Shown piece after piece: positions 1-64,000 of a DNA stretch of 64,000 nt. The translations under genes were made by a program, and so were the position numbers. Positions within the stretch are counted from its first letter, which is position 1. Every line of letters starts with the position of its first letter. The notes below the pieces were generated by a model. It was not told the origin of the DNA. It made no database searches and saw nothing but the letters and a program-made list of their open reading frames with translations. Where the stretch lies: NCBI RefSeq assembly GCF_009914755.1, contig NC_060935.1. One strand, given 5' to 3'. The DNA is from the human T2T-CHM13v2.0 reference genome, Homo sapiens.

Positions 1-3000
1 CACAGAGGGGTAAAGCACCAAGCAGCCTCCCGGGGTCCCCAGTTCTAGGCATTAGCTTTTGAACAGCATTTCTGGACCTGCCTGGGGCCAGAGAGAAGCC
101 TATTGTCCTGAAGGGAGAGAGCTAGGCCTGGCAACATTCAACCCAGCTGGCTGAAGAGCCCTTGGGCCTTGAGTGAACATCGGCAATAGCCAAGCAGTAA
201 TTGTCACAGGTCTGGAGCAGTGGTGGCCACAAGAGACAACTTCCTTTGCATGAGAAAAGGAGAGGGAAGAGTGGAAAGAACGTTGATTTGCAGCTTGGGT
301 AACAACTCGGCCACAGTAGAACAGCGCACCAAATACATTCCAGAGTTTTCTGACTTCAGCCCTGACTCCCAGAGGGCAATCATAGACTCACCTTAGGCTG
401 AGGGGAAGCTCATTGCCCTGAAGCGTAGGACACATGTCTGACTAGATTCACCACTTGCTGACTGGAGAGCCCTTGGGCTTTGAATAAACACCAGCAGAAA
501 CCAGGCAGCGGTCACCTTGAGCCTTGGGTAAGACCCGGCGCTGTGCAGCCTTCAGGTCCGTCGCACCCTTCTCAGCTTCAGGCAGCTCTCCATGAAGAGG
601 GACATCCTGTTTATTTGGGGGAAAGTAAAAGAAAGGAACAAAAGTCTCTGCTTAGTAATCTAAGAAATTCTCCCAGATCTTACCCAAGATCACCAAGATA
701 GTATCCTTATGAGCCTACAAGAGTCACAGAAATCCAACTGACACAATGAAGAATGCATCACGGTTTCTCAACAGCAGAATTGATCAAGCAGAGGAAAAAA
801 AATAGTGAACATGAAGACAGGCTATTTGAAAATAAACAGCCAGAGGAAACTAAAAAAAAAAAAGTATATACAAAAAAATGAAGCAGCCTACAAGATCTAG
901 AAAATAGTCTCAAAAGGGCAAATTTACACATTATTGGCCTTAAAGAGGAGGGCATGAGAGAGATCTGGGGAAAGTTTATTCAGAGGGAATACAACAGAAA
1001 ATGTTCCAACCCTAGAGAAAGATATCAATATTCAAGTACAGGAGGGTTATAGAACACAAAGCAGATTTAACCCAAAGAAGATTTCCTCAAGGCATTTAAT
1101 AATTAAACTCCCAAGTGTCAAGGATAAAAGAAGCAAGAGAGAAGAAATAAATAACATACAAAGGAGCTCCAATATGTCTTGCACCAGACTTCCCAGTGGA
1201 AAATTTACAGGCTAAGAGAGAGTGACATGACATATTTAACATGTTGAGGGAAATAAGTTTTTATCCTAGAATAGTATGTCCAGTGAAAATATCCTTCAAA
1301 CATGAAGGAGAAATAAAAATTTTACTAGACAAACAAAAGTTGAGGGATTTCAACAACAACAAACTGGTCCTTCATGAAATTCTAAAGGGAGTTCTTCAGT
1401 CTGAAAGAAAAGGATGTTAACAAACAATAAGAAACATCTAAAGGTACAAAACTCACTAGTAATCGTAAGTACACAGATAAACATAGACTATTATAACATT
1501 GTAACTGTGGTGTGAAAACTACTCATATCTTGAGTAGAAATACTAAAAGATGAACCTTTCAAAAATAATAACTACAACAATTTTTAAAGACATAGGTATA
1601 TAAGGAGATATAAATAGAAACAACAAAAAGTTTAGAAGTGAAAGATGCAAAGTGTAGAGATTTTATTAGTTCTCTCTTTCCTTATTTGTTAATTTGTTTG
1701 ATTTTGCAATCAGTGTTATCATCAGTTTAAAATAATTGGTTATAAGATGTTACAGGCAAGCCTCATCGTAACCTCAAATCAAAAAACTTATAGTGGATAC
1801 ACAAAAAAATTTAAAAGAAAAAAATTAAAACATACCACCAGAGAAAAGTACCTTCACAAAGAGGAGGACAAGAAAAAAAGAAGGAAGGAAGAAAAGATTA
1901 CAAAACTACCAGAAAACTGATAACAAAATGGCAAAATGGCAAAAGTAAGTCTTTACCTATCCATTATAACATTGAATACAAATGGACTACGCACTCCAAA
2001 CAAAAGATATAGAGTGGCTGAATGAATAAAAACAAGACCTAATGATCTATTACCTATAAGAAACACACTTCACCTATAAAGACACACATAGATTGAGAAT
2101 AAAGAAATGGAAAAAGATAGTTCATGCCAATGCAAACTAAAAATTAGCAGAAGTAGATATACTTATTTCAGACAAAATAGCTTTCAAGACAAAAACATAT
2201 AAAAAGAAACAAGGAAGGTAATTAAATAATGATAAAGGGGTCAACTCAGCAAGAGGATATAACAATTGTAAGTATATATGCACCCAACACTAGAGCACAC
2301 AGATATATAAAACAAATATTACTAGAGCTAAAGAGAGAGATAGACCCTAATATACTAATAGCTTGAGACTTCAACCCCTTATTTCAGCATTAGACATCAT
2401 CCAAACAGAAAATCAGCCAAGAAACATCAGACTTAATCTGTACTACAAACCAAATGAACCTAACAGATATTTACAGAACATTTCATCCCATAGCTGTAGA
2501 ATATACATTCTTCTCATCAGAACATGGGTCATTATCAAGGGTAGACTGTATGTTAGCTACAAAAAAGTCTCAAGAAATTTTTAAAAATGAAATTATATCA
2601 AGTATCTTTTCTAACTGAAAGGAAATAAAATTAGAAATCTATAAGAGAAACTTTGGAAACTGTACAAACACAGAGAAATTAAACAATATGCTACCAATTG
2701 ACAAGTGAGTCAATGAAGCAATTAAGAATAAAGTTTAAAAATTTTTGAAACAAATGACTATAGAAACACAACATACCAAATCCTATGGAATACAGTGAAA
2801 GCAGTACTAAGAGGAAAGTTTATAACAATAAGCACCTATATCAACAAAGTAGAAAAACTTCAAATAAACAACCAAATGATGCATCTGAAAGAATTAGAAA
2901 TGCAAGAGAAAATCAAACACAAAATAAGAAGAAGATCAGAAGTAAATAAAATTGAAACAAAGAAACTAAAAAATCAGAAGTTGGTTTTTTGAAAAGGTAA

Positions 3001-4260
3001 ACAAAACCAAGAAAGTTGTAACAAGACTATAGAAAAAGAGAGAAGACTGAAATAAATAAAACTACAACGGATACACAAAAAATGAAAAAGAAAGAAATTA
3101 AAATGTATCACCAGAAAAACTACCTTCACAAAAAAGAAGACAGGAAAGAAAGAGGGAAGGAAGAAAAGGTTACAAAACAACCAGAAAACTAATGACAAAA
3201 TGGCAAAAGTAAGTCTTGCCTTCTTCATAATAACATTGAATGTAAATGGACTAAACTATTCAGTCAAAAGAAATAAAAAACAAGATATTACCACCGGTAC
3301 AACAGAAATTCAAAGGATCACTAGTGGTTAGTAAGAGCATCTATATGTCAATAAACCAGAAAACCTGGAAGTGGATAAATTTCTAAACACATAAAACCTG
3401 CCAAGAAGGAACCATAAAGAAATCCAAAATCTGAATAGAACAATAACAAATAAAGAGCTTGAAAAAGTAACAAAAAGTCTACTGGCAAAGAAAAGTCAGG
3501 TATCCAATCGCTTCATTGCTGAATTTTACCAAACATTTAAAGAAGAAATAATACCAATCCTACTTAAATTATTCTGAAAAATAGAGTAGGAGGGAATAAT
3601 TCCAAACTCATTCTATGAAGCAAGTATTACACTGATAACAAACCCACACCAAGACAAATAATAAAAAGAAAACTACAGGCCAATGACCTTAATAAATACT
3701 GATGCAAAAATTATTAACAAACCAAATTCAGTAACACATTTAAAAAGTTCATTCAGCTTGATCAAGTGGGATTTACCTCTGGGGTGCAAGGATGTTTCAT
3801 CATATGTAAATCAATCAATGTGACATATCATATCAACAGAATGAAGGATAAAAACATATAATTATTTCATTTGATACAGAAAATGCACTTAATAATATTC
3901 AATATCCCTTCAAGATAAAAACCCTAAAAAAATCTGGGTGTTTAAGAAACATACCTCAACACAATGAAAGCCATATATGACAGATAAAGAGCTAGTATCA
4001 TACTAAATAGGGGAAAACTAAAGTTCTTTCCTCTAAGATCAGGAACACAACAAGGCTGTCCATTTTCATCGTTACGAAACAGTGCTGCAACTCCTACCCA
4101 CAGCAGTCAGACACGAGAAAGAAATAATGGGCATCCAAGTTGGTAAGGAAGAAGTCAAATTACCCGTATTTGAAGATGACATGATCTTTTACTTGGAAAA
4201 ACCTAAAGACTCCACCAAAAAAAATTATTAGAACTGAAAAAAAAATTCAGTAAAGTTGAA

Positions 4261-5249
<989 letters not shown>

Positions 5250-8128
5250 AAAGTTGAAGGATACAAAATCAACATACAAGTCAGTAGTATTTCTATATTC
5301 CAACAGCAAACAATCTGAAATAAAATCAGGAAAGTAATCCAATTTATATTAGGCACAAATAATGTTAGATACCTAGGAATAAGCTGAACCAAAGAAGTAA
5401 AAGAGCTCTACAATGAAAACTTTAAAATATTTATAAAAGAAATAGAAGACGACATAAAAGATGGAAAGATATTTTCTGTTCATGGATTGGAAGAATCAAT
5501 ATTGTCAAAATGTTCATACTATCCAAAGGAATCTACAGATTCAATGCAATCCCTATCCAAAAGCAATGACATTCTTCACAGCAATAGAAAAAATGATCCT
5601 AAAATGTATATGGAACAACAAAAGATCCAGAGTAGCCTAAGCCATCCTGAGCAAATATAACAAAACTGGAGGAATCACATTACCTGACTTCAAAATATAC
5701 TACAGAGCTATAGTAACTTGAAAAAAAATTTTTAGTGGTACTGGCATAAAAACACTTAGAACAATGAAACAGAATAGCACCCAGATACAAAACCATACAC
5801 CTACAGTAAATTCATTTTCAACAAATGTACCAAGAACATACAATAAGGAAATGACACTCTTTTCAATAAATGGTCCTGGGAAAATTGGGTATCTATATGT
5901 AGATGAGTGAAACTAGACCTCTGTCTCTTGCTAAATACAAAAATCAAATCAAAATTGAGTAAAGACCTAAATCTAAAACTTCAGCCTATGCAACTACCAC
6001 AAGAAAACATCGGGAAACTCTCCAGGGCATTGGTGTGGGCAAAGATTTCTTGAGTAATATACCTGCCAGGCACAGGCAAACAAAGCAAAAATGGACAAAT
6101 GGTAACAAATCAAGTTAAAAAGCTTCTGCACACAGCAAAGGAAACAATCAACAAAGTGAAGAGACAACCCATAGAATGGGAGAAAATATTTGCAAAGTAT
6201 TCATTTGATGAAGGATAAATAACCAGAATACATGAGGAGGTCAAACAACTCATTAGGAAGAAATAAAATAATCCAATTTAAAAATGGCCAAAATATTTGA
6301 ATAGACATTTCTCAAAAGAAGATAAACAAATGGCAACAGGTGTATAAAAAGGTGCTCTGCACCACTGATCATCAGAGAAACGCAAATCAAAACTACAATG
6401 AGATATCACTTTACCCAGTAAAAATGGCTTCTATCTAAAAGACAGGCAATAGTGAATGCTGTTGAGGATGTGAGGAAAAGGGAACCCTCATTCACTATTG
6501 GTAAGAATGTAAATTAGTACAATCACTAAAGAAAACAGTTTGGAGGTTCCTCAAAAAACTAAACACAGAGCTACCATATGATCCAGCAATTCCATTACTG
6601 GGTTTTTATAAAAGAAAATGAAATCAGTATGTTGAAGTGATATCTGCACCCTCATGTTTATTGTAGCACTATTCACAATAGCCAAGGTTTGGAATCAACC
6701 TAAGTATTCATCAATAGACTAATAAATAAAGAAAATGTGGTACATATACATAATGGGGTACTAATCAGACATAAAAAAGAATGAGATCCTGTCATTTGCA
6801 ACAGCACGGATTGAACTGGGGGTGTTAAAGGAAATAAGTGAGGCACAGAAGGGGAAACTTCACGTGTTCTCACTCATTTGTGGGATCTAAAAATTAAAAC
6901 AATTGAATTCATGAAGATACAGTAGAATGAAGGTTACCAGAGACTGAGAAGGGTAGTGGGTGGTGAGGAAATAGAGTTGGTTAATCATTAGAAAAATATA
7001 GTTAGAATGAATAAGATCGTGTTTTTGATAACACAACAAAGTGACTGCAGTCAATAATTTATTGCACATTTTAAAGTAACTAAAAGATTATTGAAATGTT
7101 TATAACACAAAGAAATGATAAATGCTTGAGATGATGCATACCCCATTTACCTTGAAGTGATCATTATGTATTTTTTACCTGTATCAAAATATCTCATACA
7201 CCCCATAAATACATTCACCCACTATGTACCCCAAAAATTAATTATAAAAAAAAAAAGAAATAAATGAACAACTACAGAGCTTCAGGTGAATACATTGAAT
7301 TCAATGAATTCAATGGCTATTTAAATTTGATCTTATTTAATCACTCAGAATCATTGTTTAATAAAATTAAATTTAAAAACAATTGTCTAAATCTTACCAT
7401 GTTTTACTCTTCATTTGTCCACATCTCATTGATAAAATAAATCAGATCAAAAGTGCCTATAATTAGAAGATTTCTTGAAAGTATTCATTCAAAAAAAAAA
7501 ACCTTACAATTGTAAAAAAGGAACAGTGGAAAAAACAGAAAAGAGTCATAACTCAATCCTTTTGTTCTAAGCAGGCAGTCACCGCACAGGGTCAACACAG
7601 ATTCAGCAGGCATTCAGGCACCTAAGACTCAGAACAGGTGTATCACTACCTGTCACTCATTTCTTGCTGAGCCTGATAGTTTTTATTTAATTCATTTGAC
7701 AATTTTTTATTTTAGACTTACTATGTGGCAAGTGTTTTATATAATGATGATACAGTGCTGACCTCAAAACATCTAGCAGCAAGCGATGCAAATGAGAATT
7801 CTGATGCCAATATTATTTTTTGTTTGTTTGTTTTAGTGAGCGAGCTCTCTCTCTTTTTTCTTTGTAGAAATTTTTGGCATGTTCTCTTATCCTTGACATT
7901 CAAATAGTTTATTACAGTACATTTAATTGTAAGGGGTGTACACGTGTGTGGGGTGTGTGTGTGTGTGTATTGTTTATTCTTCCTGCTAGTTCTTCAGTGA
8001 ATCCTTTCAAGTTACGGAAATTTGTCTTTTATGATTTTATTGATTATTCCTCATCTCTATTTTTCTGGTTCCTATTATCATAATCTCTATTAGCTGGATA
8101 ACATCCCTCCTGCACTGATCTTCTATAT

Positions 8129-8378
8129 CAAGTGTCAGCAATTTTTTTCGTTAAGGATGAGAAAGTAAATATTTTAGGCTTGAGGAGGTGTCATGTAAAG
8201 TTTCTAGCTCTTCTCTTCCTCTCTTTCCCTTTCACTCCCTCTCCTCCTCCTTCACTTCATTTTTCTCTTTCTCCTATTCCTTCTCTTCTTCTTCTTCTGA
8301 CAATTCTCTAAAAATGGAAGAAAAAAAATTTAGCTTAAGCCATAAAAAATGAAGCAGAGGTCATAATTTTCTGACTCC
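8129..8378. mobile_element. MER58-like hAT-Charlie DNA transposon with internal CT-rich tract
   Basis: 'caagtgtcagcaattt...aaagtaaatattttaggctt' start and 'cataattttctgactcct' end resemble MER58 termini. Confidence 0.6.
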
Positions 8379-8474
8379 TCCTCTTTATCTTAGTTTTTGT
8401 TACATTTTTCATTAGTTAATTTTGTTGAAATATTCTAAATACTTTTTTCTTTTGTCGTCTATATAGCTAATTAG

Positions 8475-8615
8475 GCACAAATTTGGGCAAATCATTTAAT
8501 TTCTCTATGTATCAGTTGTCCCATCTGTAACTGAAGGTAATAATGGTTGTAAAGTTAAAGTGAAATACTCTATATAATCCTCAACATGGCATGGCACATT
8601 TAATAGATACTTAGG
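8475..8615 (+). mobile_element. MIR
   Basis: MIR core 'ttgggcaaatcatttaatttctctatgtatcagttgtcccatctgtaa'. Confidence 0.7.
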
Positions 8616-9661
8616 GAATATTACTTTTTGTTTTCACGGATGCAATATATTCTCTCAAGCTCTCTAAGGACACTAAAAATAATTTTTAAACTTATTTCTT
8701 ATCTCTAAATTAACTTTGATTCTTCTAGAATTAATCACTATATGTTTTAATATTAGAACTTCTCTTTATGTTGCTGAACTACCCTAAATATCTGGTAAGT
8801 TTGGTTGTTAATTTATTTTTGAGTGAAGATCAAAGCAGATTGACATGAGTAGATTTCATGGACTTTCTGGATTACTTGCATTTTTCTTTCATTAGCAAGC
8901 TCCCTTCCTGAACGATGTGGCTGATTGCCAGATCTCTGCATCTAGGCTAGTCAAGTTAGCTAGTAGTGTTTATTTTGTATGTGTGAGTGGGGAGAGTGAA
9001 AATTTTAGTAAAGATCAGATTTGTAATACCAGTCCTCGCTCTTGGAGCCTTAAACCATCCCAAGTGGATGTTTAATTTCTTGGAAAATATTTTCCTGACT
9101 TCCTCCAGAAGGCAACTACACTGCACCTGGATGATATAATGAAAAGGGGGAAGCCTTATTCATGCTACTCTTCAACAGATACTGTTTCAATCAAATGCTC
9201 CACCCCAGATCTTGGCTCTGTACCTGCATAATCAGAGCCCAGAAGCTTCCTGATATTTTATTCTTAGGAAGATTTACAACTTGTTTGCCACTTCTTTTCT
9301 GTGTATGTTCTGTGCCCCAATCAGGCTTAGGAATTCATATAATTTCATTGCTTTGCATATTCTAACAATTTATGAAAATCTAAGGTGTACTGTTGGTCAT
9401 CTCCCACCTTTATCTCAGTTCACCAGTGCTAGTCCTTTTATAAATATTTTATTATGCATGCTTTTTTACTCTCTAAAGAGCTTTGTGGAGGTAAAAGAGT
9501 TAAATATATAGATTCAGTCCAACAGCCTAAATTAGGTTTAAAATAATAATTTATAATGCTTAAATTTTCACCTCTTATGTGAAGCAATAAGGCCACCATG
9601 CAACATCAATCCAAAATTATGTTGACAGAAAATCTTTGAGATTGCTGAATGAAAAACATAG

Positions 9662-10208
9662 TTCATTACATGGTAAGTTTTCTGTTTGTATGGATCTCTT
9701 CGAATAAATGATTCTGCTCAAATTAGTAAATAATTGTTTTGGTATAAGTGTTAGTTCTTAGCTTCATTCTATTGATCATCTTATTTCATGGCACAGCAGA
9801 GTAGTTAACAGTTTATACTTTGGAGTCATAAAGACCTGGGTTCAAATCTTTCCTCTGCTATTTACTAACTTTGTGAACTAGAAAAATATTATTTAACTTT
9901 TTAAGACATATTTTTGGTCACCTGTATACAGTTCATTTATTTATTTATTTCACAAATATCTATTAAATACCTATGACTTTATTAGATTTCTATGAAGATT
10001 TATAAAAGAATAAAAGTCAAGTTGGTACTTAGCCCTTGATAAACATTTCCTGTTACTATTATTGTTTTCAACTATCTTTATTTCAGAACAAAAAATAACT
10101 GAACATGAGACAATTTTGTGCTGTCAATCATTCTTCACTATGTGGTATATTGCTGTTGAAAAGCAAACTATTAATGTTTAAAATAATTTCAGTTCTGACA
10201 TTCATATT
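9662..10208 (+). repeat. Left arm of long inverted repeat (contains a MIR at ~9790-10050)
   Basis: Reverse complement of 11312-11863; 9888-9930 is a perfect 43-bp match to 11598-11640. Confidence 0.95.
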
Positions 10209-10799
10209 GGTCAGAAAACATATTGATATTACAGCAATATCAACTAAGAATAAATGTGGACACCATGCAGGAAAATTGTGCATGAACTCTTCCATGTCCT
10301 TTAAAAATCCTTTCAGGGCAAATATTTAAATTGAATCCTTAAAAATGCATGAAATGATTTAATCCCTAAAAAATCTTCTATTGTGTCTCTCAAGGCCACT
10401 TTCCTGAAATTAATACACAACAGCCATGCATAGCTTTCTATATTAACCAAAAAGGAAGGGCAGGATTATGCAATTGGGCTTTGCGTTTTTATCTTGGGAC
10501 TCTGTGTTCTGTGAGCTGGAACTCCAGGTTCATCTGCCTTATGGCCTCAGGCTGCCTTTTTCCTGCTGGTCTCCTGACTGACATGCTGCGTGCACACCTT
10601 CAGAGAGGGGGCTCTGATCCTTCTTTTCCAGATAAATACTGTCAATATTCACTTGGCAATAAGGAATAAAGTTATATTTCCAATGCAAACAAAAACATTG
10701 GCCTGAAGAGCTGGGGAAAACATAGAATTTTTTTAAATAATACTGGCCCACCTTTTATAATGCGTTTGCTCACTGTGGTGCTCTCTGCAAGTAAATCCT

Positions 10800-10998
10800 T
10801 TAATTTTAATTTTTAATTATTTTATTTTATTTTTCCATAACTTGTTGGGGTACAGGTGATATTTGGTTATATGAGTAAGTTCTTTGGTGGAGATTTGTGA
10901 GAGCCTGGTGCACCCATCACCTGAACAGTATGCACTGCACCATATTTGCTGTCTTTTATCCCTCACTCCCCTTCCACTCTTCCTCCCAAGTCCCCAAA
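10800..10998 (-). mobile_element. L1PB-type 3' end fragment
   Basis: 'ggggtacaggtgatatttggttatatgagtaagttctttggtggagatttgtgaga..ggtgcacccatcacc' preceded by a T-rich tail. Confidence 0.85.
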
Positions 10999-11134
10999 TG
11001 ACCTCTCACATTCCAAAATGTACTGACTAAGAGAGGGAACCCTATGGCCCTTTGCCCACCAGTACTTCAGGAATTCCCTCTTTAAATGCCTACAAGGTAG
11101 CATGACACAGAGATCAGCCCCACCAAAATTACCT

Positions 11135-11907
11135 GGTATGTTACTAGGACTGCCAAAACAAAGTACCACAGACTGCAGCTTAAACAACAGAAATTTATTT
11201 CCTCCTAGTTCTGGAGGCTCGAAGATTCAGATCAAGATGTCAGCAAGGTTGACCTCATGTAGCTTTAATTACTTCTATAAAGGGCCTATCCTCAAATACA
11301 GTTACATTCTGAATATAAATGTCACAACTTTGAAAAATTTTTAAACATTTACAGTTTGCTTTTCAACAGCAATACACCACAAAGTGAAGAAAGACTGACA
11401 GCACAAAATTGTCTCATGTTCAATTTTGTTTTTGTTCTAAGATAGAGAGTTGAAAGCAATAACAATAATAGGAAATGTTTATCAAGGGCTAAGTACCAAC
11501 TAATCACTTGACTTTCATTCTATTATTAATCTTCATAGAAATCTAGTAAAATCATAGGCATTTAATAGATATTTGTGAAATAAATAAATAAATAACTTGT
11601 ATACAGGTGACCAAAAATATGTCTTAAAAAGTTAAATAATTTTTTTTCAGGTTCACAAAGTTAGTAAATGGAAGAGGAAAGGTTTGTACTCAGGTCCGTA
11701 TGACTCCAAATTATAAATTGTTAACTATTCTGTTGTCCTATGAAATAAGATGGCCAATAGAATGAAGCGAAGAATTAACACCTATACTGAAAAAATTGTT
11801 TACTAAGTTGAGCAGAATCATTTATTCTGAAATATCCATACAAACAGAATACTATGTAATGAAGACATGAATTTGAAGTGTCAGGGGACACAATCCAACC
11901 CGTAACA
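11135..11907 (-). mobile_element. MLT1A/B-like MaLR LTR, internally deleted and split by the inverted-repeat arm (pieces ~11135-11311 and ~11864-11907)
   Basis: 'ctgccaaaacaaagtaccacagactg..ttaaacaacagaaatttattt..ttctggaggct', 'caaatacagttacattctga', then after the insert 'acatgaattt..ggggacacaatccaacccgtaaca'. Confidence 0.85.
11312..11863 (-). repeat. Right arm of long inverted repeat (derived copy inside an MLT1 LTR)
   Basis: Aligns by eye to the reverse complement of 9662-10208; 9 mismatches in a sampled 60-bp block. Confidence 0.95.
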
Positions 11908-12280
11908 TCTAGTAACTGGTTCCACAATGTTAAAAGTGTGCTCTTCATATAACAGTGAACTGGGTGCAATATTCTTTCTCAAAAACTGTCTAAGACAGGC
12001 CTCCCAGATAGCAGCTGATTCTGTAGCACTGCTCTCTGTTTACCTGTAGTGACAAACTACCACAATGTAAAAGGTAAGTCTTGGCCAGTGACTGTGGCTT
12101 TACGCCACATAACTGTTTTGCATGCATAGATGGTATGTGGGGAAATTGGTTTCCCAAGGAAATCATAGAATGTACCAATGCTGTACAGTTTAGAAGTGTT
12201 TCATGATGCAGATATTAATTTTAAAAAATCTTCTGCAAGATAACTCTGTAGCCTGGGTGGGTCCATCCTAGCTCTTGGAA

Positions 12281-12294
12281 CCAGTAGAGGGCAG
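12281..12294 (+). promoter_or_regulatory. Candidate CTCF site
   Basis: CCAGTAGAGGGCAG matches the core consensus CCASYAGRKGGCRS at all 14 positions; motif evidence only. Confidence 0.5.
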
Positions 12295-12461
12295 GTGGGA
12301 GTGTTAGAAGTGTTGGCTGGAAGAAGCCTGGGAGGATTCCTGAGACAGCATCTGGATTCACCAGAGGAAATGGGAGATAAAAAAATCTATTTATTCACAA
12401 TTTTAAAAAATACTAACTGACTAGAATAGGTTGATTACAAAGCAGTATAATATATAACAGT

Positions 12462-12742
12462 AGCTAGGTGCTGTGGCTCACACCTGTAATCCCAGCACTT
12501 TCCGAGGCCATAGCAGGTGGATCACCTGAGGTCAGGAGTTTGGAGACCAGCCTGGCCAATAGGGTGAAACCCTGTCTCTACTAAAAATACAAAATTTAGC
12601 CGGGTGTGGTGGTGGGCACCTGTAATCCCACCTACTTGGGAGGCCAAGGCAAGAGAATCACTTGAACTTGGAGGCAGAGGTTGCAGTGAGCCAAGATTGC
12701 ACCACTGCACTCCACCCTGGGGACAGAGCAAGACTCCATCTC

Positions 12743-12770
<28 letters not shown>
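12462..12770 (+). mobile_element. AluS (Sx/Sz-like) with long A tail followed by (TA)n to ~12800
   Basis: Dimeric Alu, 'gatcacctgaggtcaggagtt'. Confidence 0.95.
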
Positions 12771-12786
<16 letters not shown>

Positions 12787-13754
12787 TATATGTATGTATA
12801 GGCAGAATGCTAGACTGGGAGATGGGAGTGGTTGTGGAGTTAAACTCTCTCTCATTCCATGATCTCCTCAAAACTAATTTTGTCATAAATAAAGAGGTCT
12901 AGTAACCTCTTTATTTCTATTCTGTTCCAACTGTAATCATCATATCACTTTTATTATCAGCATATTTCTAATGCCTTTGTAACTTTTCTATAACATTACA
13001 AATCAGCTTTCATTTCCTAGTTCTGACATGTAAAGAGACAATTTATTTCAAATAAGCCTTTATTCATACACTAGATCTTTCTATGCCTATTATTCATCTG
13101 AAAATAAGGGATGATTATTTTAACAATAACATAAAATCTTATCTGGACAAAATGAGATAATGCAAGTGAAAAGCTAAGCACTTTGCCATATACTTAGCAT
13201 TCAATAAACACTAACTTTTATCATTTTAAATAATTGGGGTTGGTATTGCTACATATATAATTCAGGGTATTTTTTTCTCAATTCGCAGGCATATGGCAGA
13301 GAACTCAGTAAGGCAACCCAGATGAACTGGGAAAAATGTGGCTCAGGGAAGGAAGGAAGGAACCAGTTAGGTGCTAGCTCTCTATCCCCCTGAATAGGGC
13401 TGAACAGGTGCTGGGAAACATTTAGAATCTGTACACGCAAACAGTTCAGTGGACTGGAGCCTATAATTTAGGTTTATCTTATAAATTGTGGTAGTTTGTC
13501 ACTATAGGTAGAGTAGACAGAGAACAGTGTCAGAGAATTGGCTGTCATCTTGGAGGCCTGTGCCTAGAGTCTCAGACACTGGGATGAGCAAGCCACCTGG
13601 CCTTGGAAAGGAACTTGCAAGAGCAAATCAAGGGTTAGCCACTGGCTAACCCTTCCTAGCTACAGACAATTCCCTCCTCGCCACTAATGCTCATAATCAA
13701 TTCCAAATTCGACATTACAAAATACTTTTGTAGAGATAAAAATACTTCCCTTTT

Positions 13755-14004
13755 GAGTTTAACAATGAGAACACATGGACACAGGGAGGGGAACATCACA
13801 CACCAGGGCCTGTCAGCGGGTGGAGGGCACGGGGAGGGGGAGCATTAGGACAAATACCTAATGCATGCAGGGCTTAAAACAGATGATGGGTTGATGGGTG
13901 CAGCAAACCACGATGGCACATATATACCTATGTGACAAACCTGCACGTTCTGCACAAGTATCTCAGAACTTAAAGTATAATACTACTACTAATAATAATA
14001 ATAA
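13755..14004 (+). mobile_element. L1PA (PA7/8-like) 3'UTR fragment
   Basis: 'aacaatgagaacacatggacacagggagggg...aacttaaagtataa'; TSD acttccctttt at 13744-13754 and 14005-14015. Confidence 0.92.
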
Positions 14005-14465
14005 ACTTCCCTTTTATTATGTGGTGAGGCTAAATAAAAGTCTGTTTCTGGCAACTGGAGTGTGTGGCACTGAGGACTCAGTCACTCCAGTATTCAAGCA
14101 ATAACCTTGCATAATCAGCCCTGGGCCAATCAGAAAGAGGATCCAGAAGACTGATTTATATTAAACATCATGTTTGATTTTATAGAAAATTCCTGGCTTT
14201 GTAAGGACATTTCAAGGATAGTGTGAAACCAAGCCTACTGAGGATGAGAGGAATGAATGCCCTAACAATGAGTTGCTTTAAATGTGGAAGGTGTAGACTG
14301 ACACCAGCCAACTCTTTCTAGCTACAGATATTTCCCTCCTCTCCACTAATATTTATAATCAATTCCAAATTCTACATTAATAAAATGTTAAAAAGTAGCA
14401 TTTTCTTCTAATAAGAGATTATCCCAGAAATATTTAATCTTTATTCTAAAATCTGAGACTATTTA

Positions 14466-14860
<395 letters not shown>

Positions 14861-15118
14861 GTGGTGGGGGGGAGAGAGAGAGAGAGAGGAGAAGGAAGAA
14901 GAAAGAAGAAGGAGAAGGAGAAGGAGAAGGAGAAGGAGAAGGGGAAGGGGAAGGGGAAGGGGAAGGGGAGGAGGAGGAGGAAGAGGAAGAAGAAGAAGGG
15001 GAGGAGGAGGAGGGGAAGGAGGAGGAGAAAGAAAGAAAGAAAGAAAAAAGGAAAGAAAGAAAGAGAAAGAAAGGGGAAGGAAGAAAGAAAGAAGAGGAGG
15101 AGAAGGAAGGAAGGAAAT
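14861..15118 (+). repeat. Compound polypurine repeat (GA)n-(GAAGGA)n-(GAAGGG)n-(GAG)n-(GAAA)n
   Basis: ~250 bp almost purely A/G, following the Alu tail. Confidence 0.97.
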
Positions 15119-15329
15119 AACTAAAAATAACTAATGCACATCTCTGGGGCCTAGTTGTACGATTTGAAAATGAAATTGGACCTCATTTCCGTCTCAGTTT
15201 ATTTGGCCATGTCGCTTATGTTAATTATATTTTTCATTTTGTGGGAGTGACAACTGAAGAAGCCCCCCTTTTCTAGAATTCTCACTAAGGCTTTGAAGGG
15301 TTAGTGAGATTCATTCACCACAAAGGCTG

Positions 15330-16110
15330 CTCATTCATTCACCAAATATTTCATCATTGTGCATGCACTGTTCTTGGCCGTGAGGGTACAAGAGTACACA
15401 AGATAGATGAAGTCACTATTTCCATGGACATTATAAAAATAGTATAACAAATAAATGAATATGTATGTATCTTAGTTTTAGGTGGAGATGAGCTCTGAAG
15501 AGAAATAAAGCAAAGTAAGGAGTGTAAATGGGCATAAGGTTGGGTGGGTGGAGTGACTTGGATAAGGTGGTCAGGGAAGGCTGCTCTGAAGAGTTAACCT
15601 TTAAGCAAAGACCTGAATGAACAGAGAATGAAGGTCTGTGGAAAGAGCAGTCCTCAGACAGGGGAAATAATAGAACATTCCTTGAGACAGGAACATGCTT
15701 GGCATGTTTTTTAAATGCAAGAAAGCTGGTATGACTAGAGAAGAGTGACCAAGGGGAAGACTGTAGGACACCTGAGGTGTGATAAGTAACCAAAGCCAGA
15801 TCATGCAGGGCCACTGTAGACCATGAGATGCCACTGGGGGAGTTTGGGTGAGATAGTAATATAATCTGGTTTGCATTTTAAAACTATTATTCCTGCTGCT
15901 AGCTAAAAAGACATGGGAAAGAGGTGAAGTCAGGGAGGAAGAAACATGGAGACTAATTAGGAGTCTAGAAGCAGTATTCTAACCTGGATAGCCTGAATTA
16001 GTGCAGTAGCATAGTATGTAATGATAAACAAGTGAATATGTGATATGCTCTTTTGGAGTTGGATTCCTAATGAATTAGGTGGGGATAGATGAGAGAAATT
16101 GAAAACCTCT
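15330..16110 (-). mobile_element. L2 3' region
   Basis: 'cattcattcaccaaatattt', 'ggtggtcagggaaggctgctctgaagag', 'ccagatcatgcagggcc'. Confidence 0.8.
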
Positions 16111-16497
16111 GGGTAAACAATCTATAAGGCATATTCCAGAAATAGAAATCTATGAGCCCGTAACATGAACAATCTGCACCTTAGTTGACTGCTTATGGTA
16201 AAGAGGGATTTTACTAGAATCAGCCCACTTTGTAAACCACTGTGTTCTTGGGCCATTGCACAGGTCACTTAACACTTGTGGTCATTAACTTTTATATTGC
16301 CAAAGTGAGAGAAGTAAGACATTTCCACCTTTCTCATGCAGCAGCACTATGGTGGTATGCATTGGTCTTTTGTCACCCTGGCTCTAGCCAATTATGAGAT
16401 GTATGACCTTGAACAGCTTATATTATTTCTACTAAATCGGGGGATGCTCAAAAAGACAAAAATATTTCCCTTTTATGGTTGTGGTGAGACTAAATAA

Positions 16498-16897
<400 letters not shown>

Positions 16898-19859
16898 CAT
16901 AACATTCTTTCTTATGCTTTAGAATGCCATGTATAGGGGCTGACCTACCAAGGAACTTATTGGAAGTTGATTTTCTTTCTTCCAAATCCAAAATTTGCTT
17001 GCTTATATGAGCATAGGACTCATAATTTAAGATAACATAGCGTGTTTTCAGAGCTGCCTTCTGGAACCAATTTCCTAATGCAAATGAATGGCTCTAATAA
17101 TAATATAATTTCAGGCAAGTTAATACGTAGTAAAAAACATCCTTTTGGAAAAGCAGCCATTTCTCTCTCTCTCAGGTTAAACACATTTTCCTGCATATTC
17201 ACTCTTAAGAAGCATTCTTTTTTATTAGAATACAGGTATAAGTGCTGATGCAAGTTTATGATTATAGAGTACTTGAATAAGTTCCAATGCCTTACCTATC
17301 TTACTTTGTCAGAGAAATAGTCCTGCTCAGGGAATTTTGAATTCATTGACAGTTTTTTTAGTCACCTTTAAATTTGTCACTTGACATAGTAGGAAGTACA
17401 TACCCAATTCACCTGGCAATAGGCACTGCAGTATTTTTAATAGCATTTCATAGAAATGTCATATCCAATTAGTAATTTCACCATGCTACCTCAACAATTA
17501 GTGAATTAATCCAGGAAGTGCCTATAAAAATCATACCAGGTAATAGTTTCCTAAGTCATTTACAGTTAATAATATGTTGTCAAGTTTAGATCTCAAGTGT
17601 AATTCAAAGTAGAGTCCATGGTCTTCAGATTTGCTCAGTGACATTGTGAACCAGTAACATACAGGTGCAAAGCTCTAATTTTTTATTCTCTTTTATCTAA
17701 CTCATAATCTTTCCATTTCTCTGTGTGTCTCCACTGCCTCTCTTCATGACTAGAATCATGAGTTGTGTTAGCATTGAACTGTATCTCCTAATCAACTCAG
17801 CTTCTGCCTATTTGTCTTTCCTAGTCAGCGTATGATGAGTTTGGCCAAACTTCCAAAGATAGAATATGCCATTAACATTGATTTTTTAAAATCTGTAATA
17901 GGGTATTGTGTTGGCATTCCTTCATTGAAATTCTAAGTATGTGGATTAATCATAAAATCATATTCTTCAGAACCATTGGAAGTATAATATTCATATGTTT
18001 TCATATATCAAAACCACGTTTGTGCTGTGTCTTCCTATTTGATTTTTCTCTTTTTCCTCTTGTAATATGATAAATTGCAAGAGGCAATTCCTGGTTGTTG
18101 CTTATGAAAATTTCAAGACAAAATCTAGATATGCTTTTTCTAGGGCATTGTTTCAAGACAGTTGCATAGTTAGTTATCTTCCTGCCACCAGGACATAAAT
18201 TAAGCTATTCATTAACCAACTAATATTGTTAAATGTCTACTATAAGAAGGCCTTCAGGGAATACAAAAAGATGCTAATATTTTGTTCTCAAAGAACTCAT
18301 AATTTAGATGAGAAGAAAATGCTCAGTCAAATGAAAAATCAGTTAATAACAGTGAGTTAAATTGGAATGTAATGTGAGTTCAAAGGTTATTAGATATTAT
18401 AAAACTGTCCAATGGATAGTGCAGATAATATTTCTGTTATCCATTTATACTTCACAGCATTTTAGCTAGGCATTGGAGGATAGAATTAAAATTTTGAGTA
18501 CTTTGTAGCCCACTCCTTTGCTTCAGTAGCAGACTATCATAAAACTTGATTTCCTCCTGGGGCCATCTCATCTCAACTTGCCTTTAACTGACCATTCCAG
18601 GCTACCTAATACCTGAACAGAGCACAGACAACTCCTGTACTGACATCAGTATCCATACCCAGGATAAGCTGCTGTGTTGATTTTTTGACCTACTTTTCCT
18701 CTTGAGACTTCAAATTAAAAGATGGCTATGTACCAATAATGTTAGTGGGTACCTTAGGGGATATAAAAATGAAGATGTCATGGTTGTCATTTATATTCTC
18801 ATGTCTTGTGGGATAAACACATAGGTATAAACAATCCAAACCAAGTAGAGTATGATGAGAGCCTTAATAAAGGTAGAAATAAAGCTGTTGTGAACTGACT
18901 TTAACCCAATCTAATAAATATGGCCCAATGTAATAATATAAAAGATCTACCAATGTAAACATTCAGATCCTTTGTGAAAGTTCCTTCAGATTTCCCCTTC
19001 CTCATCCTGCTCCTCTGTAAAATGGCATCTGACTGTGTGGTAGAGGAAGCAATGTTTAAATGACTTTGGAGATTTAATACAAAAACAGGAACTCATAGTG
19101 CGAGGATCTTCGGGAACCACACAAATTATGATATTTGAGGTGTTTGTCTTGTCTAAAAACTGAATCAGTGATTGATAGGCTGCAATTTGTTCTCCCTGAC
19201 TCTTTGGATTAAGATTGTGGGTGGTTAGAGATGACATACTAGTACCTATCATACTGGTCATATCTATGCCCTCAGGGCAGATAGAATCTTTTGGGGTTCC
19301 TGCACACTACGTAATAGTTGATAGCCAGGACCTCTGTTCCAGGCCCACGTGTTTGGATCCCTCCTACCAATGAGTCTATGCTATTTTAGAAGTGGTTCCT
19401 TTCAGACCTCCCTACAAGCTTACAGCCCCTTGCTAGTATCCCAAGAGAAGCATGACACAAGTCCAATGTTCTGAGCTACTCCATCTCTCAGCGCATATTT
19501 CCCCAAAATTGATCAATTACCAAGTAGCAGTGCTTTTGAAGTTCATGCCTAAAAAGGCAAATTTAAATCTTTTTCTTCTTCTATCATATATTCTTACTAC
19601 TCTTAAACAGAAAACCTTGTAACTGTCATTGGTAAAAGGGATATCTTCTCTAGAACTACAGAAGAAATTCTATAATCTAGGTCTTTAGACTTGGTTCATA
19701 TTATTTTAGAGAAATTCGCAAAGTTTGTTTGCTGTCCAAATCTAATAATAAAGCCTAGTATTTTGATGTACAATCTTATTTTGGTTGTTGGATGTTTAAT
19801 ATTAGCTATATATATTTTTATTACTTGATTATTCTAATAAAGATATGCCTGTCCCTACT

Positions 19860-20159
19860 TTTTTTTTTTTTTTTTTGAGACCGAGTTTCACTCTTATTTC
19901 CCAGGATAGAGTGCAATGGTGTGATCTCGACTCACCGCAAAGTCCGCCTCCCAGGTTCAAATGATTCTCCTGACCCAGCCTCCCGAGTACCTGGGATTAC
20001 AGGCATGAACCACCACACTGAGCTAATTTTTGTATTTTTAGTAGACACGGGGTTTCTCCATGTTGGTCAGGCTGGTCTCGAACTCCCGACCTCAGGTGAT
20101 CCGCTCACCTTGGCCTCCCAAAGTGCTGGAATTACAAGCATGAGCCACCGCGCCTGGCT
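19860..20159 (-). mobile_element. AluSp-like
   Basis: Sp diagnostics 'ctcaccgcaa', 'tttctccatgttggtcagg'; TSD gcctgtccctact at 19847-19859 and 20160-20172. Confidence 0.92.
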
Positions 20160-20277
20160 GCCTGTCCCTACTCTTTCATGCAGGTAACAGGTACAGTCAT
20201 ATATACAGAAATATAAACAAAAAAATAGAGCACCTTTTTTTAAAACGATTTCTCCATTTGACTCTGCTATAAGGGAT

Positions 20278-20627
20278 TGTATCAGAACCTGTAGGATATG
20301 TGTGTGTCTGTATATGTGTGTGTGTCTCTGTGTGTGTGTATCTCCAGTATTGTCACAGTATACATCAAGAGAGAGATTTGGCAGGCTGGAAATTCTAGGG
20401 CAGAAGGTGACTCTGCAATCTACCAGTGGAGTTTCTTTTTTCCTTGGGAAAACCTCAATTTTGCTCTTAAAGATCAGCCTTTCAACTAATTGGATGATCT
20501 CATTTACTTAATGTCAACTAACTGTAGATATTAATCACTTCACAAAATAACTGCACAACACCCCCTTACATTAGCGTTTGAGTAGCTAGGTGCCACAGCT
20601 TAGCCTAGTTGAAAAATGATAATCACA
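20278..20627 (-). mobile_element. Old ERVL-class LTR (LTR40/41 or MLT2-like) with degenerate (TG)n
   Basis: 'ggaaaacctcaattttgctcttaa..cctttcaactaattggatga', ends 'gcctagttg..aatcaca'. Confidence 0.6.
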
Positions 20628-21224
20628 GAGCCTACATTAAATTGGTGATAACTGGAAGGGAATAAAAGGGATCAATTATGAACAAACAAATAACTAGATA
20701 AAACAGGCAAAGGTAACAAAGCACTAAGAATAATGTGAAAGGTTTACTTTGGTAACTGCGAAAGTGGTGTACATGTAAAAAAACAATAAGTAGCTTATTT
20801 GGAGAAGACGTTAACTAATTCAGTTTTAGATGCTAATGAATGTGAGTTAAATAATCAAATTATTGGAGGTATTTTGCCCAATCAATATATCTTAATTGAA
20901 CTGCTGAAGGGATGGACATACAACCTCCACTGCCCAGCTCTGGACACAGCTGATTGGGCTGGTAGTGTATATCTGACCAAATCTGAAGAGTTAATTTAGC
21001 CAATCAGGTTCTTATCACACTTAAATAACCACACACACAAGCTAGTCAAATGGTCAGGGGTCCTACAACTATAGAAACTTGGAGTCCTGGAAGTGGCAGC
21101 CTTGAAAGTGCAACTGTATGTTGTATAGTCCAGCCCAGAGAGAAGAGAATCTTAACTTAGATGAGATAGGCTAGATAACTCTAGCCTTAAAGGTGGAGAA
21201 CATAATTTTAATCCCTATCCTTCT

Positions 21225-23802
<2,578 letters not shown>

Positions 23803-24299
23803 TTTCTAGACACTGATTTCATGATACCCGACTTTACTACATTTACTTTCTTTAAGCTTTATTATTATAAATATTCCCATTTTCTAAATGTATTTAACTT
23901 ACATTGAATAAGTTTCAGTTCTTGGATTCAGGAGTAAAACCAAGTAGCATGAGGAAATTGACTTGGAAATATCAGTACTATCTATTTTCAATCATTTGCT
24001 AACTCAATGTTTACTTAGTGTGTTTGCTGGTGGTAAAAAGGAGAAAGAAGGAATTTTAAAATTGGGACCAAAATGAGTCTGAATGTAGTTTAATTGAAAA
24101 AATAATGGACTCCAAAAACAGCCGCACTTGCTGCAGCATGGTACTTGCAGGATCAAAACAAAATGTAAAGAAATACCTTCTGATACCTTGACTGCAATAA
24201 TTAATTATTCAACCACATCCAGAGTTATAATCTGTAGTCTCTACCATATTTTCACTGCCCAATGTACTAATCTTGTCAAAAATTTCTACCCTATTCAGC

Positions 24300-24825
24300 T
24301 TAAATTCCTTGGCCCATCAAAAGCAATACTTTTTCACATAAGTCTCTAATGTCCTTGCCATTTTTGGCTTTGCCATTCTCCGCTGATAAAATCCCAACCA
24401 CAGTTAATCCCAACTCTCTGCCTATTCCATACTTCCCTTCACTCAAAACATTGCTGGCAAATTATGCCCAATCATACTATCTGGCCAAAATTGAAATATA
24501 CGACCACAAACCTTAAATGGGCTCTTCATGCTACCCAACAATCAGCTATGCTTCTTCAGTTCAGTCACATCTACTTGTCTGGACAATGTTTTTATACTTT
24601 CATCTCTACCATTAGAACTCCAACACTTCCTTCCTCTTCATCTATTCTCATTCTTACGAGGATGCTTATGCTTCCCACTCCACTGAGAAGAGAGCCAACC
24701 AAGTGCCTGAAATCCAGTACCATATCTTCCTGCCTACCTGTTAGATTGTAAAACTTCCCCAGGAGTCCTCGCTTGTTATGTCTATGAATCAGTTTCTTCC
24801 CTTCTACTGGCTGATTCCTAATAGC
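24300..24825 (+). mobile_element. L2 ORF2-derived fragment
   Basis: 'aaaatcccaaccacagttaatcccaactctctgcctattccatac', 'gaccacaaaccttaaatgggctctt'. Confidence 0.6.
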
Positions 24826-25018
24826 AACAGCTGGGAATTGAGGAAGGCAGAGTGGGAAGTGAGCATTAATGGGTGCAGGGTTCTTTGAGAGTAATAAAAC
24901 CTTCTAAAATTACATTACAGTGATTGTACATGCCTGTAATTATACTAAAATCTAACACATTTTACAATTCAAAAAGGTAAATTTTACGGTATGTAGCATA
25001 TCTCAATGAAGGTGTTTC

Positions 25019-25022
<4 letters not shown>

Positions 25023-25063
<41 letters not shown>
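25023..25063. repeat. (AT)n microsatellite, about 20 units; (CA)n nearby at ~25110-25140
   Basis: Direct observation. Confidence 0.98.
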
Positions 25064-25068
<5 letters not shown>

Positions 25069-25223
25069 ATCTTTGTGATCCTGTGGTTTGCAAAAATACC
25101 TTTGACAGCACACATACACACGCACACACACACACACACAGACATGCAAACATATAGTCATTACAAATTGTTGAACTGTTTTTTTTCAAAATGAAAAGAT
25201 TTATCTTCATCAAAAGCCACTAT

Positions 25224-25360
25224 GCTTACTACCTTAGCAATGGGATCATTACTATCTCAAACCTCATTCCATATGACCATGTAAAAAACCTGCACATGCA
25301 CTGAATCTAAATTAAAAGTAGGAATTATTTTTTAAAAAGCTAAAAATAAGAGTAAACCAA
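25224..25360 (+). mobile_element. Short L1PB4-like 3' end insertion
   Basis: 'catgtaaaaaacctgcacatgcactgaatctaaattaaaagt'; TSD aaaagccactat (25212-25223) / aaaagtcactat (25361-25372). Confidence 0.7.
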
Positions 25361-25509
25361 AAAAGTCACTATTGCAAAACACATAAGCTACAGATTACAT
25401 AAAATATTTACAATACATGTTGGACAAAAGACATACATACATGTTAAGAACCAAAACTCAATATTAAAAATTAAATCACCCAATTAAGCAATCAGAAAAA
25501 GATTTAGAT

Positions 25510-25838
25510 TTTTTAAAATTATTTTTAACTATTTGGTTGAGACAGGGTCTCACTTTGTCACCCAAGCTGGAGGGCAGTGGCATTATCATAGCTCACTGCA
25601 GCCTCGACCTCCCAGGCTCAACCAACCCTCCCACCTCAGCCCCAGAGTAGCTGGGACTACAGGCGTGTGCCACGACTCCCTGCTAATATTTTTTTTCCAG
25701 TGAATTGTTTGAACTTTTTGAGAGATGGGCTCTCACTATGTTGTTGAGGCTGGTCTTGAACTCCTGGACTCAAGCAATCTTCCTGCCTCAGCCTCCCAAT
25801 GTGCTGGGATTACAGGCATGAGCCACCACACCCAGCCT
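25510..25838 (-). mobile_element. AluJ
   Basis: 'gagacagggtctcac..catagctcactgcagcctcgacctcccaggctcaa'. Confidence 0.9.
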
Positions 25839-26344
25839 GATTTGGATATTTTATTAATAAAGGCATACAAATTAATAGTAAGTAAATAAAACTGTGTTCA
25901 AACTATTTGTCATCAGAGGAAATGAATAAGCTATTTGAAACCACTACATACCAACTAACATAATTAAAGTTAAAAAATAATAATGATAACTGAAAACATG
26001 AATATAGGTGAGGATGTGAAGCAAGCAGAACTGTGGCTCATTGACAGTAGAAATAATAAATTGTACCAATTTGGAAACCTATTTGGCAGTTTCTTATAAA
26101 GTTCCACATCACTTTTCTATGACCCATCAATTCTGTTTCCATTTATTTATTAAAAAGAAATAAAAACATATATTCACAAAAAGACTAGTACAAGAATGTT
26201 CATAGTAGATTTATTTACATTAGCTCTAACTGGAAATATCCCAAGTGTCTATCAATAGATGATTTAAAATTTTTTGTTTATATATATATATGTATATGTA
26301 TATATGCCAAATACCAAATATATATGTGTGTGTATATATACGTA

Positions 26345-26643
<299 letters not shown>

Positions 26644-27139
26644 TAAATGCAATACTACTCAACAATTAAAATTGACAACTGATATATACAACAAAATAAA
26701 TGAATTTCAAAAATATTACATAGAACAAAAGAAGCATATGCAAACGAGTACATCCACATGATTTGCTTTATATGAATTTCAACAAAGGACAAGACAAATC
26801 TGTGGCAATAAAAGTCAAAACACCAGATGCCTCTTGGTGTGGGGACATTGACTGGAAAGAGGTATGAGAAGTTTCCGGGATGACAAAACAATTCTAAATC
26901 TTGATTAAGGTGTTAGTTACATGAGTTTACATATTTGTTAAAATATATTAAACTATGGAAGAAGATCTGTTTATTTCTCTACATGTAAATTATACCTTAT
27001 AAAAATAAAAACAAGTTAACATCCTCAGTTGGGTTAGTTATCAGGTGGAAGTCAAGGCTGGAAAGATGGAAATGCATATTGTTCAATATTTTACAGTATT
27101 GTATATATTTTGTGAAATTATTTTCTTTGAAAATCCGGA

Positions 27140-28050
27140 TAATCACAGAAGAAAAAAGCTAAATAGCAGAATATTAGTGATGTATGCTGTTCATAAAGTC
27201 AAGCTTATAGCAAGGTGTTACAAGAAAGAGATGAACTCGGAAGCATTAGCTATTTTGAGAGCACAGTGAATTTATATCTGGAGAATTCAAAAACCTGGGT
27301 CTTGCAGGGTTAGAAAAGCCAACTGCTTTTAAATCCCAAACTCAAAAAGGCCCACTAAGATCTTATAGTTGAATAAGGACTTAGCCCTGAGCAGAGAGGG
27401 GTTGAAGAGCAAGGAGACACATTGACAGAGTTAAAATCCCTGAGCCTCAAGATGGCTGTTGTTAATTTCAGAGGGAGAAAGAAAAAGACAAGGAGGCAAG
27501 ATCGTAACAAATAAATCATGCTAGATATTTACCGTTAGCAAAGAATTTTAGTATAGTTACAGATATGTGGTACTGAATGAGTTGCTTAGATTGATTTGTG
27601 CAAGAAATGTGAAGCAAACTAAACCACATCCTGGCCTAAAAATACTCTCAATCTTCCACTTGCAGAATGTGGCTATAGAATGTCAGGAGGAGGACATTCT
27701 CCAAGGAGGACATATTCCCTAATGTTCATTTCAAATGAGGCAATGGACCTCAGGAGAAAAAAATTGGAGAAAAGATTTGTTCCCTGATAGAAGAGTCAGG
27801 GTCTACTCAGGTAAGTTTCTCTACTACCAGGTTAGAGAATTTTACAAAGCCAATTTCATAGGATTTTCTTATTGCTATGGACTCTGCAATACATCCTTTT
27901 CCCAATAAGACTTTCAGTGCAGTTTGCAAGTCTCCCATAATTGATCACTGGAGAGTAGATCATTGTCTTTTGTCTATTAGTTGTCAGAGTAGGATGTCAT
28001 ACCGGATGAAAAGAACTGTACACCACCCACAAATCTCTCCTGTACCTCAA
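27140..28050 (+). mobile_element. Possible old MaLR/ERVL internal sequence
   Basis: Weak resemblance only ('gcttatagcaaggtgttacaagaaagagatgaactc'). Confidence 0.35.
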
Positions 28051-28084
28051 GCTACACACCTCACTTAGATAGGGTAGTAATGTG

Positions 28085-28700
28085 TACTCCTGATGGACAG
28101 GCAATCGAGGAATTTGTAGGCTATATCAAAGAGTGTAATCCTTACCTTATAAGCAGTGGCCAGCCACTGAAAGGTTTTAGCTTACATGGCATGTGATCTG
28201 ATGCATGCATCAAGAATGCCTTTCTAGTTTCGGTGTGTTGATTAGATTGGAAGTGGATCAGAATAAATAATGGGCAGTAAATTAGGTTTTATAGCAATCA
28301 AGTTGAAAGATGGTGATAGCTGGTACTAGACTTGTGACAAAGGAGATTTAGCATAGTGGAACAATATGAGAAATATTTAAAAGGTAATGCTAATTGAACA
28401 TGGAGTGCATTGTAAATAGTGAGAGAGGATGGTAAGGGGGGTGGAATTTTTACATACAATATTTACTTGGAGGATGGTGTAATTTGCTAAGTAAACAGCT
28501 AGAAAATCAGGTATAGAAGAATAGCTTGAAATTGGACGTATTGGATACCATGTGTTTGAAGTCTCTTGGAAAAATCTAGTGTATTGAATTCATTACAGAT
28601 GTCTATGCCAGACATTTCACTTACCAATAATTAGTATAATAATAATGACTGAGGCTTGGGAATTAAATTAGCCTGAGAAGAGACTATGAAAATAAAAACA
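28085..28700 (-). mobile_element. L2 fragment
   Basis: 'gaatttgtaggctat..cagccactgaaaggtttt..gtgatctgat'. Confidence 0.65.
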
Positions 28701-28705
28701 AGAGG

Positions 28706-28797
28706 AAACAATGCAGGAGGTGACAGACAAAATAGCCAGTATAGAGATGAATGTAAACTACCTGATAGAGCTGAAAAACACACTACAAGAATTTCAT
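28706..28797 (+). mobile_element. L1 ORF1 fragment (L1PA15/16-like)
   Basis: 'acagacaaaatagccagtatagag..acctgatagagctgaaaaacacactacaagaatttcat' (MQEVTDKIASIE..LIELKNTLQEFH). Confidence 0.75.
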
Positions 28798-29112
<315 letters not shown>

Positions 29113-29116
<4 letters not shown>

Positions 29117-29800
29117 CAATTGAATTCTTGGACACAGAGTGTAGAAGGATGGTTAACAGAGGCTGGGAAGGGTAGTGGCAGGCTCAGGAGGAGGTGGGGA
29201 TGGTTAATAGGTATGAAAAATAGAAACAGCCAGGCGCCGTGGCTCACGCCCGTAATCCCAGCACTTCGAAAGCCGAGGCGGGTGGATCACCTGAAGTCAG
29301 GAGCTCGAGATCAGCCTGGCCAACATGCAGAAACAGCGTCTCTGCTAAAAATACAAAAGTTAGCCAGGAGTGGTGGTGCTCTTCTGTAGTCCCAGCTACT
29401 AGGGAGGTTGAGTCTGGAGAATCTCTTGAACCCAGGAGGCGGAGGTTGCAGTGAGCCCGCCATTGCACTCCAGCCTGGGCGACAGAGTGAGACTCCATCT
29501 CAAAAAAAAAAAAAAAAAAAAAAAAATAGAAAGAATGAATAAGACCTATTATTTGATAGCACAATAGGGTAACTATAGTCATTAATAACTTAATTGTACA
29601 TTTTTAAATAACTTAAAGTGTGTAATTGCATTGTTTGTAACTCAAAGGATAAATGCTTGGGAGATGGATACCCTATTCCTTGCGATCTACTTATTTCACA
29701 TTGCATGCCTGTATCAAAACATCTCATGTACTCCATAAATATATACACTTAACTATGTAACTGCAAAAATTTTAAAAATATACAAAAAAATTTAAAAACT
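29113..29800 (+). mobile_element. L1MA1/2-like 3'UTR interrupted by an Alu
   Basis: 'agaatgaataagacctattatttgatagcacaatagggt..ggataaatgcttgg..cctgtatcaaaacatctcatgta'. Confidence 0.88.
29228..29520 (+). mobile_element. AluS (Sx-like)
   Basis: Dimeric Alu; TSD aaaaatagaaa on both sides. Confidence 0.93.
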
Positions 29801-32800
29801 GAATTAAAGAGCATTGTAGATAATTGTATTTTTCAAAAAATAGGTAAAATATCTGGTATATAACAGTTTAAAAAAAAAACAAAATTCCTTTGTTATCAAC
29901 TCTGTGACCTTAGAACTACCTTGTTACATTTTCAAAGATTAACTCTCCTTAAAAAATAAATGTACAAATTATTACAAGCCAGAATTGTTGCAAATCTTTT
30001 AAAATATATTTCACACTCATCATTTGTAATTACCATAGATTAAAAGGATGCTTGAAAATTTCACTGAAGAAAAGGTTATTATTTTTATGAGGTGAGAGAG
30101 ATAAATAGAAAGCCTCATGACTTTGTTACTGTATAATAAGACAATGTAATATTCAGCTGACTTTTTTTCAGTAGTTATCAATGTCATTTTTCTGTCATAT
30201 TATTTCAAGATAAGAGAAAAATAGCTACTCTTGGCCACAGCTACTCTGAAATATTTCATTAATGTGGCTCACATTATTTTTATTTACTCATTCTCTTTTT
30301 GTCCCCTCTTGAAGAAGAGTAATTAAAATGTTGGCTGGGAAGGAACTTAACAGACACTAAATAACCCCAAAGAGAAAAATGTTTCTGTGTTTACCTTTTA
30401 ATGCTTTTTATTCCATTGCCATGTTAGAAAGTAAACTCTTTTATGGTGGAAAATGTCTTTAATTTTATTATCAAAGTTTAATCTCTAAAGAGGTCTTCTG
30501 TTTTACAAAGTCTTCTAAGTCAGTTGGTATCTAATAAAGGCTGTTGATTAAAACTAGGAAACAACATTTAAAAGTACAGTCTGCTAGACGTTTGGTCACT
30601 TTATTTTCTATTAAATATTTATGCTACATCTACATAGCTTTAATGTATGAAATTTAATTTTGCAGAATTTCCCTGAGGTGGCCTGTGGTGTGGAGGTAAG
30701 GGAGAATGTCAGGCTAGAAATAGACTTAAGATAATGTAGTGCTATCTCTCCATCACCAGAGAGCAATACATTTAAAATTTAAAAGTGCTGTGTTACCATC
30801 AGAGCAGGGTCCAAGAAAGAAGAGCTACTGGCTGCAAGCCTTCAGGTAAACTGTGAAATCAAAAGGCATCGTTCGGTTTTATCAAGCAAACAGCTACAGT
30901 CATCACTTTGTGAACAACTTGAGAAAAAGATGCAAGACTGTTGTTGCTTGCCTCTTCTTAAAGAATTACTGGTTGTACAAAGCAGAAACTTCAAGCATGT
31001 CTATGTGCTGAGCTCAGAATTGTGTTGTATTAGCTTCACTTTGAAACGTCTAAAGATTTCCAATTTCATTCTGCTACTCACCACTTCTCTCCTTCTCAGA
31101 TTGGCTGCTAAGAGCATACATTCCTTTTTTTTTTTTTTAAACAGGAAGAAAACAGTTCTTCTATGTGAATTTCATCTTGCCAGAGAATAAATTGTACGAA
31201 ATGAATGGTATTTAGGATACTTTGGGGGTGCCAAATTACGCATTTGATATACTTCAATGGACACATGTGTTCACAAACACTTGTTTAATCAATTATCTCA
31301 CCAGAATTCTTCACCAAAATAAAAAATATTTAACTTACATTCTTATAGAAAAGAAAGTCAATGAAAAGGTTAAAGTAGTTCTAGTTTATACTTGGTCTGA
31401 AAAAATATATTTTATGTTTCTTTATTCAATTTAGATGTGCTAACTTTTGCCTTTCAGATTTTTAATATGGAGACTGGAGAACTTTAATCTTACCCTTTTT
31501 TTAGATTTTGATAACCTTTAGCTTTTTTTTCCTCCTTTCAAATTTTAAATTCTTTTTAAAAATGCATTTAGTTATCTAATTTAAGCAGCCTTTTTGTGGT
31601 TTGGTTTATGTGGAATTATAAATATAGCTGGTCAAGAGCAATAAGACTATTCATACTTTTCCTCTTCAGTGACAGTGTATGAAGGGAGGAGATTTGTCTT
31701 GTAAGCCTGAAGCCAACCTTTCACTTTGTTCTGAATTCGCTGCTCCGTGTTACCATGGGAAACTCCAGCACTCATCAAGGCTGGCTGAACCCAGCTGGCT
31801 GCACGGAGCTTTCACAGTGACTTGGGCACTGGGGACAAGCTGGCTCATTTACTAACATCTGACTTTTTGGCCCAAAGTACAAAATCTCATAAGCAGCACT
31901 TACAAAAGGCTCGATTTTTCAGGATGTCAAGTTTTGTGACAACCTTTTTTTTTTTGGAAAAGACATACTGTTTTCTCTTTAGTCCAACTAGCTATTGCAT
32001 TGACAACATTTCTTTTTGGAAAGAATAGCTGAGGAATTTAACTGAAAAAAATTAATAGGAGAAATAAAAACTCTAAATGATCCAAATTGGGGCAGAGGTA
32101 TAGCTAAAGCAGCAAATCACTCAAATGAATTCAACAACATTTAGTTCCCAAATTCAATTTTCTACAGTAAACCTTGTACAGTCTATAGATGCTTAGTGAA
32201 TTGGATTCCATTCCCACTGAAGCCATTCTTCAAACAAACAAACAAACAAAAATTCAATATATACACTCTTTTATACTCTAACTTCAGTTTGACAAGAGGG
32301 CTTTGTATTAGCAGAAGGATCTTGCAGCTCGAATATATGAATAATTTTCCTAAAATTTACATAAGACTACAATATCAATAAAGTATCATTAAACGATTAA
32401 ATAGCTTTCATATTATGTTGCTCCAAACAAGTAAGGTTTTTACTTTCTTAATAAAGGGGTGAGGAATCTGAGAAGTGGGTTGAAACAAAGGTAACATATT
32501 GATTATATCAAAATCTTTTCCACAGTAATTATCATTTAAAAGCTTCTAGGTGCACACAGCAGGCCAGAAGTCAAGGGTACATGAGATCAGCACTAAATCA
32601 GCAACAGATATAGATATGGCCACAGCAGTAGAGAGGTGCAGAACCAGAGTTAAACATTAGACATCAAAGAGAGAACAGAAAGTCTAGTGAGTAGGATGGC
32701 AAGAGAGTCCTGGGTAACTAACTAAATCAGTGATAAGAAAGGTAAATGGGATGACAGAAGGTGAGGACCTTAAGAAGGAAAGTCAGACAATACACGTCCA

Positions 32801-32951
32801 TTTTAATAGACACTGCTCTCTCTCTGGCAGAGCTACCATCTAAACACTGAGTTTTGAACATGAAGACAAATAGTTGAGATTTTGAGACCTAACTAAACAT
32901 TCTTTTGAATTAATTATCCTGAAGAACTCGGTAGTAAGCAAGTTAATTTCT

Positions 32952-33274
32952 TTCTTTCTTTCCTTTCTTTTTTTTTTTTTTTTTTTTTTTTTTTGAGACG
33001 GAGTCTCACTCTTTTGCCCAGGCTGGACTGCAGTGGCGCTATCTCGGCTCACTGCAAGCTCGCTTCCCGGGGTCATGCCATTCTCCTGCCTCAGCCTCCC
33101 AAGTGGCTGGGACTACAGGCGCCCGCTACCACGCCCGGCTAATTTTTTGTATTTTTAGTAGAGACGGGGTTTCACCGTGTTAGCCAGGTTGGTCTCGATC
33201 TCCTGACTTCGTGATCCGCCCACCTCGGCCTCCCAAAGTGCTGGGATTACAGGCGGGAGCCACCGCGCCTGGTC
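32952..33274 (-). mobile_element. AluY (Yk-like diagnostics)
   Basis: 'ggactgcagtggcgctatctcgg'; perfect 16-bp TSD aagcaagttaatttct at 32936-32951 and 33275-33290. Confidence 0.95.
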
Positions 33275-33296
33275 AAGCAAGTTAATTTCTATGCCT

Positions 33297-33302
<6 letters not shown>

Positions 33303-33363
<61 letters not shown>

Positions 33364-33387
33364 GTATATGTATATGTATATATATGT
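33303..33387. repeat. Compound (CT)n(AT)n(ATATGT)n microsatellite
   Basis: Direct observation. Confidence 0.98.
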
Positions 33388-36300
33388 AAATGATGATGCT
33401 TCAAAAAATAATTTAGGTATTTATTTTCTGCATTCCACCACTAGAATGAAAAATAGTAGTATCCTCTTCTATCATGTTCATAAGTCTGTCTCCAGCTGGT
33501 AGCATAAGACTGACCTGTATCAATTGTTGTACAAGTATTTGGTGATCGGATTCATTATTAGCTATCTTTCTTTTGGAGTTTTCCTTCACTCTTGAAATTA
33601 TAAATTATGTTTCCTAACACTACAGTTTCAGTTTCTGTTTTACTACATATGAAAACTGAACATCTCTACTATAGATAGATTAGCACTGTTCAGCAGCAAC
33701 AGTGATTACTGCCAAATACCATTTCTCTGTTGGAAACACATCCAGAATTCTAGGAGCTTATAAAGTTGAAAAAGTGACATATGGTATAATTGCATTAAAG
33801 AGGAAAGAAGTGTAAATTCACAATGTATCTTTACAAAAACAAGCAAACAATATTTTGGAAAGAAATATTTCTATCATAAAGCACCATTAACACATACTAT
33901 TAACAATATTTATTAGTTGCTAATATAATTCCCCAAAAAATCTATGAATCATGAAGACTGATGTCTTTATATAATCTTTGGAATTGCTAGAGGATTATAT
34001 CTTTTGACAACTTCGTTGTGTAACAAGAAAACAATAGATATTACAAACCTAGGAGAGTATTTGCCTTTATTTTTTGTTCTGTAATAGCATGGTGTAAAGT
34101 AGTGAAGTCCTTTTATAGATATCCTAAGACAGATACTGCTACCCATGCCAGGGAAAATTCCCAAACCTGACAAAATGTAAATTAACCTAGTCTAGTTGTT
34201 TGTTGTCAAGGAGTTAGATTATTTGATACAACACATGGCAACAGAAATCAATGTCTCTTGAACAAGGCTGAATGGATCCGTTCACTTAATGGGGGTGGAA
34301 GGTGGACAGTCCCCATTGATAGCTCTACTATCTAACCAAGGAAAATTTGGAGGGAACCCAACTACTCCCCATAAAACATTCCACTGTTTACTTTTGGCAT
34401 TGTAGGAGGTCAATAAATAACTTCCCTATTTTCTTGACAAATACAGAAATCACAGGGTGAGGGCCAAGATTCACACAAATGGAGATCAAAATAACAGGTC
34501 AGACTGGGAAGCATGGTTAGATCTATGGCAACAGTGGGCTTCTTAATGGTGTACTCAGAATTAAATTTATCCATCTTGCCACCGACTATGCTGAAAATTC
34601 TAGGGTTTCTCCAAAAAGGCTGTGCCTCTAACACCTATGACATAGAGAGGCAAAGAAAACCCAATGGGAATGGGCAAGAATAATCAATTCCTTTTCTCAT
34701 ATTCACCTATCACATATGATTTTATCTAATAGGCTGGGCACCAAAAGGGAACAGGGAAGAAGTCAGGATCACCCTAGAAAGTCCTTCCCCATGGGACACT
34801 AAGGAGTGGGAGGAAGAGTTATCCCCCAACGTCATTATTCCTTCCACCTCCCTTGCTAGTTTTCTTTCCCGAATGGGTATAGAAGAATTCCATTTTATCT
34901 CCTTTGCTTTTTTCTTACTCTTCTTATATTCCCTTCTCTCTCATTCATGTTCTACTACATTTACAATATAAATTTCATTACTAATTAACTATTCAAAGAT
35001 AAATCTGTTCTGTAAGAAAAGATGCTAAGGTACTTAAGAGAGAAGGAAATCCCGATGAAATATGCCTCAACTGAAACAAAATTAGGAGAAAGCAAAATCA
35101 CCTATAGTTTACTGAAAGCAAAGGGATTTCATTACATATTAATGTGAACTGAATTGTCATGGAGGGTAGAAGTGTAAGAAGAGCCACAGGGAGATTACTT
35201 GAAAACAAAAGCTGCATAAACACTGAGAGAAAGATCCTGCCCCCAACCACCTGTCTTGGGTACAACAGCCAAAAATATAAAAAAATGTGTATCAAAAATA
35301 ATGAGGGTTTTTCATGTTAACCGTAATGGAATATTTCAGAAAATGTAGTGCTTCACTATTAAGGCAGAGCACCTGCAAATAGTGCAAAACTTCAGACACA
35401 GAAAAGCTGTAGCTTTGTAACATTTTATTAGCAAAAGTTGCAAATAATAAGAAATCATTTAAGTAGCCTTAAGACAACAAAGAAATCTTAAAATGTCAAA
35501 AAATGTATACTACTTTAAAATAGCATCGCATCCCTTCCATGTTTCTGATAAAAGATGAGTTTACATAGTCATTAAAATCTATGCTCCTTTATCTACTGTT
35601 TTTATGAAAAATAAATGTGATTACTAACCATGTAACATACATGCCTTTGAGGACTCAGCCATCAGACAACGAACAAACTGTGCTACTGCAGTTATGCTGC
35701 ATGATAATATAAAGTTGTATACTGAAAGAAGGAGCCTTGAAGATTTTTCACCCCAAATAAAAAAATAGTGAATCATTTCTAGTGTTTTGATATGAGCATA
35801 AATATAAAATCTCACTTTAATACTGAATGCATGAAGAGCAGATGAACAAAGCTGCTCAAGAGCAGCTGGCGGATGGTCAGGCTGGAGATGCAGGAGCTAA
35901 GGGTTAAGGGCTGCTGCAGGTCAAGAACAGCCAGGGGTCTTGACCTTAGGGCCTTGAAATGGAGCTTATGCAATTTCAGTTCTGCCTAAGTGGGTGAAAT
36001 GAAAGATAGAGAATGTAGGAATTTAGCATGGGAAGGAAAAAACAGGTCAAGGCAGGCAGGTTTCAGCAGATATAAAATTCCCAAGCAAATCGAAATCCCA
36101 AGTGTGGCTGACTCTAGATCTAGATTATTTTTACTTTGAATATTTTAATACATTTTGTCAGGCATAGGAGCCCATGACTTATAAGTAGCTATGGGAAATG
36201 GTTATAATCAATGGAAAAGTCAGAAATCTCAGAGAAACTCTTTACCCAAGCCCTTTTTCTTAAAACTACCAACATACGGACACAAGTGTGACCTACAGTT

Positions 36301-36473
36301 CCTGTTTTGTTTTGTTTTTCCAGAAAATAGAAGGAATATTCAATTTCGATGCCCACGCTCTTTACTCAAAGTGTTCCACTGCCTTTGTGGCCTCTGAATC
36401 TTCTACCTTTGTTCAATTTTCCAGTGTTTAGATCCGAAAACAGAATTAAATTTCTGCAGATTCAGTCGTTCAT

Positions 36474-36928
36474 GTTGTGTTAGGGCTCCTGTAACAAAGT
36501 ACCATACACTGAATTGCTGAAACAACAGAAATTTATTTTCTCACAATTCGGGAGACCAGAAGTCCGAGATTAAGGTCAGCAAGGTTGGTTCCTCCTGAGG
36601 GTGTGAGTGAGAATCTCTTTGAGGCCTCTTTCCTGGTTTCTGTGGTTTGCAGGCAATCTTTGTTAATCCTTGACTTGTAGAAACATTACCCCAATCTCTG
36701 TCTTCTTGTTTATGTGATGTTCTTCCTGTGTATCTGTCTGTGTCCAGACATCCCCTTTTTATAAGGATACAAATTCAACTGGATTACGGGTCCACCTCAC
36801 TCCAGTATGAACTGATCTTAACGAAATACCTCTGCAATGATCCTATTTCCAAATAAGCTCACATTCTGAAGTTCTGAGAATTAGGAATTCAACATATAAA
36901 TCTGGGGGAACACAATTCATCCCATAAC
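36474..36928 (-). mobile_element. MLT1C/B-like solo LTR
   Basis: 'ctgtaacaaagtaccatacactg..aacaacagaaatttatt..cacaattcatcccataaca'. Confidence 0.88.
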
Positions 36929-37819
36929 AATACTTCTGATCACATGGTTTGCACACAAACCTTGTGCATGAATCTTATTTTAGACCCACCCACTCAAAGA
37001 GCTGATTGTAAAATAGAGTGGAGGACATTGATTAACCTGTTTTAAAACAGTAAATGTGATGATAATTTTGTTATAACCACTTAAAGTTTCATTTCATGAA
37101 AAATCGTACTTTATTTCAGTTTTATAGTACCACTATTTCCATCTTCATGCTGCCTCCTGACTCTTAACTTTTTTTTTTTTGGCTTTATAATTAGCATTCT
37201 CACAACAGTGATCTCTACAAGATTGCCTTTATATGACTTTAAAATCTCCAAATTGAAAGTCCTATTCTCAATGTCCTATTCTCAGTGTCCTCTGACTCTG
37301 AAAGGTTTCTGTTTAATGCCTTCTTTAGACTATCTCTGCTTCAGGATTCTAAGACAGTCAATCTCCTGCCTTTTTCCTTATTTCTCTGACCACATGTTTT
37401 TGATTGTTTTGTCTGTTTCTCCATATCACTTGTCCTTACATAAATATTTGTTGAATAACTGAATGGATGAATGAATGGGTTGATGTATGGATAGGTGGAC
37501 GGATGAATAAATTTTGGACTTTAAACCAACAGGAAAATAGTGAAAAGTTTTAACAACAACAACAACAACAAAAAAAACCGGCTTGTCTATATTTCTAATA
37601 TTTCCCCACTATCTTTTTCTCACTCCAGTTTTTCTCATACTTCTTCAAAATATTATTATTTCAAAAATTATCCTTGATCACAAACTTTATGGATATTCAT
37701 TATTAAACAGGCAATAAAAACACATTACCCCAGAATAAAAAAGTCTTTCAATTCTCCTCCCTATTTTCATACTGGTACGCTAAGATCAATATCAAGTGTT
37801 TTTTTAGCCTAAGTTTTCC

Positions 37820-37872
37820 TATTTCTCTGATTTTGCTATTGCCTTTTTTTATTTCTCTGATTTTGCTATTGC
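37820..37872. repeat. Perfect 23-bp direct repeat, period 30
   Basis: tatttctctgattttgctattgc at 37820-37842 and 37850-37872. Confidence 0.95.
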
Positions 37873-40399
37873 TATTCTGCCTAGAATCTTGTTTTGCAAA
37901 TAGTTTATTTACCTTTTCTTTAATAAAATTATCTTTAAATTTATTGTCAATTATTTTCCAGAAAAAAAAACAGTTTATTATCTGATATCTCTGTTTCCTA
38001 GGGGTGAAAATAAAGTCATTTATTTTACTCTGGGACTTTCTTAGATTCCAGTAATTCTTACTACTTCTCTATGATAGAAAATTAGTGGTTGTTCACTTCA
38101 TACTAATAGTTATATTAAACTTTACTTATGAAATTTATAGAATTCTATAACTTAAAAAAAGCTCTATTTTTGATTTTTCCAGATCTTGGTGTTTTTAGGC
38201 AAAGGAGAACTAACATATGTCAGGCTCCATGAGCTATAAAAATTGTTTATGTGAGGATAATAAAAATGTTCAGAAGACAAACTTACACAAATTCATATTG
38301 GAGATCCAACATCTTTTAGTTTTAAGTATGTCCTTCAGAGAATAATCTGGAAAATTAAATAGAAGAAAACACATATTCTTTACAAATTTCTGTTCTTCTT
38401 TTCAAGATGATTGTTTTCATTATGTCGCTGTCACTGTTACTGGTTACACTAAAAATATTGGAAACTCTTGTAGATGAAGTGTATTGTTACTTGTCCTTAG
38501 AGAAGACTTGAAAACATCTTGAGAGAAGCACTTATAACATCAAAACTTACAGTTCTTTCATTTAAGTTGTTTTTAAAAATTATTCTAGTTTCCATTAACG
38601 TGAAGTGGGCTCTGAGTACAGGATATCAGCAACTTCATACAAGCCTTCAGAAAGCAAATAGTAATTGAGTTTTATATTAATTTTTAGTATTGTAGGATTT
38701 GCCATAATCAGAAAGTACATAGATAATTTTAAATAAACTTTTTAAAAATTTTAGAACACTTTTGAATTTCTGAAAAATTGCAGAGCTTTCATATGCCCAC
38801 ACCCACTTTCCCCTATAAATAACATCTTACATATGCTACGGTCATTATAATTAATGAAAGAGTTTAATACAGTATTAACTAAAGGCCGTAAGTTATTCAG
38901 ATTTCCTTTGTTTTTACCTAAATCCTTTTTCTGTTCCAGAAGACTACATTATACTTTGTTGTCATATCCCCCTGGGGTTGTCTTGGCTGTGGCTTTCCCT
39001 CAGACTTACCTTGTCTTTAAGGACCTAGACAGTTTTAAGGAGTACTGAACAAGTATTTTGTATAATATCCTTCCATTGTGTCTCTCAATCTGCTATTTCT
39101 CTTATAATTAGACTGGGATATGGGTTTCAGAAAGGAAGATAATAGAGGTAAAGTGTTGTTTTCATTACATCATATCAGGAGTACATACTACCAACATGAC
39201 TTACCACTGTTGATGTTGACCTTGCTGAAGTCAACTAACTGAGACAGTGTTTTCCAGGTTTCTCCACTATAAAGTTACTTCCGCACCAATGCTGCCCCAT
39301 GCTCTTTGGAAGAAAGATGCCATGCACAGGCTGCGCTTAAAAAGCAGGAGTTATTCTCCATCTTTTTGAGGACAGAGTATCTATCTACACAGTAATTTGG
39401 AAACTTTTTGCATGCGAGATTTAACTTTCCTTCTCTGTTTATTTATTTTTATAAGTACAAACTCGATATTTAGTTTGTAGTTCAAACTATAATCTAATGA
39501 TACCTTATTCATTATGTTACATTACAGCTCAAGATGTTCCAGCTTAGGCTGCTGAGGACTTACATTGGCTCCTGAGTCCCTTTGACATACCCTCCTCTAT
39601 ATGGGATATTATTCTGTTTTTGTTTTTGTTTTTGTTTTTCTGTTTTTATTATCACTTCCTTACTCTCTGGCATGCTCCAGAATAATCTTGAATATTTCCA
39701 GCCCTAGTTATAGAATGAGCCATTTTTCCAAGAAGCTGGGTTTCTTTCACTGGGGAATGATATTGGAAACAAAGGTTTGGCACTAGGTATGCTCACTGCT
39801 ATTGGAGTGTTGTTGCTTCTAGGCCCTCTCAGCTAACAAAAAACGGGATGGTATGTGGGCACAATAACCCATTAATACACACACGCACACACATAAATTC
39901 CTATATGTAAATTTCCTTATCTTTTGTATCAAAATTAAACCAAACATGGGTTCATACTGACATCTTCCACTCCAGTCTAGTATCATATGGATCATTTAAC
40001 CTCTTCGTAATGCTTTTGTGTAACCTTCCAACCCAACAGTGTAAAATTGAGCTCCCACCATCTTCCAACCATTTACTTAGTTGTTTAATTCAAGTATACA
40101 TATATAGCAATCTCAGAATTTTTAACCTGCACCCCTATAGAAAATAGGTTTATCAACTAGAGTATAATGTTTATGTATAATTTCTCTGCCTTTAGTCTTA
40201 AAAAGTTCTGATATTTCCAAAGTTATTGAGGTCAGCAATTTTTCATCCCAACATACTACAAATGTTGTTTCATACATTTGTAGTATAGTTAGATTCTTTT
40301 GTAGACTCTGTATTCCATCCTGGCATCCCTAACCTTCAAATGAATTTTATAAATTTATATATGTTTAGGATTACTCTTTTTTTTATAAAGTTCTGTGGG

Positions 40400-40766
40400 T
40401 ATATGTTTTGGCTGTGCCCCCACCAAAATTGGATCTTGAACTGTAGTTCCCATAAACCCCATGTGTGGTGGGAGGGACTGTGGGGGAGGTAATTGAATCC
40501 TAGGGGCAGTTTCCCCCATGCTATTCTTGTGATAGTAAGTTCTCAAGACCTGATGGTTTTATAAGGGGCTTTCCCTTTTGCTCGGCTCTCATTCTTTTCC
40601 TTCCTGCTGCCATATGAAGGACATATTTGCTTCCCCTTCTGCCATGATTGTAAGTTTTTGGGGGCCTCCCTAACCATGTGGAGATGTGAGTCAATTAAAC
40701 CTCTTTCCTTTATAACTACCCAGTGTTGGGCAGTTCTTTATAGCAGCATAACAATGAACTAATAGA
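40400..40766 (+). mobile_element. THE1D-like LTR
   Basis: 'atatgttttggctgtg..gagtcaattaaacctctttcctttata..ggcagttctttatagcagc..actaata'. Confidence 0.92.
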
Positions 40767-40790
40767 GTAACTTGTCTTGGTACTAAAATC

Positions 40791-41341
40791 TGTATTAGGG
40801 TCCTTAGAGGGACAGAACTAATAGGGTATATGTATATATGAAAGGATGTTTAATGAGAATGGAGCCACATGATCACAAGATAAAGTCCCATGATAGGCAA
40901 TCTTCGAGTTGAGGAACAAAGAAACTAGTGGTGGATCAGTCCGAGTTCCAAAACCTCAAAAGTAGGGAAGCCGACAGTGCAGCTTCAGTCAGGGGCCAAA
41001 GTCCCGAGAGCCCCTGGCAAACCACTGGTGTAAGTCTAAGCGTCCAAAAGCTGAAGAACTTGGGAGCCCAATGTTCAAGGGAAGGAAGCATCCAGCACAG
41101 GAGAAAGATGAAGGCTGGAAGACTCAGCAAGTCTGCTCTTCCATCTTCTCCTGACTGCTTTATTCTAGCGGCACTGACAGCTGATTAGATGGTGCTCACC
41201 CAGATTGAGGGTCTGTTTCTCTCTCCCATTCCAGTGACTCAAATGTTAATCTCCTTTGGCAACACCCTCACAGACACACCCAGGAACAATACTGTGCATC
41301 CTTCAATCCAATCAAGTGGACACTCAATATTAATCCTCACA
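40791..41341 (-). mobile_element. MLT2A (HERV-L) LTR
   Basis: 'tgtattaggg..agagggacagaactaatagg..catccttcaatccaatcaagtggacactcaatattaatcctcaca'. Confidence 0.92.
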
Positions 41342-44069
41342 GTGGGTTTTTCAAATGCATAATGTCACATCTGTCATTATAGTACGATACAGAAGTTTGA
41401 TCACTGTAAAAAAAAATTCTCTTGTATTTTAACTATTTAATTCTCTCAATTAGTTCCCAAGTTCCTGGCAGCCACAGATCTTTCCACTATCTCTATAGTT
41501 TTGCCTTTTTAAGAAGGTGATAAAATAGGAATCACACATTATATAGTCTTTAGACTGGCTTTTTTCACTTACCAATATGCCTTTAAGTTTTCCTTCATGA
41601 CTTTCATGTTTTGATATCAGTAAATCAAGTTTGCTGAAGTTTTTATCATGCATGAGTGTTGTATTTTGTGAAATGCTTTTTCAATCCATACATATTTTGA
41701 GCAATAATTTTAAGTTTTCTGTTTTTGCACCATAAAGTTTATATTATTTCAAAATTAACTTATATTGGTTTTGATGATATTTCACATTTATTGACCTCTT
41801 ATTATGTGCTAAAATGTTCTATCCAGTTTATATTACATTTAATAGCCTAATATTTTATGGGTATTCCACTGTACAGTTTGTCCCTTCACCTATGGAGGAC
41901 AAATTGGTTGCTTCCAGCTATTGGCAATTATGAATAAAACTGCTATAAATATTCATGTGCAGGTTTTTGTGTGAACATACATATTTTCAAATTAGTTGGG
42001 CAAATACCAAGGAACATGATTGCTGGGGTCTATGATAAGACTATACTTAGCTTTGTAAGAAACTGGAAATCTGTTTTCAAAGTGACTGTACCATTTTGCA
42101 TTCCCACCAGCAATGAATGAGAATTCCTGTTGCTCCATATCCTTGCCACGAACTTGTATTGTTCATTTTTGGGGTTTTATCTACATTAATGGGCATATAG
42201 TGGTATGTCATTGTTGTTTTAACTTGCAATTACCCAATAACAAATTAATACTGAGTATATTTATGTAAGGTTTTGTTTTTGACACTGCTCTGTCTTCTTT
42301 GGTGAGATGTCTGTTCAAATATTTTCCCCATTTTTTACTTGTGTTCTTTGTTTTCTTATGGATGAGTTTTAAACAATTTTTTCTATCTTTTCAATATAAA
42401 ATCTATATCAGATATGTGCTTTGCAAATATTTTCTCCCAGTGTGTAGCTTATATTTTTATTCTTTTAACAGTTTTCCTCACAGAAGTTTTTCATTTCAAT
42501 AAAGTCCACCTTATCAGTTTTTCTCATGGATTGTGCTTTTGGCTTTGTACAAACTTGTCACCAAACACAAGGCCAAATGGGTTTTCCACTATGTTTTCTT
42601 CTAGAAGTTTTATTGTTTAACATCTTATATTTAGGTCTATCGTTAGGTTCATGTTCCATTTTTAGTTAAGTTTTGTGAGATGTGTAAGGTCTGAGTGTAA
42701 GTTCATTTTTTTAATATGGACAAATAATTGTTTCATTAATTGTTTATACTACATTTAATATTTCCAACATATCTGTATTTCCCCTTTTATTGATACAATA
42801 CCAACAAAATATAAAGACTGTCCTTTATCCATTGAATTGTAGTTTCTTCTTTGGCAAGAATCAGTTACCTATTTTGTATGTATCTATTTTGGGGCTCTTC
42901 ATTCTGTTCCACTATCATACTGTCTTTATTATTGTAACTTGACAGTGATTCTTGAAAACAGATAAGCGACACATTCTACTTTGTTTATCTTCAGTATTTT
43001 ATTGGCTATTCTAGGACTTTGCCTTCCTATATAAATTTAGAATCAGTATTTTGATACCTATAAAATGGTTTGCTGGGGTTTTCATAAAAGTTGCACTGAA
43101 ACTACAGATCAAGTTAAGACGAATTGCGATTTTAATGATAGGGATTCTTCCAATCCATGAACACAGAATCTCTCTCCATTTATTTCAATCTTCTTTAATT
43201 TCTTTCATCAGAGTTCTATACTTTTTTGTAAATAATCTGTTCATATTTTGCTCAATTTATACATTAGTATATCATCTTTGGTGCTATTTAATTTTTTTAA
43301 TTTCAAATTTCAATTGTTTGGTGCTGATATATAGGAAATCAGTTGACTTTGATGTGTTGTTAACTTTGTGGCCTGCTACTTTGCTATAGTCACCAGTTTC
43401 TAGATTTTTTCTGTCAATTCTTTGGGATTTTTTTTTTTTTACATAGACATAGACATTTACATAGACATTTACATAGACAGTCATATCATCTACAACTAAA
43501 GAGCTGTATTTCTTCCTTACAATGTGTATACTTTAAATTGTGTACTTCTTATTTTCCTTTTTGTATTATTGACTATCTAGGACTTTTAATATGATGTTAA
43601 ACATAATGGCATGAGAGGGGACATCCTTGTCTTATTGATAATTTTATTGAGAAAGTGTCCATTATCTCATCATAAAGTATGATGCTATTTGTAGGATTTT
43701 GTCAATGTTCTTTACCAAATTGCAGAAGTTTCCATCTGTTTCAAGTTTGCTAAAGTTTTTATTATGCGTTGAGTGTTGGATTTTGTGAAATGCTTTTTAA
43801 ATCCATATATATAGAGAGAGAGCAATAATTTTAAGTCATATTTTTCTACTATAAGCTTATGTCATTTCAAAATCAAATTAGATTGGCTTTGATGATATTT
43901 CACATCTGTTGACCTCTTATGTGCCAAACTGTTCAATGTAGTTTATACTACATTTAATATTTCCAACATATCTGTATTTCCCATTTTATTGATAAAATAT
44001 GAGACCCACAGAAGTTAAATAAATTCTTTTTCCCCTTTTACATTTTCTACATCTATATTCATTTCATGT

Positions 44070-45068
44070 TCTAGTTCATCATACCCCATGGCTTAATATG
44101 GCTAATGACTCCCAAATTTGTATTTGTAACTTCAGTCTGTTCTCTCAGATTCAGTCTCATATGTAACGTCAATAATCATACTCAACATTTCTACTTGACA
44201 GCCCCCAAAGTACCTTGAACTGAACAAGTGCAAAAGGGAACTTCAGACGCCCTTCTTTGTTATTCATCCAGTTTCGCTCTTTTCCCAGTCTTTTTAAAAG
44301 GTGGTACTATTGTTCAGAAATTTGCACAGAATCAAAGGACTTTCCTTAATTTTTATCCTTTGCTTGTGTTCTACACCCAATCCATCTGAAAGTATGTCCA
44401 CCTCTGCCTTCAGAATATGTCCCAAGTGTGATCATTTCTCATTATCTCAATAGCTTTTTTTAGAACAAGCTGTAATCACCTCTTGCCTTGACTACTGTGA
44501 AAGAATATTACCTTTTTTCTCAGATTTCAAATTTGCTTACTAAAGTCTATTCTCTGCACACCAAATAGAGTGACCTACCTCAAGTATGAATCAGAACACA
44601 TCATTTAAAACAACCCATTGGTTTCACATCAACTTAGCAATCAACATTGTGGCATGACCTACTGTCGCCTGCATACTTCTTCAGTTCTTCTACACACATG
44701 ACAGACTATTCTGATTTTGAGTATTTACATGTACTGGCTTCTTTGTGTGGACTGCTCTTCTCCAAAATTTTTGGTATGGCTTGTCCTTGTACTTCGTATA
44801 GGTGTGTGCTAAAATGTCATTCTTCAGGAAGGTTTCCCATGATTATATTATACGCAAACACTGGTACTGACTTTGATTGCATTTTTCAATTTTTCGTAGT
44901 GCTTTCACTACCTGAAGTATCACATATGTTAATACTTTGATGCCATATGTTGTGCATTTCAGGGCTTATAATAATAAACCCTGAGAAGGCAGGAGCATTG
45001 TCTGTCTTGTACAATATGTATCTCTAGTACCCTATAGCAGGTGTTCAGCAAATATTTGTTGAATAAAA
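44070..45068 (+). mobile_element. L2a 3' region
   Basis: 'gctaatgactcccaaatt', ends 'caaatatttgttgaataaa'. Confidence 0.8.
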
Positions 45069-45450
45069 AAATTGCTGCCTATAAATGGTAGAACTTGGAT
45101 ATAAAATCAGATCATCCTGACCCTTCAACAAGTACTAATGTATTTCATCTATGGAAAGAAGTTTGCTGAAATTCTATCAGTTTCAAGTAGTTCTAATTAT
45201 AAACAAAATCACCTATAAACAAGTTAGAACTGCATTATATTCCTCCCCACCTAGCATCCTTGCATCCAATTTCTTAGAAAGCACATTTTCTCCCTATATC
45301 AAGCATCTTTTTCTCTCCCAGTTTTACTTTTGCATTGATAACCTTAAGACTCTCCAAAAGCTGTCTTTTCCTCACTGTTCTTCTACTTATTCTAATTATC
45401 ATTAAGCATGCCTTAATTTTACCAATATTCTAAAAAGAAAGGCTCCCTAG

Positions 45451-45680
45451 TGCCTTAGTCCCTTCTGTGCTACTATGAAAGAATAGCTGAGACTGGGTAA
45501 CTTATAAAGAATAACAATGTATTAGCTGACAGTTCTGGAAACTGGGAAGTACAACATCAAGGGTCCAGTGTCTGGTTAGGGCCTTTTTGCTACATCACCT
45601 CATGACAGAAGGTGAAAGAGCAGGAGAGAGCAAGAGGGGACTGGCCTTGACCTTTTATAATGGCATCAATCACACCTGTG
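45451..45680 (-). mobile_element. Partial MST-type MaLR LTR
   Basis: 'ccttagtcc..gagactgggtaacttataaaga..cagttctggaaactgggaagt'; truncated at ~45680. Confidence 0.8.
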
Positions 45681-46599
45681 AGCTCTCACCCACAGCAGCT
45701 CTCATACGTTGAAGTCTTGTGCTTGCAGCACAAGATTCTGGGGTCTCTGGGGCAGCCTCACTCCATTGGATTCAGATGATGGATTAATATTTAGTCAGGG
45801 AAGTGACAACTGTGTTTAAGGGATGAAAATAGTAGATCAGTTAATCTTGAATAATGTGGATATATACGAAATATTTATTTTATTTAGGCTGCTCACCATT
45901 TATTGTTGTGTTTTGTTAAGAGTATTGATGTTTTCTTGGTATTAAATTGTTTAATAGTAGATATTATTTGCAAAATTTGTATAATTGTAAATCAAATTGC
46001 CCTGCACTTTCCTCATCAAACTGTGGGTTCCACTGTTATTCATAACTAGTTAGTGACTCTAACTAAACCAAGTGGACTGTAGCTTGTACCTAAGATAGGC
46101 TTTTAACACTTACAAGAAGTTATTTAAGGAAAGTAGCAATAAGTACATGTTTATTCCAGCAACAAAGCCTTGGCAAATAGTTCTTGTTAGATAGATTGGA
46201 ACCATAACAAGAATCCTGAATGCATATTAGTGTCTAGCTGTTATAATTCAGTAGCTAGAAAGAAATATTGTTTTATTATTTTATGAATCAATCATTATAT
46301 TTAGAAGATTGAAAAGCAGTGAATCATACAGATAAAAGATTAAATAAGCAAACATGGGCAACTGAAGTAACAAAAAGTGGGCCCGATAGACCTGGAAATA
46401 TTACCTAACAGAATTTGATGAACTGATTCAACGTTTCAGAAGTGGGGAGATATCATAGATAACACTGAATTAATGTGTTTATTTTTTTCACATTCAATTT
46501 TTTCTTTCCTCTCTCTACATAGCATTGTTAATCACATATCTTAAACATTCGATCATAAATTATTCAAAGACTAACAATAGAAGAGAGAATAGTATAATG

Positions 46600-47460
46600 A
46601 GTTATTTGAATATCTCAAACCTGACAAAAATAAATGAATCTTGATCTCTACCTCACACTACACTCAAAAACCAAATCCACATGAATAGTATATCTAAAAA
46701 TGTTTCCAGAAGATGACGTAAGAAAACATCTTCTTGACTTATAATGTAAAAATGTCTTAAATGAATATAAAAGCCACTAACAGAATAACAGTTAAATAAA
46801 AGACTTCATTTAAATTCAGAATTTCTGTTCATTAAAAAATGTCATTAAAAGAGTACAAAGGCAAGCAATGAAGCAGACAATAATATTTGCAGAATAAATT
46901 TATAAAGTTATGGAGGTTGTAACTAAAGGTAATTGTACACATAGCCTGTGACTCAATAATTCTAATTTAAAGCTGCAGCTAAAATAAATATATATATACA
47001 TATATATGTTTGACATGCACAAGAATATTTATATAAGCACTATTTGTAATAGTTAAAAATTGGAAACAACCAAAATGTTATTTAATGTATTCAATGTAGA
47101 ATAGACTAATTATATTTTGCTATACTCATACAATGAAGTAGCATACAACAAAGAAAACTGAAAAATTACTGCTCTTTACAAAATCATAGATACATATTTA
47201 AAAAACTAAGAAACAAAACACAAAAGAGTACATACCAAATTACTTCACTTATCTATAGAACAAAAACAAGTGAAAAATACACTGTAGTGAAAGAAGTCAG
47301 AACACTGGTCACATAAGGCGGCAAAATGACTGGGAGGGATGGTGGATGTTTCTGAATGATTTGCAATATGATTTCTTTTGGTCAGTTCGTGGTTATCTGA
47401 GTATGCTCAGTTATTATTTTACACTTTTCTGCCTGATACATGGTTCAATAAAATAAATAT
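46600..47460 (+). mobile_element. L1ME-like 3' fragment
   Basis: 'aatgaatcttgatctctacctcacac', 'ttggaaacaaccaaaatg'. Confidence 0.7.
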
Positions 47461-48039
47461 TTACTTACAGAGAAGATGGCAGTGGTTCCATAGTTGAGTG
47501 TGGGTTTTTAATTTCTGTGAATCCTCACATACAGATAGAGAAAATAGAAAACAAAAGCAGAATCCCTCAAAGTTTAAAACAAAACCAGGTGAGAAGGCAT
47601 CTCATACTATGAATGTCAAAATATAAATGGGAGGTGACAAATAACCAACTTACTGATATAAGACCTGTGTGATGTCAACTCTTTCTAGAAGAAAGTAGAA
47701 GAAAGCGACAGAGTGTCTTTCTGTTCATTTACCAATTTTCATAATAATAGTTGATATATTATGGATATGTTTTTGCTCATCTTTCTGAAACTTTCATCTA
47801 TAAAATGTCTCCATAATTCACAATTTAGCAAAAATGTTTAAAATCTGAGAAAGAAACAATGACATAATTTACTGCAAATGTAATTCTCCTTGCTCTTGTT
47901 ATTCAGGGGTTGATGTCTAGACAACGAATGTCTTAGTTCTATTAGATGCATTCTTAGAAAAAATGCTCATAGTAGGACTGATTGGATGCCTTTGCTTTCA
48001 GATATTAATTAGCATTTGTTGAGGGGAAACCAAAACACA

Positions 48040-48572
48040 GGGAATTTGCATGGGCATTCTCAAGGCCCTTCCTCAAGGCACTTCCAAATTCTACTCACGC
48101 CTTGTTCCAAAGCCAATGCCATACTTTTGAAGTTTTGCCGTGGCAGTACCTGACTCATAGATACCAATGATTTTCTATTTCATTTTGCTATTGTTGCATG
48201 AAAAAAAACTCAAAATTATCTTAGAGAAGTAATTTTTTTCTGTGTCCCTTGATTGAAATTCATACAAGACAGCAAGGTTAGCTTTTCTCTGCTCTAAAAT
48301 ATCTGGGAGCTAAGCTGGAAGACTCAGTGACTGGAAGCAACTCAACGATTGAAAACCTGGGTTATGTGAAGGTGAGGTGGATCATAGAAAGGCATCTGCA
48401 TTGTGATTTTATGACCTAGCCTAGGAATTACTAAGCGTGACTCCTGGTGCATTCCATTAGTTACAAGAGAATCACTAACATCAGCCCAGATTCAGGAGAG
48501 GAGACATTGATCTCCATGTCTCAATTGGGAGGAGTAATAAATAATTTGTACACATTTATAAAACCTCCACAA
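48040..48572 (-). mobile_element. MLT1 (F/G/H-like) LTR plus internal fragment
   Basis: 'ttccaaagccaatgcca', 'cagcccagattcaggagaggaga..ctccatgtctcaattgggagg'. Confidence 0.55.
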
Positions 48573-48813
48573 TAATTTTAATAGGTTTTTTTGGAGTGAA
48601 AATACAAATACCTTCACTCCATCATATTAACTAGAGCTCTTACTGGTTTTCTCTCTTCTCTTAAAATAGTTCATTTTCAATTACAAAAATAATAAATACT
48701 CAGATTTGAGAACATATAGAAAAATACGGAAAAGAAAATCACTGATTCTTATAACCTTGGGTGCATAAAAGTAGGTGTAAATTGTTTTCTTTTAAAAAAA
48801 AAAAATCATAAAA

Positions 48814-49183
48814 CAGTTGTCTTTCAGTATCCAAGGGGGTGGAGGCAGGTTTTGGTTGCAGAATCCCCTGCAGATACCAAAATCCGTGGATACTTAGATC
48901 CCTTCTATAAAATGGTATTGTATTTGTATATAAACCACACACATTCTCCCGTATAAGTTAAATCATCTTCAGGTTACTTATAATACCTAACACAATGTGA
49001 TATGTAAATAGTTGTTATACTGTACTGTTTAGGGGAAAATGATGGGGGAAAAAATAGTCTGCATATGTTCAGTACGAACAACCATCCATTTATTTTTTCC
49101 CAAATATTTTCAATTCACTGTTGGTTGAATCCATGGATGTGGAATCCATTGTTGTGCAACCCACAAATACAAGGGGCCAACTG
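48814..49183. mobile_element. MER2 (TcMar-Tigger MITE)
   Basis: Termini cagttg.../...caactg followed by TA; 'gataccaaaatccgtggata', 'ggttacttataatacctaa'. Confidence 0.88.
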
Positions 49184-49579
49184 TACTTTATAGCTATAAT
49201 TATCCTTTAGAAATTTCATTTTGCTTTTGCCATTTAATATTACTCTACTAGCTTTGTAAATACCACAACAAAGTTTCCAGGTGCAACATTGAGGTGGTGC
49301 TTAAAGGACCTTCTATTTATTGAATAATCCAGAAATTTAGGTTATTTGCATTTCTGATGCATAAATAATGCTGTTTTCCCAAATGTATTTTACTAACTCA
49401 AAGTTTCGGTTCAATTTTTTTTTCTGTTATGTAAAATTGTGTTTTACGTAGTTACTTTATTGATATGTTGCTGATCACTTTGACTAATTTTAAACTAGAA
49501 AACCTTCCTGTATCAAAGGGTTTAATAAATATTAATTTATATTTTCTTTATTTTTCAATTGTTTTTTTCTGTATTGAAC

Positions 49580-49884
49580 TTTTTTTTTTTTTTTTTTTTT
49601 TGCTGTGGAGTCTCGCTTTGTTGCCCTGGATGGAGTGCAGTGCCACAATCTTGGCTCACTGAAACTTCCACCTCCAGGATTCAAGCAATTCTCCTGCCTC
49701 AGCCTCCTGTGTAGCTGGGATTACAGGCATGCACCACCACGCCTGGCTATTTTTTTGTATTTTTGTGGAGACGGGATTTCACCATGTTGGTCAAACTGGT
49801 CTGGAACTCCTGACCTCAGGTGATCTTCTCAACTTGGCCTCCCAAAGTACTGGGATTATAGGTGTAAGCCACTGCACCCAGTCA
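49580..49884 (-). mobile_element. AluS
   Basis: Dimeric Alu; flanking tgaactttt repeat. Confidence 0.92.
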
Positions 49885-52487
49885 TGAACTTTTAATCCAA
49901 CCAAAATTTTAGTAAAGTCTGAGGTAAGACACTCAATATTCATTGATTTTTGAATTTACCTAGAAATATACATTATTCTGAATATCCCCAACATAAAATA
50001 CCACATTTAAATATTTGACGTTTTTATTTTTTCTGAGAAAGAAAAATAATAACTATTTCTTCAGTCAGGAGGACTTTGGTTTATTGCCAGAAAGTATTTC
50101 TGTCATTTATCTTATCTTTTATTTTAAAAAGGAAGCCATAAATCATCTTGGCAGTCAATCATTAGTCTGACATCAAAAAGGAATCCGAAGAGGGTTGTCT
50201 ATTGTTGTTTCAGTTAACAGAGTGCTGCTTAATAAGTTTTGATCCCAAAGTAATGAGATTGCATGAACAATTATAAATGTAGGTACTGGGATGCCTAAAA
50301 GGAAACCATTACTTTATTTCCAAGCTACTAGAAATTATTCAAACTCCTATATCTATCAAGGAATATAGTAACCTTAATTATTTTCTTGCAAGGAGGTGAG
50401 AAGGGAGCAGAAGTGTACCTCTTAGGGCTTGGACTGGGTTAAAAAAAAGTATGAAAAATCTAAAAATAAAGTGAGCACCCAAATACCTTGTTCCACGTAC
50501 ATCTGGGCTCTGCAAACGGATTTGTATCATTTCAGGATATCTCTTCCCCTTAAGAATTTTATCAGCTAGGTTAGTTTAAAAGAGATGGCTTTTCATGAAG
50601 ATGAGAAGTATATGTTTAACCCAAAAGTATATGTTTCAATAAACCTTTGTTTTTGTTTTTACATTTTCTTTATATCTAAATCATGGGATATGGTATTTGA
50701 AGAATTGGTTCTATAGGGATGCTAGGGGAAGTCTTGCCAGTTTGTGCTTGGGGAAAGATGGTATGTTTTAGAAACAAATAATTATGCATATATTAAAACT
50801 TTTTTGATGGAATGTTCTTTAGTAAGTCTAACTAAAGCATGAATAACTGCAAGATTATGTTTCAGTGTTGGCCATTGTTATCTGAAAGGATAAGCAATTA
50901 CTTCTTTTTCTAAAGCACCCAGGCTGACATAGCTGAGATATTATTTGAGATATATAATAAAGAGCCACAGTTCTGACCCTATAAGCTCCAGAAAAATGTA
51001 TTTCAAAAGGGTAGTTCTTCCTCTTGAGAGGGAACATTTTATTTTTCTATTAATTAAGGAAAAGTGATTTTGAGATGATTTTTTAAAATCTATGATAGAT
51101 ACTAAAACAAGAAACTAAGGCTAAATGTGCAAATCTATCTGATATTCTAAACCTGTAAAAATAACAGCCCCAGAGTACTGTTAATTTTAAGGCATAGTAT
51201 ACGTTTGTAAGGGGGTCTATAGTTAGAGTCATGTAAGTAAAGTCAAGTCCTGGGTGTGAAATTCATTTCATTCTATGAGATCATTGTTGGAAATCCTGTA
51301 TCAGAAAAAATTACACTAAATTGCATTCATACATATGCCCACAAAATTGATTGCATTCCATCAGACCCACCCCTAATATTTGCAGAGATTGTGACAATAC
51401 AAATAAAGCCCTCAAACCATATGTCAAAATACGTAAAATTTATAAATCAATTCTTCAAATTGCTGAAACGTCTGAAAAACTCATTAAACAAACTATGTTC
51501 TAACCTCCTCCCCTGATAAGCATAACTGTTTAATGATCTGCCACATGTTGGGACAGGGAGAATCAGCCACACCAGCCCCTGGGCCCTGGATCTGCATATC
51601 CCCACCCTTCTTTTCCTACCCTGGCTCTATCCTTCATCACAAGGGACTTCGAATCCACATGTGTAGATATTCTAAAACACATCAGTTTCATCAGTTTTCC
51701 TTAAGGGCCACCGTTTGGCCCCTCTGTAAGCTTGTTGAGTACAGTGGTCATGCAGTCTACCTTCAGGAGGACAATCCAGGAAATGTCTTAAACATGTTCT
51801 AGAAGCTTCCTTGTTACAATTAGTTGTCCTTAAATTGTTTTAAAAATATATTTGAATAATTTCCCCATAGATATACACACCACAATGATTACCGGCAGTT
51901 ATCTTCCTAAGCATTGCATTGAGGATTGCAATTTTTATTTATAAGCCTTTCTTATGTGTTAATTAATAATTGGACCATTTATTTGAGGGTTAAGAGAGCA
52001 AAGAAGTGACAACTTGGAAGTTTTAGTTTTATCGAAACACAATTATATTCAGTTTTATTTATTTTACATAAACCAAATTTATTTTACAACAAAACCAAAT
52101 TGTTTTGTTATGAAACAATTTATTATTAAATGTAAACAACTCACTCTTTTCTTCATGCATTGAAATTACCTGAAGTTTAGAGTGCTTTTCCCCTGTCCAT
52201 AACTAGGATAGCATTTCAGTACTTTAATTTGACAGCTCAGAGAATTGTGTTGGGTCATTACCAGGGAGCTATTTTCTTTGTCATTACTGTGCTCGACTGA
52301 TACATATTAGCTTTCAGGACTGATTAATCCTTTCTGTCTTTCCCTCACTTCAGAGCCAGGGCTAATGTTCTGCCCAAATTCTAAGTCCCAGAACAGAAAG
52401 CATGTTTGACCCAGCTTGAGCAAAATACACAATCCTATTAAATCAGATGGGGTCAGGGTTGCAGGTTTACAAAGAAGTATAGATAAA

Positions 52488-52578
52488 GAGGTGGATGGAC
52501 GAATGGATGGATGGATGGACAGAAGGATGGGAAGGATGGACAGATGGATAGACCCAGGGAAGAATAGATAGATGGAAG
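52488..52578. repeat. Degenerate (GGAT)n repeat
   Basis: Direct observation. Confidence 0.85.
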
Positions 52579-53239
52579 AATGAGTCTGTAAGGGTCTCTT
52601 TCTTGTTGGCGATAGTATTTCTTAGGAAAAAGAGTACTTGTGTCACTAGAGTAGATAGGCGATGATGTTGAAGCAAGTAATTACCTATGATTCTGTTCCC
52701 TAGTATTCTCTTTCAGGACTGATTTTCTACTTTGTACTGACTGTGAACTGTGTGCAATAAATCTTTAAAACTTTTGCATTTTTAGTTAATTCTGTTTAAA
52801 TAAATATTTGCTGATCATTTGTTACATGCTTAGCACTATGTAACTAAAATATTTAACAAAAAACATTAAATTTAAACATTTTAATTTTACTGAAAGAATT
52901 ATCTATAACCAAATATAGATCCTGTAGAAGATATTATACAACCATAAAAATTCTTACAATATTTTATTGAGCAAAAAAAAAACAAGAAAAACATTTCATC
53001 AAAACAAAGTAAAATAATAAAAACGGCCTGGTCATAGGATAATTGTTAAATATAAATTAACTCCATCCTTCAGAGAACTATTTGCCATAGGTGCTATCAT
53101 TATTATTACTGTTCTCCCCTTCTTACAGATGAGGAAGCTGAGACAAAGTGCTTATTAAAAAACTAGTCTCCAAACAGAAAATTAAGGAGAGATTTTAACC
53201 CAGGCAATTTTTCATCATAGCTCATCTCAAGAACAATTT

Positions 53240-54600
53240 ACAAAATTCATTCTAGTATATATAAAATAAAATTTAAAATGCAGCACCAAAAGGTTGAGAC
53301 AATTACTTAGACAAAAAATGAAAAAGAATTCAAAGTATTTCTTACTCTAAAGGCAAAAAGGAATCTCAGATGAATTAAAAAGTTAAATACATGAAAATCA
53401 ATTCATAAATGTATATGTATTTACATATGTATTTATATATTTATATATATAGTTCATCAATTTATATATATTTACTAGTCTATATTTCTCATATATAAAA
53501 ATATATGAAAATAAGACCAAAAATATACATATATGTAAACATGAAAATAAAACCATAAACAGATGTAATGAATGATGAATGTAACAGATGTAATTTTTTA
53601 TATATATATATATATAAAATGATCAAATTAGTGAAGAAGGTAAAGTCTAAGTTTCCAAGCAATGGAAAATATTTTTAAAAAATAACTAGATTAACATATT
53701 TCACTGTTTTAAACAACTAAAATTATTTGCTATTTATTATACAAATTATGCTAAAACGAGTAAAGACAATTAAGAATATATTTGCAGTAACTGGAGAAAA
53801 TCAAAAAGTATTACCACATAAAGAATTTTTAAGGGTTCAATTCATTGGCTCAAAGGATTAATATTTTATAAAAGAAGGAAGAGAGAGAGTGTACAAGCTA
53901 CTAAGAGAAATGCAAAGATTCCAATATGTAAATGAACAACAGGAATACCTTCATAAATAAATTTGAAAATGTAGAAAGTATGTGTTCTCTTTGGTAATAT
54001 CAGCATTATAAATTTGAAATATTAATATCTTATTTTGAACATTTTCATTAGCAAATACTTTTGGGGAGACACTAAAATGGTACTAACAGCAAAACAAAAA
54101 TGCTACTCTCATACATTGATGATAGGAGTAAAAATTTAATATCACATATTATTAGTTGTCTTAATATCTATAGACTATGATATAGAATTTTTCATTTGTG
54201 AGAACAGTCTCTGATTATGAAAAACTGAAAATAATTTAGATTTTCAATCTTTAGTGGAATGTTAGGAATCTACATTCAGAGGAATATTAGACATTTCATT
54301 CTCTCTATATATAATGTACAGAATGTCTTTATGAAATGTAGAGAATGTATTATAATATCAAGTGAAAAATACAGGACATGATATATGTTTAGAAAAAAAA
54401 TTTTTTTATAATATGTCAATCATTATTGATCTATATAGATGTAGATGTAAATATGTGTCGTGTGTGTGTTAGTGTGTGTGTGTGTGTGTGTGTGCAGAGA
54501 GAAAGACTAAAATGAAATTTACCGAAACACCCAATAATTTGGGTGAGTTACCATTTCTTTTTATTTTCCAAAATATCTTTATGAAGCATGAATTACTTTT
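53240..54600 (+). mobile_element. Highly diverged L1ME fragments with TA-rich tracts and (TG)n at ~54460-54494
   Basis: 'gatgaattaaaaagttaaat', 'ctcatacattgatgataggagtaaaaatt'. Confidence 0.5.
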
Positions 54601-54842
54601 AAAGTAGTTTAAAAGTGAATCATGAATTATTTTTTAAAGGAAGAAAAAAGTTCATAACACAACAGCAAAAGCATATGAATAAAGTAATATTAATTATCAA
54701 AAATTCATCTTAATAAAAAATAAGAATTAAAAATATATGCCTTTATTTTCTATAACACTTTGCTACTCATATGAAATATTTCATGGAGACCAATAGAACT
54801 ATGGGTATTGGGAAAAGCCCAGCATAAACATCATTTAGAAAT

Positions 54843-55090
54843 GTGTGGCACGATCTCAGCTCACTTCAACCTCCACCTCCTGGGTTCAAGCAATTCTCCT
54901 GCCTCCGCCTCCTGAGTAGCTGGGATTAGATGCAAATATGACCATGCTCGACTAATTTTTTCTGTATTTTTGTGGAGATGGGGTTTCACCATGTTGGCCA
55001 GGCTGGTCTCGAACTGCTGACCTCAGGTGATCTGCCTGCCTCAGCCTCTCAAAGTGCTGGGATTACAGGCGTGAGCCACTGAGCCTGGCC
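54843..55090 (-). mobile_element. AluS lacking 3' end and A-tail
   Basis: Homology starts abruptly at 'gtggcacgatctcagctcac'. Confidence 0.9.
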
Positions 55091-55535
55091 TCCAGGAAGT
55101 TTTAAAATAATATTTTTCTGTCTTTCAAAGACTTTAGTGAACCTCCTTTTCCTTGTCTTTGCCCATTTCTAATCAAAATTATCTTCTTATTCTCATTAAT
55201 TTTATGAAATTATTTTATTGACAAATAGCCTCATCCATCACCTCCATAACCATGAATTTCAGTGTCATAAGCTATAGCCAAGACTAACATACCTTTCTGA
55301 TTGAATTCATGAAAGTCTGCTTTGCCACACTAATACCGTGAAAGCTGAACTTTTCTCTTCTTTTTTTATTATGTTATGTGGTCCTTTTTATTTCTTAGGT
55401 ATAAATATGTTAAATAGTTTAAAGTCTAAGAAAACACACATGATTGAAGTTATTTTATACCATGTAAACTACTATAAATACATCTTAATGATATTTTTAA
55501 TTTCTTTACTGGCATTGTAATTGGCAATGCATTAG

Positions 55536-55904
<369 letters not shown>

Positions 55905-56229
55905 AATAATTCTTAAGTTTTAAATATATTGTCCCAAATAAAAAACTAATACTCTAGAATTTGCCACAATTTTTCAGCAAAAACTATATTGATTTGACTC
56001 TACTTCCATTGGCTTTAAAATATGATGAATAAAACTAATCTTAGTCATACTATATGTTAAGAGCAAAATTACACACTATTTTTATTTAATGTAGAGGTCT
56101 GAGCTCCTTCTAAACATCAGTATTAACTGAGATATAAAACATAGAAGGAAAAAAGGAAGAGAGAAGAGTGTTGAGAATATCGTTTTCCATTTGAACTCAT
56201 CAAGCTTGAAGTTCATGTTGGCTAAGTAA

Positions 56230-56900
56230 AAATGAGAAGTACAGTGAAATGAGTCTGGAGCTCAGAAACTGATTTAGACTGGATATATAAGCTGAAAGAT
56301 AATGGTTAGACCCAGGATAAGGATGACAGTGCGTAACATTTCCAAAGACCTGAAGATGAATCTTTGAAGAATGCCACATCATAGAAGGATGACAGAGAAC
56401 TGTCAGTAAAGAAAAAGATGGAGTGATCTTTCAGGTGGATGGGGCACCAAAGGTTGGATGTCACATCGGCCAAAGAAAGTGAGAATTCACGGGAGAATGT
56501 CTCATAGTGTGTCAAGTATCAGAGGAGTCAAAGTAATATAGGAATTGGAAATTTTCCATTGCGTTTAATATTAGGACATCATCAACAACATTCTAATAAT
56601 TTAAATCAATGACAGAGGAAAAAAAAAAGACTACAATGGATTGAGGAAGGAATGGAGGAAATTGTAAAAAAATTGAGCCGACAAAGACCCAGATACATCA
56701 CTGAAGAATAATATGGTGCTACGTAGAAAGAAACACTGATTGGAAGGAGGGTTTTCCCCTCCCTTATCAGTAGTATTAATAGAAACTAGAAATAGGGCCC
56801 TTTCTATGTTCCCTGATAAAGAAGCCACTAGAATAAAGAGAAAGTGGATAATTGATGGTACAAGGCTCCAGAGCCTCCTGCACTAGAGCATATATGTTTA
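56230..56900 (-). mobile_element. L2 fragment
   Basis: 'gtctggagctcagaaa', 'gtgtcaagtatcagaggagtcaa', 'agactacaatggattgagga'. Confidence 0.6.
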
Positions 56901-57544
56901 GTAAAAGTTACTACTTTCCTAGAGGCTGGCATCAGATAAATACCTAAGATTATACTGTAATACCAACTAAGCACACAATTTTACACATGCTTGTTCCCTG
57001 CTTATTCAAAAAGAAACATTATTACACATAAGAACACATCTAAAGTTTTGACAACAAAAAAATTTTTGCTGTTAGAATATGTAGAACAAACTTTGTCTGT
57101 TAGAATATATTGCAAAATATTTAATGGACAGAAATAATTTACAAGTAAGCATTACTTTAGTAAAATAAGCCTAAGCCATACTAGAAAATGTTCATAATAA
57201 AATCTCTCCCTCGTATCTGAAATTCTTCACCAGACTGCTGCAAGCTATGTTATTTCTTCCATCTTTTATTTTAAATGTAGTGAGTTTAATTATCATATCT
57301 TTCTAGTATTCCCTTGCTTCTTAGCCTTCTGTAACTGATTGCTAATGTCTACAATAATGCCCCACTGGCTAAAGTAGCTCCCTTTTATTTCTCATGCTGA
57401 TACCTATGCTTAAATCTTTAGTGTTAAGAAAAAAAATACAATAAACACATTTAATTCACTCAACAACTCAATGAGGGAGTGTGGTATATTGAATTATTGC
57501 TTCCATTAATTTCTTTCCTTCCAATAGGCAAAGCACAGTGTATC

Positions 57545-57842
57545 ACCAACCTCAGACTTGCTGTTTGACGATATGACTTACTTGCAACAGTGGAGATTGT
57601 CTGCAGGTGTCAGCTGCCGATTGTGAGCAGAGGCTTTCAGAAGCAGTGCCCCAGAGCTTTGCTTGCCCTCCTGAGAACAGCATGCCCAACAGCGACCCCG
57701 CCTTCCGTCCATGTTCCGGAATGAGACAGTACATGGCACAGAGCCGAGCCCCGCCAATCTCAGATGAGCCCCGCCCAGTCACTGCCAGCCCACAGACCTA
57801 CAATAGCAGGTCCTCTTTGCCACAGCCAAAGCTATCTAATGT
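57545..57842 (+). mobile_element. Old MLT1 (H/I/J-like) LTR remnant, CpG-retaining, with GC boxes and CCAAT
   Basis: 'tgagaacagcatgccc..ggaatgagacagtacatggcacagagccgagccc', end 'cagccaaagctatctaat'. Confidence 0.55.
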
Positions 57843-57902
57843 CGATATATATTTAAACAGGAAAAAAAAATGCCTTACAGAGTTTAAAAGAATTAGTGGA
57901 CC

Positions 57903-58197
57903 GGCCGGGCGCGGTGGCTCACGCCTCTAATCCCAGCACTTTGGGAGGCCAAGGCGGGCGGACGAAGAGGTCAGGAGATCGAGACCATCTTGGCGAACAC
58001 GGTAAAACCCTGTCTCTACTAAAAATACAAAAAATTAGCCGGGCGTGGTGGCGGGCGCCTGTAGTCCCAGCTACTCAGGAGGCTGAGGCAGGAAAATGGC
58101 GTGAACCCGGGAGGCGGAGTTTGCAGTGAGCCGAGATCGCGCCACCGCACTGCAGCCTGGGAGACAGAGCGAAACTCCGTCTCAGAAAGAAAGAAAA
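57903..58197 (+). mobile_element. AluY
   Basis: CpG-rich; TSD aaaagaattagtggacc on both sides. Confidence 0.96.
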
Positions 58198-58410
58198 AAA
58201 AGAATTAGTGGACCACTATTTACTAACTGTGTAACCCAAACTCAGACCTTCTGAATGTTAGACAAATTCTTTTTACATAACATCACAGTGAGTTCTTAAC
58301 TAAAGAAGGGTAACTTCTTTAAGAAGTTATTCATATTTATACAAGGCAGGCATTTGCCCTTGAAAAGCTTTCTGTCTCCTCGGATCCACCAGGAATAGAA
58401 AATCTTTCTC

Positions 58411-58908
<498 letters not shown>

Positions 58909-59236
58909 TCAACAATTTTGGATTTCATAGTGTCAATATTTCTACAGCCAGATATATGGTTCTTCTTAAATTGAGCTTGGAAAATACCTTTCTAACATAA
59001 AACCCAAAGTCTTGTTATGTACTAGAAGATCTGGAGTTTAGGACCATTATATCATGTTGACCAAGAAAATGTCCATTAAAAAAAAAAAGCAAGAAAATAT
59101 AACATCTACAGGCTCAAAAATACCAGGCCAACTGAGACACCAAAGTGGCCTAGGATCATAAGATAATTATCACTGTTAAATAATCATTCAGTCATTGATT
59201 TTTTTACTTAGTTATTCATTTAATCCATCAAACATG

Positions 59237-59685
59237 TGCATTAGTTAGTTTGAGCTGCCATAACAAAATGCCATAAACTTGGTGGCTTCAACAAAAACAA
59301 TTTATTTTCTGACAGTTCTAGAGGCTGCAAATCCAAGATCAGGGTGCCGGCGTGATTGGATTCTGTTAAAGGCTCTCTTCTGGCTTGCAGACAGCCACTT
59401 TCTCACTGTGTGTTTTCACATGGCAGAGAGAGAGCAAAAGGGAGAGGGAGAGGGAGAGGGAGAGGGGAGGGGGGAGGGGGGAGGGGGAGAGAGAGGGGGA
59501 GAGAGAGAGAGCACAATCTCTCTGATATCTCTTCTTATAAGGTCACTAATCCCATCATAAGGACTCCACCCTCATGACCTCATCTAAATCTAATTGTCTC
59601 CCAAAGGGCCCATCTCCTAAGACTATCACATTTCAGGTTAGGGCTTCCATATATGAAGAGGGGGCACACAATTCACTTCATAACA
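59237..59685 (-). mobile_element. MLT1A-like solo LTR with internal G-rich expansion, nested in an L2
   Basis: 'gctgccataacaaaatgccataaact..cacaattcacttcataaca'; flanking aacatg repeat. Confidence 0.9.
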
Positions 59686-60498
<813 letters not shown>

Positions 60499-60834
60499 TC
60501 AGAACATTTTTAATGTCCTGGAGAAGAAAGATTTTGTAAAACCCATCCTATGGAGTGCCAAGGAAAATTTATTCCCTACGAAGGTAATGGAGAATGCAAA
60601 AAAATATGTAATTTTACAAAGTTTATAAACATAACTCATTTTGAAATTTTGCATTGATATGATAGCATCATAATTTTCTGTTTAGTAATCATATTTGAAT
60701 TTAACACTGTGTGACAGCAGCACATGTATGTGACTATGTGTGTAATGGAGCAGACAAAAATAACAAAATTCTCCATTATAGCTACCAGTATCTCTAGTGC
60801 CACAATCAGACTGTTCTTCATTTACTGTGTCATT

Positions 60835-62455
60835 TTAAAACATTTACTGAAAATTTGCTATGAAGTTGGTTCCATGAAGCTGTAATCATCCTGTGAATAA
60901 AACAACCATCCCTGCCCTCATGGAGCTTACATTATAGGAGGAGAAGGCAGAGCAACAGTAAACATAATAAATAAGTAAACTATATAGTATGTTAGAAAAT
61001 GATGAGTGCTTTGGAGAACAGAAATGGAAGTACCTGGATTCGAAGGAGGTGAAGGTAGCTTTATACAGAAAATAAAATTTGAGCAAAACTTGGAGGGAAT
61101 TTGCCATGCAAATATCTGAAGAACATACGGCAGAAGAAAGAATATTCCAGGTATGGGAACCAATGCAAAGGTCTTAAGCAGAGAACATGCCTGATGTCAT
61201 CCAAGTACTTGAAGAAGGTTGATGTGGCTAGATTGCAATGAATGAGAAGTAAAGAATAATAGAAGATGAAGTCCAAATGTAGAGAGGGAGTCATCTCAAG
61301 GAGGGCTCTGTAGGCTACTGAAGGCTTTGGCTTTCACCATGAATGAATGCAAAGCTATTGGAGGGTCTTCAAGTAGAGGAGCAGCATGATCTGATTTACA
61401 GTTAAAATTAGTCACTTTAGTTACTGTGGTAGGTAGAGTAATGATCCCTCCAACATGTCTACTTCCTAATCCCTGGAATCTGTAAATATATTTATTACCT
61501 TACATGGCAAAAGGGAATTTACAGAAGTGATTAAGGTTAAGGGCCTTGAGATGGATTATCTAAGTGAACCCAGTCTGATCACTTGAGTGACAAAGGTGGA
61601 AAGTGGAAGAGGGAGACCCAAGACTTAGTCAGAGAGATGTAACATATGAAAGATCCTCTCTGCCATTGCTGGCTATGAAGATGGTGGCAAAGGAATGTGG
61701 TGGCCTCTAGAAGCAGGGAATGACACTTAGTTTACAGCTAGCGAAACAACAGGGACCTTGGTTTTAGAGCCACAAAGAACTGAATTGTCAACAATTGGAA
61801 TGAATAGGAAACTGATGCTCCCCTAGTGACTCCAGGAGATAACACAGACTGCCAACACCTTAATTTTAGTCCAGCAAGACCCGTTTCAGACTTCTGATTT
61901 GTAGAACTATACAATCATAAATGTGCATTGTTTTAAGCCACTCAGTCTCTGGTGATTTGTAAAAGCAGCAACAGAAAACTATTAATAATACAGTTACTGT
62001 GCAGAGAAAATGTTATGGAAAGTGAGGAGGAAGAGGGAAACAAAAAGAAGAGTTGGGAAGCTATTGCAGTAATCAGGTGAGGCATGAGCATTTGGATAAA
62101 CGTAGCAGCCATGAATACAAAAAAGGACCCAATTCTGGCTATCTTCTGAAGGCAAAGCCAACACAATTCTTGGCAGACTGGACGTAGAGCATAAGGACAT
62201 GTTAAAGATGGGCCTGAGATTTTTGACCTGAGTAATTGAAAGGATAGTATTTCCAGATGGGAAAGACTATGGGAGGAACAGGATTGTGGAGGAATTCAAG
62301 AGATCAATTTGGAGTGGATACTCTAGAGTAAGGAGTTGAATATGCAGTATGGGTTCAAGAGACAGTTCTGAGATGGTAATATCGATTTGAATGTCAGTGG
62401 TATGTAAATTGTTAAGTCATAGATTGGACGAACTCATAGAATAAGTGTTGATAGG
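60835..62455 (-). mobile_element. L2a, interrupted by MLT1E
   Basis: 'ccctgccctcatggagcttacatt', 'ggaagctattgcagtaatc', 'ttttgacctgagtaattgaaagga'. Confidence 0.85.
61425..61992 (+). mobile_element. MLT1E/D-like solo LTR
   Basis: TG...CA termini; perfect TSD gttac at 61420-61424 and 61993-61997. Confidence 0.92.
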
Positions 62456-63029
62456 TCTCTCTTTGGATAAACATTCTTCTGTGAAAATATTTAATTTAAA
62501 TATATGTATATATAGTTAAGTAGTCAATAATATGCTTCCAGAAATTTTCCTTCCAGATCACTTCCTCTCATGTAGAAGAAACACATGATCCATGAGAGCA
62601 TGTGGAGATTTGGAAGGAGGATGCTTAGGATACATGTAAAAGACACTGAAAGTATCCAGACTGAAGAAAGTCAACAAATAAAAATAAACTGTTCTTACTA
62701 GGCAATTCTGTCTGAATTCTTCCCTAATTGATGGAGCAAAAAAATAAAATAAAAATTAAATTTCTGACAGCATTCCATACTAGAAGCTGAAGTATGCTCA
62801 ACACATTTGTACCTCAGTCATTGCTTAATTTGCCTTTGGAAAAATAGCTCCATCACGTAAACAAACCTCTTAGTTTCTTCAAATGCTACAATCCCTTGAG
62901 AAAGACACTGGTAGCAGGTAAACCTGCAATAGGAGAGCCACTCTGAAACAGGAATGAACAGACTTAGATGTCTATTTTTACCCCACCACAAAAATGCCCA
63001 ACCAGAATGCTTAGCAAGTGCCACAGACA

Positions 63030-63225
63030 ACTGTGCTAAGTGCTCTGTCTGCGTCATTTCATTTAATTCCTCCCAACAATCCCTTGAGGTGGCTTTGTAA
63101 TCACAGGTGAGAAAATTAAATTTTAGAGTAATTAAGAAACTTGTCCAGTGTCATTCGTAGAGCTAGAGAATGTCAGAGTCAGAATCCAAATGCAAGTCAG
63201 ATAGTTCTAAAGCACGCTCTCTTAT
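63030..63225 (-). mobile_element. MIR
   Basis: 'tcatttaattcctcccaacaatcccttgagg..acaggtgagaaaatt'. Confidence 0.75.
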
Positions 63226-64000
63226 CTGTCTGTTATGTTGCAGCTAGACAGTCACAGGTCCTTCCACTTTAAATTCTAATATATTCATTGAATCTGCACA
63301 GTCTTTCCTGATTACTGGAGTAAATAGTACTTACTCTATGCCCTTTTTATTTTTATTTTTTAGTTAACATCACACACATCCTACTTTTCTTGTTCCTAGT
63401 TCTGTTTTCCTCTATGAGCTGCCAGAATAATCCTATCTGTGGCTCCCTTTTCCTTGCAAGATTAAAAGCATAGTCTTTAATATGCTATTAAAATTCTGTT
63501 TTATATCTCCAGCCTCACATATCATAAGCCCTTCCTACCTTGCACCTTGTGTTCCAGCCACACCAACTGAAATGCACATCCCAGAATATGCCCTAAGCAT
63601 GTGACCACTCTGCCATGAATACTACCCTCTCCACTCCAACACGCATACACATCACCCTTGAATAATTCCTATTCAGAATTAAAACAGTGCAATAATATTC
63701 TCCTCATAATGCCTTCCCTCTACAAATAAGACACATTTACTGAGCTACTCCATGCCACACACTATTCTAAGCACCCTGAAAACTTTGGTAGAGAATATGT
63801 CTGTTCTCAAGAAACTACAATGTATCTTGGATACAACCACATAAACAAAATTTATATATAATTTTCAAAATAATACTGCAGCCTGGAAAATTTTAAGAAT
63901 ACACTCAATAATCCTCTCTGCTCTCAAGCCTTTCTTATCATATCATATTAAAATTTTCTGCTAATGAATCTAACATGATATTTATTGTTACAAATTGCAA

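What the first reader, a model, noticed from the sequence alone, without database searches (positions are those of the whole stretch)
40395..41346. THE1 LTR and HERV-L (MLT2A) LTR fused PBS-to-PBS in opposite orientation inside a single 5-bp TSD: candidate chimeric co-integrant
Seen: GTGGG (40395-40399), then a THE1D-like LTR (+), a 24-nt linker 'gtaacttgtcttggtactaaaatc', an MLT2A LTR (-), and GTGGG again (41342-41346). The host L1MC reads through ('aagttctgtggg|tttttcaaatgcata') with no apparent loss. The left part of the linker resembles the THE1-int start (gtaaattg, compare 21572 in this window). The right part reverse-complements to 'gattttagtaccaag', resembling the HERV-L internal start/PBS. 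Established: ERVL and MaLR elements make 5-bp TSDs, MaLRs lack pol and are thought to borrow ERVL machinery, and plus-strand strong-stop DNA is U3-R-U5-PBS. Inference: strong-stop cDNAs from two different families joined near their shared palindromic TGGTACCA PBS, leaving two U3 ends outward, and were integrated as one unit. That would be fossil evidence of THE1/HERV-L co-packaging. It would also place two LTR promoters convergently. The junction is not exactly at the palindrome, so end-joining is equally possible.
Basis: partly seen in the sequence, partly recalled or inferred. Interest (0 to 1): 0.85.

Follow-up and report, generated by a model that had tools for sequence, protein, structure and literature searches.

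The report
Two retroelement LTRs inserted as one unit
Two complete end-repeats from different but related ancient retroelement families (a THE1-type MaLR and an ERV-L) sit head-to-head inside one 5-base target duplication, so they entered the genome together in one integration event, a rare fossil linking the two families' mobilisation.

Summary
A complete 367-bp MaLR (THE1-type) LTR (+, 40400-40766) and a complete 551-bp ERV-L LTR (-, 40791-41341; MLT2A2-like by length) face each other U5-to-U5. They are separated by 24 nt. Of these, 8 nt are the MaLR leader plus PBS start, and 16 nt are the reverse complement of the ERV-L leader plus the first 11 nt of the same tRNA-Leu(UAA) PBS. Both U3 ends abut GTGGG. 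Four of five informative copies of the old host repeat place both flanks on the same 5 bases, so this is a true 5-bp duplication with no host loss. Window-private divergence is equal in the two LTRs (8.7% and 8.0%). Published work puts both families in stem simians only, roughly 40-65 Mya. Nested insertion cannot explain the structure. A single integrase event that used two U3 ends is the best reading. A strong-stop DNA origin and co-packaging remain inference. The junction shows no homology in its simplest reading. Low-sensitivity pattern scans of T2T-CHM13 found no second case, and six literature searches found no precedent. Orthologues could not be checked. The THE1D and L1MC labels were not testable.

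The parts
40113..40394 (.). Left flank of the old interspersed host repeat.
   Evidence: 70-74% identity to many genomic copies. Copy L021 aligns from window 40113 to 40399.
40395..40399 (.). Left copy of the 5-bp target-site duplication GTGGG.
   Evidence: The host repeat has a single [A/G]TGGG here.
40400..40766 (+). Complete MaLR (THE1-type) LTR, U3-R-U5, 367 bp, with its U3 end outward.
   Evidence: 81-84% over 2-365 of 367. (family ends TGATATGG...ACTAATACA; copies are followed by GTAAAT plus PBS). (68-69% to the two LTRs of the full-length MaLR at 21230-23800).
40767..40774 (+). MaLR leader (6 nt) plus the first 2 nt of the PBS. Matches 7 of 8 bases of the family's GTAAATTG.
40775..40790 (-). 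ERV-L leader GATTT (5 of 5) plus the first 11 nt of the tRNA-Leu(UAA) PBS (9 of 11), read on the minus strand.
   Evidence: L002 and L010 read CTAATACA GATTT TGGTACCAGGAATGG..
40791..41341 (-). Complete ERV-L LTR (MLT2A2-like by length), 551 bp, with its U3 end outward.
   Evidence: 84-88% over 1-551. (ends; 4 of 29 copies carry a conserved purine-rich upstream flank). (a dUTPase hit upstream of such a 3' LTR). PMC8559712 passages (consensus lengths).
41342..41346 (.). Right copy of the 5-bp target-site duplication GTGGG.
41347..41616 (.). Right flank of the same host repeat.
   Evidence: copy L015 aligns up to query position 275, which is window 41616.

Best explanation
About 40-65 million years ago, in a stem simian germ line, an ERV-L-type integrase inserted one short linear DNA into an old interspersed repeat. 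That DNA was made of two 5'-LTR ends joined tail to tail:
- a THE1-type MaLR LTR with its leader and PBS start, and
- an ERV-L (MLT2A2-like) LTR with its leader and 11 nt of the same tRNA-Leu(UAA) PBS.

Both outer termini were U3 ends, and the insertion made the usual 5-bp duplication.

The most likely source is two nascent plus-strand strong-stop DNAs (U3-R-U5-leader-PBS) made side by side in one particle. They became one duplex when one strand jumped to, or was joined with, the other near the PBS and each was copied to the other's 5' end. That step creates two blunt U3 termini.

Shown here: the anatomy, the single duplication, host continuity, equal divergence, and the shared att-like ends and PBS.
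Inferred: the strong-stop origin, joining before integration, and co-packaging.
For: - One 5-bp duplication with uninterrupted host sequence.
- Both LTRs are full length with family-typical termini.
- Each LTR carries its own leader and PBS start on its inner side: 7 of 8 and 14 of 16 bases. Each is therefore a 5'-LTR-type end, not the boundary of a nested insertion.
- The internal remnants are no longer than a strong-stop tail: 8 nt and 16 nt, against leader plus 18 nt.
- Window-private differences are 30 of 345 columns (8.7%) for the left LTR and 43 of 536 (8.0%) for the right.
- 5-bp duplications are the rule in both families. Left type: 6 perfect and 6 with 4 of 5 matching, of 29. Right type: 9 and 7, of 29.
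- Both families share the U5 end CTAATACA and a PBS that matches the complement of the tRNA-Leu(TAA)1-1 3' end at 17 of 18 bases.
- The right LTR type flanks an internal region with a dUTPase hit. The ERVL lineage is the dUTPase-bearing ERV3 lineage (PMC5753468, passages).
- Both families are reported as simian-only and active at overlapping times (PMC10735291 and PMC8559712, passages).
- MaLR has only a putative gag and cannot replicate alone (PMC10735291, passage).
Against: - This is a single locus. No second case was found, although the scans needed exact 7-9-mers and are insensitive.
- In the simplest reading the junction has no homology, so the palindrome is not visibly used.
- The left LTR lacks one base of the terminal TG.
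- Orthologous loci were not examined, so all-or-none presence is untested.
- Divergence was measured against the 29 best-scoring copies of each family, a biased sample. Both window LTRs are more diverged than every comparator (comparator maxima 7.1% and 6.5%).
Confidence: 0.55

Rival explanations
1. Two-donor integration followed by host end joining. One intasome held the U3 ends of two separate short LTR duplexes, one MaLR and one ERV-L, and inserted both with a 5-bp stagger. The host then joined the two free, nibbled PBS ends by non-homologous end joining.
For: The junction is non-homologous and the PBS remnants are unequal (2 nt and 11 nt). [quoted passage not shown] The duplication, host continuity and equal ages fit this reading as well as the best one.
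Against: It needs two separate blunt-ended LTR duplexes, each broken near its PBS, and a chromosome break that is repaired without loss. Sequence cannot separate this from joining before integration.
Confidence: 0.22
2. The two plus-strand strong-stop DNAs annealed through the 8-nt palindrome TGGTACCA of the shared PBS, exactly. A 5-nt insertion arose in the junction later.
For: The linker can be read as MaLR leader, 5 extra bases, TGGTACTA, then the reverse complement of the ERV-L leader. The extra bases nearly repeat their neighbours (CTTG-T-CTTG). The PBS does start with that palindrome.
Against: It needs an extra event in a 24-nt stretch. The three bases next to the palindrome also fit the ERV-L PBS at 2 of 3 positions, the mismatch being a transition, which needs no insertion. 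The 10-nt 3' tails beyond the palindrome would also have had to be removed.
Confidence: 0.12
3. A longer aberrant chimeric DNA, with internal sequence between the two PBS regions, was integrated. A later deletion removed the middle.
For: The outer-end evidence is the same. Inverted homologous leaders could favour a central deletion; the MaLR and ERV-L-LTR elements share about 1.2 kb of 74-78% identical internal sequence.
Against: Both deletion ends would have to fall within a few bases of the two PBS starts.
Confidence: 0.07
4. Independent insertions (one element nested in or next to the other) followed by deletions, with the flanking GTGGG pair arising by chance; or an assembly error.
For: Head-to-head LTR pairs made by ordinary nesting do exist: L086, L087 and L108.
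Against: In those pairs only one partner's internal sequence lies between the LTRs. Here each LTR has its own leader. Both U3 ends abut a real duplication of host bases. Producing this by deletion would need two deletions exact to the base. The assembly is a telomere-to-telomere reference.
Confidence: 0.04

Closest known systems
Ordinary nested or adjacent LTR insertions (examples found here: L086, L087, L108)
   Same: Two LTRs of MaLR or ERV-L type in opposite orientation with their U5 ends facing and a short spacer.
   Different: In nested pairs the spacer holds internal sequence of one partner only, and each element has its own duplication. Here both partners keep their own leader and PBS start, and one duplication bounds the pair.
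Recombinant ERVs made from co-packaged RNAs (for example HARLEQUIN, described in PMC5753468, passage)
   Same: Sequences of two ERV families are joined in one integrated unit, which implies both were in one particle.
   Different: Those are collinear mosaics in one orientation with normal U3 and U5 ends. This is an inverted LTR-LTR dimer with no internal region and two U3 ends.
Coordinated integration of two donor DNA molecules in vitro (PMC2857682, passage and its references)
   Same: Two separate LTR ends are inserted into one target with the virus-specific stagger.
   Different: It is known as a test-tube reaction with designed substrates. Here a natural germ-line product would have to be inferred, with host repair of the inner ends.
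Aberrant unintegrated retroviral DNA forms (2-LTR circle junctions, autointegration products with inverted LTRs) and inverted Ty1 cDNA multimers. These are recalled, not from any call.
   Same: LTRs are joined to each other by errors of reverse transcription or by end joining.
   Different: Circle junctions are U5-to-U3 in tandem and are not integrated with a duplication. The recalled cases involve one family, not two.

Membership tests
MaLR (THE1-type) LTR | Full-length homology to LTRs that carry TG...CA ends | tested here: met
   81-84% over 2-365 of 367; the ends are TGATATGG...ACTAATACA in the 29 copies. The window copy has T-ATATG at the start and GA for CA at the end.
MaLR (THE1-type) LTR | The same LTR type flanks a short pol-less internal region that begins with a leader and a tRNA-Leu PBS | tested here: met
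   L028, L032, L053, L004, L005 and L009 continue with GTAAAT plus PBS; the window element at 21230-23800 has two LTRs about 1.9 kb apart and holds an Alu. PMC10735291 passage: MaLR has only a putative gag.
MaLR (THE1-type) LTR | 5-bp target-site duplication | tested here: met
   6 perfect and 6 with 4 of 5 matching, of 29 copies.
MaLR (THE1-type) LTR | Assignment to subfamily THE1D (against THE1A-C or MST) | not testable with these tools
   No repeat consensus library is on hand and none may be built. The 367-bp length and the TGATATGG start fit THE1 only from recall.
ERV-L (HERV-L, MLT2A-type) LTR | Full-length homology to an LTR family with TG...CA ends and 5-bp duplications | tested here: met
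   (84-88% over 1-551). (ends). (9 perfect and 7 with 4 of 5 matching, of 29).
ERV-L (HERV-L, MLT2A-type) LTR | The LTR type is linked to an internal region that encodes dUTPase at the 3' end of pol | tested here: met
   1 of 6 ORF pieces taken upstream of three 3' LTR copies hits Pfam PF00692 (E 2.2e-06, 27.9 bits, cut-off 22). The piece lies roughly 0.5-0.8 kb upstream of the LTR in L062. PMC5753468 passage: the ERVL lineage encodes dUTPase. This rests on a single hit, so the support is modest.
ERV-L (HERV-L, MLT2A-type) LTR | PBS complementary to tRNA-Leu | tested here: met
   the L002 PBS matches the complement of the tRNA-Leu(TAA)1-1 3' end (15 gene bases plus CCA) at 17 of 18 positions. 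One representative of each of the other four Leu isoacceptors gave 12-14 of 18. PMC524511 abstract: ERV-Ls are primed with tRNA leucine.
ERV-L (HERV-L, MLT2A-type) LTR | Subfamily MLT2A1 or MLT2A2 | tested here: inconclusive
   Length only. The window LTR is 551 bp and its closest copies 533-556 bp, against consensus lengths of 444 bp (MLT2A1) and 549 bp (MLT2A2) from a PMC8559712 passage. No alignment to a library was possible.
Single-event chimeric co-integrant | One duplication bounds the pair, none bounds either LTR alone, and the host sequence is otherwise uninterrupted | tested here: met
   (4 of 5 informative host copies show exactly a 5-base overlap, and 1 is offset by one base).
Single-event chimeric co-integrant | Equal age of the two halves | tested here: met
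   private differences of 8.7% and 8.0%. Pairwise distance to copies is 17.3% and 14.3%; among copies it is 14.4% and 11.8%.
Single-event chimeric co-integrant | All-or-none presence at orthologous loci | not testable with these tools
   No primate genomes other than this reference are reachable.
Single-event chimeric co-integrant | Recurrence: further pairs of the same build in the genome | tested here: not met
   no second two-sided match among 40 scored of 1723 candidates; 96 sites against 33 in the control. Of the first 50 listed, 20 were inspected; 2 are LTR pairs and both look nested; 5+3 matches against 4+3 in the control, none of this build. Sensitivity is low, so rarity is shown but absence is not.

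The most novel reading that the evidence does not exclude
This locus is a physical fossil of one particle that held both a THE1-type MaLR RNA and an ERV-L (MLT2A2-type) RNA. Their two nascent plus-strand strong-stop DNAs were copied onto each other, and the ERV-L integrase inserted the product through two U3 ends. That would be the first direct sequence evidence naming the helper that mobilised the pol-less THE1 elements. It would also show that a class III integrase can complete a U3/U3 integration in a germ line.
Probability: 0.4. Interest if true: 0.75.

Novelty: new variant of a known kind. Interest (0 to 1): 0.6.

Why it matters
MaLR elements make up about 4% of the genome, yet they carry only a putative gag and so cannot copy themselves (PMC10735291, passages). 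Which element supplied their polymerase and integrase has been inferred only from sequence kinship.

A heterologous LTR-LTR unit inside one duplication ties a THE1-type element and an ERV-L element to the same integration event, and so to the same time, cell and integrase. It also records a rare failure mode of reverse transcription or integration: two U3 ends used, and no coding region carried.

It gives a clear search image for finding further cases in annotated primate genomes. It also places two LTR promoters in convergent orientation within an intron of the lncRNA LOC105369468. No function is claimed for that.

Tried and rejected
Nested insertion was rejected. The 8 nt after the left LTR match the MaLR leader and PBS start at 7 of 8 positions. 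They match what a continued ERV-L PBS would read there at 1 of 7. Both U3 ends abut the duplication.

Chance duplication was rejected on the host-repeat alignments.

Attempts to find further cases:
- The junction was used as a DNA query. No second two-sided match appeared.
- Pattern of two facing LTR ends: 96 sites against 33 in the control. I inspected 20 of the first 50 listed sites; 46 sites were not listed by the tool. Eighteen were chance 9-mers or one LTR plus a chance 9-mer. L086 and L087 are LTR pairs with one partner's internal piece only.
- Pattern with a PBS core: counts were not above the control.
  - L107 is a 20-nt inverted duplication inside a MaLR leader.
  - L108 is a nested pair.
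  - L109 is one LTR plus a chance match.
  - L110 is a short palindromic duplication at an ERV-L LTR end.

Naming the right LTR through L002's neighbourhood failed. The 6 kb beyond it (L106) holds Alus and no second LTR. Naming then succeeded through 3' LTR copies.

Naming the host repeat failed: 8 ORF pieces gave no Pfam hit.

Six literature searches showed no report of a heterologous head-to-head LTR pair in one duplication. That is all that 'not in print' rests on.

Supplements were closed. The supplementary tables of PMC8559712 (coordinates of all MLT2A copies) and of PMC10735291 (insertion lists) might name or date this very copy, and I could not see them.

How much of each paper I saw:
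- PMC10735291, PMC5753468, PMC8559712 and PMC2857682: passages found by term.
- PMC524511: abstract in a search listing.

The neutral rate of 2.2e-9 per site per year, the typical THE1 length, and the aberrant retroviral and Ty1 DNA forms are recalled, not from any call.

Full report
**What is there.** One search shows the following layout on the + strand:
- GTGGG (40395-40399);
- a 367-bp LTR (40400-40766);
- a 24-nt linker (40767-40790);
- a 551-bp LTR read on the minus strand (40791-41341);
- GTGGG again (41342-41346).

All coordinates and quoted letters of the finding are correct.

**The two LTRs are complete members of two different families.**
- The left LTR finds own-genome copies that cover query positions 2-365 of 367 at 81-84% identity (40 scored of 9216 first-look candidates).
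- In the 29 fetched copies, the family starts TGATATGG and ends ACTAATACA.
- The window copy starts T-ATATG, one base short. It ends GA where the family has CA.
- The right LTR finds copies that cover 1-551 of 551 at 84-88% (40 scored of 3815). That family starts TGTGATGG and ends CTAATACA.
- The two families share the U5 end. Their U3 ends are also similar (both read ATGGTT a few bases in), as expected if one integrase served both. That last point is inference.

**Family names: left LTR.**
- Copies of the left type are followed by GTAAAT and then TGGTACCAGGAGTGGGGT and a non-coding internal region.
- The window itself holds a full-length element of this kind at 21230-23800, with an Alu inside it.
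- This is the MaLR build. MaLR has only a putative gag and cannot replicate alone (PMC10735291, passage).
- The THE1D label could not be tested.

**Family names: right LTR.**
- Four of the 29 closest copies carry a conserved purine-rich flank upstream, so they are 3' LTRs.
- Of 6 ORF pieces taken as they stand upstream of three of them, 1 hits Pfam dUTPase (E 2.2e-06, 27.9 bits against a cut-off of 22).
- That piece lies roughly 0.5-0.8 kb from the LTR.
- The ERVL lineage is the ERV3 lineage that encodes dUTPase, and HERVL pairs with MLT2A1 and MLT2A2 (PMC5753468, passages).
- The 551-bp length fits MLT2A2 (consensus 549 bp) better than MLT2A1 (444 bp) (PMC8559712, passage).

**The primer-binding site (PBS).** The PBS of both families matches the complement of the 3' end of tRNA-Leu(TAA)1-1 at 17 of 18 bases. 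One representative of each of the other four Leu isoacceptors gave 12-14 of 18. Its first 8 bases are the palindrome TGGTACCA.

**The linker.**
- Its first 8 nt (GTAACTTG) match the MaLR leader plus the first 2 PBS bases at 7 of 8 positions.
- Its last 16 nt, read on the minus strand, are the ERV-L leader GATTT (5 of 5) plus 11 PBS bases (9 of 11, both differences being transitions).
- Each LTR is therefore followed, on its inner side, by the start of its own internal region.
- That marks both as 5'-LTR-type ends.
- Neither remnant is longer than a plus-strand strong-stop tail.

**One duplication, no host loss.**
- The flanks belong to an old interspersed repeat that is 70-74% identical to its copies.
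- Fifteen copies were fetched. Six matched both flanks and five were informative at the site.
- In four of these, the last 5 bases of the left flank and the first 5 of the right flank map to the same 5 bases. In the fifth they are offset by one base within a G run.
- Alignment A3 shows the uninterrupted host reading TTCT[A/G]TGGGTTTTGAC.
- Neither LTR alone is bounded by a repeat (2 of 5 and 0 of 5 bases).
- Five-base duplications are the rule in both families (12 of 29 and 16 of 29 with at least 4 of 5 matching).

**Age.**
For each alignment column I counted the share of the 29 closest copies that agree with the window.
- Window-private differences are 30 of 345 callable columns (8.7%) for the left LTR and 43 of 536 (8.0%) for the right.
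- Median pairwise distances are 17.3% and 14.3% from the window to the copies, and 14.4% and 11.8% among the copies.
- Under a star tree this gives about 10.1% and 8.4% on the window lineage (my arithmetic on the figures).
- The two halves are equal within sampling error.
- With a recalled neutral rate of 2.2e-9 per site per year, this is roughly 40-50 million years.
- The comparators are the best-scoring copies, so they are biased towards low divergence.
- Published work places both families in simians only. THE1 and MSTA/B arose after the tarsier split, and THE1 fossils are more than 40 My old (PMC10735291, passages). MLT2A1 and MLT2A2 were inserted about 45-65 Mya (PMC8559712, passage).

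**What it means.**
- Both outer termini are U3 ends lying against one real duplication.
- So the DNA that was integrated already had, or was given in the same reaction, a MaLR U3 end on one side and an ERV-L U3 end on the other.
- Nested insertion does occur: L086, L087 and L108 are examples. It leaves one partner's internal sequence between the LTRs and separate duplications. It cannot give this structure without two deletions exact to the base.

**How the two halves met is inference.**
- My preferred reading is two nascent plus-strand strong-stop DNAs in one particle, one jumping onto or being joined to the other near the PBS.
- Each is then copied to the other's 5' end. That step also explains how two blunt U3 termini arise.
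- In the simplest reading the junction lies between PBS base 2 of the MaLR side and PBS base 11 of the ERV-L side, with no homology.
- This fits an end-to-end template jump or end joining better than annealing at the palindrome.
- The palindrome reading needs a later 5-nt insertion.
- A two-donor integration followed by host repair is a serious rival (PMC2857682, passage). Sequence cannot separate it from the preferred reading.

**Is it recurrent?**
- Not as far as these tools can see. The junction used as a query finds no second two-sided match.
- A pattern of two facing LTR ends gives 96 sites against 33 in the control.
- I inspected 20 of the first 50 listed sites, and none has this build. 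A further 46 sites were not listed by the tool.
- A pattern that adds the PBS core is not above its control, and none of the matches I followed up has this build.
- These scans need exact 7-9-mers in elements that are 8-10% diverged, and the window's own site fails them. They show rarity, not absence.

**Novelty.**
- Six literature searches showed no description of such a pair.
- The element families, the PBS and the duplication length are all known.
- The new feature is the arrangement: a heterologous, inverted, coding-free LTR dimer integrated as one unit.
- I file it as a new variant of a known kind and score interest at 0.6.
- It is a single fossil. But it bears directly on which element mobilised the pol-less MaLRs, and it gives a search image for a census.

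Noticed in passing
window 21230-23800: A full-length MaLR element. LTRs lie at about 21230-21572 and 23447-23800, each only 68-69% identical to the finding's left LTR. The internal region starts GTAAATTGGTACC and is interrupted by an Alu at about 22040-22330.
   Followed up: partly
L002 (G000 C15:98549285-98552363), minus strand: An LTR 78% identical to the finding's ERV-L LTR is followed by the tRNA-Leu PBS. After that come about 1.2 kb that are 74-78% identical to the MaLR internal region of the window (21564-23012). So ERV-L-type LTRs and THE1-type LTRs can flank homologous internal sequence. The next 6 kb (L106) hold Alus and no second LTR.
   Followed up: partly
L107 (G000 C8:132593680-132594730), positions 501-547: Inside the leader of a full-length MaLR there is a perfect 20-nt inverted copy of 'U5 end, leader, PBS start', placed 7 nt after the original. 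It looks like a small fold-back at the palindromic PBS.
   Followed up: partly
L110 (G000 C3:76186466-76187866), around position 700: A short palindromic duplication of the last ~17-26 nt of an ERV-L-type LTR sits at its U5 end. There is no second LTR.
   Followed up: partly
L086 (G000 C3:168411182-168411462) and L087 (G000 C3:113668404-113668692): Head-to-head MaLR LTR pairs with 43 and 51 nt between them. In both, the spacer is the leader, PBS and early internal sequence of the left partner only. They look like ordinary nested insertions. Their duplications were not checked.
   Followed up: partly
window 16600-16900, 32970-33280, 57900-58720, 60200-60500 and others: Many Alu copies lie across the window, seen as 80-90% matches to the Alus in L106. 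The finding lies in an intron of the lncRNA LOC105369468 (exons at 38287-38644 and 57582-58097).
   Followed up: no
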